This document shows, piece by piece, positions 1 through 64,000 of a DNA stretch of 64,000 bases. The DNA comes from Malacoraja senta (Eukaryota), in contig CM075987.1 in assembly GCA_038087875.1 (NCBI GenBank), positions 19,346,001-19,410,000 on the forward strand. The letters are read 5' to 3'. Below the pieces are notes generated by a model. That model was not told the origin of the DNA and searched no databases. It saw only the letters and a list, made by a program, of their open reading frames with translations. Made by a program: the position numbers and the translations under genes. Every line of letters starts with the position of its first letter. Positions within the stretch are counted from its first letter, which is position 1.

Positions 1-2269
1 CATTAGAACCCTACCTTTGTAGGAATGTGCAAAAAAGAGTATTTTGTTACAGGCAACAATCCCAAGTGAATGCTCAGTCACTCGGATAACGCGTGTCGCA
101 AGGAACAGGGACGGATCCAGTTTTCGAGGGATGGTTCCTAGATTAAGTAACATTCCCAATCAAGGAAACTGCAAATCCTTCGGATGAGATGTTAAATCAG
201 GGCCCCTGACTCACTCTTCTCTACAGTGCCGCTTACAAGCAGCAAGGGAATTACCCTGGACACCGTGGCCAACATTGAATTGAATACTTTATTGTCACAT
301 GTGACAAGTCACAGTGAAATTCTCTACTTGCGTACCCAAGGTATGCAAATTGTCACCACGTAAAGTAAAGTTACAAAGTATCCCGCGCCAAGTCCTCCTT
401 TGTTCTCCCCCACCCCCCCACGCCGGCTCCACCTTTGGTCTCCCAACCTCCCCCTCCCCCTTCCTCACAGTGGTTCCCCCCTCGCAGGGTCCTCCTTTGT
501 TCTCAAAAGTCCTCATTATCACACTGCAATCTTTGGAATCTTCCTATTTTTAGTCGATAACATGCCTTGGGACATCAATGTCATTCATTGCCTTCCTTCA
601 ACTAGTGCAGTGATGAGGATCGTTATATCATAGTTGACCTGAAACAAAATATGACTGTGATTACATAATGTAGCATAGAGAAGGATGATTAAAAGTCAGT
701 GGACGGGAGAGGGAGTACCCTGCTGTCTGTAGAATGCCGCACAATTAGACTGATGGCTTCTAGGAACTCTGTTCCTGAAGGCAGCGGGAGCAGCATGTGT
801 GAATTCCATTGCTCTGACACATGTTGTTCTGTTCACAGCTGGTTCCTCCTGTCATTTTGCTTTCTCCTTCAACGAAACAATTAATTTACAAATTGCACAA
901 GAAAGTTGAGACTGCAGGCAATGTCCCACAGATCAGTCAACAAAAGCAAGAAAAGCAAGACATAGTACACAAGTGCTGGAGTAACTCAGCGGGTAACTCT
1001 GAAGGACATGGATAAGTGATGTTTCGGGTCGGGACCCTTCTTCAGAGTGGGAAGGCTCACCGGCCAATAATTCCCTGGATTCTCACTACCTTGGCTATTC
1101 TCCAGTCCTCCAGGGCCTCACACATGGTTAAAGAAGATGCAAAGGGCTTAATCAAGCCTCCCACAATTTTCTCTCTTGCCTCTTTCAATAAGTTGGGATA
1201 GATCCTATCTAGTCATAGAGCATGGAAACAGGGCCTTCGGCCCAAATTGTCCATGCCAGTCAAGATGCCCCTTCTCAGCTAATCCTACGTTACCGAATAG
1301 ATGACATTTCAGTTTGAGACCCTTACGGTATGGGAGGGTACAGAACAAAGCAAAGCCTACATCAATAACTCAGGAAAGGCAGAGCGCACAATGGCACATT
1401 GTTGGTTGGGGACGAGGTGATAACAAAGGAATACCCTGGATGGAGACGAGGGAAGAGGTGTGGGAACGGGTGCCACGTCACCTCTGGTTGCAGCTGAAAG
1501 CAACTGGGGAGGTGCATGTGAAACCCCTGTCTCACCTGGAAGGACTGCTGGGGTCCCTGAATGGAGGCGAGGGAGGAGGGACAGGTATTACATCACCTCC
1601 AGCCCCCAGTAAAAATATCTGGGGAAGTAGTGCATGCAAACCCTTGTCTCACCTGGAAGGACTGCTTGGGTCGCTGGAAGGAGGTGCAGGGACAGGTGTT
1701 GCATCTCCTGCACTTGCAACTGAAAGTGCCTGTGAATCCCTGACTCACCTGGATGGAGGTGCAGAGACGGGGGGGACTACATCTCCCATGACGCCCCGCG
1801 CCCGGACATTGCTAGGCCTCGGGAAACAACGACGGAAACTCAAACCTTCCCGCCCCCTCAAGCTTCTCATTCTTCGCTGTACTGAAATAAAACTGCGCTT
1901 CACCATCGATCCCTCGTCCTCCATTTGCCAACGACCGCCCCTGATCGGCACCACCTACACCCACCCACCCCCAACCTGCCCAGTGATTGGCTGTCAAAGA
2001 ATATTGATTATTTGCAAATCTTAACTCCTTCCTGAGCTGTCAGCACATTTCTTGTTATCTTCTCTCCTTCGTTGTCCAGTAAAGAGAGTAGATACAAAGG
2101 CAACACAGTTATTTGTTTTATTTAGAACAGTTCTCTGCGTGCCTCCATCCTTTATCAAGTCACATTTCCATGGGCTCGTATGATTGTAGCGCATGCGCCC
2201 TTTCAACTACGCAAAATTGAAGCTGGTGCTGCCATCTTTGATCAAGTCAACGAGAATAGAAATACAAAG

Positions 2270-3020
2270 TCAGACACAAAATGCTGGAGTAACTCAGTGG
2301 GTCAGGCAGCATCCCTGGTGAAAAAGAATAGGTCGAGACCTTTCTTCAGACTGAGAGTCAGGGGAAAGAGGAACGAGAGATGTAAACGGCACTTAGGAGA
2401 AATGAACGGAAGATATGCAAAAAGCAACGATAATCAAAGAAATGTGGGACACACTATAGGCCATTGCTGGTTGTGGGGTAGATGACAATGACAGACAGAT
2501 GAACTAAACAGGATGACAGTAAACTAGTATGACGACTAGGGTGGGGGAGGGACAGAGAGAGAGGGAATGCAAGGGTTATTGAAGTTAGATAAATCAATAT
2601 TCATACTTGAAGAAGTGTCTTGACCCGAAACGTCACCCATTCCTTCTCTCCAGAGATGCTGCCTGTTACTGATGCTGAGTTACTACAGCATTTTGTGTCT
2701 ATCTTCAATATTCATACCGCAGGGGTGTAAGCTACCCAAGCAAAATATGACGTGCTGTTCCTCCAATTAATGCTGGGCCTCATTCTGACAATGAAGGAGG
2801 CCCAGGACAGAACGGTCAGAATGGGAAGGGGAGTTAAATATTTGGCAACCGGGAAATCACGTATGCCGAGGCGGACTGAGTGAAGTTGTTCTGCGAAACA
2901 ATCGCTGAGACTTCAACAATGTGTAAGTGTAGGAAGGAAATGCAGATCCTGGTTTACACCGAAGATAGACACAAAAATCTGGAGTAACTCAGCGGGTCAG
3001 GCAGCATCTCTGGAGGACAT
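2270..3020. mobile_element. Composite Penelope-like fragments in both orientations
   Basis: Repeated gctggagtaactcagcgggtcaggcagcatc module plus an antisense GIY-YIG-region remnant (2710-2910). Confidence 0.75.
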
Positions 3021-3239
3021 CATCATACACACATCACATTTTGTTTAAGTGAAAGAAAATCACATATCGAATCACCCTTTAATGAAAGGATTTTTTTTGC
3101 CAAACTTCCTCATTAAATCGTATATATAAATATTTTAAATTTGTATCCTCAGATTATTTCTACCGAATGGAAATTAGAAACTTGCTTGTTCAGTTTGGAT
3201 AATAAGAAGGCAACACTTTACTTGGTTCACACGTTCACA

Positions 3240-3690
3240 AGTTATAGGAGTAGAATTAGGCCATTCGGCCCATCGAGTCCACTCCACCATTTAATCATGG
3301 CTGATCTCTGCCTCCTAATCCAATTTTCCTGCCTTCTCCCCATAACCCTTGACACCCGTTCTAATCAAGAATTTGTCTATCTCTGCCTTAAAAATATCCA
3401 CTGACTTGGCCTCCACAGCCCTCTGTGGCGATGAGTTCCACAGATTAACAACCCTCCCTCCTCGCCTCCTTTCTAAAAGAGCGCCCTGCAATTCTGAGGC
3501 TATGACCTCTGGTCCTAGACTCTCTCACCAGTGGAAACACCCTTTCCACATCCACTCTATGGCTTACATTATTCTGTAAGTTTCAATGAGGTCTCCCCCA
3601 ACCTTGTAAACTACAGCGAGTAGAGGCCCAGTGCTGTCAAACGCTCATCATATGCTAACCCACTCATTCCTGGAATCATTCTTGTAAATT
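3240..3690 (-). mobile_element. Degenerate CR1 LINE 3' fragment
   Basis: Resembles the CR1 3' UTR and ORF2 end seen in younger copies in this window. Confidence 0.8.
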
Positions 3691-4397
3691 AGTTGGGATT
3701 GACTGAAGTTCTTCAGAGAACCACCAGATGGCAAAACTGCCTCCAAAAAAAATCTCATCATTTTGCTCGGTAGAGAAGCTCTATTGACATGAACTGGAAT
3801 ATCTTAAAGGGCAACCAATGAATGTGCTTATTTTTTCCAGGCAGTTCATACGCAGTCATTCAACTCCTGTCCCCTCCTTTGTTCCCTCATCTCTCATCCC
3901 AGAGTCCCATATTTCCCTTGTAATCCCCCCTCCTCCCACCTGTTCCCTTCCATCCGTGTCCCTCCACCCAGCTTTGCATTTCACTCCTCTCTGCTCATCT
4001 GACACCCTTTAGTCTCCTTTTCACTTCTAGCCTTTGCCACTTGCTTCACCCATCTGCCAATCACCCCCATCCCTCACCTGTATTCACCCATCACTTGCCA
4101 GGCTTTGACCCGCCCCACCTCTCTTTTCCCCCCTACTCCAATCAGTCCGAAGAAGGTCCCGACCTGAAATATCCTATCTTTGATCTCCCATAGCATGTAC
4201 ATTCTCTCCAAAGGTGCTGCACGATCCAATAAGTTCCTCCAGCACTTTGTGTTTTATATCAAGCATATGTCTAAATTCATCAATTCTGGTTTCCCACCCA
4301 ACCACTGTAATCAAACTGCCCCTTTCAAAGTGACAAATAATATTTGTGATAACTTTCAATGCAGTAAACTGTCTCTCCGTTGTAATTAACCCAGCAT

Positions 4398-4710
4398 TGG
4401 GGCGACGGTGGCGCAGCGGTAGAGTTGCTGACTTACTGTGCCAGAGACTTGGGTTCGATCTTGAATTCGGGTGCTGTCGTTACGGAGTTTGTACGTTCTC
4501 CCCATGAGCTGCGTGGGTTTTCTCCGGGACCTCCTGCTTCCTCCCACACTCCAAAGACATACAGGTTTGTAGGTTAATTGGCTTGGTGTCATTGTAATTT
4601 GTCCCTTGTGTGTGTTGGATAATTTTAGTGTGCGGGGATCGCTGGTTCGCGCGGACTCGATGGGCCGAAGGGCCTGTTTTCACGCTCTATCTCCAAAACT
4701 AAAACAAAAA
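4398..4710 (+). mobile_element. HE1-type tRNA-derived V-SINE
   Basis: A-box GGTGGCGCAGCGG, B-box GGTTCGATC, V-domain-like core gtttgtacgttctcccc...gggttttctccgg, CR1-like 3' end and (AAAAC)n tail. Confidence 0.85.
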
Positions 4711-5125
4711 ACAGCATACTAAGTCACAACAATCTCCTCGAACAATTCTCTTCCATTGTCCATCTATTTTTGCTTCTTGCCCACCTGTTAATTTCATAAC
4801 CTGGACAATTTCACAAGTCCCAAACTCAGCTAACAATCTCTGATTTATCAAACGGCTGAAAGACCACAATAACCTGGGAACTGAATGATATCTCCATATA
4901 CCAGTCCAATTCCACCTACGCACCCACGCACCCAACCCACTAACTTAACTTTGGCACCTACGATTGATTCAGCCTATCTCTTGTATAACATGATAAGAGA
5001 CAAATTAGTTTGGTGGAAAAATGTGCCATATATCATTTGTGCATAGATCGGTGCCCCTTTACATGGGGATTTTCCTGATTGATTAGCTGTTGATAGCGTT
5101 GCCACTGGGTACAAGAGGTTATCCT

Positions 5126-5921
5126 GGCAAAAACAGGAAAGCAGACTATTATCTAAATGGTGGCCGACTAGGAAAAGGGGAGATGCAGCGAGACCTGGGT
5201 GTCATGGTACACCAGTCATTAAAAGTAGGCATGCAGGTGCAGCAGGCAGTGAAGAAAGCGAATGGTATGTTAGCTTTCATAGCAAAAGGATTTGAGTATA
5301 GGAGCAGGGAGGTTCTACTGCAGTTGTACAGGGTCTTGGTGAGACCACACCTGGAGTATTGCGTACAGTTTTGGTCTCCAAATCTGAGGAAGGACATTAT
5401 TGCCATAGAGGGAGTGCAGAGAAGGTTCACCAGACTGATTCCTGGGATGTCAGGACTGTCTTATGAAGAAAGACTGGATAGACTTGGTTTATACTCTCTA
5501 GAATTTAGGAGATTGAGAGGGGATCTTATAGAAACGTACAAAATTCTTAAGGGGTTGGACAGGCTAGATGCAGGAAGATTGCTCCCGATGTTGGGGAAGT
5601 CCAGGACAAGGGGTCACAGCTTAAGGATAAGGGGGAAATCCTTTAAAACCGAGATGAGAAGAACTTTTTTCACACAGAGAGTGGTGAATCTCTGGAACTC
5701 TCTGCCACAGAGGGTAGTCAAGGCCAGTTCATTGGCTATATTTAAGAGGGAGTTAGATGTGGCCCTTGTGGCTAAAGGGATCAGAGGGTATGGAGAGAAG
5801 GCAGGTACGGGATACTGAGTTGGATGATCAGCCATGATCATATTGAATGGCGGTGCAGGCTCGAAGGGCCGAATGGCCTACTCCTGCACCTAATTTCTAT
5901 GTTTCTATGTTTCTATGTTTC
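5126..5921 (+). mobile_element. Young 5'-truncated CR1 LINE
   Basis: Open ORF2 C-terminus ending [10 protein letters not shown]; (TTTCTATG)n tail; TATCCT repeated on both sides. Confidence 0.96.
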
Positions 5922-6656
5922 TATCCTCGTAGGGAATGTGTTAATCCACATGCAGAGTTTGCTTTGGGTCTGAATGGAATCTATTCCATGCCACATTTTG
6001 CTTTCTGTGAATTTATACACCAAGCATTGACTGTTATCTTTCACTGTTGGTGTTTATAATAGCTTCAATCCGTCTTGATGATGCTTTCAAATTTGAATGG
6101 AGCTTTGTTTAGTTTTTACGAATTTGCCTGAACAAGGACATCCGGAAAATTCCTGTGTTAATGCCTGTTAATCTTGCTTTGTACTTACACATATTTACAT
6201 TTGAACTTGGAATGGTCCAGTTCATGTTGAGATTGTTCGGGTGATAATATCGATTATTAATGCAATGAGATCTGGAGCTGGAACTTGGATCTGGAACTAA
6301 AATATAATGTTTATAAACCATATATCTAGTGTAATGTCGATGGAAGTTGCAATCTATCCAACTTTTATTTCACAGTTTACCAAGGAAGACAATAATTTAA
6401 TTAGTGCATATTATAATTTCTACTGAAATTAAAAGGGGCACAACAGATCTGAAAAAAGTAGCTTAAAGCACCAACAAACCCTGTAACGAAGGGATGACAT
6501 TTCTAAATAATTTATGCGCTTCTGACGCACAAGGTGGAATAATTTTGCAGCACATCTGTAATCTAACAACCTTTAGTCTTTCAGACAAATGTAGAGGCAC
6601 AGATGTGGTTGATTCTGAACTGTCTCCTCAGTTCCAGAACAATTAGAGAAAGCGTT

Positions 6657-6787
6657 TAAGAAGGAACTGCAGATGCTGGAAAATCGAAGGTACACAAAAA
6701 TGCTGGAGAAACTCAGCGGGTGCAGCAGCATCTATGGAGCGAAGAAAATAGGCAACGTTTCGGGCCGAAACCCTTCTTCAGACTGCG
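6657..6787 (-). mobile_element. Short Penelope-derived element beginning with a minimal hammerhead core
   Basis: 16-bp TSD AATTAGAGAAAGCGTT (6641-6656, 6788-6803); minus strand reads gtCTGAAGAagggtttcggcccGAAAcgttgcc. Confidence 0.85.
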
Positions 6788-7465
6788 AATTAGAGAAAGC
6801 GTTGTTTGCGAACAAATAAATAAAACAAAATCTCCAACTCACACATACTTTGATTCCTACAGCTAAAATAGTTAAAATATTGTGCAATATTTAAAACCAC
6901 AACTGCACAGTTTTCTTAAAAGGAGAGAAAGAGGAATGTGGCATAAATGGACTGTGGAGAAGGGTTCCAACTCGAAACTGTCCATTCTCTCCACAGACGC
7001 TGCCTGACCAACTGAGATGATCCAGCACTCCAATCTGACCAGCACTTCCCTATGCATTACCTGACCCAAGATATTCTACTGTCTAGAAGTACCATATGTA
7101 TTTATACATGGACTGCATTTGGCTGAGGCAGAAAATTCATATGGATGATAAACCTCATTGGCTGATTAATGCTATTTTTTGTGCGTGTGTATTTTCCACT
7201 TGCATTTGGGCTGTCTGCTCATATTAAGTATACAGACGAACTGCCAGCACTTTGTCTACATATTTGCAAAAGGAAGAGAATGAGTATTAAGCACTCATAA
7301 TAATACTCAAGAGTCTCCAAAAGGGAAGGGCACATTTAAGTTGCAAGTATCTGGGAAAATAATGTCAATGTTTAATTTCATTCACAACTCTTTGGACAAT
7401 GAAGCAGACAATCCTGCATAAAACAAAACCTGGACAACTTTCAGGCTGCAGATTTGGTTAATGAT

Positions 7466-8333
7466 CATGGAAACAGGCCCTTTGGCCCACCAAGCCCACC
7501 CTACCATCGATCGCCTCTTCATACTAGATCTATGTTATCTCACTCACACCCACTCCCTACACACTAGGGCCAATTTATAGAAGATAATTAACTTACAAAC
7601 CCACATCTTTGGAATGTGGGAAGAAAATCAGAGCCTGGGGCCATGGTCTGCAGAGCTCCGGCCCAGCGCGACGTCTGCAGCCTGGGATCCCTCGCTGGGG
7701 ACCCGGGAGAGGAAGAAGCTTCCACTCCGACTGCCGGCCCGCGGCCAACTTCTACTGCGGGCACGGCGTGGACTTACCATCGGGAGCGGGGTCCCTCGCT
7801 GGGGATCCCTGGAGGGGAGCTTCGACTTCGACTGCCGGCCCTGCAGTCTGCGGTGCTTCTGGCTGCGGCGCGAACTTTAAATCACCGACCGCCGGCCTGC
7901 GGCCTACACCAACCTGAAGCCGCGGTCTCCGGTGGGGAGGCACCGATTCAGGACTTACCTTGACTTTCATTCATCTGGATGCCCGCAGCGGCGGCTGCGG
8001 AGGGTTGAGGTCCCGACCGCGGGGGAAAATGGAGGAGGACTGGCCAAATTTTGTGCCTTCCACCACAGTGATGAATGTTGTGGTGGATGTTTATGTTAAA
8101 TTTTTATTGTGTTTTTGTGTGTTCTTTCTCATTGTACCGCTGCTGGCAAATTCATTTCACTTGCACAATGTGACGAATAAAACCGTATTGTATTGTATTG
8201 TATTGTATTGTAAATCCACGTGGTCACAGGGAGAACATGCAAACTCCACACAGACAGCATCTGAGGTCAGGATAGAAACCTGGTCTCTGGTGCAGTGAGG
8301 CAGCAGCTCTACTTGCTGCACAACTGCCACCCC
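7466..8333 (-). mobile_element. HE1-type SINE interrupted by a GC-rich insertion (7637-8211)
   Basis: The SINE halves rejoin across the insert. Confidence 0.75.
7637..8211 (+). mobile_element. GC/CpG-rich retroelement 3' fragment with AATAAA and (TATTG)n tail
   Basis: Shares blocks (ggacttaccatcgg, gatccctcgc, cacagtga..tgtggtggatgtttatgttaaa) with 11700-12197. Confidence 0.65.
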
Positions 8334-9091
8334 TGGGGATAAAGGCATGTGGGCCTTTATTGTGAAGGGGTGGGATGCAGTTGTACGAGGTGTTGGTGAG
8401 GCCACACCTGGAGTACAGCGCACAGTTTTGTGTCCTTACCTAAAAACAGATACGGGAGCACTGGAGACAGTACAAATGAGGTACACCAGGCTAATTGCTG
8501 GAATCAGAGAGTTATCCGATCAAGGGAGGAATGGAGTCTGCATTCCTTGGAGTTTAGCAGAATGAGAGGTGACTGTAGACAATAGACAATAGACAATAGA
8601 CAATACACAATAGGTGCAGGAGTAGGCCATTCGGCCCTTCGAGCCAGCACCGCCATTCAATGTGATCATGGCTGATCATCCCCAATCAGTACCTCGTTCC
8701 TGCCTTCTCCCCATATTCTCCATATTCTCCCCATACTGTATTCAAATATATAAGATGCTAATGGGGAGGCTTCACACTGCATATGTTGAGATGCTTTCCC
8801 TTGTGAGAGAGTCACATACAAGGAGATGGAACTACAAAATAAGGGGCCTAATATTTAAATCTGAGGCGCTTAGAAATTTCTTCTCTAAGATGGGTCTCGG
8901 AAATCCTCAGCTCCCAAGGGTGGTTATAGTCAGAACATTAGATAAATATTCGGAGGATCAAGGAATTCAGGGATAGGGATTACTGACACAGAATTGGAGA
9001 CACTGTTGGTCATGATCACATTGAATAGCGGAGCCTATTCCTGTTCCTATTTTTTTGTGTTCTTGGAAACAAAAGGCCTTCAGTTTGTGAT

Positions 9092-9650
9092 TCCAGGTTC
9101 GGCAGAGGTTCATCTGCACCTCCTCCAACCTCATCTATTGCATCCGCTGCTCTAGGTGTCAGCTGCTCTACATCGGTGAGACCAAGCGTAGGCTTGGCGA
9201 TCGCTTCGCCCAACACCTCCGCTTGGTTCGCAATAACCAACCTGATCTCCCGGTGGCTCAGCACTTCAACTCCCCCTCCCATTTGGAATCTGACCTTTCT
9301 GGCCTGGGCCTCCTCATGGCCAGAGTGAGGCCCACCATAAATTGGAGGAGCAGCACCTCATATTTTGCTTGGGTAGTTTACACCCCAGTGGTATGAACAT
9401 TGACCTCTAATTTCAGGTAGTCTTTGCTTTCTCCCTCCCCTTCCCAGCTCTTCCTCAGCCCACTGTCTCTGCCTCTTCCTTTCTTCTTCCCCCCCCCCCC
9501 CCCCCCCACCCTTACATCAGTCTGAAGAAAGGTCTAGACCCGAAACATTGCCTATTTCCTTCGCTCCATAGATGCTGCCTCACCCGCTGAGTTTCTCCGG
9601 CATTTTTGTCTACCTTCGATTTTCCAGCATCTGCAGTTCCTTCTTAAACA
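9092..9650 (+). mobile_element. Penelope-like element 3' fragment (GIY-YIG endonuclease remnant plus 3' region with hammerhead-like core)
   Basis: Translates QVRQRFICTSSNLIYCIRCSRCQLLYIGETKRRLGDRFAQH...PVAQHFN; ctgaagaaaggtctagacccgaaac near 9522; 13-bp TSD TTCAGTTTGTGAT (9079-9091, 9651-9663). Confidence 0.92.
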
Positions 9651-9974
9651 TTCAGTTTGTGATAAGTTAGTTACACAATAACTTTGGGATTGGATATGTC
9701 CCTGTATGCTTTTCCTGTGATTATGGTGAGAATATGTTTCCTGTTGAAACAACATTTTCTGTTGCAGAATGAGTGATTGGTCCCTTGGCAATTTGTATAA
9801 GAATGTTTTTTTTTCTGAGGGTTTTCTTGGCAGTGATTCCCGAGACTCTTGATGATTAATATCCCATTACCGCATTCAAAGATATATCGAGATAATGGAG
9901 GACAACAGAAGATCAATGAAGCTTAAAACAGAATGCTGATGAATAAAGCAAGATCTCTGACTTGGAGATTGCCA

Positions 9975-10280
9975 GAGCTAGAGGGTCTGGGCTACAGGGA
10001 GAGGTTGAGCAGGCTGGGACTCTATTCCCTGGAGCGCAGGAGGATGAGGTGTGATAGAGGTGTATAATATCATGAGAGGAATAGATCGTGTAGGTGCACA
10101 GAGTCTCTTGCCCTGAGTAGGACCAGAGGACATAGGTTTAAGGTGGAAGGGAAAAAATTTAACAGGAATCTCAGGGGCAACTTTTTCACACACAAAGTGT
10201 GGTGGTTGTATGGAACAAGCTGTCAGAGGAGGCAGTTGAGGCAGGGACTATCCCAATGTCTAAGAAGCAGCTGGACAGGC
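9975..10280 (+). mobile_element. Degenerate CR1 LINE fragment
   Basis: Matches the CR1 ORF2 C-terminal pattern (ctacagggagaggttg...gggcaactttttcacaca). Confidence 0.75.
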
Positions 10281-11117
10281 ACAGTAGGTTCCGACGCTGC
10301 ACACTATGTTTTCAATGAGCTTGGCAAATTAATAGTAGGACATAGGATAATCTCCCATGATATTCGGATACTCCGCAGCACCACTTGAACATGCAATCAA
10401 AAAACTACAGATGCTGGAAATGTGAATTAAAAAGAGAAAATGCTGGAAATCTCAGGTCAGGCAGCATTGGGAATTGTAGAGTTGGAAATTGAGCTAACAT
10501 TTCGAGCCAGAGACCTTTAACGTAGTGACGCCAAACAGGGCTGTTATATTTCACAAGGAATAGATTTTCAGGGGAGTGTTTAATTTAGAGACACAAGGGA
10601 TTGTAGATTGCCGGTATTGTGAGCAAAAAAAACAAACTGCTGGAGTAACTCAGCAGGTCAGGCAGTATCTGGGAAACGGTCATACGATGTTTTGTGAAGG
10701 CCCCTGACCCAAAACATAGTCTTTCCAATTCCCTCCCAGACCAGTTTATTTTGTGCACATGTTTAATTTACATTGTTTTTGTTTTTGTGAGATTCCAGCA
10801 AAGCACAGATGTATAAATACGTACATCTTATCATGCACATGCATCATATTTAAAAATAATACTTGAAGGATTAATCCTCTTTGCACTTTCCAGAACCATG
10901 CGATGCAATGCCTGTGCTGAACAGGATGCCAAGACAATCTCTTATCTGCCATCATCAAAATCCATATCCCTCTATTCCCTGCATTGTGCAAATCCAAAAG
11001 TCTCTTAAATACCACAATACTATCTGCCTCTACCTCAGCCATGTGTTCCATGCGCCCACTGTGTAAAAAAACTTGCCCCGCACATCTCCTTTAAACTTTG
11101 CCCTTCTCTGAGCAAAG

Positions 11118-11410
11118 CGCACGGTGGCGCAAAGGTAAATCTGCTGCCTAACAGCACCAGAGACCCGGATTTGATCCTGACTTTGGGAGCTGTCTGTAGT
11201 TAGTTTGTATGTTCTCCCTGTGACCGCATAGTGTGGTGCTCCAGTTTCCTCTCACACTCTAAAGACGCCCAGGTTTTGTAGGTGAATTGGCTTTGGTAAT
11301 ATTGTAAATTGTCCCTGGTGCGTAAGGATTATTGTACGGGTGATCGCTGGTCAGCATGGACTCGATGGGCCAACGGGCCAGTTTCCCTGCTCTATTGTAA
11401 AGTCTAAAGT
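11118..11410 (+). mobile_element. HE1-type SINE
   Basis: Same head, core and tail as 4398-4710. Confidence 0.8.
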
Positions 11411-11699
11411 CTCTCACATTAAAGTTATGCCCTCTGATATTTGACATTTCCATCTTAGGAGATTCTGCCAGGCTACCCTGTCCATGCTTCTCCTTTCCAA
11501 GAATTGGATGCAATTTGTGAAATGATTTATATGTTATTTGGACGTGTTCATCTTTCCTTGAACATGGAACTGGTGATCAATGGTTGGCATGACTCGGTGG
11601 ACCGTAGGTCCTGTTTCCATGTTTTATCTCTAAACTAAACACTGTGGCCCTGGTGTTTACCACATTGATGACCATTAATGTACAAAGACTTTAAGACAT

Positions 11700-12197
11700 T
11701 AATAGTTTGTGTTAATGTTCTCTGGTTTGTTTTATGTGGTGGGAGGGGGAGGGGAAACATGTTTTCAATCTGTTACCTTGCCGGAGATGCAATTGTTTCC
11801 GGGTCGTATCTCCGGTTGATCTGTGGCCTAACATCGTGGAGCAGGAGGTCTTGATCGGGACTGACTTTGAGCCCCACCGCGGGGACGTGGACTTACCATC
11901 GGAGCCTGCGATCCCTCGCCTGGGATCAACGCTCCAGGCGCGGCCTGTGGACTTTAACACCGAGAAGCCCCTGACCGCGGGAGAACAAAGAAGGGAAGAG
12001 ATTGACCTTTATTTCGCCTTTCATCACAGTGAGGAATGTGGAGGAGTCACTGTGGTGGATGTTTATGTTAAAATGTACTTTGTGCGTTCTGTTGCTTTTT
12101 ATTGGTATGACTGTATGGCAAATCAAATTCCTCGTATGTTGCAAAACATACTTGGCTAATAAAGTATGATTATGATTATGATTATTATGATTATGAT
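11700..12197 (+). mobile_element. Related GC-rich retroelement fragment with AATAAA and (ATTATG)n tail
   Basis: Similarity to 7637-8211; microsatellite tail. Confidence 0.65.
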
Positions 12198-12419
12198 TCG
12201 TACAGGGTCAAACAGACAATGTGTGGCAGTGACTGAGTCTCCTCATGCTGCTTCTTCTCCATATTTCCATGAGCTAGGAAGTTCTTCATTATAACCCAAA
12301 TCTATCCCTGAATCAATGACGAAGGCAGATGATTGGCAATTCACTATTCATGGGACCTGCTGAGAGTAGGTTTGAATGTTATTTCGTATTGGTTTATCAC
12401 ATTTGATCGACTGATTAAA

Positions 12420-12691
12420 AGATCAGCATGGAAACAGGCCCTTCAACTCACTGCCCATTGTCACTCATTCACAGTAGTTCCATGTTATCCCATCCACTCT
12501 GTATGCACTAGGGTCAATTTACTGGGGCCAATTAACCTACAAACCGCACATCTGTGGCATGTGGGAGGAAACCCACGCGGCCACATGGAGAACGTGCAAA
12601 CTCCACACAAACAGAACCCAAGGTCAGGATTGAACCTGGGTCTCTGGCTCTGCGAGGCAACAGCTCTACCAGCTGCACCATGTGCCACCGT
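12420..12691 (-). mobile_element. HE1-type SINE
   Basis: Reverse-complement match to the SINE pattern seen in this window. Confidence 0.8.
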
Positions 12692-12732
12692 CATGTTCAC
12701 CAAGATACAGTGAAAAAGAATAATTTGAACAG

Positions 12733-13541
12733 GCAGAGTACTTAGAGACATTTGAAGAGGAGGGGAGATTCAGCATTTGGCAATAAAATCTCTTTATTGT
12801 GAAGCTTAGTAGCCATAGTAGCATTGTGAAAGGAAGCATCTGTATGCTTTACAATGGAGAGTAATTGCAAAGCCATGGGAAAATAGAGAGTAGGTATCAT
12901 TAATTTGTCATGCGGCTTGGGACAGGCACTCTGGCGAACAGCTGCCTCTTATTTATTTTCACATGTTTATTTTCACATGTTCAAATTATAATGTTTTCTT
13001 TAATTGTCTGCTGTGTATCATATTTTTACCATGTGCGAGCAAAGCACCAAGTCAAATTCCTTGTATGTATACATACTTAACCAATAAATATATTCTGACT
13101 TCTGACTTCTGACTCTTATGCATTTGTTTTTCTTTTGGAAAACCAGCCCTTTCCAACTGTCTGGATGGAATCAAATCGCAGGCCTTTACTGCACTCATGT
13201 TCAACTGCATTTAGTTCATACTTCATCCGTTAGTGTCTGTCTCTGTGCGGCAGTATGATATGAAAGAATGCTCGCTATGATTGATGGGAGAAATGATGTG
13301 CAGTGCAACTTTGAGACTGGTGTCTGCATGATAGGACATAGAAGATTTCAACACCTTCAGGAGTAACTAGAAAAGGCAGTTGGTGGGATATTGCTTCTAT
13401 CTGCAGCAGTCAAGCAAAACATTGGAACTACTTTTTGCTGGAGTACAATCTGTTTGAAACAAACCAAAGCTTCACAATAAAGAGATTTTATTTCCAAATG
13501 CTGAATCTCCCCTCCTCTTCAAATGTCTCTAAGTACTCTGC
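12733..13541. repeat. 75-bp inverted repeat (12733-12807 / 13467-13541)
   Basis: The arms are reverse complements with one mismatch; spacer of about 660 bp. Confidence 0.93.
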
Positions 13542-13704
13542 TGGTTTCACTTCCCACTGGAGTTGGTGATTAGGGCAATAGCAAAATCTCAATGCTTAAA
13601 AACAGTGACAAGATATTTCCCATGCACCTGAGAGGGAAGACAAGGTCTCGGTCTAATGTCTCATAGAAAAGATGGCACCTTTGTCAGTGCATGCAACCCT
13701 GGAA

Positions 13705-14150
13705 AACTGTAGAAGAGATTCACTAGGATGTTACCTGGATTTGTGGGCTTGAATTATAGGGAGAGGTTAGATAGGCTGGGACCTTTTTCTTTGGAGCGTA
13801 GATGTTGAGGGGTTATCTTATTGAGGTGCACAAGATCATGAGGGGTGAGGCAAAAGTGAAGTTTCACAGTCTTTTACTCAGAGTAGAGGATTCTTAAACT
13901 AAAGGGTACTGGCTTAAGATGAGAGGGGAGAGATTTAAGAGGGACCTCAGGGGCAATATTTTAACTCAGAAAGTAATATGTATCTGGAATTAGCTGTCAC
14001 AACTTTCAAAAAATATATTTTGACTGATACATGGATAGGAACGGTTTGGAGGGATGTAGGCCAAATGCAGACATGGAACTATCCAATATGCCATCTTGGT
14101 CAGAATGGATAAGGTGGGCTGAAGGGCCTGTGTCTGTGCTGCACAGTTCC
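13705..14150 (+). mobile_element. Degenerate CR1 LINE 3' fragment
   Basis: ORF2 end and 3' UTR pattern (gggctgaagggcctgt). Confidence 0.75.
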
Positions 14151-15094
14151 ATGGCCCCACAAATGGATCTGTCCCAGTGTAAAGCAGTACAGTAATATTC
14201 CAGAGAGGGGACCATCCAATACCTTGGGATCTAGAGTTATTGTACAAAAACCTTTGCATAAAAATTCTGCTTTAAATAATTCTATGAACATAATCATTGC
14301 AAGAATAAGATGACATTCCTTTCACGGTTCATCCTTTGATGGTTGCTTATTTTAAAAGATTCTCTTCACTGTCGTGCTCACATTTTAATGAGTTATTTTG
14401 TTCGTGGATTCTGTTAGCTGCTGGCGTTATGTTTGATACCAAAGGCATGTGGGATTTTTTTTTAAATCAACCTGGAACAAATTTCCAGTAAAATGTCAAT
14501 CACCTGGCTGCACACGAGATGCATTCAATCGAAAGGAGAAAATTTGACACTTTAAAGCTGTCCATCTTGGAAATAATTAGATAACTCCACCCTCAATGCA
14601 GCACGCAGACCACACTGCTTTAAGTCATCATATGGATATAATGCATGCTTTACTGCCCTCTATTCATTGCAATCTGCTGAGGGGAAGCAGTCAATTGGGA
14701 GATTTACAGTTTGCTATAGCCCATGAGCCCATGCAAGCCCTATCCTGTCTCTGATACACTCATTGTCAATGCTCATTGTGTATTCTGACTGATTATATAT
14801 GTCTGCCTTAGAATGCATCATAAGAAGTGATATACGCATAACATAATGGGGGCAGGTTTTGCTTTGCAGATGCTAGTTATTTCTAGCATTTACTATTTAA
14901 TTGTACAATTTTAATATCTGCACTTGTTGACAGTCTCGTGTTGAATTGAGAAGAGCCATTTTATATCTCATAAGAGAGGGTCCGGAGTTTTAAGTGACAA
15001 ATACTGCACAGTTTGCGTTCGAGGGTTAGCAGTTCTAGGGTGCTCACTTCTGATCACACCACCATTACCTAAATTTCTCTATCAAATTAGTCAG

Positions 15095-15535
15095 AAGATG
15101 CTGCCAGGACTCGAGTGCCTGAGCTGTAGGAAGAGGTTGGGCAGGCGAGGACTTTATTCCTTGGCGCACAGGAGGCTGTAGGGTGTATAAAATCATGAGG
15201 GGAATAGTTCGGGTGAATGCAGAGTCCATCACCACTGTGAGGAAATTAAGAGCCAGAAAAATTAGGTTTAAGGTGAGAGAGGAGAGATTTAATAGGAACT
15301 AAAGGGAACTTTTTCCAGAGGGCGGTGGGTATAGGGAATGAGTTGCCAGAGGAGGTAATAGAGGCAGGTACAATAACAGCATTTAAAAGGCACTTGGACA
15401 AGTGTGCGGATAGGGAAGATCGAGAGGGATATGTGTCAGTGGTGGGCAAATGGGACCAGCTTAGATAGGCATCTTGTTCAGCATGGACAAGTTGGGCTGC
15501 AAGGCCTGTTTCCTTGGTCTATGACCCTATGACTT
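15095..15535 (+). mobile_element. Degenerate CR1 LINE 3' fragment
   Basis: ORF2 end, 3' UTR and ctatga-type tail. Confidence 0.75.
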
Positions 15536-15917
15536 TACCTCTCCCTGGCCAATTGGAAAGCAAAAAGTCACGTTGATTCCTCACAGGTTGGAATTTTAGC
15601 CTCTCCAAAAGTCTTTCATTCCTGTTGCAACTCTCAATTTCTTTGTGACTATTAAATGATCAGAGAATATCTTCATATAGAAAGGCACAAATTAATCAGC
15701 GCCAGTCAGCATGGATTTGTTAAGGGAAGGACATTGCTTGCCAATATGATTCAATTTTTTGCATTGGATGTAATCTGTGTGTTTTCACAAGGCTCTTGGC
15801 AAGGAGCCACACAGAATGGTTAAAACATCTGAAAACACGTAACATCAAAAGGGGAAGAATGAATTAGATCCAAAATTGGCTCAGTAACAGAAAGCACATA
15901 GTTGATGGATGCTTTTG

Positions 15918-16300
15918 GAAACAGAGAAATTAGGTGCAAGAGTAGGCCATTTGGCTCCTTGAGTCAGCACTGCCAAGTCAATATGATCATGGCTGATCAT
16001 CCAAAATCAGTACCCTGTTCCTGCTTTCTCCCCATATCCCTTGATTCCATTTGCCCCAAGAGCTAAATCTAACTCTCTCTTGAAAACATCCAGTGAATTG
16101 GCCTCCACTGTCTTCTGTGGCAGGGAATTCCACAGATTCACAATTCTCTGGGTGAAGAGGTTTTTCCTCATCTCAGTCCTAAATGGCCTACTCCTTATTC
16201 TTAAACTGTGACCCCTGGTTCTGGACTCCCCCAACTTTGGGAACATTTTTCATGCATCTAGCCTGTCCAATCCCATAAGAATTTTAAATGTTTCTCTAGA
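15918..16300 (-). mobile_element. CR1 LINE 3' fragment
   Basis: ORF 16007-16246 matches the CR1 ORF2 C-terminus, followed by the CR1 3' UTR. Confidence 0.9.
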
Positions 16301-16734
16301 ATACAAACCATTTCCTGCTGGATTGCACGGGATGCCTTGTTTATTTGTAATATATATTTATGATTTAGACCTAAATGCAGAGTGCATTAGCGGTGCTGGC
16401 TCGAAGGGCCGAATGACTTACTCCTGCACCTATTGTCTATTGTAAAGAAAGCTGCAAATAATATCAACAACAGGGCCAATTTCTGCAAGGTGGAAGACAG
16501 GTGATAGTTGAACAGCACAGTGGCAAATAGAATGTAATCAAGATAAATGTGGGGCAATGCATTTGAAGGGGTGCAATATGCTAAAGAATATGCAATAAAT
16601 GGGGCAGAGAGTTAAAAAGGAACCTTGTCTGCAGATCTTTAAAAGTAACAGACAGATCAATAAATGGTTAAAAATGTGAAAGTGATGCTTTGATTTATTA
16701 GCTGAGGCACAGACTAGAAGAGGCAGGGGAGTTA

Positions 16735-16802
16735 GGGGCTCATGTTGTCGACCTCCCCGTGGTGAGCCCTGTCAACTGACCTCAGTCAGGCGAACGACAA
16801 CA
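16735..16802 (+). ncRNA. HDV-like self-cleaving ribozyme (predicted)
   Basis: P1 GGGGCTC/GAGCCCT (G1.U wobble), P2 TGTTGTCG/CGACAACA, P3 ACC/GGT, L3 TCCCCGT, P4 CTGAC-CTCA-GTCAG, J4/2 GCGAA with the catalytic C at 16791. Confidence 0.85.
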
Positions 16803-16942
16803 AACAGAGACAGCAGCAGCAGCGCAGCTTGGCGCCAACCCGGAGCATGCGCCCTTTTTAGGGCGGGCACCTACGGATGTCGTACCGGATGGCATCACCC
16901 TGCTGTGGACTTCTGCTGCCTCAAACGCAAGAAGAAGAAGAA
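16735..16942 (+). mobile_element. 208-bp non-autonomous non-LTR retroelement with 5' HDV-like ribozyme and (GAA)n tail
   Basis: Flanked by 12-bp direct repeat GCAGGGGAGTTA (16723-16734, 16943-16954); 3' end caagaagaagaagaa; GC-rich; inserted in a degenerate CR1 fragment. Confidence 0.85.
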
Positions 16943-17259
16943 GCAGGGGAGTTATGCTAATACAATATAAACTCTGGTCGTTTTAGCTTTGTACGAGTCT
17001 TGACATCACATTTTTGGAACATGATTGCATTGGAGGGGGTGCAAAGGGGATTTATAAGGATGAAACCAGGACTGGAGCTATTTTAGCTGTAAACAAAAAG
17101 GCTTTATACTGAATTATTGTTTTAAACTTTGGAACAAGGGACACCGAGGGAAGATGTAATTGCTGTGTATAAAATTGAAGGGTTTGCATAAATAAGTATG
17201 TGAAGAGAACAAAGGATCATGAAGACACAAGTAGGTCTTGACAGTGATGCTTTAAGTGC

Positions 17260-17550
17260 AGCACAGTGGTGCAACAGTAGAGTTACTTCCTCACAGCACC
17301 AGAGACCCAGGTTCAATCCTAACTATGGGTGCTGTCTGCAATGAGTTTGTACATTCTTCCTGTGGCCGCATCGGTTTTCTCTGGGTGCTCCGGTCTCCAC
17401 CCACATTCCAAAGATGTACAGGATTGTAGGGTCATTGGCTTCTGTAAATTGCCCCTAGTGCATATGACATGGAACTGCTGTATGCGTGATCAGTGGACTC
17501 AATTAACCATAGCGCCTGTTTCCACACTGTACATTTAAACTAAACTAGAC
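17260..17550 (+). mobile_element. HE1-type SINE
   Basis: tRNA-like head, core and (TAAAC)n tail. Confidence 0.8.
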
Positions 17551-18676
17551 TATATCCACTGGGGATTTTTGAGGAAGTAAATATCCGTATGGAGAATCAG
17601 CAGATGTCGTGCGTTTGGATTTTCAGGAAGCTTTTTATATGGTCCCATGCAAGAGGCTAGTGTGCAAAATTGAAGGACTTGAAATTGCAGCTAATGCATT
17701 GCTGTGGATTGTGAATGATTAGTAGGAACAAAACAGGGTAAAAATAAATGGGTATTTTTCCAGATGGCAGGCAGAGATGAACAAAAATCCTGTCAGGAAT
17801 CAATAATTGAGAACATAGCTAGTCACAATAATTTGGACCCAAGATGTATCAGGTTGGGAGGCTTCTTCCTCCAACAGTTTGTTAATTGGCCCTTGGTTCA
17901 GGTCATAAAGACAGTGTCATACAGTACAGAAACATGCCCGTTGGCCCAACTTGCCCATGCCGACCAAGATGCCCCATCAACATTAGTCCACATTCACCCC
18001 ATATCCCTCTGAACCTTTCCCTTGCATGTACAGATCAAGGGTAAAACAATGAAGGGTGTTGATAATAATAATAATACATTTTATTTATAGAGCGCTTTTC
18101 AGGACTCAAAGTCGCTTGGGCATACGAGGGTGAGAACAAGTTGTAGGGATACAGGATAAGGAGAGGAGTGATAGGATTGCACAGTGGGAACTGACATGGG
18201 CCAATGGGCCGAATCACCTCCTCTGAGAAAGGTTGTACATTGAATGGCTTTCCCCCCCCCACAGAATCAAACACTTAACAAAACATTTTTCTTGAATTAG
18301 CATTATTATTACTTTCAATTACAAAGTTTTTCTTTTATAGAATTCTGCAGATTAAACTGCAGTTACTGGAGAGTCCACAATATTTTTCCACACTTTAATA
18401 ACAAAAGTATTGAAAGTATTACCAGGCTTTAAATGATCAGATAAGGACATGAGGTCTGGGGATGGAGGAACAACGAGAGAAGATAATTTCAACAAAAGAT
18501 TTACAGATGAAGGATTATTATTAGCCACCATTTTTCACAACCATTTAAATTAAGAGGTTACTGGGTCCCATTGATGACAGCAGAACATTGAGGGCAGATA
18601 GGTTATTTCCATTTGTGTCCATGCTATGTCCTACAGACGACCTACTAGGAGAGTCCATATATTTCGCCCCACACCT

Positions 18677-18733
18677 ATCTCTCTCTCTCTCTGTCTCTCT
18701 CTCTATCTCTCTCTGTCTCTCTCTCTCTCTCTG
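18677..18733. repeat. Imperfect (CT)n microsatellite downstream of the ptges stop
   Basis: Direct reading. Confidence 0.9.
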
Positions 18734-19301
18734 TCCCTCCTCCTCCCCCTACCAACACTCACTACCCTCCTTATGCCGCATGACCAACATTTTGTTTCCT
18801 GCCTTTGGTCTGTATGTCCCACCCTTGCTGCACAATCCTCTAAATTCACAGTACGCAAACACAGGGACAGTTACTCATCCCAGTCCACAGGGTGGTATGT
18901 CAGGAGACAGCTCTGGCCACATCCAGCCCGTGACATGGACTTGATGTTACCACTGTGGAAATGTCACCACAGATAGGGATAGATGACTACCTACCATTAC
19001 CTCAACAGAAAACACACTTAAATTAGTTTGAAAAACAAAGAGCCACATATCTTACTCTTTGCAGCAATTTTCAGCAACCTCTTAGATAAATATATTCAAG
19101 TAAAGCAATAGTTCATTCTAATATCTTTGCGCATAATGTACTGAAGCAGAACTTTCATTCTGAAAGACACTTTGGGTATATTTTGCATCACGGCTTCTCC
19201 AAAGTTGATAAAGTGTGCCACGTCATAAACACGTGTTGTTCAGTCCTGAACCATCAATGTTGGGCAACAATACGTCGAGCGTCGCTGTGGAAGGCTTGGC
19301 T

Positions 19302-19551
19302 CTACCAATGGGTCACCGCGTGGGCAAGGATCTGCAGGGCGATGGACACGCAGGGAATCTGTCCAATGGTGTAGGCCAGAGAACGGGTTGGAGCTTTCAT
19401 TGCAAACACATAGGCAACACTATGAACCACCCGAGCTACGAAGAAGACCAGAAAATGGACGTTGGCAATGAAGAGGTTGGGCTCCATCTGCGAGTAGATA
19501 GCACCAAGGAACAAGAAGGCATAGATGTTTTCCATGTCATTGCGGTGGGCT
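19302..19551 (-). CDS. ptges: ptges coding exon 3 (250 nt including TAG)
   Basis: Acceptor ttccttccttcacag|A GCC CAC CGC AAT GAC completes the phase-2 Arg codon; stop TAG at 19302-19304. Confidence 0.97.
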
Positions 19552-22500
19552 CTGTGAAGGAAGGAAAACAGATTAAAATAGTTATTCATTCAACACGGCT
19601 CTGAACATGCTGGAGCGGGTCAGGCAGCACCTGGGGAGGGAATGGACAGACAACATTTCAGGCTGGGACCTTTTTCTATCCCAACCCAAAAAAGTGTCTG
19701 TCCTTTCCCTCCACCAGATGCTGCCTGACCCATCGAGTTCCTCCAGCACTTTGTGTGTTTTGTTCAAGATTCCAGCTCCTGCGGTTTCTTCTGAATATGT
19801 CTGGCTTCATTAAAGATTTTCCTTAAGACTGCTCTCTCTCTCTTTGGGATGTTTCCTATCCAGAGACTTTACATAAACAAACAATGAACAGAGAGCCTGG
19901 TACAATCTTTCAAGACCCAGTGTTTGCTCAACAAAAAAGACACAAGGTGCTGGAGTAACTCAAGCGGGTCAGGCAACATCTCTGGAAAACATGGATAGGT
20001 GATGTTTCTGGTCGAGAAATCACCTCTCCCATCTTGTGGAAAGTGATACCTATTGGCCGTTATACCTCCCGTCGACCAGTGGTTCCAAAGATGGATGCTC
20101 CTGTTGCTGTGGGGGCTGGGGGAAGAATGCAACAAGTATTACAGGGCTCTCTGAGTCTTTAACAATAGAGGTTGCTAGATTAGAACATTCACAAAAACTG
20201 AAAAGTTATATATAAATATCCTTCACACCCAGGTTGCCCTGGACATTGGACATCCTTCAGCCCCCCAGAATTCCCCAACTCATTAAATGAGTAGCCAATA
20301 CATCAGCAGGCTACTACAGGAGATGTTGAGCACGTGTGGTTTATATTTCGCAGCCTCAGAAAAGCAGCCAATGTAACCAAAGACTTCACCCACCGTGGCC
20401 ATTCCTCACTCTCCTCGTTTCCATCGGCAGAGGGCACAGAGCTTGGAAGCGCACACCGCCAGACTCAGGAAAGAGCTTCTTTCTTACTGTTATCAAGCTT
20501 CTGAATGGTCCTTCCATTAGCTAGGGACTGTCCGATTCACCTCAACCCCATTGAGGACATTGGATTTTGTCTTTGGAACTGATGCGCTACAATGCCAAGG
20601 TCTATAAGCTGCATTTTATCTTCCTCTTTGCTCCATCTATTGTACTTGAGTTTGACATGATTGACATGTTATCTTTTTTGATAACATGCAAAAAAGTGCT
20701 TCACTGTATCTCAGTACATGTGACAATAACAAACCTAAACCTGCTGACCCCCATCCTCTAGCACTCCCAACCCTCTTCCTCTGTAGACAAACCACTTAGA
20801 TGTTATAGGTGGGGGGGACAAGGGCAGAGCAGACTGAGTGGCAGAGGATGAGGGGGCCAAACTCTGTATTCATGCAAGTACAGAGAGGCTGCGTCAGGTC
20901 AAAACTGACTTCACTGAACCACAAAACAGGCTGATAGGGCCTTTGGACACTACACCTACTCCTCTACAGTTTCTTAAATCTCTCTGACAAACGTCATTGA
21001 TGTTCCTGCACAAATGTTCTTGCGTTTCCGCCATAACCCGAGTCACAACTCAGCAAAACAATACTTTTGCCCAGAGCTTTGCCCATGGGATTCTGAAAGG
21101 TACTGGAAATTTGCAAATATTTAGCCTTTTTTCCCAAATGACCAGCAAGAGGGGAAACAAGAGGTAAGCAACCAAACTCTGCTGCACTTTGACACTGGAT
21201 TTCTGTGAGGTAACCGTGACCATATGACACAGTAGACAGACGTTGCTTGACCCGTCGAGAACCTTCAGCAGATTGTTGGTCCAGTTCCAGCATCTCCAGT
21301 CTCTCGTGTCTCCAAGGTTAGTTGTTCTCGTCTGTGCTCCAAACCAACATGCTTTCTTCATTAATTTTGGCCAATGCATTGTGCCAGTAGATACACAATC
21401 ATCATTTCCTTTCCCAGTGTTTACGAGAAAAGTTCAGGGAGAATGTTTCCTCAGCAACCAGGGAAATGCAGCTATTATTTTTTTTTAATAAGGCAAACAT
21501 GCTATTTACTACAGACCAGTTTTTATTTCTACAAAGGTTGCATGGAAAAGCAGAGACATTGTGTGTAAGCCACGGTTTGACAATATTTTGAGTGTCGTGA
21601 ATAGTTTCAATTTTCATGGTGTCATAGTTCACAGCTGTATAACAAGAACTAGAAAAATGATATTCAATCGGGCACTGTAGAACCACCCAGGTTTTTTCCT
21701 CCCAAAATGAGCTCAAATGTCATTTCACCTGTTCTAATACTTTGGATATTGCTATATTGTTCACATGTGTTCTGAGTTACAGTGAAAACCTTTGTTTGTG
21801 TGTGATCCAATAAAATCAGATAGCACAATAAAGTCAAACATAAGTACAAAAGGTTGTGTGAAGAGAAAAATACCACTTTGCAGAATATAGGTTCTCGGCA
21901 TTGTAGCGTAGCAGTTCCGGAGGGGGAAATGCAATATCTGCACTGAGGCTGGAAGATCAGGAGTGTACCATCATTTATGGAAGGACTGTGCAGAAGTTTG
22001 ATAAGAGAGGGAGTAGCTGTTCCCGAGCCTATTAAGCTTTTGCATTTTCTAACGAATGGAGAGAAGCGGGAATGACCAGAGTGGGAAAGGTCCTTGATTA
22101 TGCTGGATGCTTTCCAGAAGCAGCGTGACGTGTGGGTGGGGTTGATGCTGGGTGGGGACCATGGTCTGTGATGGACTGAGCTACATCCACAACTCGCTAC
22201 AATGTCTTGCATCTTGGGCTGTGATGCAACACAGTAACTAGTTCACTAGTACATCTGTAAATGTTGGTGAAACTCATTGGAGACATAACGAATTTCACAA
22301 AGCATGATGTTCCACATGGCAAAAATACCTTTGCATACATTATGTAAAACAGAGTCAAAGACTAGATAGGATTTTGGTGGATCCCTCTCCCGATCAACTC
22401 CCTTTCTCCTTTCCATCTTCCCTTTGATCCCAGAAACAGGGACCACCCTTGACTACTCCAGAGGATGAGAAAATGATCTACATTGACATTCCTCCAATCC

Positions 22501-25500
22501 AGGGTGGGAACGAATGAAACAGGACTCTCACTCCTGCAGGTGGAAAAGTCTTCCTTGAAATTTTAGAATCGGAGGTACACGTTGTTTTTAGTACATTTCC
22601 TTTGCCTACACCCCCGTTTTTCAGTTCTCAATAAAATTTTCCTCCTCCTAATGCACTTGTTATTCAATATAACTCGCTTTGTTTCCTCTGTTTTCATTAC
22701 TCTTTTTCTTTGCTTTCTTTATTCTTGAACGTTGGTTTAGCAGAGGGAACTCTGGTGTCCCTTGTTACATAAACGGTGATTATAAGCAAACTCTGGACGT
22801 TAAACGGGGGCTCCTGTGCTGCAGCAGTAAACCGATTACTGGGAAGGTGCTCCCATATCATGAACCAGATAAACGACTGCACATTCATCTCACTGTCCGT
22901 GGGATCTTGCTACATTCAAAGGACTATTATGTTCGAATCCCACACAAGCAAACCCAAACTCAATTGACTGCAAGACCCACCAATTCAACCAGAAGACACA
23001 GATGAAACTTCTTCCCAAAATCAATAGGACACCCTGCAAGTGATATTTTTCCACAGATTGTCTTCATGTAGGAGATTTCACAATGTGCGTGGAATCAGAG
23101 ATCAACTAATGGGACCTTAGGCTGCACCATCTCTGGATGTATCGGACAAGATGCACCAGTTGGCTTTTTGCCATCTTTTAATCAAGGTGTATGCAGTTTT
23201 GTGAGGAATGTGATGGAGATGGGCAAATCCAGCAATATTTTAAATGCAAGGCATAAAGAAATAGGAAAATGCATTTTTCGAGTGTCAACCCACCCCGAGG
23301 GATATCCTAAAATGATTTGTCACTGTCACCTTAAATATAACAGGAACACAAATACAGCAAGAGACCAGAGAGAGTCAAGATAAAAAGTGTTTAATTGTCA
23401 TATGTTTCAAAACGAAACGATGACATTCGTACTTGCAGCAGAATGACAGGTCTGTAAATTGGACAATGATCCGATGATCCATTATTGTGACATGATGGGA
23501 TAAATATTGGCGAAGACTCTGGAGAACTCTCTGCCTTAAAACACCACCACAGGCAGCTTACAACCCAGCGGTATGAATATTGACTTCTCTAACTTCAAGT
23601 AACCCTTGCTTTCCCTCTCTCTCTCAATCCCTCCCCCATCCTAGTTCTAAGACTAGTTTCACTGTCCCACTGATTCCATTTTACTGATTGTATGCCTCGT
23701 TGTCATTTTCCCCTCCGCTAACAATGAACCATTCTACATTCAAGGCATCAAGTCCTAGTTAGGTGTTCCTGCCTTTATACCATGTTCTTAGTGTTCTTTG
23801 TTTTCATATTTGCACCTTTAAGTATTCTGCACACACAAGGAGTGATGTTAAATTTACAACAGCATTGATACGTATAAACATTTTTGGCCTGGGGAGACAG
23901 AATTCCACATTACATTTCTCAGAGGAAAATAATGGGACAGCTGCCAGAGGTATGAGGCATCGGCTGTTGACTGATTTATACATTAAGAAACCCTTGTCTT
24001 AACGAACTTGCCCAATGGAAACCTTGACTTAGAATTTCTCTGCACCTCACACATAGTAATTCTGCTTGTCATTATATGATTTTTCTTTCAAAGGTTATTC
24101 TCTTTGTCATGTTAAAAAAAAAAAAAAAGCATCCTTAACAAATTGGGAGCAAAGAATGAAAGTTCTGGAGCAGAACAAAGTACTGGAGAAACTCAGCTGG
24201 TCAGGCAGCCTCTGTGGAGGGAATGGACAGGTGATGATTGGGATTGGCTCGTGTCTCTATCGCTCAAGATACCAGCATCTGCGTTTCCTTGCGTTTGACA
24301 AATAAATTATTTCCCAGCATCGTCTAATCCTATTGCTCTCTTGCAATCAGACTGAGATGCACAAAACATAAAATGGCAAGAGTTATGAAATGTAAATTGA
24401 GCTCAGCCAACAAGTTATTTTAGCTACTTTAAGGATTTAGTTGGATTGAGATGTGCAATAGACTTTGCCAAGGAACAATTTCACACATCGTTTTTGCATG
24501 AGGCAGAGTCTCAATCTTAAAGAGACTTCACCACGAGAGGAATAAAACCAATAAACATAATCAGTTACCTGTTCTAAATCAAAACAGTGATGCATGTGGA
24601 AATCCACATCCCAATTTCTGAATAACAATTTTGGGAAGGGAGCTGAAGAGGTTACCAAAATTATTTCTTTGGATGCAAGCAGAGAAATTTAGAGTTGAAA
24701 ACAAGACATAACTATTAAGCTAAAAATTAATTTAAAAAAAACTCTGGAGAAACCCAGAGACTGGTCATATTGCAGAACTTGCAAGCACAGGGAGTAATAT
24801 TTGAGAAAAATAGCAGGGAAGTCTTTTGGGAGATTTGTTATGCAGTTCTCAGGAAAGGAACCCTGTGGTAAGTTGTGGACTGTGCGAGTCCCTCCAAGCA
24901 GCAGGCTGCTGTTCACATTACACATAACCCAACATGAAAATACAACTCTGCTTATCATTGCTGATACCCTGGCATTTCCCACCCGACAGCACTGTAGAGC
25001 ACCTTCACCTCAACAACTGCAATGCTTCAAGGTGGCAGCTCACTGCCACCTACAAGGGCATTTTGGGATGGGTAATGAAAATTAGCCTTGACTGCAATCA
25101 ATTGCTACCTTTTGATGAATAAATAAATGAAAAACAATGATTTGGTTACATACATATTGTGGAATGATTACACAAGGGAGCTTAACCAATGTCCCTACTT
25201 TAACTGAACAGCAATATTTGTATTCTGAAGTCCATCTTAAAAAGATAGAACTGTGCGGCACAGGAAGAGGCCCTTTGGTCCACAATGTCTGTGTCAAGCA
25301 TGATGCCAAGTTAAAGCCCTGTCCCACTGTACAAGTTCATTCAAAGAGTTCTCCCGAGTTTGCTCTGATTCGAACTCGGAGATTTTCGGTAATGGCCGCT
25401 CATCGGTACTCGGGGCTCTCGTGGACATTTTTCAACATGTTGAAAAATCTTCACGAGTCTTCCAGAGCTTACCGCGTTTCCCGAGTACCTGCCGTTAGCG

Positions 25501-28500
25501 TTACGAGCCGCTAAGAGACGTCCCCGAGCTCCGACGTACCCGCTACGTTCATTCTCCGTGCTTACCACGAGTTCGATTTTTTTTTTAAACTCAGGAAAGC
25601 ACTTGAATGAACTCATACAGTGGGACAGGGCCATTAAACTAATCTTCCCTGTCTTCATATGATCCATATCACTCTATTTCATGCACATCCATGGGCCTAT
25701 CTAATATCCACTTACAGTAAATGTATCTATCACATCTGCTTTCACCGCCAACCTCGGTGGTGTGTTCCAGGCACCAACCACCATGTCAAAACTATCCCCG
25801 CTCATCTCGTTTAAACTTTAACCCTCTCAACTTAAAGCTATACCCTCTAGTCTCTGTCATTTCCAGTCTGGGAAGAAGGTTCTGACTGTTTACCCTATCT
25901 AAGCCTCTCACTTTTATATACTTGTATCAGGTAACCCCTTAACCTTCAATGCTCCAGAGAAAACAACCCAAGCTTGTCCAACCTCTCCTTGCAGTTCAGA
26001 GTTCCCTAATCGCGGTAGTCTGGGATACCTCTTCCGCACTCTCTCCAAAGCCTTCACATTCTTCCTGGAATGAGGCGATCAGAAATGCATGCAATGCTCT
26101 ATATGCAGCCTAACCAAAGTCCTAGAATATAACTTTGTGATTCTTATACTTTTAACAAAAGTATTTAGGACGATGGAAAGAGCAGAAAGCTAAATGAAAA
26201 GACACCTTTTCCCCCCATAAATTATACACAGCCCTAGCATGTAAAGCTTAATGAGGTGAGAAAAGAAAATGCAGAGAGTTCTAAAGTATGGGGAAAAAAC
26301 AACATTAATGTTAAGTTTTCTTTTAAAAAGATGCACATCTCCAGGGAGTGGAAGAACAACAGGTCGAAAAATTAAAAAAGAGCTTGAATTACAGGGATAA
26401 AAATGCTAAGAGAATGAGTACGCTCATAGATTTCATATCTGACCTACTGAATATGAAAGCAGGAAATACGCAAACAAATTAACTGCATCATAAGCTGTTC
26501 TGAGAATCCGTATGATACAATGTTTTTTAGAATCACAGAAAATACATGCCAACAGTTCACTGAAATATTGCCAAGATTAATAGATCAAACCCGACAGGAA
26601 AGTTTTAAAAGTTGAGAATTTGTGTGTACGGGTTAGATTAAGGGCCATCTCCCACAGAACTAGTTAACAATTTTGTTGAGGTAAAGAGTGAAATGTGGTC
26701 ACGTAACAGTAACACGAGTAGGAAATGATTCACACCAGTGATGCATTCATTCAATGAACAGCCTATCCCACCCGACAGCCATATCTCTTTCCATATGATT
26801 TCTATGCTTTCTTTTTTGTATTTTAACTTCCTTCAAAAGAATGTTGTTGAATAGAGGTGCACCTGAATATCTTCCATAAAGAACCAGTTCCACAATTCAA
26901 CAGGCAGCAATTGGTTGGTTGCGTGTTTTCATGTGTTCAGTGGATATGTGGGAATGCAAATGTGCAGTAAACAGTGGTCGTTTTGAAAGACGAGTGAAAA
27001 GTAATCAGCACTTCAGCTTGATGCTTCAGAAAGATTTGTTTCCACTTGTTTTTAATTATCATTAGATCAAAGAGAGGTTTAGTATCAGTTTCAGATTAAT
27101 AAAATAAAACAGTACAGTGTAGGAACAAAGAACTGCAGATGCTGGCTTACAAAAATAAAAGACAGTGCTGGAGTAACTCAGCAGGTCAAGCAGCATGTCT
27201 AGAAAATAAGGGTAGGTGACGTTTTGGGTTGAGACCCTTCAGACTGGTTGAGGAGGTGAGGGGGACTGCAGGAAGGAGGGGCAGGACTTTGCTTTAATAG
27301 AACAGTACAGAGCAGAAACAGGCCCTTCATTGCACAATATATGTGCCAAGCACGATGCCAAGTTAAACCAAACTCCTCTGCCGGCTTGTGATCCATAATG
27401 TGCCTTTTCAAAAGCCTCTTAAATGGCACTATCGTATCAGCCTCCATCACTGCCCCTGGCATCACATTCCATGCACCCACGACCTCCTGTGTCAAACAAA
27501 GGGAAGTAGTTGCAAACTTTTCCCCTCACACCTTAATAAGATGTCCTCTAGTCTTTGACATTTCCACTCTGGGAAAAAAGATTCTGGCTGTCTACTCAAA
27601 TTATGGCTTCCGTAATATAATATACTTCTATCAGGTTTCCCCTAAGCCTCTGCACTCCAGAGAAGACCATCCATGTTTGTCCAACCTCTCCTTGTAGCTA
27701 ATACTTTCTCATCCAGGCAGCATTCTGGCAAACTCATTGTAAAATACATACTTTAAAAAACCTCTTGCTGTCACCCAGTGCGATCTGACACAAACATACC
27801 CCGATGTAAACCTGGCCCATGCCCCTGTGGAAATATCAGCAAAACTATAAAGTGGAGAAAGAACCAGGAGAAATGTGCAAGAATGTGGCAAGTTTTACCA
27901 AGTGTGCAAATTGAGGCATATAACAAAATATTGAGTAAATGAGGATAAAGAAAATACTTGGTGAAAAATATAAACACTCAGAAGAAAAAGCACTAGAAAT
28001 TGGGATTCCATCTACAAGATCTAATCGCAAATCTAGTCTGTATACCAGGCTAAATGTCATTTTCCAATTATAATCCTTTAACAATGAGAAGAATTTTTTC
28101 TCCATACAGAGCTATCAGCTAAATATTTTGGTCTCCTGAGCTCTGTGAAGCACCAATGCCAAATTTGGCTTAGTTCAGTTCCAGCAGACTTGTATCCTCT
28201 GGGAGCTAGGTTGGAAACTATTTAAACTGGATTAACAATTTACAACCAAAACCGTTAAAACATATAATTGACGCATAGCGACTTTGCATGATTAACTCCG
28301 CGTGACGTGGTATGGAAATGCAATTCAAAGTCATACATTATATTCTTATTTCCTCATCGCCATGATTCAATTGCCACAATAGGCATCGGATCGAAATGCC
28401 ATACACCACACCATGATACATAGATACATAGATACATAGAAAATAGGTGCAGGAGTAGGCCATTCGGCCCTTCGAGCCTGCACCGCCATTCAATATGATC

Positions 28501-31500
28501 ATGGCTGATCATCCAACTCAGTATCCCGTATCTGCCTTCTCTCCATACCCCCTGATCCCTTTAGCCACAAGGGCCACATCTAACTCCCTCTTAAATATAG
28601 CCAATGAACTGGCCTCAACTACCCTCTGTGGCAGAGAGTTCCAGAGATTCACCATTTTCTGTGTGAAAAAGTTTTTCCTCATCTCGGTCTTAAAGGATTT
28701 CCCCCTTATCCTTAAGCTGTGACCCCTTGTCCTGGACTTCCCCAACATCGGGAACAATCTTCCTGCATCTAGCCTGTCCAACCCCATAAGAATTTTGTAC
28801 GTTTCTATAAGATCCCCTCTCAATCTCCTAAATTCTAGCGAGTATAAGCCAAGTCTATCCAGTCTTTCTTCATATGCAAGTCCTGACATCCCAGGAATCA
28901 GTCTGGTGAACCTTCTCTGCACTCCCTCTATGGCTATAATGTCCTTCCTCAGATTCGGAGACCAAAACTGTACGCAATACTCCAGGTGTGGTCTCACCAA
29001 GACCCTGTACAACTGCAGTAGAACCTCCCTGCTCCTATACTCAAATCCTCTTGCTATGAAGGCCAACATACCATTCGCTTTCTTCACTGCCTGCTGCACC
29101 TGCATGCCTACTTTCAATGACTGGTGTACCATGACACCCAGGTCTCGCTGCATCTCCCCATTTCCTAATCGGCCACCATTTAGATAATAGTCTGCCTTCC
29201 CGTTTTTGCCACCAAAGTGGATAACCTCACATTTATCCACATTATACTGCATCTGCCAAACATTTGCCCACTCACCCAGCCTATCCAAGTCACCTTGCAG
29301 TCTCCTAGCATCCTCCTCACAGCTAACACTGCCCCCCAGCTTAGTGTCATCCGCAAACTTGGAGATGTTGCTTTCAATTCCCTCGTCCAGATCATTAATA
29401 TAAATTGTAAATAGCTGGGGTCGCAGCACTGAGCCTTGCGGTACCCCACTAGTCACTGCCTGCCATTGTGAAAAGGACCCGTTTACTCCTACTCTTTGCT
29501 TCCTGTTTGCCAGCCAGTTCTCTATCCACATCAATACTGAACCCCCAATACCGTGTGATTTAAGTTTGTATCCTAATCTCTTATGTGGTACCTTGTCGAA
29601 AGCCTTCTGAAAGTCCAGATACAACACATCCACTGGTTCTCCCCTATCCACTCTACTAGTTACATCCTCGAAAAATTCTATAAGATTCGTCAGACACGAT
29701 TTACCTTTCGTAAATCCATGCTGACTTTGTCCAATGATTTCACCACTTTCCAAATGTGCTGCTATCCCATCTTTAATAACTGACTCTAGCAGTTTCCCCA
29801 CTACCGATGTTAGACTAACTGGTCTGTAATTCCCCGTTTTCTCTCTCCCTCCCTTCTTAAAAAGTGGGGTTACGTTTGCTACCCTCCAATCCTCAGGAAC
29901 TACTCCAGAATCTAAAGATAGCAGTTGCCGTCATGTTGAATTGAACAGTTGCTGTTCAATTTAATGAACAGACAGCCCACATTCCCCCGGGGAGAGGGTA
30001 TAATTGGGCTGACAATTTTACGTAGACCTATTCACATAAAACCAATATATTTTTTTATTCAAGGTATTCATGCAAAGATTCATGCAGTGTATATTCTGGA
30101 CGTATCACTAGAACTAGTCTCACTGAATATGAGATTAAAACTTACCCTCAGATTCTCCAGCTATATATGACCATATTTAAGGCAAGTTGTACACTTGTGG
30201 AATGGACAACATTTAAGATGAGTTCTACAGCTGTGTATTGTGCTGGAAATGAACACAAAAAACTGCCAAATCTATCCTCAACAATGATTTCCCATTCATC
30301 ATTACTCAGATTAAAAAGTAAGGTGCTGGACACGTGAAGGACTCGGCAGTCTGCAGTTGAATGCACAAATCTAAAGGGTTGAATGGCCAGTGAAGCAAAG
30401 GCAATACGAGAGGGGATTTTATTCCTGCTCTATTTGTGATCTGGAATGCTTTGCTTGGGAGGGAGGTGGAGGCAGATTCAAGCTCAGCTTTCAGAAGGCA
30501 GCCAGATAAATAAAGGGGAAACAAAAATGCAGGACTATGGGAATGAGAGGCATCAGCTGCATAATATTACCAGCTTTTATATAGAAAATAATTGATCTTC
30601 TCAGCTTCGGCAGCTTTGGCCGATTGCTTCATTGTACGAGTCAGCTTCAGAGAACCATACCTTCGAGTCCGCTCCACGTCAGGATCAGTCCGATGGTACA
30701 TCAGTCCACCATGTCTCATCGCATCCTCTGGGTTGGTAAAGGCCTGGGGAAGAGAGGAGGAGGAGGTTAGACAAGTCACTTTATAGCGAAAACATAGAAC
30801 CAAATACAGTATGTCAGTGCTTCGATATGATTACCCACAGGTTACTCCACCAGAGGAGATTGTTATTGCTGATAGTAAAACAGATCAGGATCAAATGTCA
30901 GCATGTACACACTTCAACAGCACACTTCATTATCATCTCCCTGCTCCACAACTCCAGACTTCACCATAACCCGTGCCTGCTGAGTGTCAAACGGCAGCAT
31001 TCTTGTTTCTCAAGATCATGGGTCAAAACCCATCCAAAGGCAAGATCGTTAAATCAGGCCGAAGTCCCCTCCTGCCCCCATATCCCAGTTCTCTGAATCA
31101 GTGCTGACCCACCAAGATTGACTTCTGATCAAACCTTAACCCAGGGCACTCCAACCCCTGTATAAACAATCCCTCTGCACCTTGTCACATATGAGCAGGG
31201 GTTCTTGGCAAATGTTCTCTCTCATCCAACATTCCCACAAATCACAATTGGTATCTGCATTTTTAACACCTGCAACTACTTCCTTTACAAACCAAGGCTG
31301 GAAAACATTTGGCATATTCCTAAAGTTACAAAAGACACTGAGAAATTCATTTATTCTATCCAGAACAGTACGTTACTTCCTACATTATGATCTTTTACTT
31401 TCTGCAATAACTTTAATGTCTGAAGAAGGGTTTCGCCCCGAAACATTGCCTATTTCCTTCGCTCCATAGATGCTGCCGCACCCGCGGAGTTTCTCCAGCA

Positions 31501-34500
31501 TTTTTGTCTACTATAATGCAGCATCTTATCAAATGCCTTAGGGAAATCCAAGCATAAATCCCTCCTCATCCCCTGCATGCCGTTTCTTCAAGGAACTTAT
31601 TAAACATAAGTCACCACTTACACCAATCCTTCTTTGTCCTCCCCCGATTCCCATAAATTTCCCATTTATGGTGAAAACCTGGCAAATAAGTTCAGTGTTC
31701 CAATATGATTACTGGCAGGTTCTGCGAGTAATCAGATTATTTTTGCAGACAGTGCAAACATATCAGCAACTAGTGTTGAACATAGACACAAAATGCTAGA
31801 GTAACTCAGCGGGACAGGCAGCATCTCTGGAGAGAAGGGATGGGTGACGTTTCGGGTTGAGACCCTTCTGTGAATATACAGGTGTTGACAGCACACATTA
31901 TCACCTCTCTCCTCTGCAACTCACTGTGACCAGTGCCGGCAGCGACTCGGGGTGGGGGGGGGGGGGGTGGGCAGTATTCTTGCCTCTCGAAATCATTGGG
32001 TCAAACCCCCCCCACTCCCACTCCCACTCCCACTCGCACTCCCACTCCCACTCCCACTCCCACTCCCACTCCCACTCCCACTCCCACTCCCACTCCCACT
32101 CCCACTCCCACTCCCACTCCCACTCCCCGTCCTCTGCTGATGGAGTGCTACCCATCAGGGGTGACCTCTGAAGATACTCTGATGACACATCCCCTTTAAG
32201 ATCTATTTCTCTCCCAACCACAGGCAAATGAGCCACAGCCAAATCCAATTAAGGGTTATTGGACCAATAAACCCAATCCGACATAACTATCAACCTTGGA
32301 GTCCAGAGAGGCAGTGAGAGAGAAAGCTGTGAGGGATGATTCTAGACCCACCCGTTTGTCTCTAGAAATAAAGCCCAGCGGGTGAGTTCACCTTACTGTG
32401 TGCACCAGCGTATTCATTATTGATCCGGCATCATGACTGACGCCATAAGACCTTAAACCAGGACACTCCAACTCAATGTATAAACAACCCTACAGCATCT
32501 TATCAAACATGAGCAGTGGTCTCTCACTGCATCATGGCAGATGCTTCTCTTTCATTCAACATCTCCAGAAATACAACAACCTACAGCCATAGAGTCATGG
32601 AAACATAGAAAATAGGTGCAGGAGTAGGCCATTTGGCCCTTCGAGCCTGCACCGCCATTCAATATGATCATGGCTGATCATCCAACTCAGTATCCTGTAC
32701 CTGCCTTCTCTCCATACCCCCTGATCCCTTTAGCCACAAGGGCCACATCTAACTCCCTCTTAAATATAGCCAATGAACTGGCCTCAACTACCTTCTGTGG
32801 CAGAGAATTCCAGAGGTTCACCACTCTCTGTGTGAAAAATGTTTTTCTCATCTCGGTCCTAAAAGATTTCCCCCTTATCCTTAAACTGTGACCCCTTGTC
32901 CTGGACTTCCCCAACATCTGGAACAATCTTCCTGCATCTAGCCTGTCCAACCCCTTGAGAATATTGTAAGTTTCTATAAGATCCCCCTCAATCTTCTAAA
33001 TTCCAGCGAGTACAAACCGAGTCTATCCAGTCTTTCTTCATATGAAAGTCCTGACATCCCAGGAATCAGTCTGGTGAACCTTCTCTGTACTCCCTCTATG
33101 GCAAGAATGTCTTTCCTCAGATTTAGAGACCAAAACTGTACGCAATACTCCAGGTGTGGTCTCACCAAGACCCTCTACAACTGCAGTAGAACCTCCCTGC
33201 TCCTATACTCAAATCCTTTTGCTATGAATGCTAACATACCATTTGCTTTCTTCACTGCCTGCTGCCCCTGCATGCCTACTTTCAATGACTGGTGTACCAT
33301 GACACCCAGGTCTCGTTGCATCTCCCCTTTTCCTAATCGGCCACCATTCAGATAATAGTCTACTTTCCTGTTTTTGCCACCAAAGTGGATAACCTCACAT
33401 TTATCCACATTATACTGCATCTGCCATGCATTTGCCCACTCACCCAGCCTATCCAAGTCACCTTGCAGCCTCCTAGCATCCTCCTCACAGCTAACACTGC
33501 CCCCCAGCTTCGTGTCATCCGCAAACTTTGAGATGTTGCATTCAATTCCCTCGTCCAAATCATTAATATATATTGTATAGTGGAGTCTGGAAAAGGGTTC
33601 TCCTACTGGATCCAGACAAACTATGAAGCACCATTTACACCAAACTTTCTTTATTCTCCTCATGTTCCCATTTACTCCCCCTCAGCCTGATTCTATTGCT
33701 CCTTGGCAGAAGGGACAATTTACAGTGTCTAATTAATCTACTAACCCGCAAGTCAATGCAATGTTGGAGGAAATTGAAGCCTCCAGGGAAAATTATGGTA
33801 GCAGAGAGATCGGGTAGACTCCACACAGGAAACCGAGGTCAGGTCACTGAGCCGTGGGGAGGTGACTCTACAGCTGAACCTCTGTGCTGTTCCTCCACAA
33901 CCCTACGTGCAAAATAAGTTACAAAATGACACCAAGTGCTGGAGTGACTCAGCAGATCAGGCAGCATCTCTGGAGAACATGGATTGGTGACGTTTCAGGT
34001 CGAGACCCTTCTTTAATCCTGCACTCAATCCATTGCTTCTCACCACAGTTTTCCTTCTGTATTCTTTATTTCTACATGTAAAATATGTTTCTCTTGCTCC
34101 TTGTGGCAACCCTCAAAATGACTCAATTTTAACACCTCAATTTCCATTTGATCCAGTGACTCCACCAGTTCTGCAATCCTTCACCTCAGTTCCTTTGTCC
34201 CAGAACCAGCTTCTCCTCTTTCAGTCCCCTCGGCTTCAGAATTTCCTCCTTAAACTTCCCCATCTCCCTCCCAGTCAGCATCAAAAACCTACCTCAGAGG
34301 CAAACCTGCCCCACAGTCTTATAGCAAAACTCAAAATGTTAGAATAACTAGCAGCTCAGGATGCATCTGTTGAGGGAACAGAGAGACAATGTTTTGTGTC
34401 ATTTCATTCTGAAGCAGGGTCCCAACTCAAAACATCTCTTGTCCATTCTCTCTATAAATGCTTCCTGACCGACTGAGTTCCTCCAACACTTTGTTTTGCA

Positions 34501-37234
34501 TGATTCCAGCATCTGCAGTTCCTAGTTTCTCCAAAGTCTCATTCGTCAGCCAAGCAGAAAATCTTGTTTGTTTCTGAAGATTGCTGCTTTCCCATGTTTT
34601 ACATTATTAAACATAATACAAATTTGTTAAGGTCCATCTTTTACTCTGTATATCAATCTCCATTCATTTTGGGCCCTAATGATCACTGGTCAAAATCAGT
34701 TTCTAACCACATAATTTAAGATATTTCTTCCTATTCCAAAGAAATGTGCTAGAGAAGATACATTGATGACAAACTGATCACTAGACAAAGGCGTTGCACT
34801 ATTATGTGTCAGGCAAACACAAATATCCACTCACAATTACTTAGGACGGCACAGTAGCACAACTGCTGCCTCACAGCACCAGAGACCCAGGTTCAAACCT
34901 GACCTCAGGTGCTGGGTGGAGTTTGCACGTTCTCCCTGTGACCGTGTCGGGACGAATGTGGGGTTGTGAATGTGGTACAAAATAGAATTTAGTTTAGTTT
35001 AATTTATTGTAACATGTACCAAGGTACAGGACAAGCTTTATGTTGCATGCTATCCAGTCAGCGAAAAGACTACACATGATTACAATCGAGCAGTGCAAAG
35101 TGTACAGATACCGCATAAAGGGAACATGTTGGAGCAGAGGTTTAAAAGAGTGGAGCAATTGTAACAAATGACTGCAGATCCGCTTCTGGGAACAGCACTC
35201 AGTCACCTGGCTTAGGCATCATCTTTAACTAAAGTGAATTGATGGTTGGCATGGACTTGGTGGGCCGAAGGACCTGTTTTTCTGCTGCATCTCCGAACTC
35301 AACTATTTGCGTCTCCTCATCCTTCAAGTGCATATTTCTCTTACACCTCCAATATGGGAAATCAGATTGTCACAATTGAGGATTTTTGGTTTCAGACCAT
35401 TTCAATGCAGGAGTTTCTTCACAAAGGTTTTGGAAATAAATACACCAACTGAACTGGGCATCTGTATCTGACACCCGAGTGCTTAAAGGTAGCAACATTC
35501 ACAGAGCCGCAGCGGGTGGCTGGAGTTGTGAAAGGGATCAACATGCATTTTAGGGTTAGCAACGCTCACGAACTGAATGCCGCTTCCTGTTCCTCGCGTT
35601 CTGGTTTTTTTTGAACTGCTGTTTTCTCACTCTCGTCCCAAGATCAACAGGGCTCAAACTCTGCGCCAAAAGCCCATTTATGGTCAGGGAAAGATTAGAG
35701 AGGATAAATTAAAGTGGCTGTCGTTGTGCAAACGTTAGTAAAACAACTAAAACACGACCTGGCGAGGCCCAAACACAATGTGGTTGGAAGCAAAATCTGT
35801 TTCGAACCGCATAATTTAAGATATTACTTCATATTCCAAAGAAACGTCCCTTTAACCACATCTTATTGAAACATAAGATTATTATGGGATTGGACACGCT
35901 AGAGGCATGAAACATGTACGGAGATAGATGAGGAAAAACTTTTCATCCAGAGAGTTGTGAATCTGTGGAATTCTCTGCCTCGGAAGGCGGTGGAGGCCGA
36001 TTCTCTGGATGCTTTCAAGAGAGACTTAGATAGAGCTCTTAAAGATAGCGGAGTCAAGGGATATGGGGAGAAGGCAGGAGCGGGGTACTGATTGTCGATG
36101 ATCAGCCATGATCACAGTGAGTGGCCGTGCTGGCTCGAAGGGCCGAAACTCCTGCACCTATTGTCTATTGTGGCCATCAAAAGGTTGGCTCCACTCGGTT
36201 ACAACTACATTAACAAGAACCCAGACACTTCCAAGTTTACATGGCAAGTGTCACTCTGAAAACATTGGCCCCATGGCGTTGGGATTCAGAACACGAATAT
36301 AGTACCAACTCTGACCTTAACAAGCCCAATGCTCCCCGCGCTTCAGGCATGCTTTATTTTCTATTTTCTTCCTTATTTTTTTTTGGTTAAAATAACGTTT
36401 CTTGGCGATATTTAGTGCTCGGAATGAAGGCGTTAAGAATTTCGGCAGATATTCGCGGCTGGAACAGGGAATCTCCTCTCTCTCTCCCGCTATTAAACAT
36501 GAGATCGTATATACACAAGACACTCGCCGGCACATGTTGAAGATCAACAAAGTGGAGTCTGTCTCTTCAACAGAAAAAAAACGCATGGAGCTCATCAAAT
36601 GGAAATTATGCATGCCTTAATAACAAGTGCAAACAGTACATTTAAACTGCTAAAAGCACACAGTCAAAGTTAGGCAGACATGCCGCCTGACTCGCTGAGT
36701 TACTCCGATATTATGTATTTTTTTGTAAGCCAGCATCTGTGTTCCTTGCGTCTTCATCTTAAGAACGTTTACTCGAGGTGGAGATTCGAACATCCCGCCA
36801 CATGTTAAAGTTACAAAAGCATAAACACCTGATCTCGGCCCTTGATTCAGATATATAATACAAACATTGCTAGTAGAAGATAGACACAACAAGTTGGAGT
36901 AACTCAGCGGGTCAGGCAGCATCTCTGGAGTAAAGGAATAGGTGATGTTTCGGTTCGAGACGTTCTGAAGAAGTATCTCGACCCGAAACGTCACCTATTC
37001 CTTTTCTCAGAGATGCTGCCTGACCCGCTGAGTTACTCCAGCGTTTTGTGTCTAACTTCGGTTTGAGGCAGCGTCTTGCAGTTCGTTCCTACACATTGCT
37101 AGTAGGAGACAGACAGGTTGAGTGGTCACCTTTTTGCGGAGTCGCTGCTGCCCGGTGATGAAGGCCAGTGCGTACATCTTCAGGATGAGCAGCGAGCCGT
37201 AGAAGGCGAAGCAAGCAAAGACGGCGCTGTCCAT
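19302..37234 (-). CDS. ptges: Prostaglandin E synthase (mPGES-1, MAPEG family), spliced CDS join(37130-37234,30661-30743,19302-19551), 145 aa
   Basis: Exons of 105+83+250 = 438 nt join in frame: [79 protein letters not shown]...[27 protein letters not shown]. Motifs KMY..Ax[31 protein letters not shown] and RS..YT..Q.PC match PTGES rather than MGST1. All junctions are GT-AG. Confidence 0.97.
21740..22330 (-). mobile_element. Rex1/Babar-type LINE 3' fragment in ptges intron 2
   Basis: [14 protein letters not shown] motif in ORF 21664-22212. Confidence 0.65.
25315..25633. mobile_element. MITE with GCCCTGTCCCACT termini (Harbinger- or Kolobok-like)
   Basis: Inverted ends agccctgtcccactgtac.../...catacagtgggacagggcc; TTAA on both sides; interrupts a CR1 3' region whose uninterrupted form is seen near 27360. 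Confidence 0.8.
28415..29918 (-). mobile_element. Young 5'-truncated CR1 LINE (RT domain) in ptges intron 2
   Basis: Uninterrupted 427-aa RT ORF (28518-29801), nearly identical to the 57.7-60.6 kb copy, with the same (TATCTATG)n tail. Confidence 0.97.
30661..30743 (-). CDS. ptges: ptges coding exon 2 (83 nt)
   Basis: Pyrimidine-rich acceptor cttccccag|GCC; donor AG|GTATGG; encodes [27 protein letters not shown]. Confidence 0.97.
32011..32124. repeat. (CCCACT)19 hexanucleotide repeat
   Basis: Direct count; one unit is CGCACT. Confidence 0.98.
32600..33577 (-). mobile_element. 5'-truncated CR1 LINE in ptges intron 1
   Basis: RT C-terminal fragments (KFADD..., [12 protein letters not shown]) with stop and frameshift; CR1 3' UTR. 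Confidence 0.95.
36877..37092. mobile_element. Penelope-derived fold-back (hairpin) insertion in ptges intron 1
   Basis: Inverted arms of about 80 bp; 13-bp TSD ACATTGCTAGTAG (36864-36876, 37093-37105). Confidence 0.85.
37130..37234 (-). CDS. ptges: ptges coding exon 1 (35 codons, phase 0 donor)
   Basis: ATG at 37234 (gacATGg); ends AAG|GTGACC; encodes MDSAVF...RLRKK. Confidence 0.95.
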
Positions 37235-37530
37235 GTCCTTCCCCGGGGCTCGGACTGCAGGCAATGAGCGAGGTGGCCCGGACGGTGGGCAAAGTGCAGC
37301 CGATCACGCCTACTCTCCAGCACAGCCCTGTACAGCCGTGCCCAGCCCAGCCCGGCCCAGCCCAGCCCAGCCCGTGCCCACTCCCCGTGCCCACTCCCCG
37401 CCAGCGCCGTCCCAGCTCCGCCAGACAGCTGGGGGGCTCGTTCCCACTTTGCGGAAACCGCAACCCTCCAACTATTTCCTTCAATCAGATTCCTCTCACA
37501 CGCTCAGATTTCACTTTACGCAAGGCTCAG
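37235..37530 (-). promoter_or_regulatory. GC/CpG-rich ptges 5' UTR and proximal promoter with G-rich boxes and two C/EBP-like sites
   Basis: CpG-rich block directly upstream of the ATG. (GGGCT)n run and tandem GGGGAGTGGGCAC on the minus strand; TTGCGGAA at 37449-37456 and TTACGCAA at 37516-37523. No obvious TATA box. The TSS cannot be determined. Confidence 0.6.
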
Positions 37531-37920
37531 TGGAGCAGCGAGTGTTGCGTGTTAGAGTTGCTGATTTCTAGGCTTCCTTCCTGGTGTGTGTGTGTGAAAC
37601 AAAACACAAAGTGCAGGAGGAACTTAGGCAGATGGTTAATTGGTGAATTGATGAATTGATGCAGCAGCCTCGGCAAGTCCACCAGCATGACAAAGGACAA
37701 GTTTCACCCGGGTCACTCTTCTCCCCTCTCCCACCAGACTTTACATTGCACAAAACGTTATTCCCTTGATCGTGTACCTGTGCATGGCTTGATTGTAAAC
37801 ATGTATAGTCTTTCTGCTGACTGGTTCGCACGCAGCAAAAGCTTTTCACTGCACCTCGGTACACGTGACAATTAAACAAACTAAACTTAGAATTCCTAGC
37901 AGATCATATTGTCTGGTGCA

Positions 37921-38090
37921 TTGTAAGCATGTAAATATATTGTAAACATGTAAATATATTGTAAACATGTAAATATATTGTAAACATGTAAATAAATTGT
38001 AAACATGTAAATATATTGTAAACATGTAAATATATTGTAAACATGTAAATATATTGTAAACATGTAAATACATTGTAAACATGTAAATAC
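37921..38090. repeat. 19-bp minisatellite (TTGTAAACATGTAAATATA) x9
   Basis: Nine head-to-tail units with few substitutions. Confidence 0.97.
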
Positions 38091-38417
38091 CTTCCTACAG
38101 TATAAAGCTAACGATCCCAGCTCATCCTTAGCTGGAGAGTTCATATGGAGACACAAGAAACTGTGGATGCTTGAATCTTAGCAGAATACAAAGTGCTGGA
38201 GTAACTCAGTGGGTCTTTGGAATGAGGTTAACAGATCAGGGCCCTTCTTCAAAGTGATTCCAGGATTGTGGAAGAAAGCTGGAAAAGAGAGAAGGGGAGG
38301 GACAAAGTTTGGCAAGTGATAGGTGGATACAGGTGAGGGGAATTTGATTGGCAGATGAGTGGAGTAAGTTCATATAGTTTGCTGTCAACCACAAATTCCG
38401 TCAGAACGGCATAAAGA

Positions 38418-40124
38418 CAAGTATATCGGAATTGTTTGAAAAAGGTATAATATTTGCAGTAAGAAAATCATTTTTATGGCATTAATTTTACCAACCATTG
38501 AGATAGGAAGTTGGATTCCATTGTCAGTGACTTTATCTGGGATTATAAGAATCATAGGATAAGCAAAAAACATCTGTGCAAATCAAAAATAAATGGAGGC
38601 TTGGTTTTACCAAACTTTTTGTATTATTTTTGGGCAGTTAACATTAAAAATATGAATTTTTGGTTGGAAGAAATAGATCAACAACCAGATTGGTTAAAAA
38701 TGGAAAAGGAAGATTGTTCACCTTTTGAAATCGGTTCGATACTATTTGCTACTTCTAAATTAAACAAAAAAAATTATAGGGAAATCCTATGCGAATTTGG
38801 AAACAATTAAAAAAGACATTAAAATTAGATAACATCACTTTTTCTTCCAATTGTGAATAATCCTTTGTTTAAGCCCTCATGGTTGGACAAAGGTTTTACA
38901 CAATGGAAAAACTATGGAATTAAAAAGATGGGACAACTTTACAAGGAAGGCACTTTTCTTTCATTTCAGGAGTTGCAGCAAACTTATGGACTTCAAGTAA
39001 ATGATTTTTTCAGATATCTTCAACTTAGAGATTATGTAAAAGCAAATACTCAAAACTTTAGAATTAGAAATTCAGAAATTCTTGACGACTGTTGGAATAA
39101 ACATCCTAATAGAAAAAATTAATATCTTACATATATAATATTTTATTAGACAGCGATATCCCATCGACGGACTTACATAGACAAACATGGGAAAAAGAAC
39201 TAAATCAAATAATAACGAAAGATACTTGGGAAGAAAGTTTACAACACATACATCAATGTTCATTAAATGCCAGACACTCTCTAATACAATTTAAAGTAAT
39301 ACACAGGTTACATTATTCTAAAACAAAATTAAATAAAATCTTCCCACATATTTCACCTATATGTGATAAATGTCAACATTTAGAAGGTAACTTATCTCAT
39401 ATGTTTGCAAATTGCATAAAAATTAAAAAATTCTGGGCAAATATTTTCAGAATAATATCTAAAGTGACCAGCACTCAATTAGACCTGGATCCAAAATTAA
39501 TAATACTAGGAACAGTAGAACTAAATCAAACATTTACAACAACTCAAAGAAACTTTATTGATTATAGTATAATAACTGGTAAAAAATTAATTCTAAAATT
39601 TTGGAAAGGCCCTATAACCCCCACAATTAAAATGTGGATTATAGAAATGACGGAGACCTTACACTTGGAAAGAATTAGACTTGTCCTGTTGGACAAACAA
39701 GAACTATTTGCTGGAACATGGTCTCCCTTTATTGATTATCTAAAGGGTCAGAACGGTTCAGCACAAGAACCTGACTAGCACTCGAGCCAAGGAATAGATG
39801 AAATGTTATATTCTGAAATGTACGAATATATCTCGAATTAAGTTTTTTATCTTTATATTCCATTCTTCTTTATTATCTCTTTCTTTTTTGTTTTCTTTGT
39901 TTCTTTTTTTTTTCTTTTTTTTTTCTCTCTTTTCTTTCTTTATTTCATCTATCTTTTTAGTTCTATTTAGTTTAAAAAAAAAGAAAAAGAAAAAAGTATT
40001 GGAGCCAATGTAATAATATTTGACAATATTATTAATTTAAAAATGTAAGACTGGTAACGACTTTAATATGATATGTATTTACCTCCAATAAAAAATATTT
40101 TCAAAAAAACCACAAAAAAAACCA
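38418..40124 (+). mobile_element. L1-clade LINE 3' fragment with inverted 5' segment
   Basis: AT-rich ORF2 remnants (LDSIVSDFIW..GGLVLPNF..YFWA; zinc knuckle CDKCQHLEGNLSHMFANC); AATAAA at 40087-40092 then an A-rich tail; 15-bp TSD AGAACGGCATAAAGA (38403-38417, 40125-40139); 38418 to about 38510 is antisense ORF2. Confidence 0.92.
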
Positions 40125-40481
40125 AGAACGGCATAAAGATCCATTTAGAGATAGAGCATGGATCCACTGAGTCCACGCTGACCAACGATCACTCGTAAAC
40201 TAGTTTTGTCTTACACACCAGGGACAATGTCACAATTATAATCTTACATTAACCTACAAACCTGCACGGCTTTGGAGAATGGGAGGAAACTGGCTGTGCC
40301 ACTTGTGGCCAATGATCACAGGACTGCACTTTGGAAGAATTCCTGATCTGTGCTATTTCTATGTTCCGTCCCCAGAGCCCTGTGATGTTCTCCTTTTCGA
40401 CTGGGCCCAGGACTTACACAGTGAATGACAGGGCCATGGAGAGTGCTATTGAACAGAGAGGCTTCAGGGTGCAAGTACATA

Positions 40482-41022
40482 CAGTGGCTTGCAAAAGTAT
40501 TCATACCCCTTGAACTTTTCCACATTTTGAACAGTGCTCCGTGAGATGTTCAAAGCTTGGGATATTTGTTTATAACCTAACCCTGCTTTAAACTTCTCCA
40601 CAACTTTATCCCTGACCTGTCTGGTGTGTTCCTTGGGCTTCATGATGCTGTTTGTTCACTAATGTTCTCTAACAAACCTCTGAGGCCTTCACAGAACAGC
40701 TGTATTTATACTGAGATTAGATTACACACAAGTGGACTCTATTAACTAATTAGGTGACTTCTGAACGCAATTGGTTGCACTGGGTTTTATTTAGGGGTAT
40801 CAGAGTAAAGGGGGCTGAATATTTTTGCACGCGACACTTTTCAGTTTTTTATTTGTAAAAATATTTGAAAACCATGTATCATTTTCCTTCCACTTCACAA
40901 TTATGCACCACTTTGTGTTGGTCTATCACATAAAATCCCAATAAAATACATTTACGTTTGTGGTTGTAACGTGACAAAATGTGGAAAAGTTCAAGGGGTA
41001 TGAAAACTTTTGCAAGCCACTG
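40482..41022 (-). mobile_element. Tc1/mariner (Passport-like) internal-deletion derivative
   Basis: TIRs CAGTGGCTTGCAAAAGT... at both ends; TA on both sides (40480-81, 41023-24); minus-strand transposase start MKPKEHTRQVRDKVVEKFKAGLGYKQISQALNISRSTVQ (40643-40527); inserted in a CR1 fragment. Confidence 0.92.
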
Positions 41023-41261
41023 TAGTTCCCAGAAAGTGGCAACACAGGGAAGCAGGGTGGTGAAGAAGATGTATGGCATCTTCATTGCTTGTGGCATTGA
41101 GTGCAAGAGTTGGCAGGTCATATTACACTTGTACAAAACTTTGGTTAGGCCACAATAGACTATTGTGTGTGGTTCTGGTCATCTCGCTATAGGAAGAATG
41201 TGATTAAGTTGGAAAGGACACAGAAAAGATTCACAAGGATGTTGCCTAGACTGGAGCGCTT

Positions 41262-41580
41262 GAGTTTAGTTTAGTTTAGTACAGAGGTACAGCATGGAAA
41301 CAGGCCCTTCGGCCCACCGAGCCCTCGCTGACTATTCACACTAGTTCCATGTTATCCCACTTTCTCATCCACTCCCTACAAATTAGGGGGAATTTTACAG
41401 GGGCCAATTAACCCACAAACCGCATGTCTTTGGGATGTAGTAGGAAACCGGAGCACCCAGAGGAAACCCACATGGTCACAGGCAGAATGTACAGACTCCA
41501 CGCGGACAGCATCCGAGGTCAATATCTAACCCTGGCCTGTGGTGCTGTCAGCAGCAAACCTGCCAGCTGTGCCACTGTGC
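41262..41580 (-). mobile_element. HE1-type SINE nested in a CR1 fragment
   Basis: (TTTAG)n tail at left, head at right; CR1 resumes at about 41581. Confidence 0.8.
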
Positions 41581-41984
41581 TGAGTTAATGGTGGGATAGA
41601 ATAGGCAGGGACTGCTTTTCCTGGATCAAAGGAGCCTGAGGGGGTGATCTTTTAGAGGTTAAAAAATGATGAAGGGCATAGACAGGATATATAGTCACTA
41701 TCATTTTTCCATGTTGGGTGGGGAGTCTAAAACTAGAGGGTATGGGTTTAAGATGAGAGGGGGAAGATTTAACAAAGATCTGAGGGATAGATTTTCCACT
41801 CAGTGGTGGTGCATAAATGGAAAGAGCTGCCAGAGGAGGTGGTAGAGGTTGGTACAATTACAACATTTAAAAACCGTTGGACAGGTACAAGCATATGGAA
41901 GGCTGAGAGATATATAGGTCACACAGGCATCTTGGTTGCATGAAGATGTTGGATCCAAGGGCCTGTTTCTGAGCTGCAGAACTC

Positions 41985-42845
41985 AATGTATACCATCTCT
42001 AAATTTGCCAACAACACCGTCCAACTGTTGTTGGACGAATTATGGATAATGATGGGTTGGACTATATGGATAATGATGGGAGATCGATCATCTGATCGTA
42101 TGGTGCCAGAACAACCTTGCTCTCAACATCAGTAAAACCAAGGAACTGATTATTAAATTTAGAAGAGGAAGGCCGAAGATCCACAAACCCTTCTTCATCA
42201 ACAGGTCAGTGATGGAGAGGGTCAACAACTTCACGTTCCTGAGCCTGCATATCTCTGAAGATCTGTCCTGGACCCAGCCCATTGATGCACTCAGATAGAA
42301 GGCCCATGAAGATAGAGGAGATTCGATATATCGATGAATAATCTCTTGAACTGCTATATGTGCATGGTAGAGGATGGTACCAGCATATTGACTGGTTGCA
42401 TCATGGCCTCATTCAGCAACTCGAATGGCCAGGAATGAAGATTACATAAAGTGGTGAACATTGCTGGTACTGACCTCCCCACCATCGAATGAATCTATAA
42501 GCGGCGTTGTCCCGAAAAGGCAGCCAGCGTCATCAAGGGATCACACCACCCTGGCCACGCTCTCATTTCATTCTTGCCATCAGGAAGAAAGTATAGGGGT
42601 CTGAAAACTGTAATGTTCAGATTCAGGAACAGCTTCTTCTCAACAACCATCTGGCTATTATACACTCTGAGCCACAAACTGCCTGGGTTGCCCTCGGGTC
42701 TTTGGGCTTTGTTTTGTTTTTGCACATTGTTTTTTTTTAATTTATTGAAGGTTTTTTTCTGTGTCTATTATATTATCTATTGAGTATAGATGTGTTTACA
42801 AACCTGTTGTGCTGCTGCTGTAAGTAAGAATTTTATTGTTCATTT
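41985..42845 (+). mobile_element. Rex1/Babar-clade LINE 3' fragment
   Basis: Degenerate RT C-terminus (KFA.., WCQNN..LNISKTKELII.FRR, ISEDLSW, HPGHALISFLPSGRKYR..K...RFRNSFF). Confidence 0.8.
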
Positions 42846-44941
42846 TAAGATTCAAGATTCAAGATTCAAGAAGTTTATTGCCATGTCAACAAGTTGATAG
42901 GAATTTGACTTGCCATGCAGCACACAAATAAAGATTACAACAAGGAATTTAACAACATAAAAACATCCTGGTACATATGACAATAAACATTCTTGACTTT
43001 TAATCTATATTTAGACTCTTTGGCCCAGCTTGTCCATGCCAAACAAGGTGGCATGCTGGGCTATTCCTATTTACCTGCATTTGGCACATGGCCCTCTAAA
43101 CTCTTCCTATCCCTGTATCTGTCCATTTTATTTCTCACAAAAAGCTGAAGTAACTCGGCAGTTCAGACAGCATCTCTGGAAATTTGAACAAACATTTGGT
43201 TATTCTATTTTGTCTATCTTCGGTATAAACCAGCATCTGCAGATCCTTCCCACATACAGTATTTTTCTTCTCATACTTTTATATGAAGGAGATTACTTAA
43301 GTCCTTGCGCATTTTCAGAGCAAATCAATAAATCTCAATCTGCCAATTACTTTCTGCAATCTCTCAGACGTACTCAGGTACATTTGTTGATAGCAAATCA
43401 CTCTGAAAGTTATTTTTGAATCTGCTTTTGACATGCTTTGAGGCAGTGTATTATAAATATTCTCCTCATATCCTTCCTAGATCAATGGCCTTTACTAGAA
43501 CTCTGTGTTCTTTAGTTAACCTCCAGCTTCCGTATACGGCACAATTTGTTTCCACAAACTTGATCAAACGTCACCTATTCCTTTCCTCCAGAGATGCTGC
43601 CTGACCCGCTGAGTTACTCCAACATTTGGGGTCTATCTTGGGCTGAAGGGTCTGTTTCCCTGCTGTATAATTCTATGACACATTCTGGCTTAACCCTAGA
43701 AGGAAAGTTGAATGGGCTCATCTGTGGAATCATCTGACCATAAGGTCACAAAAGAGATTCCCACTTTGTTCAAGGTTCCTAGGGATAAGCTAGTCAACAT
43801 GTAATGTCAGCCTGATTTAATAAGTGACATTCAACAAATAGTGGTAAACTTTTATTAAGTATTATGAACACATTACACCATTTCAACATTATTTCATCAT
43901 TAGATCACTTCTGATATTTAATAATTTCAGGACTTTGAGCCAATTACTTTGGGGACTTCTTCAGTTGTGAATGAATTGACAAGGAGTCCACAATTAACCC
44001 TTTAATGATATTAATATTCAATACTAACCTGTTGACTGACGAGTGGTGCAGATTAATCCAGTCATAATGACAAGAATGTTTTCATTGCTGCTTTATATAT
44101 TAGATCACTCATACACTGACTCTGCTGGCAGGGATACATTCAGGCTTATAGCTTTAAGTTGATGAAAGTACCATTGCACCACTGTCTAAACCTTCAATCA
44201 GATAACACTGCCAGTCCAACAAAAGCACAAAGTCAAATTAACTTGTATGATAAAAACAATTTAGACAGACAAACTTTTCAGACCAAAAGATTTCCATGCA
44301 AGATACTACAAGGTGAAGAGATTGTTGATGCATCGGTCCAAATTCTCCTTGGGGTTTGTGATTCAGGAAACTGATCCCTTGAATGGGAAAGTGGCAAATT
44401 GAATATTTAGAAAGGGTAGAAAACAAACAAGTAAATCATTTAATATCTTAGATAATTGACCTGTTTATTTATTGGAATTTAGTCGTTCTTTTCATTCTGG
44501 AGAGAGTAACGGGGCATTTAGATACGGGAGTCAAGGTGGATCAGAAGAGTTCAGAAGTGGATCGGTCTTCATTATACTCTATGGTTCTCAAACTACTTGT
44601 CAAAGTCGCCATTGCTGAGGGTCTCAACAGGTTATGGGCTGCATCCATCCAACTTACCCTCTGTGTTTGCGTGTTTAAAATGTTTTGTACCAGTTATTGC
44701 TTGGAAGTGTTGAGTAGGCTGTGTGTGACTTTGCAAGCTGAGAGTTGTGCACAATTGATCTAATTCAGTGATCCAAATGGCCTGAGCCTGTATGCAAGTC
44801 TCAACTAGTGTCCATTCACCATGTCCTTCTTTTGCTTACACTGCCACTCCACTCCAAAGACTCTTGGAAAGCTGTTCGCCCAGCTTAACTCATGCAAGGT
44901 TTGAGACACTCTTATACCATAAAGGAATACTCTAAAAGCCA

Positions 44942-45108
44942 AAGATAGACACCAAAAGCTGGAGTAACTCAGCGGGACAGGCAGCATCTCTGGAGAGAAC
45001 AAATGGATGACATTTTGGGTCATCTCCAGAGATGCTGCCTGTCCTGCTGCGTTACTCCAGCTTTTTTGTGTCTATCTTCGGTTTAAACCAGCATCTGCAG
45101 TTCCTGCC
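44942..45108. mobile_element. Penelope-derived fold-back insertion
   Basis: Inverted arms; 14-bp TSD TACTCTAAAAGCCA (44928-44941, 45109-45122). Confidence 0.85.
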
Positions 45109-46586
45109 TACTCTAAAAGCCAGTTGGTTACATAGCAATGATTGATATCATAGCCAAACTACAGGACAGCAATCTTGTCCCAAAAGCCTGGCTAATTTCT
45201 TCTTCACTTGCATTTAGTTCTCGTCCAAGTACCAGGGAAGATAAACAAGGGGGGGGGGGTGGGGATGGGGGGGGGGATAGAAGATCTGTTACTGCAGTAA
45301 AAATATCACACAAGGAGATTGATTTAACACAAGCAATCCAGTTCAGTTTTCCATGGTTTCATCTTTCATCGTCTGCACTCAAGTCGTCTCAGAGTCGGAG
45401 TCTCCAGATGCAGAACTCTCCTCACAACAGTCCTCTGCCTCCGAGAAGGAGGACAAGTAATGTAACCCCGACACCCGCTGGTACTGCGAGAGACACGAGC
45501 TGGGGAACAGAGACAGCTCCATGCAATTCCTCCTCCGGCGCTCCTTCCAGGAGAGGCTCCACACTTCCAGCAGGGGAAAACACATCACACATCCCATGGT
45601 GACAGGAGTGACCCAAGGAGTGCGCAGGTCCTCCGTGAAATGGTGGTCAGGAGAGAGTAAAGGAGTTGGGAAATGCTCGCTACCTCCAGGTGCTAAAGAG
45701 GCTCAGGATAAAGGCTGTGAATCATTCTTCCTAAGCCGATTCAGTGACAGATTCGCTGTTGGTAGAATCCCTCAAACAGGCACAAGAAGGCATCTGGAAA
45801 AATACAAAGCACAGGGCCACACGAGTGGATTAGAATCATGTTACTATTGTGTCAGGTAAGTGACTTCATTTAAAGAGCAAAATAGTTTGAGAAAAGAAGT
45901 GACCATATTTGCAGTTTAAATAACTAAATCCTTATTAAAAATGAATACAGATTCTCACACATATTGCAGTAACAGCATCTCATATTCTGCTTGTGCAGCT
46001 TACAGCCTAACAGTATGAACATTGAATTCTCCAAAATTAGTTAGTGAACAAACGGAGTTTATTTATGTATTCCCTTTCTCTTCCCTGTATCCCACCTGGA
46101 CTTGCACCCATTTCTCCTCTCCCTGTCCCCTTCCACATTTGTGTCTTTTTATATCTGGCCTTTGTCCAACCATCTGCCTATCAACCCCCTCACCTGTATC
46201 CGCCCATCACTCACCAGGCTTAGTCCTGCCCCATCTCTCCTCCAGCCTTCTCTCCGTGGATTCGGTGGGCCGAAGGGCCTGTTTCCATGCTGTATCACTA
46301 AACTAAACTAAACCAAAACGAATTCAACCTGGTTGCTTCTGCTGATTTGTGCATGTGTCATCAATTCTACGAGAAGCTGTGAAACTCTGCTAACAATACC
46401 AACAGACATGCAGAATTGCAGTGGTGATTGCACAGAGGTACCTGGCCCCTTTAAGGTTAGTAGGCAGGTGAGGAAGGGATTTGATTCATCCTTGTCCATG
46501 CTGTTAACCCAGCATTAACCCAGCATAACATCAGTGCTCAGACTGAAATAACTGTGCATTGGGTTGTATTGCTTTCCTTACATTAA

Positions 46587-46824
46587 AGGGCCTGTCCCAC
46601 TTTCACGATATAACTCACGACTTTTTTTACTCGTGGACATTTTTCATCAGGCTAGAAAAAAAGCCCCGACCAACTTGATGCCACGAGTACCTACGACTAG
46701 CATCACGGCCTGCTACGACCAACCTACGACTTCCTACGACCTCGTGACGACCTTGCTGCGAGTACGAGTCAAGGGCAAACTTGGCAGAGGTCGTGAATTA
46801 GGTCGTGAAAGTGGGACAGGCACC
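46587..46824. mobile_element. MITE of a related family (AGGGCCTGTCCCACT termini)
   Basis: agggcctgtcccactttcacga.../...tcgtgaaagtgggacaggc; internal ACGAC repeats. Confidence 0.8.
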
Positions 46825-47220
46825 AACTTAAATTAGAACCAACACAAACAAAAATAGCAGTGGGAAATTAAAAGAGTAATAAAAGCAAGGAGTCAAATCA
46901 GTTTGTCAATAATCTATCGACAGAGAAAGAAACTGCCTCAAGGGGAAGAGGAGCATGGAGAGATGAAACATGTTACCACTGATAGCACTCTGCATCGGGA
47001 TTGAGCGTGCTGCCTTAAAGCTTCCTTTTAAACAACAACTAATGGGATTCTGCAGCATATATCATTGCGGCTGTAATTTGCCTTGAAAGCCTTTATTGCT
47101 TTACAATCTGGCAGTTGCTCAGGCCATGACTGTTCAAATAATTAAATTCCTGAATATTAACAACACCCTCGCAAATCTTGGTAGGTGAAGAACCAATGAG
47201 GTCTCTATCACTTTTGAAGA

Positions 47221-47465
47221 GGCACAGTGGCACAGCTGGTAGAGCTGCTGCCTCACAGCGCTGGAGGCCCGGGTTCGATCCTGACCTCAGGATCTGTCTG
47301 TCCGCTGTCTGTGTGGAGTTTACACGTTCTCCTTGTGACTGTGTAGCATGTGGGCAAAAGTGGGATAACATAGAACTAGTGTGAATTTCTGGTCAGCGTA
47401 GACTCGATGGGCTGAATGGCCTGTTTCCCTGCTGTTTCTTTCAATCAATCAATCAATCAATTAAT
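47221..47465 (+). mobile_element. HE1-type SINE (internally deleted)
   Basis: Head GGCACAGTGGCACAGCTGGTAGAG, B-box GGTTCGATCC, (TCAA)n tail. Confidence 0.8.
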
Positions 47466-48925
47466 CAAGACTATTCGCAATTGTGGAATGGTAGGTATTA
47501 AGAACGGTTATTAGAAAAGGGAAGGGTTTAGTTTCAAGTGTGCCCTCTGTTGCTAAAGCACTAATTTGGCATTATTTAAGGGCCCACTCTGTAATAACAT
47601 TGGGTTGGGGTGCCGAACCTGAAGTTATCAGGAATTAACAGTGAATCTCCTGGAAAATGCTGCAACATAATAGAGAGAAAATGTAAAGGTGCTATAAAAA
47701 TGGTTGTCAAAGGACATAGATCCGTTACAAATATAGATGGAGAAATGGCAGATGGAGTTTAATCCAGGCATGTGTGAGGTTTTACAGTTTTGAGAGGACA
47801 AATGTAAGGGGAAAGTATACAGTTGATGGCAGGACCCTTCACAGCATTGATGCATTCATGCCCATAGCTGATTGTAAGTGGCAATGGAAAGAGATAGAAT
47901 AATAAAGAAGGGCTCACAGCAATTGCTGAGGTGGTTTGGCAAAGAATGAAATGATTTGTGGCAGCGAGTCTGCGTTCACACATGTACTCGCTGCGCCTGA
48001 AGATCCAACTTGTGTCCTTCCATCCTTTGGGCTGGAGCAACGGGTTAACCTTCATGTACTGAAACCATCTGGACCAACTTGATGCTGCCATTGGGAGAGA
48101 CCGCTTGATACCTAGACGGAGAATGATGGTCATAAGGTCATAAATTATAGGAGCAGAATTAGATCATTCAGCCCATCAAGTCTACTCCACCATTCAATCA
48201 TGGCTGATCTATCTCTCCCTCCTAACCCCATTCTCCTGCCTTCTCCCCATAACCCCTGACACCCGTACTAATCAAGAATTGCTCTAACAAACCATCAGGT
48301 TCATTGGTGTGACAGTGGAAATGCTAGCATGTTAATGTGTCTGATAACACGTTTCTTATCTAGTTTTAGTTTAGTTACGAAAGGTTTTCACTGTATCTCG
48401 GTACATGTGACAATAAACTAAACTGAAGCTGAAACTGAAATTAAGAGATACAGCATGGAAACAGGTGCTTTGGCCCACCAAGTCCACGCCGACCATCGAT
48501 TACACTAGTTCCATGTTATCCCACTTTCTCATCCACTCCCTTTACAATCGGTGCAATTTACAGACGCCAAATAACCTACAAACATGTACATTTTCATTTT
48601 TCTTGCCTGTTTACATTTGAAGTTAACTCTCATTTGAATGAATGATTGAATGAATGAATGAATGAATAAGTTTATTGGCCAAGTATTCACATACAAGGAA
48701 TTTGCCTAGGTGCTCCGCCCGCAAGTGACATGACATACAGTGACATTTGGGCTAAAAGGAGAAATTATGCAGCTTATTTTCAATTATTTGACACAGAGTT
48801 TATTTCCAGATCCCTGCTTGCCACATGTTAGTTATTGTTGGAAATACAATTGAAAGTTTGCTATCTCCAATACGTATGGCAGCACCCAGACTGACCCCAA
48901 TAAAAGGGATGTCCATTAGTCTTAT

Positions 48926-49413
48926 AAAGACACAGAGTGCTGGAATAACTCAGCGGGTCAGGCAGCACCTCTGGAGACATGGATAGGTGATGTTTCAGTT
49001 CAGGACCCTTCTTCGAACTGATTGTAGTTGGGGGGGGGGTGGGTGTGGAAGGCTGGAAGAGAGGTGGAGGTGGGGCAAAGCCTGACAAGTGATAACTGGA
49101 AACAAGTGAGGAGAGAGTTGGTTGGGAGATGGTTGGACAAAGGCCAGAGATGAAAAGATAAGAAGTGATAAGGAGACAAGGATAGAAGAGGTGAGAAAGT
49201 GAAGCCAGAGGAAAGGATGAGTGCGGGTAGAAGGAAGGGGAGATGGAAGAAAGCGGGTAAAAAAAAAATGGGGAAAGGGGGTGGGTAGTTTTTCTAAATT
49301 TGGAGATTTCAATGTTCGTACCATTAGGTACTGCCCAAATAGAATTATTAGTGATTGATCTACAGTATGTTACCCAAGCGGAATGTAAACCAGCATCTGC
49401 ATTTCCTTGTGCC
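48926..49413. mobile_element. Penelope-derived insertion, mostly inverted
   Basis: 14-bp TSD TCCATTAGTCTTAT (48912-48925, 49414-49427); antisense 3' region followed by a short sense terminus. Confidence 0.75.
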
Positions 49414-49889
49414 TCCATTAGTCTTATGTCCTGCTGATAGATTTACCTGCGATGTTTACCCCAGGCAAGGAGACTCCACTTATAGGCTGCTTCTCTCGGT
49501 TTGCAGAAAGCACCGTGTCTTTTACCAGCGTAATTCCTTAATTCCTTAATAAAATGCCACGTGTATTTGTTATCAAATTAAACAGAAAATTGTGAACGTC
49601 AGGCTGAATCAGTAGAGAAAGAAACAGTTGCGCTTTCAGGTCAATGAGCTTTGAAACACCAACCCAATTTCTCTCTACACAGATGCTGCCTGGCCTGCTG
49701 AACATTTCCACCATTTTCTATTGCTTTCTCTCTCTCCCTATTACACACTTTATGAGTCTCTTTCTATTTTCTTCCTTCACTGCTGGGTAGTGTCTGTGTC
49801 ACTCCTGATGTGAGCGTTTAGCCCACTAACCATGTTATACCAGAATTCCAATGCCTGGTCCCCATTATGATACCAAGTTAATCCACTCA

Positions 49890-50300
49890 AGCGAGTCGAG
49901 AGTGTTTAATTGTCCTAGTACCCAGATAAATAGTACCCAGATATTGAGTACAAAAATCAATAAAGTAATAACTCCAATATTGGTGTGGAAAAAAGCCTGA
50001 AGTCCTTAGTTCACTCATGGATAGTCTATAGTTCACAGATTTGTTAGTGTTTTGCATTGTTCAAGAACATAGTTGTTGGGAAGAAGCTGTTCTTGAACCT
50101 GATGGTCACAGTTTTCAGGCTCCTGTACTTTCTTCCCGATGGTGGGACTGAAATGAGAATGTGGCCAGGGTGGTGTGGGTTTTTGATGATATTGGCTGCA
50201 TTCTTGAGACAGCGCCTCCTATAGTTCCCTTCGATGGGGCGGAGGTCAGTACCTGTGTTGGACCTGGTGGTATCCACCACTTTTTGTAATCTCCTTTGTC
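49890..50300 (-). mobile_element. Rex1/Babar-type LINE 3' fragment
   Basis: AANIIKNPHHPGH...PSGRKYRSLKT...RFKNSFFP. Confidence 0.75.
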
Positions 50301-50368
50301 CTTCTCAAAAGGCAAAAGTAATATTGTACAACATTTACCAGAAGGAAAATGGGCTCACAAAACTGGGC

Positions 50369-50611
50369 ATAGACGCAAAATGCTGGAGTAACTCAGCGGG
50401 ACTGGCAGCATCTCTGGATAAAAGGAATGGGTGACGTTTTGGGTCAACACCCTTCTTCAGACCTACAGAAGACCGAGATGAAGACCGAGACCTTCTTCTC
50501 GACCCGAAACGTCACCCATTCCGTCTATCCAGAGATGCTGCATGTCCCGCTGAGTTACTCCGGCATTTTGTGTCTATCTTCGGTGTAAACCAGTATCTGC
50601 AGTTCCTTCCT
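50369..50611. mobile_element. Penelope-derived fold-back insertion
   Basis: Inverted arms; 14-bp TSD TCACAAAACTGGGC (50355-50368, 50612-50625). Confidence 0.85.
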
Positions 50612-51054
50612 TCACAAAACTGGGCTCTCTAGTACACTAATACATTCACCTCCAGCAGTTTTTCATCAAGACATTAAAGTTCACCATTAAGCCTTATCTA
50701 TGTTCTCACAGTGACAGAAAAGACCCCGCAGTACGAAGAGCAGCAGGAGTTGCTCACCCCTAGGGTGCAACCAAAACTCATGAGCAACACCACACGAAAA
50801 ACAGCCTATGTTATCATCATTGTATTTCAAATGGTGAGAGATCATTCGATGTAAATCAACTGCTGCTTTTACTACACTGTCACGGTGCCAGGAATTTATT
50901 GGCAGTGAGATGAATTAGGACATCGTAGAAGGCGACATACTGGTGTGAGTCTTCCTCCTGCTGGTTGTACATTATGCAATGACATGTGGCTGACCGCAAA
51001 GCTGAAACAAAATTAAATTAGCTGTAGGTTATGTTTCAGAAAATGAACTGAATT

Positions 51055-51368
51055 TAGTTTAGATATCCAGCATGGAAACAGACCCTTCAGTCAACCAACT
51101 CTGACCACTGATCACCCATTCACACCAGTTTCATGTTATCCCACTTTCCCATCCAGTCTCCACACACCAAGGGTAATTTTACAGACAGAGGGTCGATTAA
51201 CCTACGAACCCGCATGTCTTTGGATGTGGGAGGAAACCGGAACACCCAGAGGAAACTAACCTGGTCGCAGGGAGAACGTACAAACTCCACACTGACAGCA
51301 GGCAAGGTCAGGATCAAACCCAGGTCTCTAGAGCTGTGAGGCAGCAGCTCTACCAGCTGCACCACTGT
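51055..51368 (-). mobile_element. HE1-type SINE
   Basis: Reverse-complement match to the other copies. Confidence 0.8.
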
Positions 51369-54300
51369 GTCTCTCTCAGCATCATTTAAGTATCATAGGG
51401 GAAGGTAGCTTTGCATAATATCATTGTTCACATGGAATATGTTTTTGATCTCATTGCAGATGTGGAAGACTTTTTTCTATGCAGTGTTACTTGTTTAGTC
51501 TGATCTCAGCAGAATGTGTGGTCTTCTCCTCCCAAGGATAATGTACTCAAGAAGTTGTCTTCCACGGCCTCATCCTCCAGTTTATATTGCTTCACTGCAC
51601 TTGACAGCTTTTGACGTTGACCTTTGCACCAGAAGCTTATGTTACTCTATTCCCCACCTACTTTCCTTAAATTGGCTTTGCACTTGCATGCTTTCAAACT
51701 TCATGAAAAACGCTGCGACGGATAATAGACCCCTTAAACGAATTCCAGATTTTCAGGCGAGCAGCTGTTGATGCAAGTGGCATCTCCACTTGTGAATTCT
51801 GACTCCACTACATATTCATGGCTGCTGTTCGCTCTGAATATTACAATATGCAGTGAGACTCAAAACCAGTACAGCAACTTACAACATTCATTTGACAGCA
51901 AAGGACGTTAATGCCTGGTTACAGCCGTAATGAAGCTCAAGCACTCACGATCCCCATGGAGCAGATTCTAATTCCCAAAACCGCTGAATTCCCACTCTCA
52001 TTAAAATATGGATTGTGAGACAGCTGCATCTTTCTGGACAGTCCTCATCTCCTGGTTAGAAGCCCAGGGATTTAAGTTGCATTTCAGAGATATGAGCATA
52101 AAGTGATGGCCAACACGTTGGTGTAGTGGAGACATAAGGAACTGCAGATGCTGTGACCTCGAGTAAACCACAAAGTGCTGGAGGAACTCAGGGGGTCAAA
52201 CAACATCTGTGGAGGGAATGGACAAGTGACATTTCCGGTCAGGACCATTCTTCACATTGAAATGTCGTCTGTCCATTCCCTCCACAAATGCTACCTGACC
52301 CACTGAGTTCTTCCAGCACTTTGTCTTTTACATTAATGGTCCTCAGCTTCCAAAATAGGTCTCCCTTGCTATAGTTTAAATAATCATTGTGAATTTATGT
52401 TGCATGTAGATCACAAAGCCCGAGAACCAGTTACTGGTTCATTTATCATCCAAAGTTTTGCACTTCGTGCCATAACCTGTATCATCCATACACATCACGT
52501 CCTTTCCTTATAGACCAATAGTGACCACTCGTTTGCCAAATCCTCATTTTTACATTCATGTGTCACACCTCCAGAACCTCCAACCCTACGGTCCTCTGAG
52601 AGCTCTGCGCTCAGCCAACTTTGACCTCTCAAGAATATCCTGCAATCATTGTCGACTGTGCCTCTCCATCAGTCTAAGTCCCAAGCTCTGGAACTGCCCC
52701 AACCCATGTTCTCCACCTCTTCACCATTAGAGACTACCGTTTTAAAAATCTCATAATGATTGCTTCTTTGACCCAATGTCAGTTTTTGTTTAACTATGCA
52801 GCTCTTGGGAAGTTTACTGTACAAAAGGCATGATACAAATGCATGTGGTCGCTTGGGGTTAGGGGATCAGTTCAGTTCAGTTTAGTTTGTTGTCACGTGT
52901 ACCGAGGTACAGTGAAAAGCTTTTGTTGTGTGCTATCCAGTCAGCAGAAAGGCAATTCATGATTACAATCGAGCCATTACCGTGTATTGATACATGATAA
53001 GGGAATAACATTTAGTGCAAGGTTAAGCCAGCAAAGTTCGAACAAGGATAGTCTGAGGGTCACTAATGAGGTAGATAGTAGTTCAGCACTGCTCTCTGGT
53101 TGTGGTAGGATGATTCGGTTGCATGATAACAGCTGGGGAGAAACTGTCCCTGAATCATTGCTTGTGCCTCAGGGCTACCAAAGGGTTCAGCATCTGGGCC
53201 GCAGGGAAGGCGATGTTTCTCAGCCCTGTAGTGGGCCAGCACCTGGAAGAACCCATGCTGAGCCACTTGTATTGGAGTGGACTCTGAAGTCCTCCTTTGT
53301 TTATTTGGGACATTCCCTATTCTGCGCCCCTTGGCGCAAGGTGTCATCGGGCTACAAGTTACTGTGGAACCATGGAGATTCTTCCTTCAAGGGAAAAAAC
53401 TGTGTAAATGGGAACCAATTCAAATTCCACTGTGGTATATTGTGCTGATACTCTGTCACTTATTTCATACACATTCCTGCATTACTCTTTAGTAATAAAT
53501 CTATGTCTTCCTTCTAATTAAAAATAACCAACCCACAGACTGACCTCTATGTCCGACCAAAACACACCTTGAAATATATTTTTGGGAGTCGTATTTTGGA
53601 AACTCATGGACCACAACAGGGCAGGGAGCAGTGATCTAGCTGCTTCTAACTCTGTGGCTGGAAGCGCTGTGTGTGCACCATCAGTTTAAAGCCATCGTCA
53701 ACTTGCACAGATTATAAATCTTAATGCTGTTTAAAATTGAGGCTGAATGCCTTGTCATTGTACAGTGCAAGTAAACAATATGTTTTACTTTAAAAACCTC
53801 TTGAAGAGATGTACTTGACATGGCAAATGATGTCGTATCATTTAAGATAAAATATTAACGTGATTACACTGATTGTCTTGACTAAATGCAATCCTCTTTA
53901 ATGAGAATCCTCTTTAATGAGAATTCAGTTAAAAGATCTGGGAAAGTTTATCATCAATACATCTGACAGCTTTGTAACAACATGCACATTATTCATTGTG
54001 AGCCAGTTTAGATAGACATTTGCACAAAATGCATATCACAGATGTAGAATGCTACATCTTTAGAATATTATTTAAATGAATAATTAAAAAGAAGGCAACA
54101 GAGTCCCTGTGGATTTCACTGACGTGCATCTTTCATAAATGGTGCTGAACTGGGCTTTGTCTCAGACAATGTTCAAAGCACATTCTCAAATCCAAGCATA
54201 GATTTAATGAGGATTTTACTTCACTGACCTGAAACTGTCCACTTAAAAATCTCGGGGCGCAGAAAATGATACAATGAATGTACACCTACCTGTGCTGTAA

Positions 54301-54759
54301 GGATGCAAGAAGCTGCCATTCCCTGCACTGTTCACTGGTTCATTAAGGCTCAAAGTAAATGCTTCAGAAATGTCACCATATCTTCCGCTGAGCTTTAGTA
54401 ACAGGATGCGAGCTGTTGCTGGAGTGAGCTTGGTGTAACGGAGCGAGGGATGGAAATCCCGGTCTTCCCAGCAGCTCCCTCTCCTGGGACTCAGGGGAGT
54501 CTAGAGCACAGTTAACCCTTGGTGGGGCAGATCGTGGTACAAGACCCCGAGCAAGCAGAGTAGGATGGAGACTTTGCCTTCACTGAAATCAGTTCAATGC
54601 ACATTCCCGCGGGAGGGAAACAATCCGCAGCTCGCCACAATGAATCAAAGCAAGTGTGTATGACAGCAATTCAGGAAGATCACACAGGAGATAAAACATT
54701 TAGCACCACAATAGTTCAGCTGGTAGAGCTGCTGCTCACAGTGCTAGAGACCCACATTC

Positions 54760-55610
54760 GAATGGTTGGGAGAGTGGGAAGAGAAATTGCAGATGGAATA
54801 TAGTGTAGCAAAGTGTGGAGTCATGCATTTTGGTAGAAAGAATAAAGGTGTAGACTATTTTCTAAATGGGGAGAGAATCCAGAAATCAGAGGTGCAAAGG
54901 GACTTGAGAGTGCCGGTGCAGGATTCCCAAATAGTTTCACTGCAAGTCGAATCAGTAGTAAAGAAAGCAAACTCAATGCTAGCATTTATTTCAAGAGGGC
55001 TTGTGTACAAAATCAGGGATGTAATGCTGAGGCACTATAAGGTGCTGGTAAGGCCACATTTGGAATACTGTGAGCAATTTTGGGCACCATATCTGAGGAA
55101 GGATGTGCTGGCTCTGGAAAGGGTCCAGAGGAGGTTTACAAGAATGCTCCCAGGAATGAGTAGGTTAACCTAAGATGAGCATTTGTTGGCACCGGGCCTG
55201 TACTCGCTGGAGTTTAGAAGAATGAGGGGGGACCCCATTGAAACATACAGAATAGTGAAAAGCTTGGATAGACTGGATGTGGAGAGGATATTTCCACCAG
55301 TGGGAGAGTCTAGGACTAGAAGTCATACCCTCAGAATTAAAGGACATTCTTTTAGGAAGGAGATGAGGAGAAATTTATTTAGTTAGAGGGTGGTGAATCT
55401 GTGGATTTTTTTTCCACAGAAGGCTGTGGACGCCAAGTTAGTGAATATTTTTAAGGCAGAGATGGATAGATTCTTGATTAGTACAGGTGTCAGAGGTTAT
55501 GGGGTGAAGGCAGGAGAATTGGGTTTGGAGGGAGAGATAGATCAGCCATGATTGAATGGCGGAGTAGACTTGATGGGCCGAATGGCCTAATTGTGCTCCT
55601 ATTCCTTATG
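54760..55610 (+). mobile_element. Older CR1 LINE 3' fragment inserted in an HE1-type SINE
   Basis: ORF2 C-terminal similarity (KCGVMHFG, RPHLEYCEQFWAP). SINE head at about 54702-54759; SINE body resumes at about 55615. Confidence 0.9.
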
Positions 55611-55979
55611 ACAAATCCTGACCTTGGGTGCGTGGAGTTTGCACGTTCTCCCTGTGACCGCATGGGTTTCCTCTGGGGGGGCTCCGGTTTCCTTCCATAT
55701 CCCCAAAACATGCGGGTTCATAGGTTAAGTGGCCTTTGTAAATTGCCCGTGGTGTGTATGGAGTGGATGAGAAAGTGGACTAGTATGACCAGGTGGTCAA
55801 TGGTCGGCATGGACTGAGTGGGCGGAAATGCCGATTGACATGCGGTATATCTAAACCAAACTAAGGTTGAATTTCACCTCTGTGGGTTGTTTTGATTTGA
55901 GGTAGGGTGAATTATGTCCTTACTGCTGGATGGCAGGGTGAGTGGCTTTACCAAGATTAAGATGCACAGTGAGGAACAC

Positions 55980-56470
55980 ATTTAGGTTGAGGTTTATTAT
56001 TCTCATGCGCACCTAGGTACAGTGAAAGGTTTTGTTTTGCATGCTATCCAATCAGATTACATAATACTAGACATAAATGCAATCAGGCCAAACTCAAGTG
56101 CAATAGGTAGAGTGAGAGGAAAGATACAGAAAATAGATCTAGGCATTGAAGCGTAACATTCCAGAAGTAAAGTCTAAAGTCCATAATGGGGTAGAGTTGA
56201 ATCGGATAGTACTTTAGCTTATGGAAGGACCATTCAGAATAACAGAGGGGAAGAAGCTGTACCTGAGTTTGGTGGTGCACACTTTCAAGCTTCTGTACCT
56301 TCTGCCCAACAGGAGTGGGGAGAAGGAATGGCCAGAATGAGAAAGGTCCTTGATTATGTTGGCTGCTTTACAGAGGCAGCATGAAGTGTAGTGGGGGGAG
56401 TCTGGTCTGTGTGATAGTCTGGGCCATATCCACGACCCTATACATTGCGGATGAAGGACTACTGCCGTAC
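55980..56470 (-). mobile_element. Rex1/Babar-type LINE 3' fragment
   Basis: [13 protein letters not shown]...GRRYRSLK...SFFP. Confidence 0.7.
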
Positions 56471-57305
56471 CTGATGGAAGGGGGCTTGAAAATGGACCAG
56501 GCAATAAAGCATGCATAGATCGCATTCAAAGGTACCTCTTGTACGCAGTTGTGCACACTTACGCAAGTAGCTACATATGTTCCCAGTTAACAAGACGCTG
56601 AGTTAACAAGCTACTTCTCACAGCTTTGATTTTTTTCAATTTTGCATCCTGTCTGAGCCAGATGGACATTGAGTGAAGTTGTTTATTCAAAAGGTCAACT
56701 GTAAAGGTCAACAATATGCACGGCTCAGAGAGGATGGTGAGAGCTTCATTTCCATAAGCACTTCACAGGAAGGAACAGTTCTTTCATCGGCTGCTAAGAG
56801 AAAGGGGAAGGAACTCAGGAGATGGAATCTCTGCTCTGTCTATTAGGACTCCAGCAAGAATCTTCTTTCAGAAGGTGCACATAACATAATCAGTGTGTGC
56901 CTTGCATGAAAGTCTGACTTTTGACTTCTTGGCAGGATACCTAATCCCCTCACTGGTTAGAGTGTTGTGTGCAGAGGAGATGCATGAGGAAGTTGCCTGG
57001 ATTGAGCTTCAGTTATGGGGTCAGGGTTGGAAAGAGTGCAGAGGAGATTGACCTAGATGTTACCTGGGCTTGTGTTATAGGGAGAGGTTGGATAGATTGG
57101 GACTTCTTTCTATCGAGGGTAGGAGGCTGAGCAGCAGGGCCGGTCTTAAGCCAATTGGACCAATGGCTCCCAATTGGGCCCTGCGCCTAAGGGGTCCCGC
57201 GCTAGAGTAATCTACTCTCGACTCGTCAATTACACACAACACATTGCAATATATACGTAACACCACATTGCAGGTTCTACAGAGATTTCTGTGGTTGCTG
57301 TAAAT

Positions 57306-60300
57306 ATGAGTTAAAGACTAAGGGACATCGGCAGAACATATTTGAGTGGCAGTAAGAAGAGGGCCGAAGAAGAAAAGGAGAAAGGTGCATTAGATAAGTA
57401 CTTCAACAAAACTATCTCAGAAAATGCTGAAGAGCAAGTGGAGCCACAACACAGTGAAGATGATGACACTGAAGGAAGCCAGTCTGAAAAGGTTATGCAA
57501 GACATTCAAAGTGGGATTTACTGAAAGTGAGATCGGCCATTTCAAAAGTGTTGAATTTGACAAACAAGGAAACTCGCCTGTTGACATGACTCTGAGGCAA
57601 GGGAGAATGGGAATTCAAAATATGCCAGTTTTGTAGAATTAACAGATGATCCTGCAACATGTCCAGAAATGATGTCAGAATGGATCACGTTTTTCAAAAT
57701 TTCACTGCGAAAGAAAACTGCCAAGTGGTAGATACATAGATACATAGAAAATAGGTGCAGGAGTAGGCCATTCGGCCCTTCGAGCCTGCACCGCCATTCA
57801 ATATGATCATGGCTGATCATCCAACTCAGTATCCCGTACCTGCCTTCTCTCCATACCCCCTGATCCCTTTAGCCACAAGGGCCACATCTAACTCCCTCTT
57901 AAATATAGCCAATGAACTGGCGTCAACTACCCTCTGTGGCAGAGAGTTCCAGAGATTCACCACTCTCTGTGTGAAAAAGTTTTTCCTCATCTCGGTCTTA
58001 AAGGATTTCCCCCTTATCCTTAAGCTGTGACCCCTTGTCCTGGACTTCCCCAACATCGGGAACAATCTTCCTGCATCTAGCCTGTCCAACCCCATAAGAA
58101 TTTTGTACGTTTCTATAAGATCCCCTCTCAATCTCCTAAATTCTAGCGAGTATAAGCCAAGTCTATCCAGTCTTTCTTCATATGAAAGTCCTGACATCCC
58201 AGGAATCAGTCTGGTGAACCTTCTCTGCACTCCCTCTATGGCTATAATGTCCTTCCTCAGATTTGGAGACCAAAACTGTACGCAATACTCCAGGTGTGGT
58301 CTCACCAAGACCCTGTACAACTGCAGTAGAACCTCCCTGCTCCTATACTCAAATCCTCTTGCTATGAAGGCCAACATATCATTCGCTTTCTTCACTGCCT
58401 GCTGCACCTGCATGCCTACTTTCAATGACTGGTGTACCATGACACCCAGGTCTCGCTGCACCTCCCCATTTCCTAATCGGCCACCATTTAGATAATAGTC
58501 TGCCTTCCCGTTTTCGCCACCAAAGTGGATAACCTCACATTTATCCACATTATACTGCATCTGCCAAACATTTGCCCACTCCCCCAGCCTATCCAAGTCA
58601 CCTTGCAGTCTCCTAGCATCCTCCTCACAGCTAACACTGCCCCCCAGCTTAGTGTCATCCGCAAACTTGGAGATGTTGCTTTCAATTCCCTCGTCCAGAT
58701 CATTAATATAAATTGTAAATAGCTGGGGTCCCAGCACTGAGCCTTGCGGTACCCCACTAGTCACTGCCTGCCATTGTGAAAAGGACCCGTTTACTCCTAC
58801 TCTTTGCTTCCTGTTTGCCAGCCAGTTCTCTATCCACATCAATACTGAACCCCCAATACCGTGTGATTTAAGCTTGTATCCTAATCTCTTATGTGGTACC
58901 TTGTCGAAAGCCTTCTGAAAGTCCAGATACAACACATCCACTGGTTCTCCCCTATCCACTCTACTAGTTACATCCTCGAAAAATTCTATAAGATTCGTCA
59001 GACACGATTTACCTTTCGTAAATCCATGCTGACTTTGTCCAATGATTTCACCACATTCCAAATGTGCTGCTATCCCATCTTTAATAACTGACTCTAGCAG
59101 TTTCCCCACTACCGATGTTAGACTAACTGGTCTGTAATTCCCCGTTTTCTCTCTCCCTCCCTTCTTAAAAAGTGGGGTTACGTTTGCTACCCTCCAATCC
59201 TCAGGAACTACTCCAGAATCTAAAGAATTTTGAAAAATTATCACTAATGCATCCACTATTTCTGGAGCTACTTCCTTAAGTACTCTGGGATGCAGCCTAT
59301 CTGGCCCTGGTGATTTATCGGCCTTTAATCCATTCAATTTACCCAACACCACTTCCCGACTAACCTGGATTTCACTCAGTTCCTCCATCTCCTTTGACCC
59401 GCGGCCCCCTGCTATTTCCGGCAGATTATTTATGTCTTCCTTAGTGAAGACGGAACCAAAGTAGTTATTCAATTGGTCCGCCATATCCTTGTTCCCCATG
59501 ACCAATTCACCTGTTTCTGACTGCAAGGGACCTACATTTGTTTTAACTAATCTCTTTCTCTTCACATATCTATAAAAAATGTTGCAGTCAGTTTTTATGT
59601 TCCCTGCCAGTTTCCTTTCATAATCTATTTTCCCTTTCCTAATTAAGCCCTTTGTCCTCCTCTGCTGGTCTCTGAATTTCTCCCAGTCCTCTGGTATGCT
59701 GCTTTTTCTGGCTAATTTGTACGCAACATCTTTTGCTTTGATACTATCCCTGATTTCCCTTGTTATCCACGGATGCACTACCTTCCCTGATTTATTCTTT
59801 TGCCAAACTGGGATGAACATTTTTTGTAGTTCATCCATGCAGTCTTTAAATGCCTTCCATTGCATATCCACCGTCAACCCTTTTAGAACTAATTGCCAGT
59901 CAATCTTGGCCAATTCACGTCTCATATCCTCAAAGTTACCTTTCTTTAAGTTCAGAACCGTTGTTTCTGAATTAACAATGTCACTCTCCATCCTAATGAA
60001 GAACTCAACCATATTATGGTCACTCTTGCCCAAGGGGGCACGCACAACAAGTCTGCTAACTAACCCTTCCTAATTACTCAATACCCAGTCTAGAATAGCC
60101 TGCTCTCTCGTTGGTTCCTCTACATGTTGGTTTAGATAACTATCCCTCATACATTCCAAGAAATCCTCTTCCTCAGCACCCCTACCAATTTGATTCACCC
60201 AATCTATATGTAGATTGAAGTCACCCATTATAACTGTTTTGCCTTTGTTGCACGCATTTCTAATTTCCTGTTTGATGCCATCCCCAACTTCACTACTACT

Positions 60301-62772
60301 GCTAGGTGGCCTGTACACAACACCCACCAGCGTTTTCTGCCCCTTAGTATTTCGTAGCTCTACCCATACCGATTCCACATCCTCCAAGCTAATGTCCTTC
60401 CTTTCCACTGCGTTAATCTCCTCTCTAACCAGCAACGCTACCCCACCTCCTTTTCCTTTCTCTCTATCCCTCCTGAATATTGAATATCCCTGGATGTTCA
60501 GCTCCCAGCCTTGGTCACCCTGGAGCCATGTCTCCGTGATCCCAACTATATCATAATCATTAATTGCTATCTGCACGTTCAACTCATCGACCTTATTACG
60601 AATGCTCCTTGCATTGAGACACAAAGCCTTCAGGTGAAATTGTAGATCGTCCATGGCTAATATACTCTGTATCAAGTGATAAAATCTTCTATTACTACTG
60701 CCAGCTTTTTGATAATAACGCAGAAAGTGCACTTGCAAGTTGCGGTTTTAATAACTGGCCGAACATTCATACAAGACATGCTGAGCATGAGAACTCCAAA
60801 AAGCATTTGCAAGCTATGCTCAGTTGCTGTGAACTGCAGCAAAGATTATCTGCTGAAAAAACTATTGATGAAGTGGTAGAAAAACTAATCAGACAAGAAG
60901 CAAAACACTAGCATCAAGCGTTTGAGCGACTTGTAGCCACTGTACAGTTCCTAACAGAAAGAAACTTGCCATTCCGGGGATCTAAGGAAAACATAGGAAC
61001 ACCACATAATGGAAATTTCTTTGGTGTTATTGAGTTGCTAGAAAAGTTTGATCCAGTAATGCAAGATCTGCGAAAAATCCAGAATAAGGAAATACAAGAT
61101 CATTATTTAGGAAAGATAATCCAGAATGAGCTTATTAATATAATGGGTCAAGCTGTTCTACAGGAAATCATATTGCGAATCAAGGCTGCTAAGTATTTTG
61201 CAGTAATTCTCGACTGTACTCCTGACATCAGTCATCAGGAGCAAATGTCAATGGTAATTAAATATGTAGCTGATGGTGTACAATCAAATGCTCCAGCAGG
61301 AATATATGAACATTTCATCAAGTTTTTAGTGGTGGAAAGTAGTACAGGTGAAAATGTGTACAACACCCTTCCACATGAACTTGAAACATTAGGGCTGGAT
61401 GTTGAAAATATCCGTGGACAAGGGTATGATAATGGTGCCAATATGAAGGGACACACCTCACGTGTACAGGCACGACTTCTACAGAAGAATTCAAGAGCTT
61501 TCTTTACACCATGCGCATGTCACAACTCCAACCTAGTTTTGGAAGACATGGCCAAGACATGTCCAGATGCGATGACTTTCTTTGGAACTCTGCAGTGTAT
61601 TTACACCCTTTTTGCATCATCTACTAAAAGATGGACTGTTTTTAGAAAACATGTGACAGATCTGTCTGTAAAATCCCTCTCTGAAACACGATGGGAATGT
61701 AGAATGGAAAGTGTCAAAGCTGTACGGTACCAAGCTGCTGATGTTTGTAATACACTAGAAGAGTTAGCAGAAAACACTGATGATGCTCAAGCAAAAAGCG
61801 ATGCTGAATCGTTAGTCAGTCAAATGAGATATTACAAGTTTCTGGTCTCACTAGTTTTCTGGCACTCCTTACTCTTTCAAGTAAATTTTGTGAGTAAGGA
61901 ACTTCAGAGTGATACCATGTATGTTGCTATAGGGCTTTCTTCATTTCAAAAGCTTTGTAACTGGTTAAAGACATACAGGGAAAAGGGTTTTGATGAAGCC
62001 TTGATTGACGCTAGTGAACTTGTCAAAAAAAGACCTAGATGCTGAGCCTGTTTTCAAGACACAGAGTAAGCGCTTACGCAAAAAAAGAAAATTATTTGAT
62101 TATAAATCAAATAATGAACCTTTGCCAGATCCAGAAACAGCCTTCAGAGTGCAATGTTTTAATCAGGTGGTAGATAAAGCACTGCAAACACTTGAGCCAC
62201 GGTTTGAACAACTGAAAAGGTATCAACATTTATTTGGATTCTTGTGCAATTTTCAGGACCTGTCCAAGGACACCATAAGAAAATGTGCAGCAGATCTGGA
62301 AGTGGCATTGACAGAGGTCAAGCTGGGGCAGGAAAAAGATCAATTTAAAACCACAAAACTGGTTGATATATCGATGGATACATGCTTAGTGAGGATATGG
62401 AGGCACTAAAGCCAATTCTGCCACCAGAGATTCAAAACCCCATGAAAATGCTTAAATTCCTTGCTTGTAACAACAGGTCTACCGCATTTCCAAATTTATT
62501 TCTTGCTCTTCGGATTTTCCTGACAATCCCAGTGACTGTGGCATCTGGAGAAAGGAGTTTATCCAAGCTGAAACTGTTCAAAACTTACTTGAGATCATCA
62601 ATTCAGCAAGAACGTTTGAACAGTTTGGCAATTATGTCCATTGAATCTGAAATTAGCAGGTGTTAACTTATTAAACAATTTATTGACAAATCATGAACTT
62701 ATTAACAAATTAACAGACAAAATTCTAAAAGACATTGCAGAGAAAAAAGCAAGAAAGATAACTTTCTCATAA
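57306..62772 (+). pseudogene. hAT (ZMYM1-like/DUF4371 plus hATC dimerisation) transposase pseudogene, split at 57729/60633
   Basis: N-terminal YLSGSKKR..; TTF-type zinc-finger-like RKLPSG|EIVDRPWLIYS across the CR1; core ILDCTPDISHQEQ, GQGYDNGANM, PCACH, SETRW; C-terminal FPNL..ALRIFLTIPVTVASGERSLSKLKL.KTYLRSS..QERL. Several stops and frameshifts. Confidence 0.92.
57730..60632 (-). mobile_element. Young CR1-clade LINE, 5'-truncated at the start of ORF2 (APE endonuclease plus RT)
   Basis: LNARSIRNK, GITETW, GDFN and SDH endonuclease motifs; RT motifs [10 protein letters not shown] and KFADD. A single in-frame TAG at 60070-60072. 3' UTR with (TATCTATG)n tail. Confidence 0.97.
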
Positions 62773-64000
62773 TAAAAGGCAATAATATGACATTTATAAT
62801 TTATGAATGTTAAGAGAAATCCAAAAAAGATAATTTGTTTCCAACAATTCTGATATTTCTTTTTCCGAAAAAAATATATATTTTTAATAAATCGTTTCGC
62901 AGTATGGGAGGATGGAAGGGCACCAGACAGTTGAAACTGAGCAACATATTATGTTGCAATGATGTGTTGAGTACAGACACCACATCGATTTGTGGAAAAC
63001 ACCATTCAACTTTCAATATATGTCTGGATTTGGATTTACCAGCTTCTGGAGAGAGGCGGCCAAATGTACGTTTTTTTAATATTTGGTTTAAGCGAGCTCT
63101 CGTGGGGAAAGTTGGAGAGAGTCAACTTGGGAGGGAAACCAAGTAGTTAAATCATAAAATCCGTGGTTTAAAAGCAAGTCTTCCACTCAAAAAGGTCTGC
63201 AGTAATCAAAGCCCGAAAGGGTAGGATGGGGCTGAAGCCCAAAATTTAATGCCTGGACTGGTTTTTCACCAATGGTTATTGGTTTTCCAGGATCTAGTTA
63301 ATTAAATTACTTTTTTGTTTTCATTTCACAGTCATTAAAACAAGTGGTATTGTAACCATGTACTTTTCAGAGGTGATCGACACATTTTGTTTGTTACTTG
63401 TAGGCTTACATGTATGCAATTTTATATTAAAATGTAGTTTAGATTTGTTTGGACCATTAACTCGCATGCACTTTTTAAGCGCACATTTTGATTACTTTCC
63501 ATTCTATAATAGACTTTATTTGTATTTCTATGATTCTACAGACCTTCGCTGGGAACCTGTGGCTCACCAAAATTGTTCCCAATTGGGCCCCGCACCTCCT
63601 AAGGCCGGCCCTGCTGAGGAGTGGCCTTATACAGGATCATGAGGGGCATGGATAAATTGATCGCTCATGGGATAGAACATTCTAACACTACAGGGCATAG
63701 GCTTGAGAGAGGAGAGATTTAAGAGGGACCTCAGGGGCAATTTTTTTTCACTCAGAGGGTCATCTGTATCTGGAATGAGCTGCCAGAGGCAGCTATAGAA
63801 GTGGATACAATTATGATTTTTAAAGGACATTTGGACAGATATAAGAATAGGAAGAGTTTAGAGAGCTTTGGGCCAAATGCAGGCAAATGCATTTGTCAAT
63901 TTGGTCGACATGGACAAGGTGGGCATATGGGCCATTTCTGTGCCTTGCTATGAGAGATTGGATACACTGGGCTTGACTCCCATGAAGGCAGAGGCCCTGA

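What the first reader, a model, noticed from the sequence alone, without database searches (positions are those of the whole stretch)
16723..16954. Ribozyme-headed mini-retroelement: an HDV-like ribozyme forms the exact 5' end of a 208-bp SINE-like insert
Seen: a 12-bp TSD (GCAGGGGAGTTA) brackets 208 bp ending in (GAA)n. The first base after the TSD (16735) is G1 of a nested double pseudoknot: P1 GGGGCTC 16735-41/GAGCCCT 16764-70 with a G.U wobble, P2 TGTTGTCG 16743-50/CGACAACA 16795-802, P3 ACC/GGT, L3 TCCCCGT, a probable 1-bp P1.1 (G16771), P4 CTGAC/GTCAG and J4/2 GCGAA (C16791). No tRNA A/B boxes are evident. Established: HDV-like ribozymes process the 5' ends of R2, RTE and Ingi/L1Tc-type non-LTR elements. 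Inference: this is a non-autonomous element that cleaves itself out of read-through transcripts instead of using a Pol III promoter. It would be mobilised by an Ingi/Vingi- or RTE-type partner, and may be an uncatalogued family in elasmobranchs.
Basis: partly seen in the sequence, partly recalled or inferred. Interest (0 to 1): 0.9.

Follow-up and report, generated by a model that had tools for sequence, protein, structure and literature searches.

The report
Ribozyme-headed deletion derivative of a LINE
This 208-bp repeat is a stripped-down copy of a small jumping gene (a Vingi-like LINE) that keeps the parent's self-cutting HDV/CPEB3-type RNA at its very first base: a known kind of element, but in a LINE group where that ribozyme seems not to have been described.

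Summary
Window 16735-16942 is a 208-bp retroposon between 12-bp target-site duplications, ending in (GAA)n.

It belongs to a family of several hundred copies. All 30 best copies start at the same G.

It is not a classical SINE. It is an internal-deletion ("bipartite") derivative of a compact, roughly 3.1-kb, single-ORF APE+RT LINE. That LINE carries the same ribozyme at its 5' end and the same short 3' UTR and (GAA)n tail.

Three LINE lineages keep P1, P2, P3 and P4 through compensatory changes: this one, a second family in the same genome, and relatives on metagenome contigs. The second family's head scores 60-64 bits on Rfam's "mammalian CPEB3 ribozyme" model.

The printed 5' ends of crocodilian Vingi LINEs show the same motifs, so the partner is Vingi-like.

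Self-cleavage is inferred, not shown. One RNA-seq lay was uninformative.

Ribozyme-headed non-autonomous LINEs are already known (NARTc, R2 SIDEs), so this is a new member of a known kind. The wider lead is a possible LINE origin of the CPEB3 ribozyme.

The parts
16723..16734 (+). Left target-site duplication, GCAGGGGAGTTA
   Evidence: An exact 12-nt copy lies at 16943-16954.
16735..16942 (+). Whole 208-bp non-autonomous element: the short variant of the family
   Evidence: 40 of 40 scored genomic matches are 94-100% identical over nearly the full length; 30 of 30 fetched copies begin at this base.
16735..16802 (+). HDV-like (CPEB3-type core) ribozyme. P1 16735-41/16764-70; P2 16743-50/16795-802; P3 16751-53/16761-63; L3 16754-60; P1.1 candidate G16771; P4 16776-80/16785-89; J4/2 16790-94 with the presumed catalytic C16791. 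Predicted cleavage is 5' of G16735.
   Evidence: Covariation with other lineages.
16803..16841 (+). Segment derived from the parent LINE's 5' UTR. It carries a ~36-nt deletion relative to the long variant.
   Evidence: alignment of the window copy, the long variant L071 and the LINE 5' end in L073.
16842..16908 (+). Segment derived from the start of the LINE ORF (reads ..APFLGRAPTDVEPDGITLL..). It includes the hairpin GCGCCC(16849-54)-TTTTTA-GGGCG(16861-65) and a T5 run at 16855-59.
   Evidence: The hairpin sequence is also present in the metagenome relatives.
16909..16942 (+). 3' module shared with the LINE: about 21 nt of 3' UTR (CTTCTGCTGCCTCAAACGCA) plus the (GAA)n tail
   Evidence: In LINE 3' ends L068, L070 and L162 the ORF stop TAA directly precedes this module.
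16943..16954 (+). Right target-site duplication, GCAGGGGAGTTA

Best explanation
The element is a bipartite, non-autonomous deletion derivative of a compact Vingi-like LINE. The LINE is about 3.1 kb, with a single APE+RT ORF, a C-terminal CCHC-like motif, a ~25-nt 3' UTR and a (GAA)n tail.

The derivative keeps the parent's first ~170 nt: the 68-nt HDV/CPEB3-type ribozyme, the 5' UTR and the first codons with a conserved hairpin. It also keeps the parent's last ~35 nt.

**Proposed mechanism**
1. A copy is transcribed as part of a longer Pol II transcript, by read-through from a host gene or a neighbouring promoter.
2. The ribozyme cleaves 5' of G1. The RNA then begins at G1 with the folded double pseudoknot at its end.
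3. The LINE protein, supplied in trans, recognises the shared 3' module and tail. It nicks the target and reverse-transcribes to the RNA's 5' end.
4. The result is a full-length copy flanked by target-site duplications of about 10-13 bp.

**Shown:** the anatomy, the family, the precise common 5' end, the partner LINE, and conservation of the fold by covariation.

**Inferred:** catalysis in vivo, read-through transcription, and mobilisation in trans.
For: **Family and ends**
- The first look gave 908 candidates. All 40 scored are 94-100% identical over nearly the full length.
- The 26-nt ribozyme core occurs at 532 places with at most 2 mismatches, against 0 for the reversed control.
- 30 of 30 fetched copies start at the same base.
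- 23 of 30 have a duplication of 11-14 nt (one mismatch allowed) directly abutting G1 and the (GAA)n tail.
- Of 30 loci retrieved with the 3' module alone, 26 reach within 5 nt of G1.

**Partner LINE**
- A search for the 3' terminus with non-SINE sequence upstream gave 97 hits. More than 80 share an ORF end plus TAA stop.
- L068 and L070 are LINE 3' ends with the RT YADD motif and a CCHC-like motif.
- L073 carries the same ribozyme (RF02682, 29.1 bits) about 90 nt upstream of an APE ORF.
- L162 links that LINE to the SINE-type tail at 89-91% nucleotide identity.
- The long SINE variant L071 is colinear with LINE nt 1-237 and with its last 60 nt.

**Fold conservation**
Three lineages have perfect but different helices:

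| Lineage | P1 | P2 | P3 |
|---|---|---|---|
| A (this family) | GGGGCUC/GAGCCCU | UGUUGUCG/CGACAACA | ACC/GGU |
| B (L125, L128, L153) | GGGGAGG/CCUCCCU | GACAGAU/AUCUGUC | GCC/GGC |
| C (L156, L157) | GGGGAUC/GAUCCCU | GGUAGAA/UUCUACC | GCG/CGC |

- Each has its own P4.
- Each keeps a C-N-A/U-A stretch (CGAA, CUUA, CCAA or CUAA) directly before the 3' strand of P2.
- Flanks differ immediately upstream of G1 in B and C.
- A full-length family C copy (3109 nt) has its duplication TCACAACCT abutting G1.
- Rfam CPEB3 model: B 25-30 bits; C 59.7-64.2 bits against a gathering score of 35.

**No Pol III features**
- No tRNA and no other Rfam hit.
- There is a T5 run inside the element.
Against: - Cleavage was not tested.
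- The window copy scores below Rfam's gathering score (32.8 against 44). At E <= 10 it matches only RF02682, not the HDV or CPEB3 models.
- The nested MFE is not better than shuffles (z = -0.48).
- In the one raw RNA run laid (polyA RNA-seq, about 6% of the run read), only 34 reads lay on the stretch and 32 of them only partly. No pile of read starts at 16735 was reported. Loose ends at 16734-16737 (12 reads) run on into other flanks, so uncleaved junctions exist in RNA or contaminating DNA.
- A precise G1 start could equally come from an internal promoter, as Pr77 does in L1Tc (abstract listing).
- No single full-length family A LINE was recovered. Its 5' and 3' halves are joined through overlapping decayed copies at 89-91% identity.
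- 50 non-redundant 5'-complete copies were examined. 10 were set aside as out of register (more than 12 differences over the 68 nt). Among the remaining 40, 17 keep all 23 pairs, 36 keep C57 and 15 are fully intact.
Confidence: 0.8

Rival explanations
1. The common 5' end is a transcription start set by an internal promoter in the first ~70 nt, as Pr77 does in L1Tc/NARTc. The HDV-like fold then serves mainly other roles: 5'-end protection, protein binding or translation initiation. Under this reading, cleavage is not what defines the 5' end.
For: L1Tc's first 77 nt are reported to be both a promoter and a ribozyme (abstracts). The RNA lay showed no pile of starts at G1 and did show reads crossing the junction. 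The one family A LINE 5' copy examined has no in-frame AUG upstream of the APE motif, which hints at an unusual role for the 5' region in translation.
Against: The catalytic-core features are kept across three lineages while the helices covary. These features are the G1.U wobble, L3, the G after P1, and a C at the fourth position before the 3' strand of P2. That pattern is what selection for catalysis predicts. No promoter evidence was obtained. The two roles are also not mutually exclusive.
Confidence: 0.15
2. It is an ordinary Pol III SINE whose head merely resembles an HDV fold by chance.
For: It is short, high in copy number, flanked by duplications, and ends in a LINE-type tail.
Against: No tRNA was found and there is no 5S, 7SL or snRNA hit in Rfam. 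A T5 run at 16855-59, a Pol III terminator by general knowledge, lies in the middle. The whole 5' part is colinear with the 5' end of an autonomous LINE. The strict descriptor gave 0 hits in 3.46 Mb of shuffled sequence.
Confidence: 0.02
3. The ribozyme is a dead relic. It was active in an ancestral LINE but plays no part in the amplification of this family.
For: Among the 40 copies that stay in register, 15 have a fully intact ribozyme. C16791 is part of a CpG and is often read as T in other copies.
Against: The family majority equals the window copy across the ribozyme: no majority difference lies in 16735-16802 (table 3). That version has every pair and the C intact. The decay seen (mean 2.1 differences per 68 nt) is what neutral post-insertion mutation gives. 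All deletion variants seen keep the complete head.
Confidence: 0.05

Closest known systems
NARTc / RIME, non-autonomous derivatives of L1Tc / ingi (trypanosomatids) carrying the L1TcRz HDV-like ribozyme in their first 77 nt
   Same: An internal-deletion derivative of an APE-type LINE that keeps the parent's 5' HDV-like ribozyme and 3' end and is mobilised in trans (abstracts; passages of PMC5786205).
   Different: The host is a protist. The parent has an RNase H domain and a poly(A) tail, and the same 77 nt are also a documented promoter. Here the tail is (GAA)n, no RNase H domain was found, and no promoter is known.
R2 SIDEs (short internally deleted R2 elements, Drosophila)
   Same: They keep the 5' self-cleaving ribozyme and the 3' protein-binding end of the parent and lose the ORF (abstract of PMC3414825).
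   Different: R2 uses a restriction-like endonuclease, inserts only in 28S rDNA and is cut out of an rRNA co-transcript. The element here is dispersed, with variable duplications of about 10-13 bp.
Vingi LINEs and their bipartite non-autonomous derivatives (Vingi-1_EE derivatives; Vingi-2_ACar with SINE2-1_ACar; Vingi-2_Gav with SINE2-1_AMi)
   Same: A compact single-ORF APE LINE without RNase H that spawns 5'+3' deletion derivatives (passages). Vingi-2_Gav is listed as 3128 bp; family C here is 3109 nt. The printed 5' ends of Vingi-2_Gav and Vingi-4_Crp (supplement) show the same L3 motif TTCACGT, CCCTGTCA after P1, GCGAA, and a complementary P2 pair.
   Different: The passages I read do not call the Vingi 5' end a ribozyme. 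[quoted passage not shown] Membership of the LINE here in Vingi rests on architecture and 5'-end likeness, not on an RT tree.
Mammalian CPEB3 ribozyme (Rfam RF00622)
   Same: The same nested double pseudoknot with the same core motifs. Heads of family C LINEs in this genome score 59.7-64.2 bits (gathering score 35), with compensatory changes in P1, P2 and P4 against the model consensus.
   Different: By general knowledge, CPEB3 is a single-copy intronic element. Here the motif is the first 68-73 nt of a multi-copy retroelement. The window copy itself does not reach RF00622 at E <= 10.
Classical tRNA-, 5S- or 7SL-headed SINEs
   Same: Short, abundant, with a LINE-derived 3' end and flanked by duplications.
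   Different: There is no Pol III head, there is an internal T5 run, and the 5' part comes from the LINE itself.

Membership tests
HDV-like self-cleaving ribozymes | Nested double pseudoknot: P1, P2, P3 and P4 in the canonical order, with P1 starting at the cleavage site | tested here: met
   7-bp P1, 8-bp P2, 3-bp P3 and 5-bp P4, all standard pairs. There were 0 descriptor hits in 3.46 Mb of shuffled sequence.
HDV-like self-cleaving ribozymes | G1.U wobble at the base of P1 and a cytosine in J4/2 (the C75 equivalent) | tested here: met
   G16735.T16770 and C16791 in GCGAA. The identification of these as the catalytic features is from general knowledge.
HDV-like self-cleaving ribozymes | Helices supported by compensatory changes among relatives | tested here: met
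   Across three lineages, P1 positions 5-7, P3 positions 1 and 3, and all of P2 and P4 change while staying paired. The counts come from my own parse of 6 intact sequences, not from a formal covariation statistic.
HDV-like self-cleaving ribozymes | Reaches the curated score of an Rfam HDV-type family | tested here: not met
   Window copy: RF02682 32.8 bits against a gathering score of 44, with no other HDV-type model at E <= 10. Family C heads in the same genome do pass RF00622.
HDV-like self-cleaving ribozymes | Mg2+-dependent self-cleavage 5' of G1 | not testable with these tools
   The RNA-seq lay gave no usable signal.
Bipartite (internal-deletion) non-autonomous LINE | 5' end and 3' end colinear with those of an autonomous LINE, with the ORF lost | tested here: met
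   the long variant equals LINE nt 1-237 plus the last 60 nt, and the window copy has two further deletions. Searches support the same picture.
Bipartite (internal-deletion) non-autonomous LINE | Same insertion signature as the parent (duplications, tail) | tested here: met
   SINE: duplication in 23 of 30 copies, with a (GAA)n tail. Full-length family C LINE: 9-nt duplication and a (GAA)n tail. Family A LINE 3' ends carry the same tail.
Vingi clade (for the partner LINE) | Single ORF with an N-terminal APE and an RT, no RNase H domain, compact at about 3.1 kb | tested here: met
   Pfam gives only PF14529/PF03372 and PF00078. Length 3109 nt. Homologues are about 1000 aa on 3.2-3.6-kb contigs.
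Vingi clade (for the partner LINE) | RT-domain phylogeny groups it with reference Vingi elements | not tested
   No reference Vingi protein was available to the tools. There is only by-eye likeness of the 5' ends to Vingi-2_Gav and Vingi-4_Crp as printed in a supplement.
Pol III SINE | Head derived from tRNA, 5S, 7SL or snRNA with an internal promoter | tested here: not met
   ARAGORN found 0 genes. Rfam shows no such family at E <= 10. There is an internal T5 run.

The most novel reading that the evidence does not exclude
The so-called mammalian CPEB3 ribozyme family may really be the 5' head of Vingi-type LINEs that are at least as old as jawed vertebrates. On this reading the single intronic CPEB3 copy of mammals is an exapted LINE head. 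The HDV-type ribozymes of vertebrates would then trace to this retroelement lineage, of which the window's 208-bp element is a minimal surviving vehicle.
Probability: 0.4. Interest if true: 0.8.

Novelty: new member of a known kind. Interest (0 to 1): 0.55.

Why it matters
This is a clean natural example of the minimal cis requirements of a compact APE-type LINE: a ribozyme head, a short 5' segment with a conserved hairpin, and about 35 nt of 3' end. LINEs of this type (Vingi-1, RTE-1) are now being engineered as gene-insertion tools with their native 5' and 3' UTRs (review passages).

It extends HDV-like 5' processing to a Vingi-like lineage. The open-access papers I could search do not mention a ribozyme there.

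It also shows that Rfam's "mammalian" CPEB3 model finds dozens of above-threshold copies at LINE 5' ends in a genome whose CR1-like LINE has its closest named relatives in rays and sharks. That makes the origin of the CPEB3 and HDV ribozymes directly testable by comparative genomics.

Tried and rejected
- **RNA evidence for cleavage.** Only one raw-read RNA run was offered (polyA RNA-seq, coded organism H, about 6% of the run read). 34 reads lay on the stretch, 32 only partly, and there was no pile of starts at 16735. This is uninformative rather than negative. Passages of a 2026 preprint say HDV-like cleavage products are poorly captured by ligation-based methods. Contig ends at 16735 in other runs only mark a repeat boundary.
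- **Rfam RF02682 over the whole genome.** 5 matches from 62 scored candidates, all further copies of the same SINE. It gave no partner.
- **Ribozyme 3' end followed by non-SINE sequence.** 3 hits, all SINE copies with small deletions.
- **The top RVT_1 hits.** These led to an unrelated L1-like LINE with an A-rich tail (L066), which was rejected as partner.
- **The 925-aa open frame in C2310.** It proved to be a chimera of the Vingi-like LINE with an inserted CR1-like LINE.
- **MAFFT alignment of the ribozymes.** It misaligned the 3' halves between lineages. Pair counts come from my own parser.
- **My first loose descriptor.** It gave many false hits and was replaced by the strict one.
- **Earlier findings of this scan.** Nothing was returned.
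- **Papers not held.** Kojima et al. 2011 (Vingi) and Ruminski et al. 2011 could not be read. What I say of them comes from passages in papers that cite them, or from recall.
- **A -1 frameshift at CCCUUUU in the hairpin.** Considered and dropped, because it is not conserved in the LINE copy L073 or in the relatives.

Full report
**1. The observation**

The sequence at 16723-16954 is as described. GCAGGGGAGTTA occurs at 16723-16734 and again at 16943-16954. With one mismatch the repeat extends to 19 nt. Between the two copies lie 208 bp that end in AGAAGAAGAAGAA.

- P1 16735-41 / 16764-70, with G16735.T16770 as the wobble
- P2 16743-50 / 16795-802 (8 bp)
- P3 16751-53 / 16761-63
- L3 TCCCCGT
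- G16771 after P1
- P4 16776-80 / 16785-89
- J4/2 GCGAA with C16791

Rfam in E-value mode over 15000-19000 gave RF02682 (HDV-F-prausnitzii) at 32.8 bits against a gathering score of 44, E 0.0018. The complete model aligned to 16735-16801, so it begins at the first base after the duplication. That model has no P2, which makes the perfect P2 independent support.

A strict descriptor found 6 sites in the window plus loci L066-L162 and none in 3.46 Mb of shuffled copies. The nested minimum free energy alone is not unusual (z = -0.48).

**2. The family**

The window lies in a 1.94-Gb assembly. The 208 bp gave 908 first-look candidates. All 40 that were scored are 94-100% identical over nearly the full length. 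The 26-nt ribozyme core occurs at 532 places with up to 2 mismatches, against 0 for the reversed control.

All 30 fetched copies begin at the same base. In 23 of these 30, a duplication of 11-14 nt (one mismatch allowed) abuts G1 on one side and the (GAA)n tail on the other. In 7 of 30 my script found none.

When loci were retrieved with the 3' module only, 26 of 30 reached within 5 nt of G1 and 4 were 5'-truncated.

I examined 50 non-redundant 5'-complete copies. Ten were set aside as out of register (more than 12 differences over the 68 nt). Among the remaining 40:
- 17 keep all 23 pairs
- 36 keep the J4/2 cytosine
- 15 are fully intact
- the mean is 2.1 differences per 68 nt

That is ordinary post-insertion decay. 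The cytosine sits in a CpG.

**3. What it derives from**

A pattern for the last 16 nt of the 3' UTR, with upstream positions forced to differ from the SINE, gave 97 hits. More than 80 share an upstream sequence that ends in a TAA stop. I fetched six of them:
- Three (L069, L071, L072) are a longer variant of the same element.
- Two (L068, L070) are 3' ends of a LINE, with the RT YADD motif, a C-x-C-x8-H-x4-C motif near the C-terminus, then TAA, about 25 nt of 3' UTR and (GAA)n.
- One (L067) is a short fragment.

A protein search with that RT found many copies. One of them (L073) carries the same ribozyme (RF02682, 29.1 bits). About 90 nt downstream begins an ORF reading ERAPFLGWASTDVEPDGITLLQLNAEDL..., with APE Pfam hits. 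The middle of the SINE translates to the same peptide.

L162 overlaps L073 at 89-91% identity and runs into the SINE-type tail. This puts the whole LINE at about 3.1 kb.

The long variant L071 is colinear with LINE nt 1-237 and with its last 60 nt. The window copy has two further internal deletions. Other deletion variants appear as joints in public assemblies.

The element is therefore a bipartite, internal-deletion derivative of the LINE rather than a SINE with a foreign head. It has no tRNA, no other Rfam match, and a T5 run at 16855-59.

**4. Is the fold conserved?**

Relatives of the LINE protein are about 1000 aa and sit on 3.2-3.6-kb contigs. Eighty related loci were fetched from metagenome contigs.

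In two of the 19 loci that include the ORF start, Rfam's CPEB3 model matched just upstream of the ORF: L125 at 25.2 bits and L128 at 29.8 bits. The other 17 gave no ribozyme hit at E <= 1. Many of these are visibly decayed or 5'-truncated.

The CPEB3 model run on the window's own genome gave 39 matches above its gathering score of 35, out of 59 candidates scored. The top score was 64.2 bits.

The four best hits are the 5' ends of a second LINE family, C. One copy is full length at 3109 nt. Its 9-nt duplication abuts G1 and a (GAA)n tail, and it has APE and RT domains. It is 40% identical to family A over 349 aa.

Intact representatives of three lineages have different but perfectly paired helices:

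| Lineage | P1 | P2 | P3 |
|---|---|---|---|
| A | GGGGCUC/GAGCCCU | UGUUGUCG/CGACAACA | ACC/GGU |
| B | GGGGAGG/CCUCCCU | GACAGAU/AUCUGUC | GCC/GGC |
| C | GGGGAUC/GAUCCCU | GGUAGAA/UUCUACC | GCG/CGC |

Each lineage has its own P4. All keep the G1.U wobble, a U-Y-C-N-C-G-U L3, a G after P1, and a C-N-A/U-A stretch (CGAA, CUUA, CCAA or CUAA) directly before the 3' strand of P2. In B and C the flanks also diverge immediately upstream of G1.

This is the pattern expected of a fold kept for function. It rests on six intact sequences and my own parse, not on a formal statistic.

**5. Mechanism**

The most likely reading follows what is established for R2, RTE and L1Tc-type elements (abstracts; passages):
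1. A copy is transcribed within a longer transcript.
2. The ribozyme cuts 5' of G1 and stays on the downstream RNA.
3. The LINE protein, acting in trans, recognises the shared 3' module and tail and copies the RNA to its 5' end by target-primed reverse transcription.

This explains the invariant G1 start without a Pol III promoter. It also explains why every deletion variant keeps the complete head.

None of these steps was observed directly. The single usable RNA run gave 34 reads, most of them running into other flanks, and no pile of starts at G1. An internal promoter that starts at G1, as in L1Tc, is not excluded and could coexist with cleavage.

**6. Comparison with what is known**

Ribozyme-headed non-autonomous LINEs are in print: NARTc/RIME of trypanosomes and R2 SIDEs.

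Passages of Kojima 2018 (PMC5786205) make three relevant statements:
- Only RTE, Ingi, Vingi and R2 are known to give bipartite non-autonomous LINEs.
- Such elements usually keep the 5' end, possibly because of a ribozyme.
[quoted passage not shown] Vingi is not in that list.

The supplement of that paper prints the 5' ends of Vingi-2_Gav (a 3128-bp element) and Vingi-4_Crp. By eye they contain the L3 motif TTCACGT, CCCTGTCA after P1, GCGAA, and a complementary P2 pair.

Together with the architecture (single APE+RT ORF, no RNase H hit, about 3.1 kb), this makes the partner Vingi-like.

Full-text searches for Vingi with ribozyme found 3 papers, and none of the passages I read assigns a ribozyme to Vingi. 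Searches on the CPEB3 ribozyme with retrotransposon, origin or non-LTR found no paper deriving it from a LINE in the listings and passages I read. These searches cover open-access papers and bioRxiv only. Repbase, Dfam, patents and subscription journals were not searched.

**7. Host**

The window holds mostly transposon ORFs. A CR1-like ORF at 57826-60066 (-) has its closest named relatives in Hypanus sabinus (85, 74 and 70% identity), Chiloscyllium punctatum (76%) and Mobula birostris (58%). Bird CR1-like proteins are at about 45-55%. I did not pursue it further.

**8. Verdict**

- It is a new member of a known kind.
- The more interesting lead lies outside the given coordinates. The CPEB3-type ribozyme, catalogued as mammalian, is the standard 5' head of Vingi-like LINEs in this genome, in metagenome-borne relatives and, by eye, in crocodilian Vingi elements.

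Noticed in passing
L154-L157 and L163 (G000:C21:8957700-8958400; C1:217550285-217551000; C2:157111500-157112200; C1:86602491-86606200): A second LINE family ('C') whose first ~73 nt score 59.7-64.2 bits on Rfam's mammalian CPEB3 ribozyme model (gathering score 35). In the genome-wide search, 39 of 60 listed matches were above threshold. One copy is full length at 3109 nt, with its target-site duplication abutting G1, an AUG-initiated APE+RT ORF and a (GAA)n tail.
   Followed up: partly
L159 and L160 (G000:C2:95332588-95333300; C6:36061294-36062000): CPEB3-model hits of 40.4 and 37.4 bits that seem to lack P4 altogether: P1, P2 and P3 are kept, with a short CCACCAA linker. The similarity shared between the two loci ends about 95 nt after the start, so this may be an even smaller ribozyme-headed element. 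No duplication was identified.
   Followed up: no
L158 (G000:C10:9303688-9304400): A CPEB3-model hit of 47.7 bits whose 5' strand of P1 is incomplete. It is either 5'-truncated or embedded inside another repeat.
   Followed up: no
window 16849-16865; also L078, L083, L113, L125 and L140 about 60-100 nt upstream of the ORF match: The hairpin GCGCCC-UUUUUA-GGGCG at the start of the LINE-derived ORF segment recurs almost unchanged (CGCCC-UUCUCA-GGGCG) in distant relatives on metagenome contigs. Every deletion variant seen keeps it. It is a candidate cis element for protein binding or translation.
   Followed up: no
L073 (G000:C2310:64400-70600, minus strand), element nt 155 onward: In the one family A LINE 5' copy examined, the frame is open from nt 155 with no in-frame AUG before the APE catalytic motif. 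Family C has a normal AUG. This may be decay of that copy or non-AUG initiation.
   Followed up: partly
window 16910-16934: CUUCU at the start of the 3' UTR can pair with AGAAG of the tail, giving a 5-bp stem around a 15-nt loop. It is a possible recognition hairpin that includes the first tail repeats.
   Followed up: no
G000:C1897 (about 54574 and 61618) and C1683 (about 6666 and 14020); L037-L041: Copies of the element recur at spacings of about 7.0 and 7.35 kb on small contigs. A copy therefore seems to be embedded in a larger tandemly repeated unit.
   Followed up: no
L062 and L063 (G000:C4:21199433 and C4:21139813): Two 5'-truncated copies with identical flanks about 60 kb apart, which suggests a segmental duplication.
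   Followed up: no
window 57826-60747 (-), 28518-29930 (-), 5087-5818 (+), 60912-62409 (+), 39113-39778 (+): The window is dominated by transposon ORFs. There are several CR1-like LINE copies (one with a 747-aa open frame preceded by an APE ORF), a long ORF at 60912-62045 that looked like a transposase by eye (no family search was run), and an L1-like ORF2 C-terminal piece. No host gene was recognised.
   Followed up: partly
window 16776-16912, as seen in public assemblies (tables 5 and 5c): Further deletion variants of the same element exist. One joins 16818 to 16909 through about 40 nt of the LINE's ORF end. The element is also held by runs of several coded organisms that lack this window's flanks, so the family is shared by related species.
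   Followed up: no
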